This document shows, in pieces, positions 1 to 64,000 of a stretch of DNA of 64,000 bases. The notes below the pieces were generated by a model. The model saw only the letters and a list, made by a program, of their open reading frames with translations, did not search any database and had not been told where the DNA came from. Source of the stretch: Mytilus trossulus (Eukaryota); the NCBI RefSeq assembly GCF_036588685.1, contig NC_086381.1, positions 60,636,001 to 60,700,000 on the forward strand, given 5' to 3'. Every line of letters starts with the position of its first letter. The first letter of the stretch is position 1. Both the position numbers and the translations under genes were made by a program.

Positions 1-961
1 ACGGGTTAACAGATTTTAGCCTGTCTTTAACTGTATCTTAGTTTTTAACGTTTACGCACTTTCCACTAGAAATTTCCGTTTTAGTTTAAGTAGAAATGTA
101 AAAATGTTCCTGAGTACGTCAAGTAATTATAATAATAAAGCTGAACCAATATATGGTAAAAAAAAAGATATTGTTTATTTAATAAAATGTGCGAGAATTG
201 TTCAATGTGAACGAAATATCATACATGTCCCTACTGTGGATGCATTAGATCTCAAAGGTGCATTATATCGCAGATTTAAAACAAAAACATTTTCAAGGGT
301 GTTAGATTCTGTGATTTTGTAAATATCTGAATACAAGTCAATTGACAATTTAAGTTATGGTGAACATTTGAATTCGATGTTTTCACTTACAACCATACAA
401 AGATTTGTTTTATAAATTATAACTGTTATATTTAAAATGCATCAAAGTTATTATCAGCTTTTGAATTAAGAAACAAAAGAATATAAATCTCTTTCTTGTT
501 TCATAAGGTATTGCGTATAATATTAAAATAATATTTAAAAGACCGTCAAGATTTGCTAAGTTATGTATACCATCAAAATAAAAAAAAGCCCAACCTATCA
601 TGTATATACTTTGACAGATATTCATTGGTATAAAAACCCTTGCCAGATATATAAGTGGTTATTACGTTATCACATCTTGAAAAGACGACAGCTAAAAGCG
701 CAAGTTTTTTTTTGTTTTTTTTTTGTTTTTTTTTTTATTCTTGTTATCAGGGCCATTATACTCAAGTTATCAATTGGTTATTACTTTTTCTGAAAAAAAA
801 TTTTCGTATGATAATTTTCCGTTCAACGAGTTACGTGTCGACCTGATGAGGGAAGCCTTAATATTTCATGTAACAATGTAGAACAGTCCCGACAATTTTA
901 TGCACACTTTTAAAACTCATTCAACAGCTGAACCTTTAAGATGGTTTTTGATTTTATGCGA

Positions 962-2325
962 TATAAAAAAGAAGATGTGGTATGATTGCCAATGAGACAA
1001 CTATCCACAACAGACCAAAATGGCACAAACATTAACAACTATAGGTCACCTTACGGCCTTCAACAATGAGCAAAGCCCATACCGCATAGTCAGCTATAAA
1101 AGGCCCCATTTAGACAATGTATAACAATTCAAACAAGAAAACTAATGGCATTATTTCAGAAAAAAAGGAACGAAAAACAAATATGTAACACATAAACATT
1201 CAACAACCACTGAATTACAGGCTCCTGACTAAAGACAATCACATACATAAATAATGTGGCGGGGTTAAGCATGTTAGCGGGATCCCAACCCTCTCCTAAC
1301 CTTGGACTGTGGTATAACAGTACAACATAAGAACGAACTATACAAATCAGTTGAAAAAGACTTAACTCATCAGATAGACACAAAATACAAGTGGACCTGG
1401 CCGGGTACGTATACATACCGACACAAAAAGACACAATGAACAGATCTGAGAGTACTCGCAGTTATCTGACAGCTAGTTAAAAGCCACTAACAACTAATAA
1501 AAAAATCATACCTCTAAGACTAAACACTCAATCCGTACACATCCAACATACAATGGATTTAAAGTAAAGACGCCATAAACAGCCAGAGAAGAACATGACC
1601 TTGTGCAATGCCAAGTTACAGGTATCGACAGATTGTAGATCCATGAAAATGTATATGTATATAACATACTAGTAATATTTAGTTAGCTTTTAATCTACTG
1701 ATAACAAAATCAACATTAAAAACAGTAAAAACAATATTCAATGATCTTATTACAGTATGGAATAGGTAACCTTGTATAATAAGTTTATTTAAAGGAGCAA
1801 CAAGTTTACATGGATCATTTCTAAATTTCCGGGCACGGTTAACAACATTTCCGTAAAGATGAGGATGTGCTATCCCGTTTGAAAGTTTTCTACAGGTACA
1901 ACCAATCTTCAAAACCAAATCTTTATTTCTATGGAAAAATTTAGTAAAGGTTTTAAGTAATTTATGGTAACGATATCCCTGATTTAATAATTTACCAGTA
2001 TACATAGGTTGCGTTCGTTAAAATCAAAAACGTCAAAACAGGCACGGACATAGCGAACAAGTTGTGAAATATTAACTACGTAAGATGGCGTCAAAGGAAC
2101 ATCACCATCTAAAAATGAAAAATTAACAATAGGGAACAAAAAATCGTCTCTTTTGTCGTAAATTTTAGTGTGTAGTTTCCCGTTTAAAACCGAAATATCT
2201 AAATCCAGAAATGGACAGTTATCACCGAATACATTTGATTTATTTAAAGTATGTTTCTTGGGGTAAAGTTCAGCAGTATATTGAGAAAATTCTTGATTAT
2301 TTAACGAACAAATATCATCAAGATA
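962..2325 (-). mobile_element. 5'-truncated, decayed Penelope-like retroelement (family A): RT C-terminal half plus about 700 nt of 3' region
   Basis: The minus strand translates to YLDDI, CPFLDLDI, YDKRDDFLFPIVNFSFLDGDVPLTPSY, KLLNQGYRYHKLLKTFTKFF; contains frameshifts. Confidence 0.85.
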
Positions 2326-3044
2326 ATTACATTAATTTAATTTGTGTACATGGATTGTTCTGAGTGCTTCATTATTTTCGGACAATTGTTATGGTTTACA
2401 AACTTATTGCAATGTGTGGATTCAAGTTAGGTGGAAAATACAAAATACATACACATTTTAGCAGAAATTAAGTATCAGAAAGAAAAAAAAACACAAAAAC
2501 GTCTACAAGAAAATACACAGAAAGTTAAAAAAAGAATCAGGGGTTATCTCGGGTTCCACAGAAAGATTTTAGTTGTTGCACAATATATCTAATTAAACAA
2601 AACAGCGATAATGTTTGTGTACATGCTAGTTTTATACTTAATTCAATCTCTGTAATGTTAAAATTCAATATATCCTCTTCTTTAGGTTATTGGTATGTTT
2701 ATATCATACCTTTTCTAGTATTATTCTGAGTTAATGATTGCACCTTGATTATTACATACGTACATCTAATATCAAAGAACGTATCCCTTGCTTTGTTAAA
2801 GAACATTTGAAAATAGTGGATTTTTTTTCGGTGATACGGTTAATTGAAATGGTCATTTTGACACGATCCGGATAGACTCATCAATTCAAGAAATAAGCTT
2901 AATTTGAAAGATTCCCATATCAGCACTGTAATTACATCTTCCAAAATTTTCTTTATAAATGGGATAAACAAACTTTATTTTTGTTTTCAGTAGATTTAAA
3001 ACATCCCATTATAATTGCGTTACACATACATACATCTACATTAC

Positions 3045-3425
3045 AGGTATGTCACTCTGACATTAGACCATGTAGATCTTATTTGTTTGACTGGTAAAGC
3101 CGTTTTTACATTACATCTTCTGGATGTTGTATGTGTACTAACTGATATATAAGTCTAATAAACATAGTGTTCCCCAGTTGTTAGTGTTTTGAACTAGCTG
3201 TCAGTAAATACGAGTACTCTCAAATCTACTTTTTGTCTTGTCTTGTTTTCCTATATATTAATCACCCTGTCACGTCTGGACATTATTTTGTTATATTTTT
3301 TTCTTCTATTTTGTATCTGATGAGTTAACTCCTTTTAAACTGATCTCTATAGTTTGTTAAACTATTACACCACTGTCCCAGGTTAGGGTAGTATTGATAC
3401 TTTCTAACATGTTCAACCCGTTAAC
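3045..3425 (+). mobile_element. Old fragment of a family-A-like 3' region in the opposite orientation
   Basis: Reverse-complement similarity to 1265-1640 (tagctgtcag...gagtactctca, tctgatgagttaa, ccactgtcccaggttagg). Confidence 0.6.
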
Positions 3426-3495
3426 ATACGTAGTCGCAGTTTAGAAGTTGGCTTTGTTTTTTTTTTTTTTTTTTTTTTTCAAAATGCATTTTGTT

Positions 3496-3760
3496 ATGAA
3501 AGAGGGATAAAAGATACCAGAGGGACAGTCAAACTCATAAATCGGAAATAAACTGGCAGCGCCATGGACAAAAATAAAAAAAAAAAAAAACCAAACAATA
3601 GTACACATGACACAACATAGAAACTAAAGAATAAGTAACACGAACCCCACCAAAACTAGAGGTGATCTCAGGAGCTACTAAAGGGTAAGCAGATTCTGCT
3701 CTACATGTGGTACCCGTCGTGTTGCTCATATTTTAAAATATTCGGTAAATAGTCTAATAC
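3496..3760. repeat. Interspersed repeat family C (other copies 23419-23592, about 30820-31090, about 33185-33360)
   Basis: Shared aagagggac/taaaagataccagagggaca.tcaaactcataa..cggaaaataaactg...ccccaccaaaa.ctag.ggtgat. Confidence 0.75.
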
Positions 3761-4405
3761 TGTTTGTTATTTTTCATAATGTATTGCATACATGTCGGGG
3801 TTATTGTTTATCAAATTTATTGTATAAACTTTTGATCACCTTTCTTGGGGCAGAAATAAATACAAAAGTGGTGTAAAATACACTGATTTAACTATTCCTG
3901 GCGCGAAACATGTTTATTTTACAGTTAAATTAAAAGGGTCGGATATTTTTTATTGCCGTATTCTCCTCATTGATTGCCTTATATAACTGGATGCATCCGA
4001 TATAAGATGTGGGATTCGTCAGAAAAAATGAACATGGAAACTTTCTTTTTTGTTGTAAAGTCAGTTAGCATAGCCTCACCAACTTCTTATCGTAAACAAG
4101 ATATACGACCATTGAATAAAATTAACAATCTAACGACACAATGAAAGACAAACAAAAAGCTATTTTTATCCGAATATATGGTTGAATTATTATACCCAAC
4201 TAGAAAAGCGAAGTTTTTCAAATCACCAAAAAGGCTATGAAATAGCCTGAAATGACAATGAAGCTTTGAAATACGGAAAATGAGAAAAGGCCACACAAAT
4301 CGGGCAGGTTGTTGTCGGTCCTTGATAAAATGACTCAGTATGCCAGTTCGGAGAAAAAGACATTCCAATCACATCATTTTAGTCAAAACTTTTTTTTTAA
4401 AGTTA

Positions 4406-4607
4406 AGGCACGGACCATTTAATTTTTGAAGGGTTACCGAACAAAGATACGCCTGTTGTTTATAGATTTAATGTTAATTAATTATATGGCAAGATATCGT
4501 TTTTACTCCATGTCCATATTTTTTTAATGCAGAAATAAGTGTCGACACATCGTAACTCTGACCTATCTCAGATCCCCGACCCCGCGAAAATCAAATGGTC
4601 TGCACCT
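4406..4607. mobile_element. MITE, PIF/Harbinger-like (related one-ended copy at about 52225-52412)
   Basis: Imperfect TIRs aggcacggaccatttaatttt / aaaatcaaatggtctgcacct, flanked by tta/tac. Confidence 0.55.
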
Positions 4608-5939
4608 TACACTTTAAATATATATACAGATAACCGAATAAGGGTCATTATTCAAAATTATTTATTACTGGGCTTGGGCAAGTGGGTTTAACATGTTTTC
4701 GTAGGAAAAAATAAAGATGTTGATCTTTTTGAATCACGTTGTTAGTGTAATAAAGTATTATCTTCTGTTGTGAGGAATAAGAAATAGGAGTGGATCCGTT
4801 CTTGATCCTTTCTTTTTCGCTTTGGCATCCCACGCATTAGCAGTGTGGTACTGTATTTTGATTTTCAAAATAAAACAGTGAAGTTCTTTCAACGTACTGG
4901 TCAACTCCACGATACCGAAGCACGTGACTTTGGCATAATCAATAATACACTTCACGTAAATACGAGTGAATGAAATTTTAGTAAGTAAGGAAACTTAAAA
5001 ATTAGATATATGGGAATCTGCAAATTAAACAGAATTAAGTCTCATTAATCATTTATGTCTTCATTTGTCCTCTACGCCCCCTTTATAATCCACCACTGAT
5101 ATACAGGAAAGAATCATGACGTTGTTGGAACTATGTGAGCTTATCTACCGTCATCTATCTATTAGTTGACCGTTTAATCATGTATATATTTTTTTACTCG
5201 TAATTCTTTCTTATTTGCTGTTAAGTTCATGATACGAATTTATTTACAAATCGTTCTGATTTAAATTTCATATGACATTGCGTATCATTTAATTATAATG
5301 TATACTAGTTTGGCTAGTTTTCAAGGATCCTTTTTAAAAAGTTCAAATTGAACAGCATAAACGTATTATCTTTTAATTCAAAATAGAACATATACAATAG
5401 AATAAAACCTTGATCGATGCAAAGCGGAAATGACTAAAGGCTAAAAATTAATATTGATAATCTTTGAAACATTTGGAAGAGTTTCAACATTTTTAACATA
5501 ATTAAGATATTAAATCCAAATACTCAACATATACATGATGTACACCAAAAATAGATTACAGTTCAATTGACCTTATAAAAGGTGTATATTAACATAGCTG
5601 TTCTTTCAAGGATATTAAGGTGTAACAAGCCAAAAAGGGTGAGTATTTGATTTGCTGGTTGATATTTTAGTCTGAGAAACATGTTTCATGAGTTGTTATT
5701 AACTTCAAGTTTTTGGTAACAGTCAAGTACGTTCAAATATGTGCATTGTGTCTTTTATGGTTTTTGTTAGTTTTGGGTTTTTTTGCTGATCTATGAAGGG
5801 ATTTGCGGCTAACACTTAAACCAGCTTATCACTTTAAAGTATTTTTCAGTTTACAGATTGCCTTTATTTTCAATCGAAATTTGCAATATAATTTGTATAA
5901 ATTATTGTGTTTTCTTTGATTAACTATTCAAAGCAGGTA

Positions 5940-7330
5940 TATTAAATGGAGAATGGAAATAAGGAATGTGTCAAAAGACAACAACCCCCACGGGGTCTTT
6001 AACACAACGAGAAATTCCTGCACCCGGAGGCGAGTTGTAGCTAGTCCTTAAACAAAATGTTTTCTTGTTTAGTTAAAATTGGCGTCACACTTAACTCAAA
6101 AACATATAAATGCACTTAAACATGTGTTGTGAGGTATCAATCACTCCCTATATGTCTAGTCGATGAAGCAAAATTAAACACACATAAAAACGCAGACAAT
6201 AATTCGGTTAAAAAGAAGTAACCGACAAAAATTACAAAAAACAACTCGTAAAATTGAAAATGGAAATGGGGAATGTGTCAAAGAGACAACAACCCGACAA
6301 TAGATAAAAACAACAGCTGAAGGTCACCAACAGGTCTTCAATGTAGCAAGAAATTCCCGCACCTTTAGTCGTCCTTCAGCTGGGCCCAGAAAATATATAC
6401 TAGTTCAGTGATAATGAACGCCATAGTAATTTCCAAATTGTATTTTATCATTTATTATCATAAATTTTAGTATTCAGCTTTCCGTTAGTGATATAGATAT
6501 CAAGATCGAGGAAAGGGGAGTGGTCATTGTTAGTATTAGTTTTATTTAAAGTAAGTTCAACCGGATAAATTTTTTTAGTATACATACTGAAGTAGTCATT
6601 ATTGAGAGCCAAAATATCATCCAAATGTCTAAAAGTATTATTAGATGTTGTTTCGATGGGTCTTTGCTTATTTTTTTGTCATAAATTGTAACTCATAGCA
6701 ATTCAAAAACATGTCCGCAATAAGTGGTACACAGTTAGTTCCTATTGGAAATCCGATAACCTGGCGATATACAGAATCCCCAAAGCGAACAAAAATGCTA
6801 TCTAGTAAAAATTCAAGGGCATATATAGTATCAAAGCATGTCCAATTGACATAGTTTTTTTTCTTTATTGCTACTAAAAAAATACCTAAAAGAGTTTGAA
6901 CATATATATTCTTATTCTGACTTTTAAGTTAGGTGTGTGAATTTTTTCTTATTAAGAATGTAGCAGTTATTTACATGCCGGCTCCAGACCTCAATTAAAC
7001 TGATTGAAAGCGTATGTCTTCATCATGTAAAAAATAAGTACAAGCACTCTCGTTAAGGGTTCATTATCATTCCGTTATAATAGAGAACAAGAACACAACC
7101 CGCATCATGCTAACAACTGGTTGAAGAAGAAAAGTGTTGTCTCCGACTCAAAAACCCTATGAGTGAATCAAAATAAATAACAAATTATGCCATCTTCAAC
7201 GACTTGACAACAGTATTGTAACTGTATCCCTTCTAAATATGTATATGTAAAGGTTTTGTTAATTTTTTAGATTAATATCGTCATATCAGTGCTTCGTATA
7301 AAATATATTTATGCAAGATTCACTATGAAA
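5940..7330 (-). mobile_element. Cluster of decayed family-B Penelope-like fragments
   Basis: 5940-6120 and 6248-6440 match the 28687 terminus; 6458-6957 matches RT 29805-30327; 6960-7330 matches 29140-29530. Confidence 0.8.
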
Positions 7331-7810
7331 TACTATTGTAAAATTCCATATTTGTTTGGTGGGGCCATTTATTGTCAACTATATGGTATAGTGTTTAATT
7401 ATTGAAGGTCATGATCTTGTCTATAATTGCATACACCAACTTCATCTGATTCATTCTACTTCTCTTTTTACATTATTGTTGATTATCTCAACGAAATTAA
7501 TTTTTTCTCTTCAGCCGGTACGGCAAAAGTGAGAAAAGCAGTCGAGTTGAGATGACCAATGATTATCGCTAATCAACCTATTCGACATAGTTATATCGCT
7601 GGCAATTGGTACGTGCGCCCTTAGCACTAGACTCTGCTGATAAAATAAATTATCAGTCAGGATGATCAATTAATTTTTTTATCTTTATGTCGTATTCATG
7701 GTACTAAACTATTATAAAGTGAACATATATAATAGTTAAATAAATGTCAAAAAAGGGCAAAAGATTTAAAAAAAAATGTAAAACACCTTAAATGAATTTT
7801 AGGCGGACTT

Positions 7811-9397
7811 TATAAAAAACGAAGATGTGGTATGATTGCCAATGAGACTACCATCCACAAAAGACAAAAATGACACAGACATTGACAACAATAGGTCACC
7901 GTACGACCTTTAACAATGAACAAACCCTAACCGCATAGCAAGGTATAAAAGGCCCCAATAAGACAATGTAAAACAATTCAAACTAGAAAACAAACTGCCT
8001 TATTTGTGTAATAAAAATAACCAAAAACACATATTTTTTTATGTAACACATAAACAAGCGAAAACCACTGAATTACAGGGTCCTGACTAAGGACAGGCAC
8101 ATACATAAATAATGTAGCGGAGATAAACATGTAAGGCGGAATCCCAACCCCCCTCACATGGGACAGTGGTATAATAGTACAACAACTATAAAAAATTGTT
8201 AAAAAAGGCTTAACTCATCAGATGGACAAAAATACAAGTGGACGTAGCCGGGTTCTCATACATTCCGACACAAAAAGACACAACGAACAGATCTGAGAGT
8301 ACTTGCAGTTATCACAGATAGTTTAAAGCTACTAACAACTAATAAAAAATCATGCCTCTAAGACTTAACACTCAATCCGTACACATCTAACATACAATGG
8401 ATTTAGTGTAAAGACGTCACAAACAGCCAGAGAAACACATGACCTTGTGCAATGCCAAGTTTCAGGTATCAACAGATTGTAGAAAATACTAGAACATATT
8501 AGACAAAGAAACACATGATTAATAGATAACAAAAGGCATCAGGTTTTTTAACCTTTTAGAATAAGATTATTTAAAGGAGCGACAAATTTACATGGATCAT
8601 TTCTAAATTTCCAGGCACGGTTAACAACATTTCCGTAAAAATGAGAATGTGCTATCCCGTTTGAAATAAGTTTACTACAAATACAACTTCAAAACAAAAT
8701 CTTTGTGGTTATGGACAAATTTAGTAAGGTTTTAAGTAATTTATGGTAAAGATATCACTGGTTTAATAGTTTACCAGTAATACATAGGTTGCGTTTGTAA
8801 AAATCAAAAACGTTACAACAGACCCGGCCATAGCGAACAAGTTGTGAAATATAAACACCGTAAGATGGTGCCAAAGGAATATCACCATCAAAAAATGGAA
8901 ATTAACAACAAGGAACTGAAAATCGTCTCTTTTCTCGCAAATCTTAGTTTGGAGTTTCCCGCTAAAAACTGAAATATATAAATCCAGGAAAGGACAGTTA
9001 TTACCGAATTAATTTGTTTTATTTAAAGTAAGTTCAATGGGATAAATTTCAGCAGTATAGTGAACTAGTTAAGAGCACTGACAGATTAGTTGTAGAACAC
9101 TTACTAGAGGCCGAGATGAAACGATATTTAAATGGTTTTTGTGTAGTCTAGGTAGCCAATACATAATTGGGACCTTCAAATGTTCAGAAGAAGCCGTGAG
9201 CTATGATGTGGTTGTGATATGCTTGTTTACTATATGATTTCTGTGGAGCTGATGGACTTGAATGTAGATAAATTTAAAAAAGAACTTCTGTGTAGTATTT
9301 ACGACATACCACCACCACATTGTTGGCTTCTTTGTCGGCCGGTACAAACACAAACCGCTTTGAAAGTATTTGAAGTTTATTTCTTATTCTGGAAATA
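7811..9397 (-). mobile_element. Second family-A Penelope-like copy with internal deletions
   Basis: Colinear with 962-2280; 9060-9397 encodes upstream RT motifs VPADKEANNVVVVCRKYY and MYWLPRLHK. Confidence 0.85.
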
Positions 9398-9510
9398 GGT
9401 AAAATTGAGAAAGGAAAAGAGGACTGTTTCAAAGAGACAACAGCCCGACCAAAGAAAAAACAACAGCAGAAGGTCGTCAACAGGTCTTCAATGTAACGAG
9501 AAAATTCCGC
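9398..9510. repeat. Solo 3'-terminal fragment of family B (also 41100-41293 and 51255-51584, both inverted)
   Basis: gtaaaattgagaa.ggaaa...tcaaagagacaaca.cccgacc...aacaggtcttcaatgta.cgaga matches 28687-28800. Confidence 0.8.
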
Positions 9511-10029
9511 GTATTACATGTATTATGTACTCTATTATTCACTTCTCAATTATTAAAATTAGATGTTCTTTTATCTACCAGACTCATACATTTATTTAAA
9601 TAAGAATCTGGAGATGTTTTATCAGATTTGTCCCATTCACACCATTTTTTACAAGATGAGGAAAGAGCATCTTCGGTGACTTGACGACACTCTTTCCAAT
9701 CTATTTAAGATGGAAGACGATATGTTGGTCCTTTTTATTTCTATTCATTGTTTCTGCCTTTTTTTTATACAAATATGCCAAGCAGGAATGTAACAATGGC
9801 AAATAAAAGAACTAGAACACGAGTTCAAGTAACCAGTAATGAAAATATAATCCAAGGGTAAGCACTTCATATAATATATTGCATAACCAGACTACGATAG
9901 CTTTGGATGGGCCCAGGATTCTTTCTAGGTAAAGGCTATGCATTATTCCGGACACGAATCAAATTCTTATATATCTTCGATTTAATTTTGGTGTATTATA
10001 CTCTTTGTTCATCCATATATTACATATTG

Positions 10030-10087
10030 ATATATGTGAATTACTATTGCCGATGACATACACATCAAGGACATTTTTTCCAACCAT
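10030..10087 (+). other. Probable 5' UTR exon of the HEPN-TM gene (start approximate)
   Basis: Consensus donor cat|gtaagt at 10088, about 135 nt before the acceptor at 10222. Confidence 0.45.
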
Positions 10088-10261
10088 GTAAGTAATATTG
10101 AATGATTTATTTTAATAAACGAGAAAGAACGATTTGCTTATTTATTTAATATTAAGAAATTATTTTAGAAAATGTGTTCCATATGTTCATATGGTTATAA
10201 TACTTTTATTTCAATATTACAGCTAGCAGGTAATATCTCCGGTTGTATTATACATGCAGTC

Positions 10262-10460
10262 ATGGCGACAATAAGCAAGAAGGAAGATAAATGTATACGT
10301 CTTCAAAAGCTGATTGATCTAGGTACCAAAGCTCTTCGTCATAAATTCGATATACTGCTTCCACCATATAAATTACAAAAAATACTGGAGACATTCAAGC
10401 CTAACCTTACCCATAGAATAAGTCGTCAGGAGTACGACAGATTATTCCCACAAGGAGGAG
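10262..10460 (+). CDS. HEPN-TM gene coding exon 1 (MATISKK...LFPQGG)
   Basis: Acceptor tattacag ends at 10222; ATG at 10262 in context gtcATGg; donor gtaata at 10461. Confidence 0.85.
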
Positions 10461-13093
10461 GTAATAATGTATAGCTCTTCTGTTTCATCATTATGTTTTT
10501 CAAAAATGACAATGCTTTAAAAAAAAATGTATTACTGTCCGATCAGGAAATTATTAGTCTTAATTACTTGCTTCCCTAGGTTCACTTTACTACAACGTAA
10601 TCAGGATAGTAAATAAGTTTTCAACATAATATATGTTTATTTCTATATAAAACATTTGCATTTTAGACTCATTTCTATTTTGATTGAAAACCTGAGCATT
10701 ACTAGGTGTCACAAATGTTCATAGTCTTAAAAACAAGATATATAAGTTAATCAAGAATTCAACACGTGTAAAGCCGAGATTGACTATGTGTAAAACAATT
10801 TACTACATGATAACATATTCAGTGTTTTTATCAATATATGCATACCAATGTTATACATAATGCGTTTTTGTAACAGAATATTCACAATCATAGTTGCATT
10901 CTCATTATGCAATTTAATTATTCAAACAACAGACATTCGATTTAATTATGCATTATTATGTTTTTCTTTATCGTCGACAAATCTTTTTCGTATAAATACA
11001 GATTTGGTTCTAAGAATATATATTTTTTTTTATATGAGCACATTGTTTATGTTTGAGAAAATATATATAATATAAAAAATAGTTGAACGTTTGAAATGCC
11101 ATATGTGAGCAACAAGTCATTACATTTATTTCATCACAATTGGTTTATATTTGTAAAGCCCCAGTAACGTCAGACGATATGGACTTGACGACATTAGTTC
11201 GTGTATTACGTAATACTGTGTTAGATGAACCATTGACTGGCTTTGTTTGCCTTCCACAAGACAGTGACACTAGTTTCGCAGCTGATGTAGTTCGAATAAT
11301 CTTTACTAGGAACAAATTATGTCACACAGATTTCGGTTCATTAAAAGATCATGAGTGTCAAAACATGTCAAGTACATTGATAGAGGTAGATCTTTTTCAA
11401 GCAAGCCAGGGTTTATAACATTTCAAAATATAAAATTATAAAGCAAATTGAAAACACCACTCTGAAACACAAAATTTAAATATGTATTCAATAACCTTCA
11501 ACCTGGGTTTTTTCGTCGTCTTTCGTGTCAAAGTCTTATAAACGTCTATGACTTATACGTTTTGTATGTCTAGGTATCGATCGTTTCTTTTTTTTATAAA
11601 CAACGACAGTAAACAATTTAGATTAACGTATTGTTCATAAAACATTTACACACACATTTTCGTCCGAAGTAATTCATTTATAAAGAACCGCAAAAGAAAT
11701 TTCGCAGTAATGTGATGCAAGATTTGATACAAGAATTAAACAAAAGAATAACACTAGATTAAACATAAAATAAATTATCTCTACTTCATTCTAAAAGTTT
11801 ATGATTGAAATATCGCATGCAATTGTGTCTGCTGTTATGACAATTTAGTAATATCAGGGAACGTTTGTCTACCTTTAGTATGTAGAATATTGTGATTTGT
11901 ACTAAATATTTCTCTTCAAGGTTATCCAACGTTTCAGCGATTCGCGGTTTGATAACGATATAACACGAATAATGACGAGCAGTTTAGATTACCGTGCAGG
12001 AAGTCTTATTTGGCATTCAAAGATGGTGATAGCTTTGGTACCAAATGCATTTAATGAGTTTGTGCTTCAACCTGCAAAGGCGTCAGTCATTCGACTAAAT
12101 GAACAGCAGCCACTTACCTATTCAATTGTTGGAGGTACCGTCATATCCGGCATCATGCAGGATATATCTGAAATTCAATCATGTGAGGAACTTTGTTACT
12201 ACCTATTTCGTGTCCGGAACCTTACTATAAGACAATTTTTTTTAATTCTTTACGAATGTTCCTTTCTGAAACAAAAACTTGCAGAACTCAACTTTTGTCA
12301 GAGAAAACAAGATGATTCACTAAATGATACAACACCTGTTGATTTAAGGACAGAAGTAAACGTTACCATTCCTGGATCAAATTCAGATTTACCACTACTT
12401 CTTTCACAAAGCGGACATGTTAAAAATACATTTATGCTTTTGCCGCGGTCATGTGCTATAGGTCAAACATACACAAATGATAAGCTTTTTGATGAACAGT
12501 ACTTCAGCCAGCTCCCTTGCCTGGAAATGGTATATAATAAACTGTTTGAGCAGAAGAGCAGCACGAGCTACTCACGCTTACTAAAAGGTTCTGAATCTGC
12601 AGACAGCACAACTGAAATTAAGCGTTCATTCGAAGAAAACGTTGAAAAAAACTTAGACGCTACATGCTGGATTGTACAATCATTTAAGTTTCCTGCATCA
12701 AGTCAATCATCAACTAACTATCCAGGTTCAAATTGGTTACCACCACATGGTTGTGTATCTATGAAGCATGCAGAGATGGGACGCGTACCTTCAGATAACA
12801 GTGTCACTAATCTAAGTGAATCATATTTAAAGGAGAGGCTCGGTAGCTTCATATGGGAAAAGGATTATGAACTTTTTAACAAGAAAGCACGTGATGAACC
12901 AAATTTATTTTGTGGCTTAAGGTGGTACTTTATGTTGACGATTTTTCTTTTCGTTTTCTACATCATCGTAAGAGAAGTATACCCTTACTCTTATGCCATC
13001 TTTAAGTCTAGGATACAAGCTGCAAGTTTAACAGCCCTTGTTGTTCTTTTCTATTTGATGTTTATTCTCCAAATTTATATATACTACATGTAA
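10262..13093 (+). CDS. DZIP3-like HEPN domain protein with two C-terminal hydrophobic (TM) helices, 532 aa, 3 coding exons: 10262-10460, 11159-11385, 11921-13093
   Basis: Exons join in frame: ggag|gtaata (phase 1), ttgtaaag|cc, gag|gtagat (phase 0), ttcaag|gtt; total 1599 nt. The N-terminus ...ALRHKFD...EYDRLFP...SDDMDLTTLVRVLRN...P..GF..LP..SD.S.AADVVRIIFTRNKLCH... matches the invertebrate DZIP3/hRUL138-like HEPN pattern. The C-terminus has the hydrophobic stretches WYFMLTIFLFVFYIIV and AASLTALVVLFYLMFILQIYIYYM. Confidence 0.85.
11159..11385 (+). CDS. HEPN-TM gene coding exon 2 (contains the RNKLCH HEPN motif)
   Basis: AG at 11157-58 with phase matching exon 1; GT at 11386; R..H codons at 11308-11325. 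Confidence 0.88.
11921..13093 (+). CDS. HEPN-TM gene coding exon 3 (end of HEPN, unknown middle region, 2 TM)
   Basis: Polypyrimidine acceptor tttctcttcaag ends at 11920 and is in frame with the 373-aa ORF; TAA at 13091-93. Confidence 0.85.
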   Translation, partial: VIQRFSDSRFDNDITRIMTSSLDYRAGSLIWHSKMVIALVPNAFNEFVLQPAKASVIRLNEQQPLTYSIVGGTVISGIMQDISEIQSCEELCYYLFRVRNLTIRQFFLILYECSFLKQKLAELNFCQRKQDDSLNDTTPVDLRTEVNVTIPGSNSDLPLLLSQSGHVKNTFMLLPRSCAIGQTYTNDKLFDEQYFSQLPCLEMVYNKLFEQKSSTSYSRLLKGSESADSTTEIKRSFEENVEKNLDATCWIVQSFKFPASSQSSTNYPGSNWLPPHGCVSMKHAEMGRVPSDNSVTNLSESYLKERLGSFIWEKDYELFNKKARDEPNLFCGLRWYFMLTIFLFVFYIIVREVYPYSYAIFKSRIQAASLTALVVLFYLMFILQIYIYYM

Positions 13094-13513
13094 TGTCAAG
13101 TAACCAACGAGTCAAATGTGTCTTTCATATGGAACGCCACAACTGTCTTATGTAGTACTTTTACATAACGTCATGTGGTTTTATTATGACTTGATTAGAT
13201 TTGGTCTTTACACATAAATACGATTTTGACATTACTAAATGATGTTTTGATATGACGCATTAAATCAATATATTATATTCATTACTTAATGACATTTTGA
13301 TATTACATAATTATATGACTTGAAATGGTTTGTCATTATCTTCATATGATATGATTTCAAAAATATATAATGGTGCTGTGTCATAAATCAATGTGGTTTT
13401 GATATTTCTTGTTGTGCGTGTTGTGTGGGTTGTTTTGTTGTTTCGCAATGATTATTTGTCAATTCTTTATACTTTAATATATACATGGCTGTAACATTCT
13501 TTATGAAGTTTCG

Positions 13514-13771
13514 ACATTTGACGATTTTTTACAAAACATTATGTGTTCGTTCCAGTATGTGGTATTATTATGGCTTGATGTTATTAAGTCTTTTCATAAT
13601 ATTGTTTTGACATTACTTGTGGTGTTTGAAATCCGATTAACAATGCTTTTCTTTTCAAAAGGATGTCACGAGGGTTAACATCATCAGGTATTGTGATAAA
13701 ATCACAAAATGACAAAACGACATCAAATACTGGAACGAACACATAATGTTTTGTAAAAAATCGTCAAATGT
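13514..13771. repeat. Perfect 45-bp inverted repeat (13514-13558 / 13727-13771)
   Basis: acatttgacgattttttacaaaacattatgtgttcgttccagtat and its exact reverse complement, with a 168-nt spacer. Confidence 0.95.
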
Positions 13772-16049
13772 TGTAGATAAATAAAAAAAACACACATTTT
13801 ATTGATTGTAGGGTAATTAGATTGATATGTACATGGTTCTGCATTCTATCAGGTTTTCTCATGGTCTTAATAAATATACAGTCCAAAATAAAACTCATGA
13901 ACTCATCTTAGAATAGTTTTTAGATAACCTTACTAACAATATATACATGCTTAATCGTGCAATAGTTTTTTAAGTGTGCTTTTGAACGTTCCATTGTATG
14001 CCACTGTTAATACACAACGTGTGTAGAAAAAAAAAGTACACGCTCATATCATGTCATATGGTAAAGTATCTGTTCTGTTCTGTTCTTTTATTCTTGGGTG
14101 CGGATCTGCTAATGGTTTGTGTACAACTTAATCATATTTATGTACATCGTGATACATTGTTTAAGCATCCTTTTGTATTTGAAGACTGCATTTTTAAATG
14201 TTAATGTCTATTGGTTTTGTCGTTGGATTGTTTCATCGATGTGCATACCGATGCCCGCTTTATAATATATTTCTATTTAAATGTATCGTTTAGTTTCAGT
14301 GAACCATCAACTAGTCATAATAGATCTATTAAAAATGCAAAAGGGAAATGGTCAAATAGTTATATCATATGTTATGATAAATGATACATTTGTATTTGCT
14401 AACTTGAAATGGGTGAAGTGTTAACAATCAATAACAAATACAAAACGAACGGACTCATATGACAAAACATAATTTATTTTGGGGTATATGATAGATTATA
14501 ATACTTACTTGCTTTATGATTTATGAATCCCAAAATTACGTACATTTCAAAACGCATCGCAACTATTTGATAATAAGCTGTGTGCTTCTTAGTTCCGTTT
14601 TCTTAAATTATACCATACATATATATGCATGTTTTGATTGTCACTCCACAAGAACAAAGTTTTTAGATACACATATTGATGAATATTTAAAACATATTTT
14701 TTATATGTCTTTAGTGTTCCTGTATTTATTGATACTAGTGTATTCTTGTCACGTTATGTTGTCATTTAAGCGGAATTGTTTATATTGCCATATAAGCGGG
14801 ATTTGGCAAGTCACACCATTTTGTTCTTTAAAATATACTGTACCGTAGTCAGGAATATGGCAGTTGTTATCACATAGTCCTGTTTTATATGTTAGCGGTT
14901 TTTTTGTTGTTGTTTTTGTTTAGTATTTCTCGTGTTCCGTGGTTTCCCTAGGTTTTAGTTTGTGACGCGGAGTTATTAACTCTTTATCGATTTTTGACTC
15001 TTGAACAGCGGTATACTGCTATTGCCTTTATATATTAGCATAACATTGTAAACTCAATTTGGAACTGAGAAAGACATTTTAAAATATTTTGTAAAGAAAC
15101 TTTCATTTCAAGAGTTGTATAATAAAGAACAGGCAATGTTTATGCTATATCACAAGGAAATAAAGTATGGTCCAACATTAAAAGCCTAAGCCTAGAGGAT
15201 TACTATTTACTGTTATTAAATGAGTGTGTTAACATGTATGTATAACATTATATTGTATACTTATTATGATCTTTGTTACAAACTTATTGTTTTGAGTTTA
15301 TATGAAAAATTGCATCTGAATTTGAAATTGATAAAAATAAATATAATTTAAAAAGGCCCTTTGGTAAAAGTAGCAACAGTAGGAGTTTCAAATGTGTGAT
15401 TGACTTATTTTATTAAAATTTGTCTCGACTCAAGTCTTCGACTACTTTTTGCGCAATGGATTTACTTTTATATCACACTTACATGTTATCTAGAATTCAT
15501 TTGTATGGGTGTTGTGCAAGGTTTTGGTGAATTAATAAGTCTACTCATCTATAAAGCGTTTGTATTAGATGGTTCAATCAATGTATGTGACGCAAATGTG
15601 AAATAATCTGTTTAGCTAAATGAAATCCTGTCTAATAATGGCAGTTTACAATTTAGATAAGTTTTGAATAAGTGTTCAACATGTTCAAAGGGGTCCTCAA
15701 CGGGATGTGGTATGATTGCAACTTAGGACAACCTTCCAACAGTATCCAAATGACGTAGGTGTCAGCTACGTTAGTAAATAGAAACAACAAAATCACCAGC
15801 TTGACAAGATTTACAGATAAGGCAGCCTAATAGAAAAATGTTCTTTGACAAAAGCAATTGAACTGACTAGAAGTTTGTGTGTTGCATTTCCAGCTCAAAT
15901 AATGTTTGCCAATCAAACTACACTGCATAGTCATACATATTGACAACTATTGACAACTAGTATACAGTAATACTTTAAGAAACTTTTGGTTCTGTGGATA
16001 AAATAAACCTGTGGATAAAATAAAAGGTTGTCCTGGTTTCTGATTATAA

Positions 16050-16212
16050 TGCCTGAATGGGCACAAATATGATACATATGTCTGAATGGGCACAAAACTG
16101 ATTCATATGGCTGAATTGACCCAATCTGATTCATATGCCTGATTGAGACAAAATCTGATTCTTATGGCTGTATGGGCACAAATCTAAAGTCCATGACTGA
16201 ATGGTCACCATG
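16050..16212. repeat. Minisatellite, about 29-bp unit, about 5.5 copies
   Basis: Consensus approximately tg(c/g)ctgaatgggcacaaatctgattcata, head-to-tail with no spacers. Confidence 0.85.
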
Positions 16213-16448
16213 TCTCACTTGTTTTGAATTTTCTTCAAAATTCGTTATTTTTTGTGACTTTTTTTCTAATTTTCCACTCTTTTCCCTTTTTTTTCTAACA
16301 AAATGTTTAGTTTTGTAATCAAGCAAGTGTTTATGTTTTGTGTTAGACATGTGACAATATTTCCATAGAGGCACAAATCCTTAATCAAATAGCAGAAAAT
16401 AATGTTTCGGTTCCTCTACATCCTTGGCTTTCGAATATTCGACTTTAG

Positions 16449-16493
16449 GCGTTCCTGATGAAGAAGGTAAATCCAGAAATGTGATTTGGACGC
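16449..16493 (+). ncRNA. Degenerate type I hammerhead ribozyme relic
   Basis: GCGUUC-CUGAUGA-(stem II)-GAAA-(decayed stem III)-GGACGC; stem I pairs 6 bp. Confidence 0.5.
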
Positions 16494-17234
16494 ATTAAAC
16501 TTATAAAGTGTAGTTTTCATTTTATATCAGTTTCGAATTTTCATCTTTTATACTAACTAGTGTATATATCAAAATTGCTCATCCATTATTTAGTGTTCAA
16601 CAAACATTTGAAGGGCAGTCGAATATTACGTCTCTACAACTCGTAAAAGGAAACACCCACAGATAGGTTATTTCCCAAACCTTCTAACCAATATTTTCGC
16701 CTTCACGATTACCTTACTATTTTACTGCTCATGATCGACATTGCCTTTAAACTTAATTCGATTAAAATAGTTTTCTCAGTGCAAAGTCATTGGTTTGCTG
16801 AGTTAAACTCCCAATAAAGATTATAATAAAAAATAAAAAATAATTAAATAGCTAGAGCATAATGTATAAATACGACAATGAGAATGTTGAAACCATTTGT
16901 AACAAGCGGTTTAGCATGAGTTTTTGTTATAAAATTGACTTGCAATTGCAAAAGTGTAAAGTATGCAGATATTTCATTAATCTCAAACTAAATTCCATCA
17001 AATTTTAAGGTAACAAAAAGACATAAGAAAAGCAAAACAACACATTGTGAGTAGTTCATCCACATCCTGGCAGGTCGTTCCCAAGTAGTTGCGGATACAT
17101 ATTAGTGGAACAAAAGAACAAATTGACGAATAGAGAGAAGAACAGAAGAACGAACAGACTAGCCGATTGTCCAACTGCCATACACCATCCGCTTTAGAGA
17201 GCAGGTGGTCAAGTGTCGTCTTCACTGATTTACT

Positions 17235-17424
17235 GAGGGGGATAGGAGGTGTCCTGGTCCCGAAATCCCGAACTTAAAAAAACGAAATCCCGAGGTCCCG
17301 AATTTAAATAAAGTAAATCCCGACGTCCCGAAATCCGAAAAAAGGATTCCCGGATCCCGAAAGGGTCAATCCCGAGCTTAAAACACCCGATCCCGGAGTC
17401 CCGATAAAGGTCCTATCCCCTCTC
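17235..17424. mobile_element. MITE with internal TCCCG repeats (similar architecture at 57674-57888 and about 63709-63905)
   Basis: TIR gagggggatagga / tcctatcccctctc; direct flanks tttact (6 bp); CpGs intact, so probably young. Confidence 0.8.
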
Positions 17425-17675
17425 TTTACTGAAGTTCATCCAAATATGTCGGTAGATTATTTTAACAACAAACATTATGATTGTTTCAATTTCTATCTGC
17501 ATATAGAACTCTATCGTAAAACTAATTCTTCAATTGTTTGGTTATTACAAAAAACCATTATCGTCTGACTTTTCAAAAGTTCTATACAAAACATAGAATA
17601 TTAAACCCATTTTTTTTTAATTTTACATTAAACCTGATATATACACTAGACATAAAGTATAAATTGTCAACCAGA

Positions 17676-18201
17676 TCACGTTAGAACTGTTCCTATGTCA
17701 GAAAAAATGGTATCTGGTACTAGTCCCTTATAGAATTCCTCACATTTCGTTAAAACATCGTACAAAGCCATCAGTTGTGTATTAGCCTTAACTAGTCTTG
17801 TCTCTTTCCATAGATCATATATGTCACCTTGCAAACAAGGATCTTGCCGAACTTTCCCGATCATTCGCAAACACAGGGGGGAACACGATTTATCTTGTCC
17901 ACAGTTTCGGATTACAGTATCTACTAAGGTGCGGTTTGTTGTTGCTAAATTGGAAATAAAACTCCGAAAATGACATCCAAAGACAGGAGCATCGATCATG
18001 ATTTCGCAAAGAGGAACAGACCTATAATTCTGACAATGATGTGAAGGCCAGCTTTGTTTGGGGTAGTACAAAAGTAAACCTTTACACATTTCTCCGCGCC
18101 ATGACACATCCCACTCTACGGTGTCATTTTCGGAGGTAGAATTGTATTCACAGGTCATCTTCAGCATGTCTCCTGGCAATAACTGTATTGGTTGTTTATA
18201 C
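17676..18201 (-). CDS. Monooxygenase exon 8 (YKQPIQLLPGD...GEMC...Cys-rich tail)
   Basis: Acceptor ttttccag|g; CuM Met at 18087-89; TGA at 17676-78. Confidence 0.9.
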
Positions 18202-21200
18202 CTGGAAAAAAGTCAAAGATGAAAATTAGAAATAAAACTTCAAACAGTTTGCGCTTTTCATTTGCTTATCTTCATCAGGACTGCTCAAACACAAACATTT
18301 TAAAAACAAGAAATGTTTCTGTAAGGAGCTATAATAACAAAACGGACTTTAAATGAATAGCCTGATCAATTTTGCGTGTAGGAGCCTAAATTATAGTTTC
18401 TCAGTTATCATTTTTTTCCGTATCAGATTCATCAACTATTGTATTTCATACAAGTATATCATTCTTACAAGGATTATTTAACGAAAATACCATGCCCTTT
18501 TGAGAGGTAATCAAATTTCCTGAGCCGTTAGGCAAGGTAAATTTATTAAGCTAGAAACCGATATTTTCGCAAATACCCCTTGTAAGCATGATGTAATAGT
18601 TTAATTCCGCCGAATGATCCTTGTGTCCATCTAAACGAAAAGTCTAGAAGTCATTAAATTGATTGATTGTTGGTTGATTAACGTCCAGTTGCAAATATTT
18701 CATGCATATTCAGGATGATAAAAGTCATTGGAAGTCGTATAATGTCTAGACATGTTATTTCCTATCTGCCGTGGTATTTATTTTGCTAGCGAACATACCG
18801 TCACATGGAATCCCTAATGACACTTACACAGCGGGAGAGCAATATATAGAAAATTTGTGAAAATACCCTTTCTTTCATAAAAGTACAGCATTATTAAAAA
18901 AATGTACATAATTTGGAATTATTCCGCAAATCAGCGAATCTGTCAAACCCTATATGAATATTTATGAAAATCAAGAGACGACATCTCTATTCTAGAGAGT
19001 CCTATTCTTGATATTTTTAAATGCATCTATTGAAAAACCAAGCATTCAAACCTATCACATGTATACTGTTGAAAATACTCCACTTTTGATTTTCTTATTG
19101 CAAACACCATGGATTAAATATCAATCGTATGGTATATAATTGTCAACAAATATCAAGATATATATATGTAATAAACGGTCGACATAATACAGACACAGTT
19201 GTACAAAAGATATCCAAGAACAAATTGCTTACCAAAAGTAATGTGGATGAACAACTTTATAATTAGTATCATTTGTGACAATTTGTTGCAGTTTACCACC
19301 TCTGTGGATCTCTATTTTTTGTTTTCGACCTTAAAAAAAAAATAAAAGTAATATACGTTAATATTTCATAATCCACGAAAACGTATAACGGAAATATACT
19401 AATATACTATAACAGTAGATATAAACACTTCTTTAAGAAGACAGTCATGCGCAAAGGGTCAGTTTCTTTTGAATGGGCTAGTTAGCAATGTAACAGCCGG
19501 TAAAATGAAACGTCATAGAATCCTGCCATTTGTTTGTTTGTTTATTTGCTTTTCTTTCTTACGGTCACTTAATTGTTAAGTGGAAGAGCAGTAAAGCGAT
19601 GTTTAATCTGGTACTGATTGTTCGGGTGATTTTTTAAATCGTTTACACCTAATATAACTTTAATGCATACATGTAATATCACAAGTGGAAGTTTATACAG
19701 GTTTGCTTAATTCCTTTCCGAAATACAAATTGAAAGGTTTTTTTGTTTGTTTTTTTTTATTCTACTTTTATCGTCTTTTTTTTTATTCGAAAGTATCATT
19801 CCATGCAGACTCCGATTTGTCTTCAAATGTTTTCTTATGTGTGCATCACGACTGATGCCACACGTGAAGGGGATCTTATTACCCTTCTGGAGCACAATTC
19901 TATTTAAAGACTCATAGATTAGACCGTTGGTTTTCCCGTTTGAATGGTTTTACACTAGTAATTTTGGGGCCCTTTATAGCTTGTTGTTCGGTGTGAGCCA
20001 AGGCTCCGTGTTGAAGGCCGTACTTTAACCTATAATGGTTTACTTTTTAAATTGTTACTTGGATGGAGAGTTGTCTCATTGGCACTCACACCACATCTTC
20101 CTATATCTATCATATATAGATAGTCATAATATATAGATAAAGATAAAAAGATGTGGTATCATATGAGTGCCAATGAGAACTCTCCATCCAAGTCACAATA
20201 TATAAAAGTAAACAATTATAAGTCAAGGTACGATGTTCAACACGGAGCCTTAACTCACATCGAACAGCATGCTGTAAATAGCCTCAACAATAACTAGTGG
20301 AAACCAAACGGTCTAACATATATAAACAGATAACAACCACTAAACATCAGATTCCTGACTTAAGACAGGTGCAATCAATTGCAGCGGGATTAAACGTTTT
20401 AATAGTACCCAATCTTCTCCCTTTTCTGAAACAATAGTAAAACATCACAAGATGTATTTGGTTTTCAAACATAACTGCTAAGTCAATTCTTAAGATTTGT
20501 AATACAAACTTACCTAGCCTGTGCATATGATTCATACCAAGTACAATGTAGATTGGAGATGCCACCTGTAATACAGTACAATCTCCTGGACATGCGCTCA
20601 CAACTTCAAAAGATTCTCTTCCGGGTGGCACTGAAAAATGTGTTACTTCCAAAGGTGAAACTCCCGCATCAAACCTCCTGAGTTTTGGTGTGTAATATAA
20701 AGTCATCCCGGAACTGTCGGTGTATCCTTGACGGCGGGTAGGATTATAATACTGAAACTGCAGATATGATAACATGACATGAAAATATCTTTTAAAATTG
20801 AAATTGAGTATATTAAGACTTAAAAGAAGTTATTTTGCAGTTTGATTGATGAAAATAAAATTAATTATACAAAACTGTTCCCTTATATCATGATGAAAAA
20901 AATCACTAGCAAGTGCATTGATTGTTGTGCTATTTTATTTGTCGTCACAGCTGACATGTTCTAATTATCTTTCCCACTTTTGATAGTTCAATTAGGAACC
21001 CTTGTAACAACACTCTTTTAGTGGTCTGTATAGGTAGCCCGTTGCAAGGCTAAATTTCTGACAAGATCCAAAATACCCTCATTTTCCTCAAATTTCCACG
21101 ACCTTCATCCGGATGATCTTTATTACAGGGCATACATATTGTATTTATTATTTTATGGTAATCAAAGGTACCAGGATTATAATTTAGTACACCAGACGCG

Positions 21201-24200
21201 CGTTTCGTCTACATTTAAGACTCATTAGTGATCGACGCTCATATCAAAATATTTATAACGCCAAAAAAGTACAAAGTTGAAGAGCATTGAGGATCCAAAA
21301 TTCCAAAAAGTTGTGCCAAATACATCTAAGGAAAGCTATGCCTGGGATAAACAAAATCTTAGTTTATCGAAAAATTTAAACTTTTATAAACAAGAAATTT
21401 ATAAAAAAAAAAAATGACCACATTATTGATATTCATGTCAACATCGAAGAATCTGTTCTCATTTTGAAAGTATATGAAATGTTTGCCACTGGACATTAAG
21501 CAAATATATTTATAATGTATACATACAGCTACCATAACTTGTCTAAATCCTTTAATACCAATCCTGACTCCAGCTTCAGCAGGCATACACGTCTGGGGAA
21601 CGCCTGCTGTGTATCCTGTAATGATTTCTTGGCATGGAGTTGTGGGTATACCATTGCATAGATATGCTCTGTCTGTTCTATTGAATTGCCTTCTAGGATC
21701 TAAAACAATAAACGAACATTGATTATCATTCTTTTGATTTCGTTATGATGGATTATACCCTGAACATTGTAGGTTTTACTGTGAAGATGAAAGCACATTT
21801 CAGCGGCAAATATCACGCTTTACGGACGCCATTATTATGTGGTTAACCGTAAATGCGACATTATTTGAGGTTTAAAGACACTTACTAGGTTTCTAATGGC
21901 CCCAATCAATCAACAAAAGCTAGCAATATCTTCCAATCAGATAGTAAGAAAGCATTAAGACCGCATACTGTCAATATCTTGTTTATCGGCGATGAGTTCT
22001 TTGTATCTTTATTTCGTTGTGTTGGTTTTTTTCTCGTCTTTTGGTTACCTTTCTTTTGTCATCCAATCATAAACAAAATGCTTACTGCAGTATGAGCTTT
22101 GATTTAAAGGTCCTTGGTTAACAAGAAGTGAAACAATTTAAAAGAAGTGAAACAACTTAAAACGGAACACATTAATGGCATGCTTCTCCTGATTTCAGAC
22201 TTGCACATACAAAATGTGGTTGAATTGAATTGATTACTGTCAATCCACGTCTAAACATCAATTGAATCTATCTATATTCTTATAACAACGATTATAAAAA
22301 AAACTTGTTTTATTTTCAAATGACGCATATGTAATTGGCGATGGTATATTATATAGATTTGATATACGATTTTTTGTTGAGTCAATCAGTATGACCATTA
22401 CTTAATAACATACATTTGTAGTAGCCATTCATTACGAAACGTGCATATCAAACAGTATGAACATTTTACATTAATTATTATTGATTAAAAGAAACCAATA
22501 TGCAAAGGAAATGCCAAACAAGGACAAGATATATATGGTAAATGGTAGATAATCCAAAGTAAATTATTTACGTCCGATACCTAAGTTAAACTTAAGTCTA
22601 ATTTGTCACAAATATGTGTTATGTTGATGGTTGCATCTCACGAAGACGAAAATGTAACTAAACTGAATAGAGAATCTCTACGATCTTTCATCAATACAAA
22701 ATTCCATATTGACAAATACATACATCAGAGGTATACAAAATAAAACAACAACTTACAAGGTTCCTAACTTGTAATGGGCATTGTGTGAAGATTGAGATGG
22801 AATGGCGGACCAGTTTAGATACGCCCGTCGCATTTTCCATGAATACATTCTCTATGTCATACCAGAAATTTGTTGTTTTTTTTAAATCTAAAGGGAGCTG
22901 TTTTTAATAGATGAAATCAACTCATTAAAGTTTCATGAAAATATGTTTAAGTGTGTTTGAGTTATTGTTGACAGTTCGACATGTTGATGACGGACGGACG
23001 AACGGTGGACAAACTACGGTATTCCATGACACACCCCCTAAACGGGCGAATAAAACAACACAACATCATTGAACACTGAATATCAACAGTGTACCACCAT
23101 ACATATGCTCAATTACAGTATTTTGGTATAATTATTCTTACCACAACCGAATACAGTAATTCCATGTAATATCTGAGAGTTGTCTTTAATTGGCAAGGCA
23201 GCAATCACGTGATATTCTGCGTCACTTGGAAGACTGAATAACGAACACACGTAGGATACTCTCCTTGCAGGTACATAAGACAACGGTAGTCGTAGAGTTA
23301 CATTTTTAACATCTATAAAATAAATCATACACATTAGCAAGTATACACTGAAGTAGTTGGCAAGGTCAAAACTGAAAACATTGGCATAGTAATAATAATC
23401 ATCACAAAACAATACTTTATAAAAGAGGGACGAAAGATACCAGAGGGACATTCAAACTCATAATTCGGAAAATAAACTGACAACACCATGGTTAAAATTA
23501 AAAAGACAAACTGATAAACAATAGTACACATGGCACAACATATAAAACTTAAGAATAAGGAACAAGAACCCCACCAAAAACTAGGGGTGATATGTCATGC
23601 GTCTGAAGCGCCCTTTGGATCTGTGCAGAAACGCCAATTTGAAAGCCACGTATGAATAAAAAACGCAACAATGGAAGATATAATTTATGACGAAAAAAAC
23701 AAGAGTCTAAAACTAATAGGCCGACTGAGTTAAAACCTTAGTTACTTTTTGAAATAATTAATAAACTTATAAACTAGAAAAAAAGAAACGTTTGTTAATT
23801 ATATAGATCATTCCAGTAATGAGGTATTGACTACTGAGCTGATGACTGGTAATTCACCAACAGAGAAATCGACCCAGTGTTGTAAAATAGGAAACAACAC
23901 TTTATAAAGTCTATGCTTCCGAAGCGTCTTTCTAGAGATCTACCATCACTATAGGAACGTAGAGACTCAAACATTTAAAAGCCAATGGTGCACACAACAA
24001 CCGAAACAGTCGAAGAGCTTTTATTAATAAAGAACTTCACTAATTATAGCCTTCTAAGTTCAACCATGCCTATTTCATATAAATCATATCAGTGTTGAAC
24101 TATTCACTACTGAGCTGATGATAACATCGGGGACTGATAGTCCACCAGCAGCGTTATCGACCCAGTGCTGTAAAACAAATTGGGAGCATTCCCGTTTCTA

Positions 24201-27200
24201 TTCTTTATTTCGTCGTAGGACTTTTGCACTTTTTATAAACATTTGCGCTTTTATATATAAATATGTATATAAGACAATTGCGATTTTACAATATTTCCTT
24301 CTTCTTTTTTTAGTGTTTTAGGCCGTGTTCCTGTGAACTAAATATTTCATGAAAAATGCAAAAATCCAGTCAATTTGTTATAAGCGTATCAAAAAATTTA
24401 CAGAGCATGTCCACAGCGTTTGAAGCGCAAATGTCCTATCGTGTTACATGAAAAATAAAAAGGCGCAAACGACCTGTGCACCGTTATGCTATCGATATAT
24501 ATTTATATACCTGTTGCATTTATTCCATCGCAAGCTGGCATTTCGTTGTTACACTGCAGTGAACCATTTCTGCTTTGACACGTCTCGCTGTCCCATGGCT
24601 CGCAAATTCCTACAATAACAAGTGGGGGGAAAATTAAGAATTAAGTTTGTATGACCCTGACTTAGTCCGGAGCATGATGTTCGGTGGTTGTCGTTTGTTG
24701 GTGTTATTCCTGTGTCTTTCATTTTTTCCCTATTGATTAGACCGTTAGTTTACATGTTTGAAATGTTTTACGCTAGTCATTTTAGAATCCTTTATAGCTT
24801 GCTGTTCGATATGAGCTAATGCTCAATCATGTTGAAGGGTGTACTCTAACCTGAAATCGTATTTTTTTTTAATACATTGCTATTTCGATTGATAGTTGTC
24901 ATTTACACTCCTACCATTTTAACATCTTTTTATAAAGTTTTTAATGATTCTTTATATAACATCATTAACATGTACCTGGATGAGACAGAGGTGGGTATAG
25001 CGGTTGTTTGCTACCAGGAGTCCATAAACACCATGGGTCACCTAACTCATATCCGTTGTACCGACCATCTTGGTCAGAGTCCTTCCAGCATAAATCGGTT
25101 GTCCATTTCTATAAAATAAAACACTGTTGTAGGATTGTAATTGTATCATTTTTACTTTTTAAGTTTGAAAACGCGATTTTATTGTTTTATTGATGAGAGG
25201 TTGGATAGGGATCCTCCATTTCTACACTGTTAAATTTTGGTCATTTGTCTGTATTCTTTTATTCTTTGGTCCATTTTCTCTATTCTTTATCAAAAAATAA
25301 AAAATTCTGTAAATCCTGGTCTACACCCTTATCAATATAGGGAAATAAGAATCTCGAAATGGCTGGTGTTGACCGTAACATGTGAACCCCTTAAATTGGA
25401 CGATTTTTGTTTTGTACAAAAATATGTACATTGTATAAGTTGGTTGACTTATAAATGGTAAAAACACAGATCAAATACTTTTTATTAGGGATATAAAATC
25501 AATTATTTTATCTGCATACATCAATCATCAATCCGTTTCTCAGTCAACATGTACCGCGAGATATTGTACAATGTGTATTGTTTTGTAATGGGTAGTAATA
25601 TGTCTAATATTGATTCAAGTCGAAAGACCATCATAAAAAGTTGGCTAATTATTCTTAAAAAACGGAAACACAGATTGTATTGTCACCAAGCTTGCATATA
25701 TATAACGTTATAAAGTAACATTATATGATAACTCAAGAACGGTCAAAGTGACGCCATATGCACGTTCAAACTTGATGTGTGTTGTAGTAACAAGGATTGT
25801 GCATTCGCTACATTTCATTTGGCTTGTGCAAACTATTTAAGTTATCGAACGGAAACCAATTTTTGGACCGACGGACAAACGGACAACGGTTACAAACATA
25901 CATGTATGATAATGCTCTGCATAAAAAAACTTTCACGAATAGTCAAAATGCATGGGAAAAAATATTCTGTAATGTATATTTAAAAGGACAATCTTTTTCA
26001 TATGCTTATATTATTTTTTTGGGGGAAACCTCCTGAAACAAATCTCATGGGAACTTTTAAAAAGAAATGACCTAAAATTAGCACAAGATCATCCAAATCA
26101 AACTTGATATGAGCCTACAGGATCATTTTTTGGGGGCGTAAACGAACTATCAATTGATGCTTATGTTTCCATTCCGATGTTGCTGCGTATATATATGAAC
26201 ACGGCTGCTAAACTGGCACCCCTTAGCAAGATCTAGAATTATTTACTACATGTACCTCAAGGGTTATTTGAAACTAGAATATATAGTTCCGTACACAAGG
26301 AGGATATGGACATGATGGATATAGTGAATGTCTTTAGAAGTTCAAAATTAGCATTTTTGTAATTGAATAACATATGAATATTTTATAAATTACTTGTCAC
26401 TTATGTGGTGAAATTTGACATACTATAAATGCGTCCTTATTTGTAGCAGTAAATTTAAAACATCGTATCAGTCACTCCATCTTCGCTAGCCAAGGGTTAC
26501 GATCCACTCCCGGCGTTCGAACGGGAGTGGATCGTAACCCTTGGCTAGCGAAGATGCAGTCACTCCAACAATCGTGTATCGATACATTAAATTAGTAAGG
26601 AATTTAAGCAAAACATTCAAAAAGAAATGTGACTATCGGATTCAAATACTCGACTATGATGTTGTCATCTATAATACTTGACCGAGATACAATGAGTGTA
26701 TGACTACAACAGCTACCTAGCTGTCTTACCATATTTGGCCGAGTTTAAAAAAGAAGTGCAACAATTTGTCAAACCAAGCTGGTGGATTTGTTTTAGAATA
26801 CAAATCTCGGTTAAACCATCAAATAACAAGACTGATCAAATTGTCACAATTCGGCCGCTACCGTACGTCATGCATCTAACGGCGAGTAGCGGAGTCACTA
26901 CTAAAGGTTTCCCAATTGAGGACTGATCAACATGTTACACAATTAAAAAAAACGTAATCTTTTGATTTATTGTTTGTTGGATTGGTGTTTAACGCCACTT
27001 TAGGTTTTACTGAGTCGGTGGTCGGTAGAGAACTAGCATCGGCTCTTGATATAGTAGTACGTTTACTTACACAACTCGACCACCGGGGGCCGCTAACAAA
27101 TCTTTTGATTTGCTTTCATGATCTTTCATGTCATTTCATCAATACGTACTAGTTTAAGTTTAGAATGTCGTATTTTTTTACGTTTGTATTTTTTATATGC

Positions 27201-28514
27201 ATGAAAACTTTATAGATACAAATTATTTCCCATCAAGTATAAGGACATTCATAATTGGTCATTGTACTTTCGCCTGGTCGTTAGTCGACGTAACAGACCA
27301 TTTATATGGCAGTTTTATTTCCTTTATATGTAAATGCTAGTCCTGGGTTCATGACCTTAGAAATATTTGATGATAACGTTGGCCTTAGTGAATACTAGTA
27401 TTTCAATATAAAACCAAACAAACACCTCATTATAAAAGACAGCAACTGTATAATATTAACTTTGAATAAGAGATCTACTAAAACGTCCATAAGCAAATGC
27501 TGCTGAATTACTTATAATAAAGGTAAACTATTGGCTAGAAATACAATAACGTTTTGCAGAAGATAATGTAAGCTCATTATGTTTTATTGGAGTAGGCCAA
27601 ACAACGACTTAATGAGGCAACAGTAGCTAGATGGGGAAGCTATTTTTGGGTAGTTCTATAGACGTTTAGACGAGAAATTTAAATGTGAAGCTTTTCGGGT
27701 TAAAACAACGCTAGCTTATTATGGACAGCAACATAACTGTATTCGAGTAAGCAATACTAGCTCTTGAGATACTATTAAAAAGAAAGCTTAATGAGTAGCT
27801 TTTAAGGAATTTAAAAAGAAGAATATCAAGACCGAAGCGTTTTGCAGAAGGGATTTTTAGTCGAAAGCTAGTATAACTTCCCTAATTAGGTCTTTACGTA
27901 TTTTCCCAAAAAGCTATATCCATTCACAACTATTTTAAAAATTGACTGTTTTTAGAAGACTACTTTTTCTTTAGCCACTAATCTCAGATAGCCAATTTAA
28001 CAATTACTTCAGATTGGAATAAAAGACAATAAAAAGAAAGTTGTCACTTTTCTGTTTTTCCCAGCTTGTACTGGACGACATTTTACAATCTGGTTATCAG
28101 TTCCCTCTTTAACTTCTTGTATGAACTCTATACTATCATGCTTTTTATATATGTTTATTATTTACCAGAAGTTAACAAATAATCTTCTTTGTTTTTCTTT
28201 TTTCCTATTGTTCTTATACATAATTGGCTAATCATCAGGCGTTATCTAAGGACAGATTCAGTTTCCTTAATAACCATGTGGTCATTTATAATAAATATTA
28301 CCATACTTACGAAACCATTTAGTTTGAAGTCTTCACCAAATGGATTTCGAGGCCCAGAGCCCAGTGGTCCCATATGACCAACGCCTTTCCATATCTGAGT
28401 GGCATCGCATGGGTCTTTAACGTTTAGTCCATTTGGAATAAAGGCCTGAAATTGATAATATCCAAAACATTTATAACAAGACGAGAACAACAACACTATA
28501 CTAATAATATGCAT
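17676..28514 (-). CDS. Secreted temptin-domain / copper type II ascorbate-dependent monooxygenase (DBH/MOXD1-like) fusion, 548 aa, 8 exons: 28311-28514, 24976-25108, 24511-24609, 23142-23312, 21527-21699, 20514-20757, 19233-19329, 17676-18201
   Basis: All seven introns are GT-AG with matching phases (0,1,1,1,0,1,2); total 1647 nt. Signal peptide MHIISIVLLFSSCYKCFG; temptin motifs IPNG..V.DPC, GVGH, NPFGEDF, WTTDLC..DSDQDGRYNGYELGDP.C.W, SHPG; monooxygenase motifs SYVC, EAGVRIG, YNP...DSSGMTLYYTPKLRRFDAG, HMHRLG, LLPGD.LKMTCEYNS, EMC..LLYYP. Confidence 0.92.
19233..19329 (-). CDS. Monooxygenase exon 7 (GRKQKIEIHRGGKLQQIVTNDTNYKVVHPHYFW); not in the ORF track
   Basis: Acceptor tttttaag|gt; donor ttg|gtaagc; phase 1-2. 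Confidence 0.88.
19918..20440. repeat. Two family-A-like terminal repeats in inverted, end-to-end arrangement
   Basis: 19918-20110 is the reverse complement of about 20140-20320 (ggatggagagttgtctcattggcactca / tgagtgccaatgagaactctccatcc). Confidence 0.8.
20514..20757 (-). CDS. Monooxygenase exon 6 (FQYYNP...GMNHMHRL)
   Basis: Acceptor ctgcag|ttt; donor ctag|gtaagt; CuM HxH at 20521-20529. Confidence 0.92.
21157..21450 (-). mobile_element. Retrozyme-like / Penelope pLTR-like repeat carrying a minimal type I hammerhead (21188-21240) with a mutated core
   Basis: Minus strand reads ...CA CUAAUGA GUCU-loop-AGAC GAAAC GCGC GUC UGGUG; CUGAUGA is changed to CUAAUGA. Second copy at 50126-50299. Confidence 0.75.
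21527..21699 (-). CDS. Monooxygenase exon 5 (DPRRQFNR...EAGVRIGIKGFRQVMVA)
   Basis: Acceptor gttttag|at; donor gct|gtatgt. Confidence 0.9.
22820..23055. mobile_element. Decayed Helentron-associated (HINE/pearl-like) element; similar relic at about 25665-25928
   Basis: (gacg)n microsatellite; atacgcccgt...acgggcg.ataaaa subterminal inverted motif; one core repeat. Confidence 0.55.
23142..23312 (-). CDS. Monooxygenase exon 4 (DVKNVTLRLP...ILHGITVFGC)
   Basis: Acceptor tttatag|at; donor tgtg|gtaaga. Confidence 0.9.
23595..24175 (-). mobile_element. Tandem, decayed retrozyme-like monomers (about 280-320 nt period) of a second hammerhead family
   Basis: Hammerhead relics at about 23597-23625 and 23913-23950 (related to 16449 and 18245-18290); structured motif repeated at 23832-23878 and 24109-24166. 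Confidence 0.55.
24511..24609 (-). CDS. Monooxygenase exon 3 (GICEPWDSETCQSRNGSLQCNNEMPACDGINAT); not in the ORF track
   Basis: Acceptor ttgtag|ga; donor acag|gtatat; 99 nt, phase 1-1. Confidence 0.88.
24976..25108 (-). CDS. Monooxygenase exon 2 (KWTTDLCWKDSDQDGRYNGYELGDPWCLWTPGSKQPLYPPLSHP); not in the ORF track
   Basis: Acceptor ttttatag|aaa; donor ccag|gtacat; temptin Ca-binding-like motif. Confidence 0.9.
26478..26556. mobile_element. 79-bp palindromic MITE with 9-bp TSD
   Basis: Perfect 35-bp arms catcttcgctagccaagggttacgatccactcccg, 9-nt loop, TSD cagtcactc on both sides. Confidence 0.92.
28311..28514 (-). CDS. Monooxygenase exon 1 (signal peptide and first half of temptin domain)
   Basis: ATG at 28514; donor ttc|gtaagt. 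Confidence 0.9.
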
Positions 28515-28686
28515 AGTACAAATGTAAAAATTTCTGTCGCTACATAAATAAACCTCGTTCCTGACAAGTATGAATATATAAAAAGTGATTCAAGTCATTT
28601 CATTAGGACAGGTAGAACAGGTTAGATCATAATTACTCTGATGAATGTGTATTGTTGTGATACGTTCGGGAGTGTGGTCTTTTATT

Positions 28687-30625
28687 GTAAAATTGAGAAT
28701 GGAAATGGGGAATGTGTCAAAGAGACAACAACCCGACCAAAATAAAAAACAACAGCAGAAGGTCACCAACAGGTCTTCAATGTAGCGAGAAATTCCCGCA
28801 CCCGGAGGCGTCCTTCAGCTGGCCCCTAAACAAATATATACTAGTTCAGTGATAATGAACGCCATACTAATTTCCAAATTGTACACAAGAAACTAATATA
28901 AAAATAATACAAGACTAACAAAGGCCAGAGGCTCCTGACTTGGGACAGGCGCAAAATTGCGGCGGGGTTAAACATGTTTGCGAGATCTCAACCCTCCCCC
29001 TATACCTCTTACCAATGTAGAAAAATAAACGCATAACAATACGCACAATAAAATTCAGTTCAAGAGAAGTCCGAGTCTGATGTCAGAAGATGTAACCAAA
29101 GAAAATAAACAAAATGACAATAATACATAAATAACAACAGACTACTAGCAGTTAACTGACATGCCAGCTCCAGACTTCAATTAAACTGACTGAAAGATTA
29201 TGATTTCATCATATGAACCTCAGGCACAATTCTTCCCGTTAGGGGTTTAGTATCATACCATCATAACATATATGAGAAGAACATAACCCGTGTCATGCCA
29301 ACAACTGTTTTTAGAATAAATGTCTTTAGTTCCGACGCAAAGACCTTATCAGTGACTCAATATTAACGCCAAAATATGCAATCTTTAATGACTTGACAAC
29401 AGTATCGTAATTATATCCCTTCTTAATCAGTCTATTTAAAGGTTTTGTAAGTTTCTGATGTGAATACTGACACCTTTGTGCTTTATAAAGAATATTTCCA
29501 TAAAAAATTGGATGTGAAATACCTGAACGTATAAAAAGTCTGCATGTTGAGCTATATTTACGAAAGATGTCTTTATACCGATTATAAAATTTAGTAAAAG
29601 TTTTGACTAGTTTGTGATATCGAAAACCCTGGTGTAATAATTTTTCAGTAATACATAAATTTCTCTCGTTAAAATCTAAAACATTGTTACAAACACGAGC
29701 GAATCGTACAAGTTGAGATATATAAACACCGTAAGATGGTGACAAGGGAACGTCACCATCTAAAAACGGATAATTAACGATAGGAAATGAAAAATCATCC
29801 CTTTAATCATAAATTTTAGTATTCAGCTTTCCGTTAGTGATATAGATATCAAGATCGAGGAAAGGGCAGTGGTCATTATTAGTATTAGCTTTATTTAAAG
29901 TAAGTTCAGCAGGATATTTCATTAATATACATACTGAAGTCGTCATTATTGAGAGCCAAAATATCATCCAAATATCTAAAAGTACTATTAAATTTGTTTA
30001 TCAAATGTTGTTTTGATGGGTCTTTGCTTATTTTTGTCATAAATTGTAACTCATAACAATACAAAAAGAGGTCCGCAATAAGTGGTGCACAGTTAGTTCC
30101 AATTGGAATTCCGATAATCTGACGATATACGGAATCCCCAGAGCGAACAAAAATGTTATCTAGTAAAATTTCAAGGGCATATATAGTATCAAAGCATGTC
30201 CAATTAACATAGTTTTTTTGTTTATTGCTACTAAAAAATGACCTAAAAGAGTTTGAACATATATATTCACATTCTTATTTTTTGAATGGACATTTAATTA
30301 GGTGTGTGAATTTTTTCTTAATGAGAATGTGAGGCAATGTGGTATACAGGGTAGAAAAATCAAAACTTTGAACAGATTCAAAATCACCAATATGAGCATG
30401 CAATTTATCAAGTACTTCCAACGAGTTCTTGACACTCCAAAAGTAATTTATTCCACTATTTTCGAAGGCCTTATTTGAACAATGTATTATAAGGTTTTTA
30501 ATTGTACCAAGTGTGCTGGTAAGAAGAATAGACAATTTAGTAGTTGAACAATGGCTTGAAGACGAAATAAATCTATATTTGTAAGGGGTTTTGTGTAGCT
30601 TTGGAAGCCAATACATAGTTAGTAC
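28687..30625 (-). mobile_element. 5'-truncated Penelope-like retroelement (family B): RT pseudogene 29326-30620 plus about 640 nt of 3' region
   Basis: MYWLPKLHK, FDFSTLYTTLPH, GIPIGTNCAPLIADLFLY, RYLDDI, CPFLDLDI, PSYGVYISQLVRFAR; premature TAA at 30275 and a frameshift near 29915. Confidence 0.9.
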
Positions 30626-32859
30626 CCATCTCAATGAAATGTTGGATGCTAATACGTTAATTGTCGTTATTTGTGTTTTAAACCACATTTTTGTCAGAAC
30701 AAATGTCGTTGATATACGTGTTTGTAAAATGTGCACTATAAACGTCAAAATATACTGTTTGGAACATATATATATAGAATAATACATGGAAAATTCGTAT
30801 CGCAAGCTATATCACCACGATAAATCAATATCAATCCCTAAAGTTATCAAAGGCCGGGACATTAATACTCAAAAGTCAATATTAAAACTGTCCATGAAAT
30901 ATGAAAAAGACCATCTCATAAACAAAAGTATACAAAACACAACGTAGAAGAGTTAGACTGAGCAACACAAACCCTAACAAAACAGGCGGTAAGCATGGGT
31001 TCTTCGGAAGGGTAAGCAGATACTGCGCCACATGTGGCACTCGTTGGGTTGCGTGTGCTAATACAAACATAGCAATAGTCCAATAACCAAATACATGCCA
31101 TCCCTTGCGGGCGTTCTGATCCAAATAAAGATATTGGATCCGTAGATTTATCTTATTATTCACACATGTACACGCGAAGGCACCTATGTTATAGTATTGC
31201 CAGAATATTTTACTAGTTTGCAGAATGTTGAATATGACATGGTGTATTGATTACTGCAATGACACAAAATGGTTACGTTTCTTTGCAGATCACATGCGCT
31301 TTTATTGTTGTCCTTCATCTCACATTTATAATACGTTTCCACACGGAGGGCTCACATCTTACTGCGAGTTATGGCTTTCTTTTATTCTGCTGGTATTAAG
31401 AGTGACTCACTTTGTGTTCTTATTAAAAAAAAAATTGTTCCGTAGTCATGCATGTCCAGTTTTGATTTTGATTATTTTGATTGTTTTGTTCTGCATGTTC
31501 CCCGTTTGTTTTGGTTTCTGTTGTTTTCTTCATATTACGGTTGTTGCGTTGTCCCATGTAACAAACTCGAAACATAAAACTCGAACAATTCGCGAAATGT
31601 GCACGCAACTCTTCGAAATTTTGCATGAACATTCTATGACGGGATATATTTCAGTATTGGTTGACATTGCTGTCTCCATTTAAAATTTGCATACATATTT
31701 TCAAAAGAATATGATGTACGGAAATGTCCCATCGGAAATTTAATTTGCAGTTCAAAAATAAAATTTTGACAAGATAATTTATTGAATTGTATGCACGATC
31801 GTTTTGTACTAAGTGTTTGCTCCCGAAATTCGAATTGAAAAATAAATTGAGCTACATAATAAATTCAAAACAATAGATTTGCAATGTCTTGCGGAAATGT
31901 CCGAGTTCAACTTTCATGCCTTCACAAAAACTTTTACGGAAAAAAACCGGATATTTGATTTTGTGATGATTATTTTTCGGCCTTGATAACTATACCAATA
32001 AAAAGTACTTTTAAAGTTGAAGTTGTTACACCAAATAACATTAATATTACAGGGTTATCTATAAAAAATACGGATTAATGAAAATGTCTTGCAAGTTTGT
32101 CCGTTATCATAATTTGACGTCGCTACAAGCGTAATATGCTAGGAACGGCATGCACTGCGTGTGCCTTCCTCCACTAAATATAAATGTCCTGCTTTCAACA
32201 AAACGAAATCATGCACACATTACAAAAATACATATCTATAAGACTGTCAAAAAGTAAGAACACTTCAGTATCATAAGTATAAGCTATTGTGTGTCACTGC
32301 TTGTATAAAATCATACTCGGGTTGAATATATAATGCAGCAATATTCCTCTAAAAACACATAATTACTAACAGTAAAAATGAATATCCTATGTTAATTATA
32401 AAATCATTGGATTCTCACGGCATTTATACCTGTGTGTTATAATTTGCATTTACCCAAAAAGGAAAGCAGGAAGAATTAGATAAAGCACGTTTCCAATTTA
32501 ACGTCATTTTTATGTTACACTAAATGGTAGCACTATCTGACGTTGCGTCTGTACATATTTAAAACGTTCCTGAAAGATGAAGATGACTATGATTTCTAAT
32601 GAGGTAACTTTTCAGGAAGCGCAATCCGATTTATTTACTTTTAAATATCCATTCCTTGTAAATTAATATCCATACATTGGGAAAAAAACCTTGAAAGAAT
32701 CTGCCCCGTTTTTTTTGTTTTGTTTTTTTTAATTTTCAGTCATTTTATTTCAATTTTGATTGATTGGTTGATTGCTTGCAGTGGTAAACATTTCATGATA
32801 ATTTTTCAATTCATATCAAACACTTTGAAAAATGACGAATTCAGTTTAATTTTACCGTA

Positions 32860-33067
32860 AAACAGAAAGTTGTTTGTAAAAATTTCTATTCTGATTTTCC
32901 GGAAGTTATTTTCCGATCTCGGCATTAGTTTAGAATTTGATTTGTTCTCTAGACTTTACATTAAATGTTTGGAAGCTCTTGAAAATTGCCGAAAGGAAGG
33001 GGCGGGAACGACTTGGTACACTAATCAAGTGCAGGAAATAAGTCGTTTTTCTCTTTACAGATTAATG
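32860..33067 (+). promoter_or_regulatory. Candidate housekeeping-type promoter and first non-coding exon
   Basis: Locally CpG-rich; ETS-like ccggaagt at about 32899; GC box ggggcggg at about 32999; donor atg|gtaaat at 33068; CpG depletion sets in downstream. Confidence 0.4.
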
Positions 33068-33412
33068 GTAAATGTATAAGATATGCAATAGATCCAAAGA
33101 TTAACTTCTAATATGATCTATTTTATAAACAATAATTCATTTTTCTGTCGCACGATAAATTAATAGGCAAATCATGTTTGCCGGTGAAAAAAGAGGACAG
33201 GATAACCAAAACGGTTCAAAAATTAAAAACAAATAAAATCAGACAGCACCATGATAAAAATAAAAATATCCCAGACAACTAGATTAATAAGCCAATGAAC
33301 ACTGCATAGAAAAATAAAGATTGGACAACACAAAGTCGATTAAAAACCTGGTCAAACTCTACTGGTACTGTGAGTCTATGGTACAAAACAAATGTAGGGT
33401 AGGCAGTAATGT

Positions 33413-34128
33413 AAGAAGCAGAAACACTAGCAGTTGATGACATAGTGTTTACAAAACAAGATGTAAAAAAAGCAGCTAGAAATTCTGTTACAAAAAAATG
33501 GCAACGCAGATGGGAAAATAGTGATACTGGACGTCATTATTTCAGATTTCATCCTGAAGTTAAAGATAAAGTTAAAAAAGACTTCCCGTCAAAAAAAATG
33601 TACAACATAATCAACAGTTTACGAACAGGTTATTCTAAATTAAATGCATACCAATTTATAATAAACCTGTGATCACTGCAAACAAAAAGAAAATGTACAA
33701 CACTACCTTTTTGAATGTGACCTGTATTCAGATGCCAGAGACAAATTATTTCATCAAAATACTTCATAACAGGACAAATTCCAACAGATCTAGACAATTT
33801 ATTAACAATCAATTTGCCAAATGCAGAAAATATCAATCAACTATTAGCGGAGTACATAGAGGAAACAAACCATTTTAGTGGATAATTTGATACAAATTTC
33901 TTAATTTTTTTTTTATTTTTAATTTTTCATGCCATTTCAATAACCTAATAAACCATTTTTTAAATTTATTTCACTTCATACAATAATTCTATAATATTTA
34001 TAAAGCGCCACCTACAATATATAAGTACAAAGGAGAAACTACATTTGTGATAATTATTTTACAAGAGAGGATAATTTACAAGAGAGATTACTCTGTCATC
34101 ACGACAAAGATTGAAGATTGAAGAAGAA
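33413..34128 (+). mobile_element. 3' end of a non-LTR retrotransposon (I/Nimb/Ingi-like), decayed
   Basis: KWQRRWENSDTGRHYF...LRTGYSKLN, then a frameshifted CDHC.QKENVQHYLFEC zinc knuckle; 3' tail gaagattgaagaagaa. Confidence 0.75.
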
Positions 34129-34595
34129 AGCAGTTTCTGCTTCACGCGTCATGTTAATATGAAGCAGACATTACCTGTGAAAGGGGCCGAAGTCTATGAT
34201 TTTTTTTTAATTCAAACATATCTTAATTTCAAAAGGGAAATACCGTAACTTTTCCAATTTTGGTTCTGTTGTTAGGGATTTTAGTTGTGACGATATTTAA
34301 GTTATGACGTCATATGCAATGTAAACAAAGAAACGCTATCATTAGGTAACGTTTTTTCATATCAAGGAATTATTAAAAATGAAATTGATATTGCATTCCT
34401 TCCTATTTTATACATGTTATACTAGACTGATAAATATATATTTTACTGAAAATTTCATGCAAACAAGACTGTAAAAGGGAAGTACATTGTAGATTTCTGC
34501 GCAGATGCAGGAATTCAAAGCATGACATAAAAAAAATTGAACGATTTTAAGTTCATTAGTATTTTTTTTTTTTATTGAATTTTCTACTGTTATTG

Positions 34596-34732
34596 TAGTC
34601 CCAATAATTATGACATCTGGCAAGGCTATTTTATTTTTTTTCTGGGACGCCTTCCTACATACATACATTGTAGGAAGGCGTCCCAGAAAAAAATTAAAAT
34701 AGCCTTGCCAGATGTCATAATTATTTGGACTA
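34596..34732. mobile_element. 137-bp palindromic MITE with TAG...CTA ends and 9-bp TSD
   Basis: About 64-bp near-perfect arms, 9-nt loop tacatacat, TSD ctgttattg on both sides. Confidence 0.92.
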
Positions 34733-34989
34733 CTGTTATTGGAGACTTTGTCCCTATACTAAATGCAAGTGAAAAGTTGGTATTTATATGGCTACAGTAA
34801 TTTAAAGTGTCTAAGTGTCTAGCTGCGAAAACTTAGCTCTTAAGGTCCTTTTGATGATTTTTGATATTTGCAGACCAAAGATGGCAAAAAAAAAATCAAA
34901 GGACAATAGAGCTACGTTTTCGCAGCTACTAAGTGTCATGCCTGGTAATGTGAGAGACCATGAGTACTCAAGTGTAGTAGTGGTTGCAT

Positions 34990-35870
34990 TGGGTAAAAGT
35001 CAAATTGGCACCTGGTCAAATCAGTACTCATAGAAAAATCCAAATCGACAAAAAAGGCATCTGGTTAAATTAGCACCAATATAAAATCAATTTGGCATTC
35101 ACAATAATTTGTTAAAATGTATATATGAGTACATTTGTACTTATAAAAATGTATATTAAATGGTCTTTCTATCATGTCTAGTTTAATTATTTAAAGAAAA
35201 CTTGAGGTTGGATTTTATCATCTATTACATCATTAAAAATAATCAAGCAGTTAGAATACTTCTAAGTAATTAGGATTGTTTTTAAAGTTTTCTCAAAATG
35301 TTTCGATTAGTTATTTTTTCCAATAAATCAATCAATAACTTCCAACAATTAGATAAGCAACAAATTTGTTGTTTTAATGCTATACAGGTAGATATTGTTG
35401 TTTTTTCTTTGAATAGCCAGTTTAGGAAGTTAGGAACTGAAATGAAAAAAAAGGACTCCTTTACCACCTGAAAATTAGAAGCAATAAAAGGGAAACCTAT
35501 CACTAATTACAGTCACATGCAAAATAATCAGCAATTAAAGCAGTATTTCATGAAAGGTTAAACAGCATTAAACCAATATATTCATGATATTCAAGCAAAT
35601 TGTTCAACTGGTAAAATATATCACAAATAGAGAATACTTTGAGGACACGTTAGGATTAACAAAAAAAATGAACAGAAACCACCAAAATACTTTAATAATC
35701 ATATTTCAATAATCCCCTTCTTTATTTTATTTTTTTGCCGAAAATACTAAAGAAAAAAAATATATATTCAACATATTAAACATAAGTGCCGAAATGACTA
35801 CATTGTGTGCCGATTTAACATGTTTAACCAGGTGCCAATTTGACTAGCTGTCGATATGACAAGATTCCAA
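34990..35870. mobile_element. Decayed non-autonomous DNA transposon with subterminal repeats
   Basis: gtcaaattggcacc-type motifs on the left; ggtgccaatttgac / gtgccgatttaac motifs inverted on the right. Confidence 0.45.
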
Positions 35871-36084
35871 TTTATCATGTTTATTCAGACCTGTGCCAAT
35901 TTGACTAGAATTCCTAATGGTCTGACTTAAAGTATGTGTTGGTCTATTCTTTTCTAGGCTTTCTAGTATTGACTTTACATTAGGCTTGTCTTTTATCTCC
36001 TTCAAAATTCAAGTATCCTAATCATGCTTATCAAAATATGACATTATAACAGATGGGGGAGGATCTAAAAAATAGTCCTATTGG

Positions 36085-36806
36085 TTAAAAGATTGAAAAA
36101 TGGAGTTTGCAGTCGTGTCCGTGCATTTATGCATGAACTGTTCTACCAAATCTTCCTAAATTTTAATATGTTGTTACTGATGACAAAATGGAGGTCAAGT
36201 TCAATAATGACGATTTTGACTTTTACGGTTCAGGAGTTACAGTATGGTTCTTGAAAGATTGAAAAATGGAGTTTCCAGTCGTGTCCGTGCATTTACGCAT
36301 GAACTGTTCTACCAAAGCTTCTTAAATTTTAATATGTTGTTACTGATGACAAAATAGAGGTCAAGTTCAATAATGACGATTTTGACTTTTACTGTTCAGT
36401 AGTTATGGTCCTTGAAAGATTGAAAAATGGTGTTTCCAGTGGTGTCTGTGCATTTTCTCGTGAAACAATCAACCAAAGCTTTTGAAATTTTTATATGTTG
36501 TTTCTGATGACAAAAAAGAGGTCAAGTTCAATAATGACGATTTTGACTTTTACTGTTCAAGAGTTATGGTTCTTGAAAGATTGTAATATGGCGTTTCCAT
36601 TCACGCTGTTGCATTTACCAATGAACCATTCAATCTAAGCTTTTCAAATTTTAATATGTTGATACTGATGACAAAATGGAGGTCAAATTTGATATCAATT
36701 GACTATTTCACTTTCACCATTCATTAGTTATGGTTCTTGTGATATAGCCAGGACGCAAATAAATATTAATAAATCTGGTTTGCTGTCGTTGTGACAGCCT
36801 CTTGTT
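36085..36806 (+). mobile_element. 5'-truncated Helentron-associated element with a ~161-bp tandem array (about 4 units)
   Basis: Units start at 36088, 36254, 36415 and 36576; ends in the hairpin gctgtc..gacagc followed by ctcttgtt. Confidence 0.8.
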
Positions 36807-37129
36807 ATTTTTTATTTTCTAGATTTTTACTGTCAATTATTGTCCATGTGCCGACGTCATTAATTTTTTTTATCACCATAATAAGGTTTAATAATGAAGG
36901 TTGAAAGCATGGTCAGGCCCTAGTATGGCCAATATTTGTAGCTAAAATTTAATTTCAGAGAAATGACATAATAGAAAATACATTCTTGTGCTTAAAAATA
37001 AATAATCAGCATTCTTTAAATGACAAGAATTAAGAGATATTTTCAAATAAATCTAAAAATCGGGACATGTACAATTTCCTCTGGTTTTAAGAGCAAATTA
37101 AATCCAACAGGATAGCATCTGATAGGGAC

Positions 37130-39014
37130 TTTTTAGCTCACCCGTCCCGAAGGGACAAGTGAGCTTATGCCATCACTTGGCGTCCGTTGTCGTCTGTCGT
37201 CGTCGTCTGTCGTCGTAAACTATTTCAAGAATCTTCTCCTCTGAAACTACTGGGCCAAATACTTTCAATCTTTAACTGAATGTTCCTTAGGGTATCTAAT
37301 TTATAAATTGTATCCGAAGTTTTGATCTATCAACAAACATGGTCGCCATTGCTAAAAATAGGGGTCAAATGCAGTTTTTGGCTTATAACTCAAAAACCAA
37401 AGCATTTAGAGCAAATCTGACATGGGGTAATATTTTGTTTATCAGGTCAAGATCTATCTGCCCTGAAATTTTCAGATGAATCAGACAACCTGTTGTTGGG
37501 TTTGCTGCCCCTGAATTGGTAATTTTAAGGAAATTTTGCTGTTTTTGGTTATTATCTTGAATATTATAATAGATAGAGATAAACTGTAAACAGGAATAAT
37601 GTTCAGCAAAGTAAGATTTACAAATAAGTCAACATGACGGAAATGGTCAGTTGACCCCTTTAGGAGTTATTGCCCTTTATAGTAAATTTTTAACCATTTT
37701 TCGTAAATCTTAGTAATCTTTTACAAAAATCTTCTCCTCTGAAACTACTGGGCCAAATACTTCCAAACTTTAAATGAATGTTCCTTAGGGTATCTAGTTT
37801 GTAAATTGTATCTGAAGTTATGATCTATCAGCAAACATGGTTGCCATTGCTAAAAATAGAACATAGGGGTCAAATGCAGTTTTTGGCTTATAACTCAAAA
37901 ACCAAAGCATTTAGAGCAAATCTGACATGGGGTAATATTGATTATCAGGTCAAGATCTATCTGCCCTGAAATTTTCAGATGAATCAGACAACCTGTTGTT
38001 GGGTTGCTGCCCCTGAATAGGTAATTTTTAGGAAATTTTGCTGTTTTTGGTTATTATCTTGAATATTATAATAGATAGAGATAAACTGTAAACAGGAATA
38101 ATGTTCAGCAAAGTAAGATTTACAAATAAGTCAACATGACGGAAATGGTCAGTTGACCCCTTTAGGAGTTATTGCCCTTTATAGTAAATTTTTAACCATT
38201 TTTCGTAAATCTTAGTAATCTTTTACAAAAATCTTCTCCTCTGAAACTACTGGGCCAAATACTTCCAAACTTTAATTGAATGTTCCTTGGGGTATCTAGT
38301 TTGTAAATTGTATCCGAAGTTGTGATCTATCAACAAACATGGTCGCCATTGCTAAAAATAGAACATAGGGGTCAAATGCAGTTTTTGGCTTATAACTCAA
38401 AAACCAAAGCATTTAGAGTAAATCTGACATGGGGTGATATTGTTTATCAGGTCAAGATCTATCTGCCCTGAAATTTTCAGATGAATCAGACAACCTGTTG
38501 TTGGGTTACTGCCCCTGAATTGGTAATTTTAAAGAAATTTTGCTGTTTTTGTTTATTATCTTGATTATAATTATAGATAGAAATAAACTGTAAACAGCAA
38601 TAATGTTCAGCAAAGTAAGATCTTCAATTAAGTCAATTTTACCAAAATTGTCAATTGACCCCTTAAGGAGTTATTGCCCTTTAAAGACTTTTTTTCACAA
38701 TTTGTGCATCATGTTGACTTACTTTAAAAAATCTTCTCCTTTGAAACTGCTGTATCAATTTCAGCCAAATTAGGCTAAATGAGTTTCAGAGTATCTAGTA
38801 TAAATTTTATATTTTATTTCCTTGTATGTCAAGAAACATAGCTCCTATGGCTAAAATAGAACATGGGAGAAAATGATTATTTTTTTTGGCTTTTGAAGAA
38901 AATAGGACGATCCAAAAAACATTTAAATAAATTGAAAAGTCAAAATAATCATTGATGAGAGATTTAACCAAAAGAATTAAGGTGAGCGATTCAGGCTCTT
39001 GAGAGCCTCTTGTT
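37130..39014 (+). mobile_element. Full non-autonomous Helentron-associated element (HINE) with about 3.5 internal ~500-bp repeats
   Basis: 5' ttttagctcacc plus hairpin; (gtc)n microsatellite; units start at about 37230, 37728, 38230 and 38730; 3' ggtgagcga, hairpin aggctct-tg-agagcct, cttgtt. Confidence 0.88.
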
Positions 39015-39144
39015 TTATAATGGATTTTTGTATTGTAGGTAATTTAACATATGAATCGCGCATGTAAGAGCCAAAACATGTCTTTTAAATTCTATAAGTA
39101 TTGCAGGCTGGTAGGGTTTCTGTTTCTTTAATAAAATCATATTA

Positions 39145-39365
39145 CATTTACTGTATACCACTATTCTGTCAACACTGAGGTTGTGAGTTTCAATTCTCGC
39201 AAGTAGCTGGACTTCAATCTTTTAAAATTGACTCAGACTCAGTTTTGGTTCTCTCCTAGCATTCTGTCTTTCTACTCTAATAAAAACATTTTGCCACAAA
39301 ATAGCACAATAGTATAAATATATATATTGAAAGTGGTTTTAAACACCATATTGTCAATCAATTCA
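39145..39365 (+). mobile_element. Decayed SINE-like relic (another inverted at about 26965-27095)
   Basis: B-box-like gtgagtttcaattc, core ggttctctcc, 3' ttgaaagtgg.tttaaacacc and a (caat)n tail. Confidence 0.45.
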
Positions 39366-40660
39366 TTAATGAAATGTTATTTACTCAGCTCATATTTTCT
39401 TAGATATATATCAATTTTTTAATCTATTCTATTTCTAATACTTTTTCAAACTGAAATAAATTCAAAAGAATTTCATACAGTGTGACTATTTACAATGTAT
39501 AAAGTTCCATTAATTTATTATGTCCTAATGTACATTTAGTACACTTTTACATTATCCTTGATGATCATTAATGTATTTTGAAAATAATTTACATGTAAAT
39601 TTTACATACAAATACATGTATGTGTCATGGGATATTCTTACTTTGGAAAGTTTACCTGCACAGGTGAATTTATGTATTACATTTAAAGACTTTTATTATG
39701 AACACCTAGTTAGGGGAAATATTTTGATAGCCTAAATAGGAATAGAAAAAAGACACAATATATTAATTATTTGTTTATTACATGTACTTGTGTCATTCTT
39801 ATTCAGTAATTGTATGCGTAAGTAGATTATTATCACGTTTTTATGCTAAATTTTTTAAACGTATGCTATTGCATTGTACGATACTTGACAGTATGGAAGA
39901 AGGGTGTATATTATAACTTTGTATGTTTATAATCATAATAATGGCAGATATATACTTGTTCATCCTGCTCATGTTTTTGATTACAAATGGGTAGTTTGTT
40001 TGAACATCTTATTATCTTTTGAGCTGCAAATTGTATCAAAATTAAGTAGAGATTTCCCATATTTTACATGTGAGTTGGGGATCTGCAGCATTGTAACGGT
40101 ACCTATATGTAGTAATGACTATTACATGTAGATAGCAAAACCTTGCACAACAAACATGTAGGTACATATGCACAGCCATAAAAGCAGAAAAGTAAAGAAA
40201 CAGTGCTTTTAATGTTTAATGTTGTTTTTTGTCTGAAAGTCACATTAAGGCCTTCAATATGGAGTCCAAAAAAACCACCCCAAAACTCTCACCTCACTAC
40301 AAGTTTTTATGCCATTTTTAATTTATATATTATACATGTTCATACATGTTGGCATGAACTTCATTATTTAACTTGATTGATTTATTTAGTTGATATTAAT
40401 GTTCTACAGGGATGCCAGAATACATTCACATTTTTGGGGGGTTTGGGAGATGAGGGTCATTTTTCCCTATAGATCTATTATATTTCTATGTTCATTGTAC
40501 CTGTAATATTTTTTAATGTCTATTGTTTGTGTTTTCTTTTGTTTAATGATTTTATTTCCTTCACTTATAATTTTTTATTGAAACCAAGCATGGGTATGAT
40601 GGTTTCTTTTTTACATGGCTTATAAGATGATGATCAACACAATCTGAAAATAATTAAATA

Positions 40661-40864
40661 CTGTAAATTCAGAAATTATTGCAAGGTTTTTATTATTGTG
40701 AAAATGCGAGTGGGTTATAATCGCAATAATTTAAACTCGCACTTTGAACATTTTTACATGAATTAAACTGATTATTTTCAATAACGCAAAAATTAAATTC
40801 CCATTTTAGTCTTAAATGACGAAATCGCAATAATAAATGCACGCATTATTTTCTGAATTTACAG
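40661..40864. mobile_element. Tc1/mariner-type MITE (TA TSD); related elements at 49485-49693 and about 62941-63318
   Basis: ta|ctgtaaattcagaaattattgc ... gcattattttctgaatttacag|ta. Confidence 0.85.
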
Positions 40865-43691
40865 TAAATAATTTTTAACTTTTCACAATATTAAAATTTG
40901 ACTGTAAACCTTCTTTTTTTGGGGGGGGGGGGGGGGGGGAATTGGCATTTCCAGGCTCACATATGAAAAAGAATCTGTCATACATTTTAAGTGCCAAAGG
41001 ACATGCAAAATAAATTTATATATGACTCTCAATAGTAAAATTTCACATTTCTGATTAGGCTGTTTGGAATCTGACAAGAGTTTTTTTATAAAATCATTCT
41101 TGTGTATAATTTTCAGTTTAGTATGATGTCCATTATCACTGTACTAGTATACATATTTTTTAAAGGGACAGCTGAAGGACGCCTACTGGTGCGGGAGTTT
41201 CTTGCTCACCCATTGGTGGCCTTCGGCTGTTGTCTGCTCTATGGTCAGGTTGTCGTAGCTTTGACACATTCCCCATTTCCTTTCTCAATTTTATTGATCT
41301 GCTTGGGGAAGTCATGTATTCTAGTTATTCCAAGTTAATTTGTTAATCGATATTTATAGGAAAAACAATTTGAAATTGGAAGAAAAGAGTCCAGAATAAT
41401 TTAACACAGCTGCAGTCAGAATTAGCAATATTTGGACATGTAAAAAATGATGTAGAAACACTCAAAAGTTTGTTTATTTTATTTGAAAAAAAGTATCTGT
41501 TTTCTTTAACTTCTATATATATGTAGTTATTATAAGTTTTTTAATTCAAGAAAACTGTTAACTTATGTCATTTACATACTTGAACCACTATGAAATTTAG
41601 TAGGAGAAGCTTCCGATTCATTTCTTTGATCCATAATACATTTTGTACTTCAATCAAATTTGAATTTATGTTTGCAGGAAGTACATTAATATTAGTAATT
41701 GAGTTTTCACATTTTCATTTAGGCTAATATATATATATGCTTCCTCTGTTGCAATTGGATCCATGTTTCTGACTTTGGTTAGAAGAAGGCTTTTTCTTCT
41801 TGGCCAATATATGCATTCTTGATAATTTAGAAACACTCTAATTAAATAATGCTAATTTTTTACAAGACATTAAATTAAAAAAAAAGGAATGAAAACTTTG
41901 TTGATTCTAACATTTAAAGAACTTAAAGACAAAGTGTGTATTTCTCTGCATTGATATAGATTTAAAAAAAAATCTTAATTGAAGAACAGTTATGTCCCTT
42001 TGAATATAGATTTAACAAAATAGACTTGACAATATTACTAACTTCATGTATCACCAAAATAAAAATTATCGAGGGCAAGTTTCAAAGTAAATTTTTGGTA
42101 ATTATTGGTTAATCAGCTAGTATTAGTCTAAATATGAAACCAATTCTAACTACCTTTTTGTTTCAAACAAATGAACAAGATTACTTTATTCTATTTTATC
42201 AATTTCAGGTTTTTTTGTTAGATAAATGATAGTATTATTGGATGAATGAATAGCATGGCAGGTTTGTGTCCTTGTTTCACACTTACAAAAATGACTTATC
42301 AGTATTTTTACAACTATTTCTCATGAATTTCTGAATCAGCTGTAATTGATATTGATTTTATAACATTGGATACATAGAAAAAGTAGGTAATTACTGACAA
42401 AAATATGTAATATCTGTATTCCTTATTAATCCTTGGAGAATATATAAAACATTTATAGATGTAAAGCTGGCACTCCGTTCTGTCTGCTAACATGGAATGA
42501 GTCTGTAAAAGCAATTTTGTGGATATAGATTTAACAGGATTTATTGGGTATAGTAAACATTGATGAGAGAACAGCCTAATAAACAAAATTGAAATGTTAA
42601 TAATCCTTGGCTCCAAAGAAAATTTGCTAATGTTAGATTATCAAAGACCAGTTACACCATAGATTTTTTAAAACATCCCTCCCCTCCAAAAATAATTTGT
42701 CCCAAGTTTTTGAAACAAACTTTGGAAAGTCAATCAATAATTTGAGATTTTAGCATTTTTTGCTTGGAACCATAATGTTTAATATGTTCTTTTATGCAAA
42801 GATCATCTAGACTTTGTGCAAATAATCATCAGTAAAGCTAAAGAACTCAAACCACACCCTGTTCTAAATCTGCAACTTTTTTACTTGCTCCATTTTAAAT
42901 GTTTCCTATTCTTTGATTTCCTTTCAGAAGTTTTGGTTTTCATAATTCATAAATATATTATTTTGGCCGGTGTATATAACTGATTGATAGAATTGAGTGG
43001 CACAAATTCCTATTAGACATCAATCTTAGTCTAATCATAGTGGTATCCAAGAATTTAAAAAGTATTGAAAAGTTGTAAAAAAAATTTAAAATGTTGAAAC
43101 CTTGTTTGCACCTCAATTTATAATATAAAATTTCCTCATTTCAAAACAAAAAAACATTGAAGCAGATTTCATATCAGAATAAAATTCAACATGAGATAAA
43201 AAATCCAAACTTTCCCCATGAGTCAGTTAAAAAGATGACTGAGTTGCCATGTTTGGATTAGATTGACACTCCCACAAAATTTTAGTTGTATCTTTCACTA
43301 GAATCATATTTGATTGAAATGTCTGAAATTTCTGTCTTCTGCAGACATTGGACTATTTCAATTTTATTTGTAGGGGGTGTCAGGATGTATTGGATTTTTT
43401 TTGCTTTCAATCAATAAACCTATAGTAAATAGTATCTTTCTCTGATTTCATTATGCAGAAAATTCAATAATCACTGAAGAATAATAATCCAATAATGTAT
43501 ATTTCATGCATTTGTATATAAGCATCTGTCTATTTAATTGACTGGAAAAAAATATCATTTCCCTTTGAACAAATATTTAATCCATTTACCCTGATTGATT
43601 GATAAAAATCAGTCTGATCACCCCTACAGTGCTGAGCATTTTGTTTGAGTCCAGACAGATGATGAAAAGTGCATGTTTTCTCTTTGTCTAG

Positions 43692-43820
43692 GGATGAGGA
43701 ATCTTAAGGGTTGATGATACTGAATTTATACTGACCAATTCATTGATAAACAGACTGGTGACCTGATAACTTCATTTATCCAGGACATTAGAAGAGAGCT
43801 CAGACTAAACACAAAAATCG
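43692..43820 (+). other. Candidate non-coding (5' UTR) exon of the large + gene
   Basis: Polypyrimidine acceptor ttttctctttgtctag and donor atcg|gtaaat; has a stop in the frame that would join 50557. Confidence 0.35.
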
Positions 43821-46800
43821 GTAAATATTTACGTTAAACATTTAAAGAGTTTAGTACAATGAGTCACTAGATATAATGTGACAAAAGAAAATGTCATTTA
43901 GTATTTGTTTTTTTAGATATATTTAAAATTTTCAATTTCTAACATCAAATTATTGATTTATTAGAATAATTTACAACCTTTTAAGGCAATTACTCTGACT
44001 GTTGTTGTTGAAATTGAACATTGGCATGTGAAATATTTATTTGACAGTTATAAAATTGAAAGGTGATCAAAATGAAACGGAAATGTTCAATACATGTAGC
44101 ATACCACACATATGTCCATTATGACATATAGCATTTCAAATGACATAATATTCTGAAATTTGTATCCTGTGTATTTGTTTTGTAAGTATGGAATTTTCTA
44201 TTTTAATATGTATTAATAATATTATTTGCTATTGAATTTTGACATGAATTATAGTACTTTCATTTCATTTGATTTGATTTTGTTAAACATGGTTTAGATA
44301 GTTTGGGAAAAGTATGAACTTTTGTGTGTGTGTGTGTGCATTGAGAAAGTGAAAAAAAGAGGGGGTGGGGGTGGTCAGGGAATAGTCTAAAGTTAAATAG
44401 ACAAAGTATTTTAATATGAGGCTTAAGTCAAGTTGAACGCAGCACAGATTTACTTTTTTCTTTTAATAATAAAGTTCTCTGAGTGACACTCTAAGGAATG
44501 GTGTTTCACTTTGAAATCAAAGCAACATATTTTTATACAATTAGTTTTATCAATAAACAATGAATAATTATGATTGTTATAATACGTTTGTAACAAAAAT
44601 TATGTCAAACAAATATTGATAAAAAATTAATCAAGTTGTATATTAGGTCCTAAATAATTTTTGTTTCTGCTATGACCTCCCTAGCTGGTCTATATACCTA
44701 GAATTAGACAATCATAGATATGTGGGTTAATTGATATTAATGATAACTGGTATTTTTATGCATAAATATAGGTCACTTTGACATTCAAATTTCACAACCC
44801 ACTCGCACACAAAAGTTTTGACTTTTCCCCAACTAGCTTAAAATGTTCAAGGCCATAGTGGATCCAGGGAGTTGGGACACACCCTTTTTTTTTGAAGATT
44901 AATGCATTTAAATTGGGGACATATGATTGGACCTCCCCCCTCTTTATCGTGGGTTGGGACCCCTACCCTTTTTAAAATGGCTGGATCCGTCCCTGAAAGG
45001 AATGACTTTATCTGTCATCTACACGGAAATAGATTGAATGGAATGTGTTAAACCATAAATGTCAATAAAATTTGTCAGGTCAGCAAACATATTTTATTGA
45101 CATTTTTGGTTAAACACCAATTAAAAAAGTCCAGACATTTTTGGTTATAAGTGCCCCTTTAAGTTCAGAAAAATAACTCATTTGTGTCTATTTCAAATGT
45201 TTTTAACAGAAAGAAGAATTGTTTTTACCCTCTTTTTCTGCCTGAAGGCATGCAACCATTGCCCTAGGGAGTAAATATCAAAAATCCAAAATGACATAAA
45301 TTTTATAATGGAATCAATTTACTAGTTTTCAAATAATTTGCCACTTATTTATTGAATTTATTTGAATGTCAAAGTGACCAATTACCAATATTGAAATAAC
45401 ATTTATCATAAATATCAATTAAACACACACAAATTTGACTAATCATAACTTTATGATTAACAGATGTTCAGATCTTCTGAGTAATCCATTTCATTTCATT
45501 ATCAGACATGATGAGTCACTGATTCCATCAAATCTATTTCGGTGCAGATGACAGTTGAAAAATTATTCCATTTGTGCAATATTCAAAACATATGGCATGG
45601 TTCATACATATGGCCAGCTACATGTATTCAGATTTCTCATGTTTAATGCATTTTGTTTGTTCAACATGCATAAAACATGATTGCGTAACATTGTTATTTG
45701 AAAATAAACATGCAAGAAATGAATTTAATGGTTTTATAAGCAGAGCTCTTATTGTTTGTTTTTGTGCTTTTACATGAATAGACATTTACAAAGAACAGCT
45801 TTTAACAAAACATTCACAATATATATTCAAAAGTTTTTTGGGAAATTTATTGTTTTAAAGTTGAAAGCTAAGTTAACAAGTTTTCGAGAATTGAAATCGT
45901 TGGACTCACAAACTCTACTTTAACAGTCACAATTTGAACAGAACATTGCTTAACAGTACTTATTTGTTTTCAAGGGGGGGTTCATCCCGAACCCCCCTTG
46001 GCTTAGTATGTACGGGTAAAGATACTGTTATTGACATCTAGCAAAATGGTTCTGAAGACCATCTTGAGAACAGTAGGGTGTCTTTGTGAGGTTTTACCCT
46101 GTGTAGAAGGGCTCACTGTGACTATAAAATGAAGAACATCAATGACAAAATTGCTATTATTTTCCCCAAATAAGGATTTTGTTAAGTTTCATACGCTTAG
46201 GGTATCTGCAGTATTATATATTAATTATAAATGAAATCTCTTATTTTTGCATTTTTCATAGAATCTTCAATATTATTGAGGCTAGGTTCAACTAGAATAT
46301 AAGGTCACATCTAGAACAAATTGTTTTTGGGAACATGCTTACTCTTAGTTTAATATTTTAGCCAAATTTCAGATTCAAGATTGTACAAATTCCCAAATCT
46401 AGTATGTAAAGGAAGGTCCATTGCAAAATTGAGTCTCCTTGACCTAATTTTAGCAAGTGAAATATACCCTTCGTGAAGTTTTCAGAGTCTGAAAGAGTTG
46501 CATCAGTCTTAAATGATATGTCTTAGATAACCATAATTGATGAATACAAAAGTTTATGAGGGATAAACTCTTCTTCCTCCAAATTTTTATTGTAATAAAG
46601 TAAACATATGTTCTATTCATCAAAAGTAAAAAATGTATGATATCCAGATTGCAGACAAAATGAAAGCAGATTGATGTAAATTTTTTAGATGTGTGTCACT
46701 GGTTAGGAATGAAGATCCTGTAGTGTATCTGCCGAAATTTATGTAATTTAATATATCAAAGATTACATAATTTGTTCGTCACAAGTTTGGAGTGTGACTT

Positions 46801-47268
46801 TATGATCATTTATAAATGCTCTTTCAAACTTCTTAACATTTTAAAGTAGGTCCTTAATCTCTTTTTTTTGGTATTTTGACAAGAATTAACAGACATATCC
46901 AGAGTGACAGCATCTTTGGTATTAACTGGTAAATTATTTATATAAACTTGAAAATCCATCTTTTACAATGCAACAGCTTTGACATTAGAATAAGGAAAAC
47001 ATCTAACATCATTTTAAACCTTTTTATTTGAAGTTGTTTGCATCTCTGTAATGAAGAGAAATTGCATACCTTTCTTGGAGGGTAATATATATATGCTCTG
47101 ACAAAGGTCAAATGACCTCTTTTCTCTACATTTGTGTCAAATGAGACCTAAATACTTATTGTCAATAATATAAACTAAATTTTTACCAGTAGTGATCCTC
47201 TATCATTCTAGGCTACATGCACACCATCCCTTACTTGTTAATCGTCTATAAGGCCCCCAACAAATACA

Positions 47269-47658
47269 TGTCTGTTTACGGTTACCCAACCGACCTTATT
47301 TTGAGCGTCAACCCTAAGCTATTTTATTTCCGTCTTAAAGTGAAAAATAAACTGAATGTGTGTCAAAAGTGAAGATAGTGTTGACTGATACATCCCAATA
47401 TTCAGAATCATAAATATAACAGCGGTTTTAAGGAAATTTGGGACTCATGTGATGAAATAAACATTTGGCCACCATTTTTTTCCAATCAATAACAAAGGGA
47501 ATTAATACAATCATTAATATACAGGTAAACTTGGCCCATGGACAACTCGAACCACGGCAAGACAGACTGCACAACTCAAAATCATGAAAAAAAAAAAAAA
47601 AATGGAAATACCAACCTACCTATCCTATTTATTTTGATGATGTAACCTTAAACAGACA
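47269..47658. mobile_element. MITE
   Basis: TIR tgtctgtttacggttac / gtaaccttaaacagaca; ccgacc/cctacc subterminal motifs. Confidence 0.7.
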
Positions 47659-47880
47659 TATCTCTTTTTTTGGCCTAAGCATGTGAAGACTACATAAACA
47701 TTGAACAGGGTGAAACGTTCTTGTTTAAAAAAGTATTTTAACCAAAAGTTTGTTATGGGTAATATAAGGTACAACTGTGACAAAATTCTTACCCACTTCA
47801 GCAGACCAAAGTTCACCCGCCCTTCATGTTACTAGATATCATGTCACTCAATCTCCAGTTTACTGTTTGGTCTTTAGATG

Positions 47881-48141
47881 ATATAAAAAAGAAGATGTGG
47901 TATGATTGCCAATGAGACAACTATCCACAAAAGACCAAAATGACACAAACATTAACAACTATAGGTCACTGTACGCCCTTCAACAATGAACAAAGCCCAT
48001 ACCGCATAGTCAGCTATAAAAGGCCCCAATAAGACAATGTTAAACAATTCAAACGAGAAAACTAACTGCCTTACTTATGTAAAAAAATGAACGAAAAACA
48101 AATATGTAACACATAAACAAACGACAACCACTGAATTACAA
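47881..48141. repeat. Solo family-A terminal repeat (older copies at about 54940-55110, 63356-63476 and 15705-15760)
   Basis: Nearly identical to 961-1220. Confidence 0.9.
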
Positions 48142-50125
48142 GTATTGCTTTCCCTTTTGAAAATTAATTGATAATTATTGATTCAAAAACATAATGTGTT
48201 GACCCTCAAAGCAGATCAAGGTTTTAAAATAATTTTTGCCAACAAACTGTCTTCAAACCACTAAAAATATTTTTGGCAGAGACATGTTTTTAGTATCAAA
48301 TTGTACATTGGCTGTCAATACAAGTACAGCCCAAACTTTAATATTTTGAAATTCTTGAATTTTTTTGTTTCTTTAAGTCATGATGTTCTATTGAAAGTTT
48401 CAGTAGGGATTTCATTTAGGAAATTTTTTAGAATAATAATCCAGATCTTTATAGTTGTCTCCCCTATTTCTAAAAAAAAATGAATAATGTTTTAATACCA
48501 TCAGTTTTGTTAACATTTGTAACCACTTGAAGATTTATTGAAGAAAATCAATCATTGCAAAACAGCTCAATTTACCTTCAATGAAATCTAATTTTAAGCT
48601 TATTTCATAGACTAATAATTCTGTTATACAACATTTATTTGCCATTTTTCACAATTTGAAGTAACATTTAAAAATTTAATCTATAAATGAACCCCCATGG
48701 GTGGAAAAATATTATGAATGAATGGTTTATTATGAAAAAAAGAATATTTTAAAAGTATATTTCAGAAATTCCGATAAGAAATTTTTATATTTTCAAGTTT
48801 ATCTTTTATTTAATTAAGATTGAAGTGAATTTTTAAAATTATTATTTTACTACATATTCTGTGATATACACATGGAAATTTTTGTTAAATGACGACTTTA
48901 TGTACAGACACACAGTTTTTCAGTGAAATTGACATTGTTTATATACATGTAGATTTCAAGTTAAATTTGAATGTTTGATTAGATATATACTATACATGGA
49001 TATGTATGTTGACCAACTGCTTATGACCCTACTATGTAAACAAAAGTAGTCATCTAAAAGGTCACTTGTAACATTTATGGCGTTGATATCTGATATTGAC
49101 ACAGATACATTGATTTGGCTAAGATAAATTCATTGAATTACGAAAATGAAATTACGATTTCTTCGAATAATAACCTTCCCAGATGGTGGTGTGGTATCTT
49201 ATTAATTATTAATTGAAGAAAAATAGACCTTTTACAGAGTGTATATCTTCATATAGATTGTAATATTTTGTGTGGATTAACAGCTTTAAGTGGATTAGGA
49301 TTGTTCCGATTCTTATTAATTAGATTTAATGATTAGCTTTTATCCTTTAAAAGTCTGTTGTTGGAAAATTAGTAAAGTGTAAGAGTTGAAGTTCAGACAA
49401 CTGTAGAGAAATAAACATTTGTTGTGACTATCTTTACTTAGATTTTTAAGATGTCAGCTGAAGAGTGAGTAATATTTATTCTGACTGTGGATTTATTTTT
49501 TTTCGTGGATACTAATTTTTTTGTAGATTAAGAAAAACTAACATGTTCGTTGCTATCTATTTCTGTTCCTAGTTTTTGATATCAAAGTCTTCATACAAGC
49601 CTATATAAAATGTTGAACAGCTAATTTTGTGGTTTAACTGTACCAATGAAATCCACGAAAATTGGTATCCAATGAAATATAATGAGTCCACAGTACTAGA
49701 CAAAGAGAAGGGATAGAGAGAGCATGCAAGGAAAAAGGGTTCAGGGTATTATGCAAAAAGAGAGGGTGTTGCACCCTGTGAAAAATTTCCAACTGGAACA
49801 CTGCAATTTCAGGTGTACAGTCGGCATAATACTAATAAGTATAGAATCATTTCTGGACTTACAGTCCTACCGTTCATCTTACAATGTGATTTTAGTTGAT
49901 AGTTTAGATATATTTTATTGTTCAAAATGACAAATGGATTAGACACAAGTTTTACAACTAAACTTATTAACATCTTCTCCAAGTTGATGAAAAGGACAAT
50001 GCCAGCTGGCATAAGAAGTTGTACTTTGAATGTTTAGGCACTCAACATTTGTGATAATTTTACTGCTTTTTACTAAAAGAAACATAAAAAAAAAAAAAAT
50101 AATCTGAGAATGCATAATTACCATT

Positions 50126-50299
50126 CAAATAGTAATCAAAGGTACCAGGATTTTAATTTGATTAGCCAGACGTGCGTTTTGTCTACACAAGACTCATCAG
50201 TGACGCTCTGATCAAAATAGTTATAAAGCCAAACAAGTACAAGTAAAGAGCATTGAGGACGGAAATTCCAAAAAGTTGTACCAAATAGGGCTAAGGTAA
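50126..50299 (-). mobile_element. Retrozyme-like fragment with minimal hammerhead (50164-50208), GAAA mutated
   Basis: Minus strand GCGUCA CUGAUGA GUCU UGUGU AGAC AAAAC GCAC GUC UGGC; homologous to 21157-21332. Confidence 0.75.
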
Positions 50300-50569
50300 A
50301 GAGAGGGTGTCGCACCTTGGAAAATTTTCTAGCAGGAACACTGCAATTTCAGGTGTACAGCATAATAGTATAGAAGCATTTTCTGGACTTACACCTACAG
50401 TCTATCCATGCCATCAAAACAAGTACATATTTGATTAATAGAGATTTTTTCAACATGTTTTAGCTGTTCTTCCCAAAAAATATAATGAAAAGAACAGCTA
50501 GAATTTAGTATTTTGCTCTTTATTTCATATTAAACAAGTAGTCTTTAAAATTTCAGAGTAGAAGAAACC

Positions 50570-50731
50570 ATGTCTCAGTTTGATGCTTTATTGGATTTTA
50601 ACGACACATCCTCAGGGGATGGAACAGTAAAGAAATCATCAGATTTTGATCCATTTGGACCAAGTCCAACATTGGATGCTAAAGGGAGTAGTGATGGTGA
50701 TCTTTTGGGTGATTTTGGATTTTCTGGACAG
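50570..50731 (+). CDS. Coding exon (probably the first) of a large unidentified gene: MSQFDALLDFNDTSSGDGTVKKSSDFDPFGPSPTLDAKGSSDGDLLGDFGFSGQ
   Basis: Acceptor tttcag ends at 50556; accATG; donor cag|gtaaat at 50732 (phase 0); protein-like acidic, disordered composition with DPF and DLL motifs. No downstream exon was identified in the window. Confidence 0.7.
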
Positions 50732-50880
50732 GTAAATAAAGGAAAGAATGGTCAGATTCTGATTGAGGCCGTCTCATGTGAAGCTAAGGCAAAATCAAAT
50801 ATATGTTCATTTACTAGATGTCCTAAACAAGATGACTAACCTGTCTTGATCTAACAAATTTCATACAGACTTATGTGTTA

Positions 50881-51122
50881 CAGCTAATTTCCTAATGCAT
50901 GTAGAACAAAACTTTGGTTAGCTTGCTTGCTTTGTTTGTATATTGTACAATCATTAGAATAACTCTCAATTAAATTCAAATATGATATAAACAGGTAAAA
51001 CTATGCCTATATAAATTGTTTGAAGATGTCAATCTTATTTACAAAACTTGAATAAACAGTTATACAACCAAAGCAAGCAAGCCAACCAAAGTTTTGTTTT
51101 ACATGCATTAGGAAATTAGCTG
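50881..51122. mobile_element. MITE with about 62-bp TIRs and TA TSD
   Basis: ta|cagctaatttcctaatgcatgta.aacaaaactttggtt.gcttgcttgctttg ... reverse complement ...gaaattagctg|ta. Confidence 0.85.
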
Positions 51123-54100
51123 TAAAACATATAAAAAAATCAAACATTCATTCTCAAGACTGAACACATATTTTTGTCTTGGACATGAAAACTACAAAAG
51201 AGAGATCGCTGAAAAAATACATGATACAGGCAATTTATGTGTTTACTTTTCTGCATTGGCTAATCAGGTATAGGGGGAGGGTTGAGATCTCACAAACATG
51301 TTTAACCCCGCCACATTTTGCAACTGTCCCAAGTCAGGAGCCTCTGGCCTTTGTTAGTCTTGTATTATTTTAACTTTTAGTTTCTTCTGTACAATTTGGA
51401 GTTTAGTATAGTGTTCATTATCACTGAACTAGTATACATTTGTTTAGGGGCCAGCTGAAGGATGGGTCCGAGTGCGGGAATTTCTTGTTGCATTGAAGAC
51501 CTTTTGGTGATCTTCTGCTGTTGTCTGCTCTATAGTCAGGTTGTTGTCTCTTTGGCACATTCATCATTTCCATACTCAATTTTAATTGTACATATATATG
51601 TAAATTCATAAACTAATTTGGGGATTTATTATTGCAAAGGTTTAAAGTGTGACAATAATGCCAAAAAATTGTGAAAGAAAATCTCTACTAAGATTATCAT
51701 GATTATGAATGAGAGTAGTGATTATTACTAAGGTTATAATGTCATAATGTTGCATTTTCCACCATGCAAAAATGTTGGAATTTGTGATTTTTGTGTCTTG
51801 ACCTCTACTTTAGTGAAGTATGTTATTACATATTCTGACTTATTGACGTTGCACCCACTTTTTATTTGGTCAATAAATAATTGTAACTAGTTAAAGAAGA
51901 TATCACATTGTAGGTCAAATAGACAATTTTATGTCGGAAAATTATTCAGTTTCGAGTGTCTTTCCTCCTTTAAGAGGTATATAAATCCATGTTAAAGATG
52001 TGATATTTACATAGATAGATAATTGAACCACACAGAAACATAAGAACGTATATCTTGTACTCAATTATTTACAACCTTTTATTGACTATGACCAGAAGCT
52101 GTTAAAGATGTAAGAATTTACATGTTTGGCGATAAGGGTATTGTTACTATGTGTAACCAAATGCAAAACGTCATTTTTGCAAAGATTGCAGATTTTTTTT
52201 TTCCATTGTGAATTTAAAGATATTGCTAATTTTTAAAAATAGGTCAGGATGACAATTTATGTAAAAAAAATCAGGATAAACTAAAAAAAAAGAAGCAGGA
52301 ACCGGATAGAGTGAAAAATAAAAAGGCAGGACAGAGATTACAGCTAAAAAAAAATGCAGGACAAAATTTTTCATCCTAGCCCCCCCATAAAAATCAAATG
52401 GTAGCTCCCTAATTATACATTCTGAGGACTGTTTATTGATACACACATAGGGATCAGGGATAGCAAATTTAACTTGAAACTTAAGAAATGAGTTTGTACA
52501 ATAAATTATGTTGCATACTACCAGTAGCTAAAATGTATTTAGGCCTCTAAATTTGCTTCTTTGGGTGGTTATTATCTTTGTTTCATAGCGCTTTCCTTGG
52601 GTACCAATAATGTTGGAATAGCCCTTCACAAAGTCTGGTTTATTACTAGATAAAGAATCTCCTCTAAAATTAGCACTAGACTTTAAGATAGAAAAGTTGA
52701 AACCCATTTGAAAATTCATACTTAGAATATATTTGAGACTCTGGTCTGAAGTTTGTAAAAATTGAGGCAATACATTTGGTTGGAATCTAATCCTCTTTTC
52801 CTTTTCAACGGAAATTTCCAAAAAGAGGGTCATACAGTTTTATTATCAGAAAGTAAATTCATTCTATGAAAAATTAACTCACATTTCCTAGGTGATTTTT
52901 TGAGAGGTTGTGCAGAAAATAGGGTTGAACTTTGTAATCTTCAGGCAGAGGAGTTATCTGTGCCCCCTTTATCAGAATTTGTGTTTTTGCATAAATTTTG
53001 TTCACCTAGCTCTTATCAGTGTAATTGTTAGGGTTGTACCCAACTAATCTCAAATCCTGGATCTGCTCCTGTTAGTTAAACAAGGCCCTCAAGTTTCTGA
53101 AACTCAGAAAGTCAATAGCATACTTCAAACACTGTAGAGTAATTTAAAAAAAAAAAAATACCCAAAAGTTTAGCCAAACTCAAAATGCTTATTTATCTGA
53201 CCAGATCTTAAAGCATAAATTTGAAAAAATATTAACGTTTATAAATATCAGTGCAAATAATTTACTGCACACTGCACACTATCAAACTTTTCTGCATTTA
53301 AAAATTAAGAAGGGTGTGAAATATCTTTAGGATCTGTCATAGCTTGCATTTGCATTTAATTTTCTTTGACAATAAGCTCTTATGTAAGTAAATATTTTAA
53401 GATAAGTAAAATCCACTTAAGTGCACAAAAGGAACAGACATTCAACTATTTAAAACAAATTAAATAGCTGTAAAAATAATATGATTGAAGAAACGTTAAC
53501 TAAACAGACATACACTTTTACATTTAAATTTTTATGCAAGATTACTAAAAGTTTGAATTCCTTCACCAAATTGTTTAATAATTGTTAACTTTATACTATT
53601 ATCTATTGATATTGATACACGTTATTTTAATAAATGGCGTTAAATGACAGTTTGCGATACTAAATAACATAAACAAATACTAACGTCACAGAAATAGACG
53701 GAAGGAAGTCCCCACTTAGGGCCTCTGTGTCCAAATCATCTCTGAGATTGTTGATAAGTAAATACACAAGTTACTTTACAATTTGAAGTGAGGAAAGTTA
53801 AAAAATTTGAGGGATCTTATCATTACACTTTATTTGTAAGTAAAAATAGATACGGAAATAATTAGTTTTATAAAATTCTTTGCTTTGAAAAAACTTTGCA
53901 GTTAATTGAAAAAGAAAGTGGAAACTTAGGAATTTGGGTATATAGGCTGCAATACACAACTTATTATGTGATTGTAAGAAATAGAGTGTGAATTGTTATC
54001 TTTATTGTTGAAAAGGATGCAGAATGAATAAAACGTAAACAATATGTCTTCAGTTCTGGATTTTAGGTGGGGCTGGTATTTTAATATAGATCAGTTTAAA

Positions 54101-57100
54101 TTTAACAAATTTAAAGTATATAATTTAAAGTTTCAGATTAAAAGTAGTGTGTGTTCAGCAATATTAATTTAAGTGGTTTATTACTATTTTTGCAATGTAA
54201 GTGGGTGTTTTATAGACCTGTCCAGGGCTGAGATAGAAAAGTTGAAAGTGATTGTAAAACCTTTGTACCCTTTTTTGCAGTTTACAGTCACTATAGAATT
54301 TAAATTTGAATGTTTGAAGTTTTATTCTTCTTAAATTCATGACTTGACTTTTTTTTTGTCACTTGGATATAATGAAGGCGTGAGATATATAAGTCAGCAA
54401 CCCATGGACACAAATAGGCAAAAGACCTCTCAGTATTTGAGAGGCTGTGAAAGCATGTAGAACTTTTCTTAACTAATATAGGCTCAAATGTAAATCAAAT
54501 TATTGCAGTTTTAGGATGTTATGCTTTCAAATAAGTTATGCTATTAAAATTTAGATTGCAATTTATTTTCTGTTGGTGATACCAGTATCTCTTCACAAAG
54601 TTTGCAATTATAACAACATTGCAAAAATTTCAGAATATATTAAACAGAACATGGATGATATTTGGAAAACCTTTTATTTGTTTACAAAAGTATGAGATAT
54701 ATGTCCATTTCATAAATCTATGTCCATTTCATATTGACAGTAAAAAAGAATGTTTTGACACTTACTTAATGGCAAAAAATATAAAACACTTAATGACCTC
54801 CATGCATACAATACTTCCCCACAAGAACAAAAAGAAATTTAACAGTTTGTACATTCTAGACCTATACCTATAGACTAATATACTGAAGGCCATGGACTTG
54901 ATAAATGAACATGCCAGGAGTTTTGCATAATTTGAGAATAAGAAGATGTGGTATAATCCACAAGAGGCCACAGAAATTAACAACTGTAGGTCACAGTGAC
55001 AATACTTTCTTCAACAATGAGTAAAACCCATAATGCATAGTCTGCTTTAAAAGTCCCTGAATTGACAAATCAAAAATGTATGTAAAAAAAAATCAAACGA
55101 AAAAAATATCACCCTTTTTATTTGAAATTCAGAATTCACTATTCTGGTCAAATCTTTACTTGAGAGAATTTTGTTTTATCACTTTGTACTTTTCCAGTAC
55201 ATTTAACATAAAATGTAAGTGAACATTATCTAGTTTTGTAATCTGACTTTTAATGCAAAAAATCTGTAGTTTGTAGGAAAACTATTTGTAATGGTATACA
55301 CAAATTTATTTCCATAACTATGATAATTCTGAAATAAGTGTCCAGTTACACTTAACAAAACCTGTTTTATTTTTTAAAGTCAGGTGTGACCGATTTTAAT
55401 TTTTCATCTTTTTGACGGCAGGAGATTACTTTGAGAGGATAAAAAAATTGTGACGATGAATACATATCTTTATAGCATTAAATACACATCCTTTTCAAAC
55501 TGAATATGGTTTTAAATATTTTATATTTCACAAAACAGGACTTGTAAATATATTGTATAATAGAATGATTATCATCTGACATGAGTTATCTCCCCTTTTA
55601 ATCTTAGACATCATACAGTGATTGTATTTGATGGTTTTATGATAATTAACTTATCATGCTTGAGTGATTTCTGATAATGATCAATAATTGGTACTGTCTA
55701 TTTAATCAGGGGACTGTTTGAGGAGGATTGTTTTAAAACAAATTGTATAAAAAATATTTTTTTAGATTCAAAATGCAAATGTCAAATGCACTTTAATTTA
55801 GCATGTTTAGTAGGCGAGGGAAAAAAAAATCAAAGTTCACTTTTTTCAAAATTTGATGAAATGGATTTGTGGAGGAAATATTAAAAATGTTTCACTCATA
55901 AATGTTTTAATTATATTATTTTGATCTAATTTTGTATTTCACTTTGACTTTGCCAAGATGACTAATTAACGAACAACAAAATATGACATGTCTTTTTATG
56001 GGGATGATCTTGTAAAATATAAATTTTTGGCATTGTTTCGTCAAGTAAGGTCACTTAACATCAGGTTTAGAAAGGTTTTATTAAACTTTTATTAGACATA
56101 ATTTTTTCTGAAGATTGGTTTGTCCAAAATAGAAAAATATAGTGATAAATTTGAAAATTGCATTTATTTGAACCATGTGATTTCAAAAACCCAGAGGAGA
56201 CTGCATTCAGAAATATCTCAAGATCTTACTGATTGCATCCTCTTCAAATTCAACTACGTATTTAGTGCCAATGCTAATTGCCTGTGAGTTTTCAATGATA
56301 CATTTGTGGTAAATTTTTGCCCACCCTCCTATTATAGATTGCATTTAAGTCAAACATGTTTTAGAAATAATTTCCCAGTAGAGCACCGTTTTGTTCAGAA
56401 ATTTTAGTTCAAATTCTCACTTGAAAAAAGCAAAATATTTTTAGAATGCATTCATCATTACATAATGGTTACATCCTGCAGAATGCCAAAAAAACACTCT
56501 CAAAATCTACTTCAATTTCTTTGTTAATTTCATTCTACAATGTTCTATGATAAGTAAATTTTGGCTGAATTTATGATAACAAGGATTTATTATATATATT
56601 CTTTAGTTTGGAACAAATTGTTTTAGATGTGTTTCCGATGTAAATGAAAGTGATATAATTTAATTTCCAATGACGCTCAATCAATCAACGTGTCATCTGT
56701 TTAGTAAAGCTAGAAGTTAGGCCACAGCATTCATTAGGAAATTTTCTTAGCTAAGGAGATTTTGAGGTTCTACAGTACATTTTATAGATATTTAAGTATT
56801 TTTGTGTCATAATATTTTAGTTTGAAGCAATTATTTACAGTTTAACTAGGGTTATGGAACCAAGAGCATCTTGTAAGATAATATTCTTGAAAGTTAATCA
56901 TTTATGATATGATAATAACAAATTTGATGAAAGCTTATTAGAAGCTGAATCAGTGTAATGTATACACTTGGATGATGGTTTCTTCAAGAATAAGATCTGG
57001 AAGGGGAGGGCTGTTTAGGGGCAAATATCTGACAGTTTAAAAAAACCCACATCAACAAAAGACCACTGAACAATAGGTTCCTGACTTGGGACATTGGTGC

Positions 57101-58630
57101 AAACAGTTGCAATACTATAAAAATGATTCAACAGGTACCAACCTTCACCCTAACCTGAGGTAGTGGTGTAGCATTACAATATAGGAAGAATATATGGCTA
57201 TAAAATAATTTGTGGTGATTAAATTTGTTTTGATTCAGGACTCTGGATTGTAAAAATGAAATATTTTTTTAGAAGCAAGATTATTGTTACTTATATCAAT
57301 ATCAATTGGTATTTGCATTTTAACATCTTGATGCTGCTTATAATCTATTGTTTATACTACTTGTATCCTGTATTTTTAAACCTTTTTTCCTGTCTAGAGA
57401 TGTTATTTACCTTCAACTGTTTGACAGATATGACCTTGAAAAGATCAGTGACCTTCACTAACTTAGAGATATTGGAATTTATATTACCTTACTAGCCCTG
57501 ATGGATATTACAAATATTTTAATTGAACTAAATTCTAAGTTAAATATGTCGACAATATTTTAAATGCAGTGACATTTTGAGAAAAGTAGGTAAAATTGAG
57601 AATTTGCTTAGTTTCGATAATTTGTAATTAGAAACTTTCTGAACCAGATATTTTTATGTAGAAGACCTGTTTATTGGGGTCTTAGCGTGACACGGGATTG
57701 CTGATGTTTTGTAAGCGTGACACGTGAAAGTCAAATTAGTGTGTCGTGAAAACGGGAAATGAGGTCTAGCGGGCTCCGGGAAATGATAAAAAAATGACAC
57801 TTGCTTACGTACATAGTGTAAGCGGGATACGGGAATCTGACAAAACAGTAAGCGGTATCCGGGATCAGCACCCCCAATGAGACCCCCTTTTTGCAAGTTT
57901 GAACTATTTCATAGCCATAGTATCTAAATATAAATTTATTGAACATTTGGAAGGGCAGATTTATTTGTAAATTAGATTGATGGAGAAATTCATGTATTTG
58001 ATATCTTAACATTAATCATTAGGATAAAAGAGCATTTAAGAGTGGATTCAGTTGATAGTTTGTAGATAAATGAATATGTATGATTGGTGCCAACTTTGTT
58101 TTGCTGTGGAATTTTATGTTCTGTTAATCTTTTTTTGCTTTTTATGGCTTTTATACTATGTAGTAGAACAAGGGAATTGGTTTTTTTCTGGGATATCATA
58201 TGTATCTTGGTATGTCCATTAGTCCCATTATCCCATACCACTTTTACGCTTTGCTTTCAACAAGTCCAATTTGGTTTCATCAACTTGAAACTTATTATAT
58301 ATTTTCATTTTAATGTGAAGGTTTTGAAATATATATGCAAAATAAGGTTTTTGATCCAGATTTCCTGGTTCACTAAATATATTTATGTGGAAATGGGACC
58401 AGGTTATGATGTCATATGGACAAATATTCAATGTTTTAAATACTAGGTAAAGATTGATAATTTTCTACTGAATTGAAGAAACTTCATAGCTACTTAGATA
58501 GCACGACAATGGAAGTTTTTAACCACCTTGACTGGCTATACAGCCCTTGCACTGTCAGCCTTGATGACACCAATCAATGCAGCATATATATATAAGAAAA
58601 CAGAAATGAACAATCAATCAGTTGATACAT

Positions 58631-59080
58631 GGTCCGAGACCACCATTGTCGTCCCTTGATTTTCGTTGTTTACAAATATAGTCCCTAGTGTTGACAGTGG
58701 GTTACTTGCCATTAATTTTTATACCCCTTCCAAATTTATTTCTCCATGTTCACTGCCTCAAATTGCAAGTAGGGGGATGAAATTACACTGTAAAAAAATT
58801 TGGGTCCAGAATTTTTAAGGAAAGCAGTGATTTGGTCCAGCTGAAAAAGGTTGAAAATGAGCGCTTCGGAAGCTGTCAAAAGATTTCAAGACGCCCTAAA
58901 CATAAAATTGTCCATATTTTGAGTTAGAGGCGATGAAGTTTTCTATAAATTTGATATAATTTGTCCCAAAAGTAGTACAACACACTGTAAAAGTTTCTTT
59001 AAGAAAGCGCAGGTGGGATTTTTTTATTTTCATTTATGTTCTAAAAAAAATGCCCTACGAATTAATTGTGTTCTCAGACC
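58631..59080. mobile_element. Non-autonomous DNA transposon with 4-bp TSD
   Basis: acat|ggtccgagaccac ... gtgttctcagacc|acat. Confidence 0.7.
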
Positions 59081-61932
59081 ACATGTGACAGCTTAAGTGG
59101 CACTTAACCAAACAATAGTTTTTCGTGGAAATCAACAGAAAGACTGATCCCTATTTTACAAAGAGTAGCCATTGTTTCAATTTTACATTCACAAATTCGT
59201 TTAAGTATTTTATAAAGTAAAATGTACTCCACCTTCATACATTACACTACATATCGTATATTTAGAACAATATGAAACATGTACGATATGAATTAAATAT
59301 TGTATAAAGCTCACCCAAGTACTACTTGACTTGATTGTGCTTGAACTATAAGAGGAAATCTTTAAGTAGTAAAACCCAACCGGAAACCAGTTGTTCAGAA
59401 TTGCCAAAAAATAGAGTGAATCATTGTTATGCATACATTGTAGACTTAATCTATTTGTGTCTTTAAGGATTGTGTGATATTTTTGTAGTAATTTGTGATT
59501 ATTTTTGACTTCTGTTGAGATATTTTGGATTAGTTGTGCATACCTTGAGTGCATTTCTGTGCAATTTTTTGCAAGTCTAATTTATGATGCACAGGTGCAC
59601 TTTTGAAAATCTTAATACTCGGTGCATTGCAAGTAGTGTAGTTGATGTATAGGCTCCCTAAGTTTTTATTGACTTGAGATATTTGACTTACAGCTTTAAA
59701 TTTCAAAAGATATATAGGATCTGGAGTTATAGTACAATCTTCTGAAACTGGTACCAATGATTTTAGAACAAAGTCATACCTATATATACACAGTCATAAG
59801 TTGTGCTGTGTTTGCATTTATAAGTCATCTTAATGGTGACTTTCTTGAATTATATATTTTCTGTGTAAGATGTCATGTAACTTTTTTTTAAATCCTTATT
59901 TTCAAGCCTATCTTAAACCTGTTAAAACCATTAGCAGTAGGGTATTCAAAATAAGGTGGTGTTAGAGTTCTTCAAGTAAGAACTAAGATATTTAGATATG
60001 ACCTGAACAAGCAAAGCTGTAACATCTTATTATGCGCTTCTTATCAGTTGGAACCCCCTTTTTGGAATATCATTATGCATTTCAATAGGGACATACAGTT
60101 GGAATTCCTCCTTTCTCCTTGGTTTGATGCACCCTCCCCCTCTCCAAATTTTGAAAATTACTGGATCCGCTTCTTCTATGCAGTAAAGTTTTGTTATTTT
60201 TTTCCAGTTACTATAAATTGGGGTTTCTAAAAGCACATCATAAAACATGAATATTAAATGGATATATTTAAAAAGCAAAATTTGAGGGTTCATTAAACAG
60301 TGGGGCAACTAATGCATCAATTAGCATCTGATTTTACTCTTTGTTATAAAGACAGCTTGCTTTACTTTTTTCTGTGCCAAAAATAATGAAAAAAATACCA
60401 CCATGTTACAAATGTTTACAGACAAGACACCTGGGATGATTATTTTTAATTAATGGGGAATTATTCACACAGGTGTGTTTCATGTATATCCAATACCTGT
60501 AATTAAGGTGGGATAAAAGAAAGACTTCATATAAGTGGAAACCACCAAAAAGTAATTTGCTGACATATATATATATAATAGGCTAGTTTGAATTGGTGTC
60601 TTTAAAAACTGCAAGCTTAACAAAATATAGAGGAGGGGGCTTCTGCCGGCTCACATAAAAAAAGATATGTTAGCCAACATGGACACTTAGTAGTATATTC
60701 CTGTATTTGGCATTTTAATTTGTAGTTTTCATTGTTTAGAATCTTTTAGGCCATGAAACAAGTCTACAGTTTCAAAGTCTCAGAATAGTATATATATGTA
60801 CATTTGTATATAGAAAAAAGCTCACGAGATCAAATTTCATCATAAGATCATGCGATATTTATGCCCTATAAACTATGAGAGCATTATCATTTAGGTAATT
60901 TCACAGTTTATTAACAAATGTACCAAGAAGTAGGTAAAGGTTAATATCATGCTTATCATCTTTCTGTATGAGAATCAAATCACTCAATAAGATTTTGTTT
61001 CAGGATTTTGAATGTTCAAGTATCTTAAAGTGTTATGTACTTAAAAGGAGCATAATTTGACTAAGTGTTTTAAAAATCCCACAAAAATGCTGAGAATTTT
61101 GTAAATTTATACTTCTACTGAGAGATTAGAAAATGCATACATGACTACTATGATACACACAGCTGGACAATATTCACATGATATGTTGAATCTTGAATTT
61201 TTTACAAAAATGCTATCGTTCAATACCCATAACTTTGCGTAGGTATAACAAATTTCTCATGATATAACCTTAAAATTCATTCTTTAACGTTATAACTTTT
61301 GGAACCCCAAACATTACTCTAAGGTAAAAAAACATACTTCCAAATAAGTGTCTTAAATAGGTACATGTGCAATGTGTATTACAAACTCTTATGACACGAA
61401 TTTTTGACAATTACAAGATATTATTAATAACCATTAAATGATCATATTTTATAGCTCAAGGTGTGACCACTCTGACAAGTTACATTTACTGTTAATGTCC
61501 AATTACTATGATGGAAAAGGTGACAATTTTGTCGAGACTAAAGTAACTAATGGTCTGACCTCTGTTGAGGGCAAATGAACAGTCCAAAAGACAAACTGAA
61601 ACTTTTTGTCATTTGTCTAAATATTTGATCTGTTCAAAGATTTTTCCAAGGCCTTGGACTTTTCAATTTGTTTAAATCAGTGCTTAGGGACTGTCTAAAA
61701 AGAGTTGAACTTTGTTACATGTTAACAGGACTTTTTAAGATGAAGAACAACATTAAAAAAATGTTTGTTTCTCTTTGGGTTTAATCTTATAAGTTGGAAA
61801 TTAGGTTGATGATTAAAAATCACAAAACATATTAAGATATCTCAGTGATATTTTTGCCCATCAAACTCTTTAAGATCAACAAACCTATGAATATAAAGGT
61901 GACATTTGAAGTTTAGAGTAAATTGGTAATAA

Positions 61933-62089
61933 CAGTGGCGGATCCAGAAATGTTCATAAGTGGGGGCCCACTGACTGACTTAAGAGGGGGCCCGCTCCAG
62001 TCACGCTTCAGTGATTCCCTATATAAGCAACCAATTTTTTTCCCAAAAAGGGGGGGCCTGCCCCCCCCCCCCCCCTAAATCCACCTCTG
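61933..62089. mobile_element. hAT-like MITE (older relatives at about 44853-44995, 52945-53071 and 60035-60176)
   Basis: TIR cagtggcggat / atccacctctg with G/C tracts inside; TSD not recognisable. Confidence 0.6.
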
Positions 62090-62484
62090 AATTAAAGAGT
62101 AACCCAGTGACACAAAAATATCAAAAGATATCAACGAATTTTGTATGCCTTATATATAACACTGACCAAAAATTTAGATCTATACTCGCTATCACAATCC
62201 CTTTTTGATGTCAATCCCATGCATTCAGTTATTACTATCTATTAATAATTCAATAAAATAATAAAATAGACCCTCCTCTTTCTTAATTAACAAATCCATT
62301 GTTTACAACTAGATGTTAGTCAATTCTTCCAATACACCACACATAGTGCAGAGGTAAAACCACACTTAGACAGAAGATGCATGACTAATAGAAAGGTCTT
62401 ACATTCCTTAAATAATAGTGTGTTTACAATAGCTCATTTTACAGTTTAAAGAATTTCATTCAACAAGTAAGGAAGGTGTAAAAA

Positions 62485-62499
62485 ATGGCTGAAATTATG
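62485..62499 (+). CDS. Candidate alternative first coding exon (MAEIM)
   Basis: aaaaATGg context; donor atg|gtatgt in phase 0, the same phase as the 50731 donor; CpGs are retained just downstream. Confidence 0.35.
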
Positions 62500-64000
62500 G
62501 TATGTTGCTTTTGTTTTTCTTATCGACTTTTTTCAAAGAATTGTTTCGGAGATTGCTCCGAAATTTAATTATGTAGACATTTTATGTCCTTGTTTTGTGA
62601 TGGATTGGAAATAGCGAAGATGACACATGCATATATATTATATCTCCTCAAATAGTAGATAGTTATTATCGATTGTTCTCTCCATAGTAGGTTATTATTT
62701 TGATCTGACAAAAATCCTTTTATTGAATGAAATAGATTACAGTTCTAGGCTTAGTTGTTGATACTGTAAGATTTGAGTAAGTCTGTTAATATCCTAATTT
62801 GTCAACATAGATCTCCGATATTTCACAGTTATTTTTTTGGTAGGAATGTGAAATAGTTATGAATTTTCTAAGCATTTTATTTGTTTAATGGATAAATATT
62901 TGAAGAGTATTATTTAGCCTCAATTGTTTCTTTCTTAGTACTGGGGATTTAATATTGTTTTGTATACAGTGAATTTTCCATGATTGAGGATACAGTATTT
63001 GGTATTATGTTGATATTTAGTTTGTGGTTTTGCCTTAAAAGTCTGTATACAAGCCTAAAGAGATTTGTATTGTGTTGAACAGTTATAAATATGGTTTTAC
63101 ATAGCAGACTGTGCCAAACTGTTTAAAGGTTTGTCTGACCGAAAGAGAAATTTGGACTTTTCTACTATATATTCAACCAAAATGTCTTTAAATTTCTGTC
63201 TGTTTGAATGAATTTTTGTCTGACATTTTGTTGGTTAGATAGAGTTTGGGATAAACTGATATATCCAGCAAACCAATCAAAATTGGCACCCTAGGGATGA
63301 TTATTAATCAACATTACTGTCTGAGTTCCCCCTAATTTAGTAATTCTGTATAATATAAAAAACAAGATTTCCAATGATTGCCAATGAGACAACACTCCAC
63401 AAGAGACCAAATGACACAGATATTAATAGATCTATAAGCATGATAAGTCACTGAATGTATTCAACAATGAGCAAAGGGAACGTTTACCAGTTGTCATGTT
63501 TATCATTTTAAAGCATCCAATATTATGCAGAAGTTGAATTTGTGCATCAAACAATTTAAGTTTGCTTTATACAAAACATATCTGAGTTGGATAGTTTGTA
63601 CAAATAACATGATTGTGAACATAATTCTTAAGGCTTTTACGCATTTCCAATCACAATTAGCAGTACTTCTCAGTTGCATGATGTATCCAAATGTTTATGA
63701 GGGGCGTAAAAGGGGGGGGGGGGGTAATCTGCACTGAAGAACGCGAAATAAAATTGCCATTTCACGATGAACAAACAATTAAAAATGTCATGCACGTTAA
63801 TCTTTTTACCAATTTCACAAAACACAGGGAATAACAAACTTTTTCACAGCTGCACATGAAATAAAGATGGCAAAACACGTTGCCTGAAAATAGCCCTTTA
63901 CCACCATTGTTTATATTTGTGGTCCTTTTCCCAATGTTTCCAAGAGCACTTATTGACAGACTTAAAGATACTTAAATGTGTTTAGCTGCAGAACTAGTTA

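Follow-up and report, generated by a model that had tools for sequence, protein, structure and literature searches.

DZIP3/hRUL138-like HEPN proteins (PF18738) are expanded in bivalves and cnidarians, as described in the relevant sections of PMC3710099, PMC9646362 and PMC8260672, the last of which covers HEPN-NACHT expansions. Invertebrates carry hundreds of such genes, for which degradation of viral or transposon RNA was proposed in passages of PMC9646362; the same text regards the expanded bivalve family as immune. The table row of PMC3710099 on fusions of the DZIP3 family contains no transmembrane (TM) segment. HEPNs of other families held at membranes are treated in parts of that paper: Ire1 and C6orf70 from eukaryotes, where HEPNs with a TM anchor have a known or predicted function at the ER, and three groups of bacterial HEPN-TM proteins, in one of which the N-terminal HEPN is followed by two TM helices. 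For Crassostrea, sections of PMC8195603 describe receptor-like proteins with a Cys-rich ectodomain, a TM segment, DED, TRADD-N and variable C-terminal effectors including HEPN. Our literature search returned no description of a HEPN-hairpin family from Mytilus, although the tables of domain architectures in PMC3710099, PMC9646362 and PMC8195603 may include HEPN-TM forms; PMC7773633 names HEPN in its reference list only.

The window, i.e., the whole 64,000-nt stretch of AT-rich animal DNA analysed here, located at 60636001-60700000 of its contig, carries a HEPN gene on the plus strand at 10262-13093. Rather than forming a single ORF, the gene consists of three coding exons: exon 1 (10262-10460, residues 1-66) provides the start codon and the N-terminal helices of the HEPN domain, exon 2 (11159-11385, residues 67-142) its DZIP3-like core, and exon 3 (11921-13093) the remainder of the protein. 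GT-AG splice sites at 10461, 11158, 11386 and 11920 result in 1599 nt of coding sequence and 532 amino acids. We infer the splicing of the window copy from homology. Homologous junctions are used by the RefSeq paralogues P0004 and P0007, which are NCBI-named Mytilus trossulus proteins matching two paralogues in this genome, and the related protein P0002 reads GGAPVT across the first junction. Within the coding region, contigs from five data sets taken, by guess, to be RNA cover parts of exon 3 only (11935-13084), with exons 1 and 2 uncovered and no joint spanned, a pattern that is neutral as to whether this copy is transcribed and spliced. A further in-frame coding exon may be located upstream, as an acceptor-like site is present at about 10222 and no stop interrupts the frame from there on; P0002 and another relative, P0027, start at the same Met as our gene model. 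No meaningful repeats were found within the gene.

A sequence-only reading of this locus had proposed an N-terminal DZIP3-like HEPN domain with an intact RNase motif. The domain was confirmed by a Pfam search, in which exon 2 alone matches PF18738 (HEPN_DZIP3) with an E-value of 4.8e-13 and 49.6 bits (cut-off 27), and full-length relatives reach 65.7-81.1 bits. The Rx4H motif R117-N-K-L-C-H122 (11308-11325), read from the sequence, is present as well; R117, N118 and H122 are invariant in 13/13 aligned HEPN-bearing relatives (including two near-duplicate pairs) and are among just 10 invariant columns of this alignment. However, an intact motif is not exceptional but the family norm, since 194 of 202 family members in the pearl oyster keep Rx4-6H according to a section of PMC9646362, and its conservation here is therefore expected rather than surprising. 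The residues before the motif have diverged (RIIFTRN here vs. RIKxYRN in most sampled HEPN loci in which the motif was read), and the HEPNs of the window subfamily score below those of the sampled loci on PF18738. For structure prediction, P0002 was used as a folding proxy (identity to the window gene 83% in exon 1, 93% in exon 2 and 48% in exon 3). Its AlphaFold (AF2) model has a confident helical HEPN at residues 8-164 (pLDDT 70-90 over the exon-1 part) and a helical hairpin at about 503-560; between them, the middle is poorly modelled and the linker disordered. In a structural comparison with 48,161 chains, AbiF ranked first (Z 7.3, rmsd 5.0, 140 residues aligned), a weak match in the common range of the tool; AbiF is a HEPN toxin according to part of PMC13064643. 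The last HEPN helices are encoded by the start of exon 3 (11921-11989, residues ~143-165), and the Pfam match of P0002 reaches residue 166. Pfam scans of the gene and of full-length relatives gave no kinase or KEN match, and in exon 3 and full-length relatives no STAND NTPase or repeat domain reached the cut-off, HEPN being the only domain found.

Behind the HEPN domain, exon 3 encodes a middle domain of ~105 aa (11990-12304, residues ~166-270), which is as conserved as the HEPN core (mean column majority 0.70 vs. 0.64 for exon 2). It belongs to no family in Pfam, has no PDB sequence match and no usable Atlas match, and does not match any of 20 sampled HEPN loci (best E-value 0.3). P0024, with an E-value of 1e-5, is a doubtful outlier. 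A helical region of ~110 aa had been claimed at this place; the domain exists, but its mostly helical nature is predicted at low confidence only, as the structure model is poor (pLDDT 57, pTM 0.29). The domain is a candidate regulatory or dimerisation module, but as it could not be modelled, regulation by it is no more than a guess. For a CARD/death fold or a DBB domain, either of which is conceivable here, no support was obtained (no Pfam match; model with pTM 0.29, too poor for judging a fold). The following linker of ~200 aa (12305-12910) is variable, with relatives differing by many indels, and predicted to be disordered (pLDDT ~20 on the proxy P0002). Its description as Ser-rich applies only modestly, with 13% Ser overall and 18% in the core vs. 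10% in the N-terminal part of exon 3. Prion-protein matches from the PDB sequence search (E-value 0.004 or above) are located in the linker, and we attribute them to its composition.

The two hydrophobic helices expected at the C-terminus were recovered by hydropathy as 19-residue windows with Kyte-Doolittle values of 1.96 and 2.26. Predicted TM helix 1 (12914-12970, residues ~474-492) is also a helix in the AF2 model of P0002; predicted TM helix 2 (residues ~507-525) occupies, with a short tail and the stop codon, 13013-13093. The loop between both is only ~15 aa long. The N-terminus is without a hydrophobic stretch (best 11-residue mean 0.65), in agreement with the claimed absence of a signal peptide. 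Together with the position of the helices at the extreme C-terminus, this hydropathy profile fits tail-anchored or hairpin membrane proteins. The charge bias around the helices is mixed and does not fix the topology; a HEPN facing the cytosol, as had been suggested, is supported as the likely arrangement.

Two C-terminal hydrophobic peaks occur in 17 of the 29 retrieved relatives, many of which are fragments. Among the 13 HEPN-bearing relatives, six combine HEPN with both helices, and the seven lacking the helices are truncated, partial or mis-modelled. In three of these six (P0002, P0013 and P0027), HEPN and both helices share one uninterrupted ORF on contigs of 3766, 1686 and 2379 nt, respectively, best read as spliced transcripts, and the RefSeq models P0004 and P0007 from this genome also join them. 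Because HEPN and helices share single ORFs on such short contigs, splicing out of transcripts before the TM segment, the outcome named earlier as speaking against a membrane-anchored HEPN, does not apply to the family.

The exon-3 module is present in three copies in the genome (8 candidates scored per search), all on one contig: the window copy, a second 17 kb upstream of it and a third at a distance of 15 Mb. When 1.84 billion representatives were searched with an exon-3 profile, 18 proteins were returned, and names were looked up for 10 of the 16 new matches. The named relatives all belong to M. trossulus, M. coruscus, M. edulis or M. galloprovincialis, and no bacterial protein is among the named matches. 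Thus, judged by its named relatives, the family appears to be found only in Mytilus. The tandem paralogue P0007 (L005:8999-9211; L004:1698-1927 and 4497-5804) ends ~4 kb before the window start, and its linker contains a near-exact internal duplication of ~85 aa.

HEPN exons as such are frequent in this genome, with at least 150 PF18738 matches among 582 candidates, some of which carry stops. Partner domains were surveyed in 10 kb from each of 20 plus-strand, higher-scoring PF18738 matches, in which 27 of 30 long ORFs were scanned. An nSTAND3 NTPase with ankyrin repeats is located downstream of HEPN in 9/20 of these loci (L016-L035), so that HEPN followed by nSTAND3 (not NACHT) and ankyrin is probably the commonest layout of DZIP3-like HEPNs here. 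Of the partners named as usual, NTPase and ankyrin were thus found, but B-box was unseen in the 20 sampled loci. Several hydrophobic helices are also present in three of the nine nSTAND3-ankyrin loci (i.e., 3/20 sampled). The respective nSTAND3-ankyrin ORFs, in L024 (2665-6093), L029 (3958-7500) and L034 (3701-7192), have 6, 7 and 4 hydrophobic peaks; in L024, one stop divides the helical part from the ankyrin part. A HEPN-STAND-ankyrin-multipass membrane architecture is possible for these three, although their proximity to the HEPN exon is no proof that they are spliced to it. Membrane tethering can accordingly not be upheld as a special feature of the window gene: three of 20 sampled HEPN loci precede multi-helix modules, and precedents are described in sections of PMC3710099 and PMC8195603. 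DZIP3-like HEPNs bound to membranes probably occur outside the family of the window gene, too.

Compared with the described systems, the window protein shares with DZIP3/hRUL138-like HEPNs the HEPN family, Rx4H with Asn after Arg, the N-terminal position and lineage-specific expansion. In contrast to the usual members, it is without NTPase and repeats and has an unassigned middle domain, a long linker and a C-terminal helix pair. Common to the Crassostrea receptors are a bivalve lineage-specific expansion, a possible location of HEPN on the cytosolic side of a membrane and variable domain combinations. However, those receptors are single-pass proteins with an outer domain and a C-terminal HEPN, whereas the window protein has an N-terminal HEPN and no outer domain; no DED or TRADD-N was detected in it, and its hydrophobic helices are only C-terminal. 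Ire1 (KEN) and C6orf70 are likewise eukaryotic HEPNs held at a membrane (part of PMC3710099), but they belong to different HEPN families, have a single TM and are ancient, and the lumenal sensor and kinase of Ire1 are absent here. The bacterial HEPN-2TM-Zn-ribbon proteins (third group, section 15 of PMC3710099) share an N-terminal HEPN followed by a TM helix pair. Since the window protein lacks the C-terminal Zn ribbon, has a 300-aa spacer and carries a HEPN of a eukaryotic family, this likeness is one of layout only. Hence, the gene is a PF18738 member whose architecture is new within an expanded family already known and of immune type; it is distinct from NLR-like HEPN-STAND proteins, Ire1, RNase L and the oyster TM-DED-TRADD-N-HEPN types.

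The exons of this gene family have discordant histories. Exons 1 and 2 result in the same tree, in which the window copy groups with P0002, the upstream copy with P0005, and P0003 with P0004. In the exon-3 tree, the upstream copy groups with P0004 (bootstrap 100). Data of exon 2 and exon 3 each reject the tree of the other (AU p at most 1.2e-5 in the 6-sequence and 8-sequence sets). For the three copies in this genome, dS of exon 2 is lowest between window and upstream copy (0.61 vs. 1.06 and 1.20), but dS of the linker is lowest between the upstream and the far copy (0.35 vs. 1.66 and 1.93). Due to these incompatible trees on either side of the phase 0 intron 2 (11386-11920), HEPN heads and exon-3 tails were most likely exchanged by recombination at this intron, although the discordance comes from few sequences and short exons and in part from model predictions and contig ORFs, among which chimeras may occur. 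Three other HEPN loci have a similar start of the next exon.

Taking these features together, we consider the gene product a candidate ribonuclease, tethered to an internal membrane on its cytosolic side and serving as an effector in defence or stress; for us the chances of this are about even. As there is no signal peptide and the first helix begins ~60 residues before the C-terminal end, insertion into the membrane would take place late, as for a tail-anchored hairpin, and the HEPN would remain cytosolic on a long tether. HEPNs depend critically on dimerisation for their activity, with active sites forming between two protomers (section of PMC10942766); cutting of RNA would therefore require that two HEPN heads are brought together as a dimer. 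Since the nSTAND3-ankyrin switch of many paralogues is absent, activation might result from crowding of the protein within its membrane or from a partner that binds to the conserved middle domain, so that anchor and middle domain would replace the NTPase switch in joining two heads. Recombination at intron 2 would combine HEPN heads with varying tails of middle domain, linker and anchor, as in an immune family of rapid turnover. From rapid turnover and head-tail exchange we infer a putative role in conflict or immunity, as proposed for the family in part of PMC9646362, too. A more far-reaching version is tentative and, in our opinion, rather unlikely: a family of Mytilus' own, consisting of organelle-tethered, NTPase-free HEPN RNases activated by clustering via a new sensor domain, with heads swapped at one intron, forming a kinase-free counterpart of RNase L and Ire1 in immunity.

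The substitution pattern allows a different view, in which the architecture is real but the window copy does little, being a redundant paralogue under relaxed selection and a by-product of birth and death. Contigs from four runs (RNA by guess) are 95-99% identical to exon 3, and the comparison with related-run contigs yielded 32 differences, 24 non-synonymous and 8 synonymous; the resulting pN/pS of 0.82 is not different from neutral (p 0.67). The lack of stops among these 32 changes is not significant either (chance 0.15), and some changes, on each side, hit columns conserved in the family. Further points in favour of redundancy are the large number of HEPN exons, some with stops, and the fact that a protein equal to the window gene's own product was not returned by searches that returned both paralogues. 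Nevertheless, the 532-aa frame is open with canonical splice sites, the contigs contain no indels, and exons 1 and 2 are 83% and 93% identical to P0002. Near-neutral ratios also result from mixed positive and purifying selection, and the exon-3 pattern fits either regime. Between paralogues, dN/dS is 0.39-0.51 for exon 2 and 0.47-0.84 for exon 1, both from only 65-75 codons. On balance, we regard a redundant copy as unlikely. The prevalence of nSTAND3-ankyrin ORFs behind HEPN (nine of 20 sampled loci) opens another view, namely that the protein is a membrane dock or damper for HEPN-nSTAND3-ankyrin receptors, their HEPNs pairing with it to complete or poison a shared active site. Sites built from two protomers (see PMC10942766, in part) and the divergence before the motif would agree with this, but the interaction is conjectural, and the HEPN interfaces may not match those of the receptors, as the subfamily scores lower on PF18738. 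We regard such a function as distinctly improbable.

With TM-anchored eukaryotic HEPNs known or predicted at the ER (parts of PMC3710099), a housekeeping or stress RNase similar to Ire1 or C6orf70, acting on membrane-bound mRNA without any immune role, would also be conceivable. However, Ire1 and C6orf70 represent ancient and conserved families, whereas the window family is Mytilus-only, variable and mosaic; an inter-helix loop of ~15 aa leaves no space for a lumenal sensor, and there is no kinase, so that we judge this reading very doubtful. Finally, HEPN could be a non-catalytic dimerisation or RNA-binding module, with the hairpin or the middle domain doing the work. Inactive dimerisation HEPNs exist, e.g., AbiA (part of PMC13064643), and the conservation of the middle domain equals that of the HEPN core. 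Yet R, N and H being among only 10 invariant columns of 13 sequences argues for catalysis, and a non-catalytic HEPN appears highly improbable. This small family without a large NTPase module offers a simple member for testing RNA cutting by such domains and its control by dimerisation. The exchange at intron 2, if true, would clearly exemplify how domain swapping diversifies effectors in an animal that lacks adaptive immunity; the wider relevance of the family is limited by its occurrence in one genus only.

Several minor features surround the gene. On the minus strand, exons of a Temptin_C and copper type II monooxygenase gene (17676-28589, Pfam) point toward the 3′ end of the HEPN gene. Broken frames on the minus strand at 1679-2331 and 29326-30811, without a reverse-transcriptase match in Pfam, resemble by motif remnants of reverse-transcriptase retroelements, and related copies are located at ~8000-9100. 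A short high-copy repeat at 9399-9510, which occurs several times in the window, is covered very deeply by contigs of all four runs. An inverted repeat of 89 nt (13497-13788; 80% complementary, 114 nt between the arms) lies 400 nt past the stop codon and may be what is left of a small transposon in the 3′ region. In the adjacent non-coding segment 13818-14500, contig differences are fewer than in coding exon 3 (0-2 per 170-230 nt in several pieces), and this segment is possibly the 3′ UTR of either neighbouring gene.
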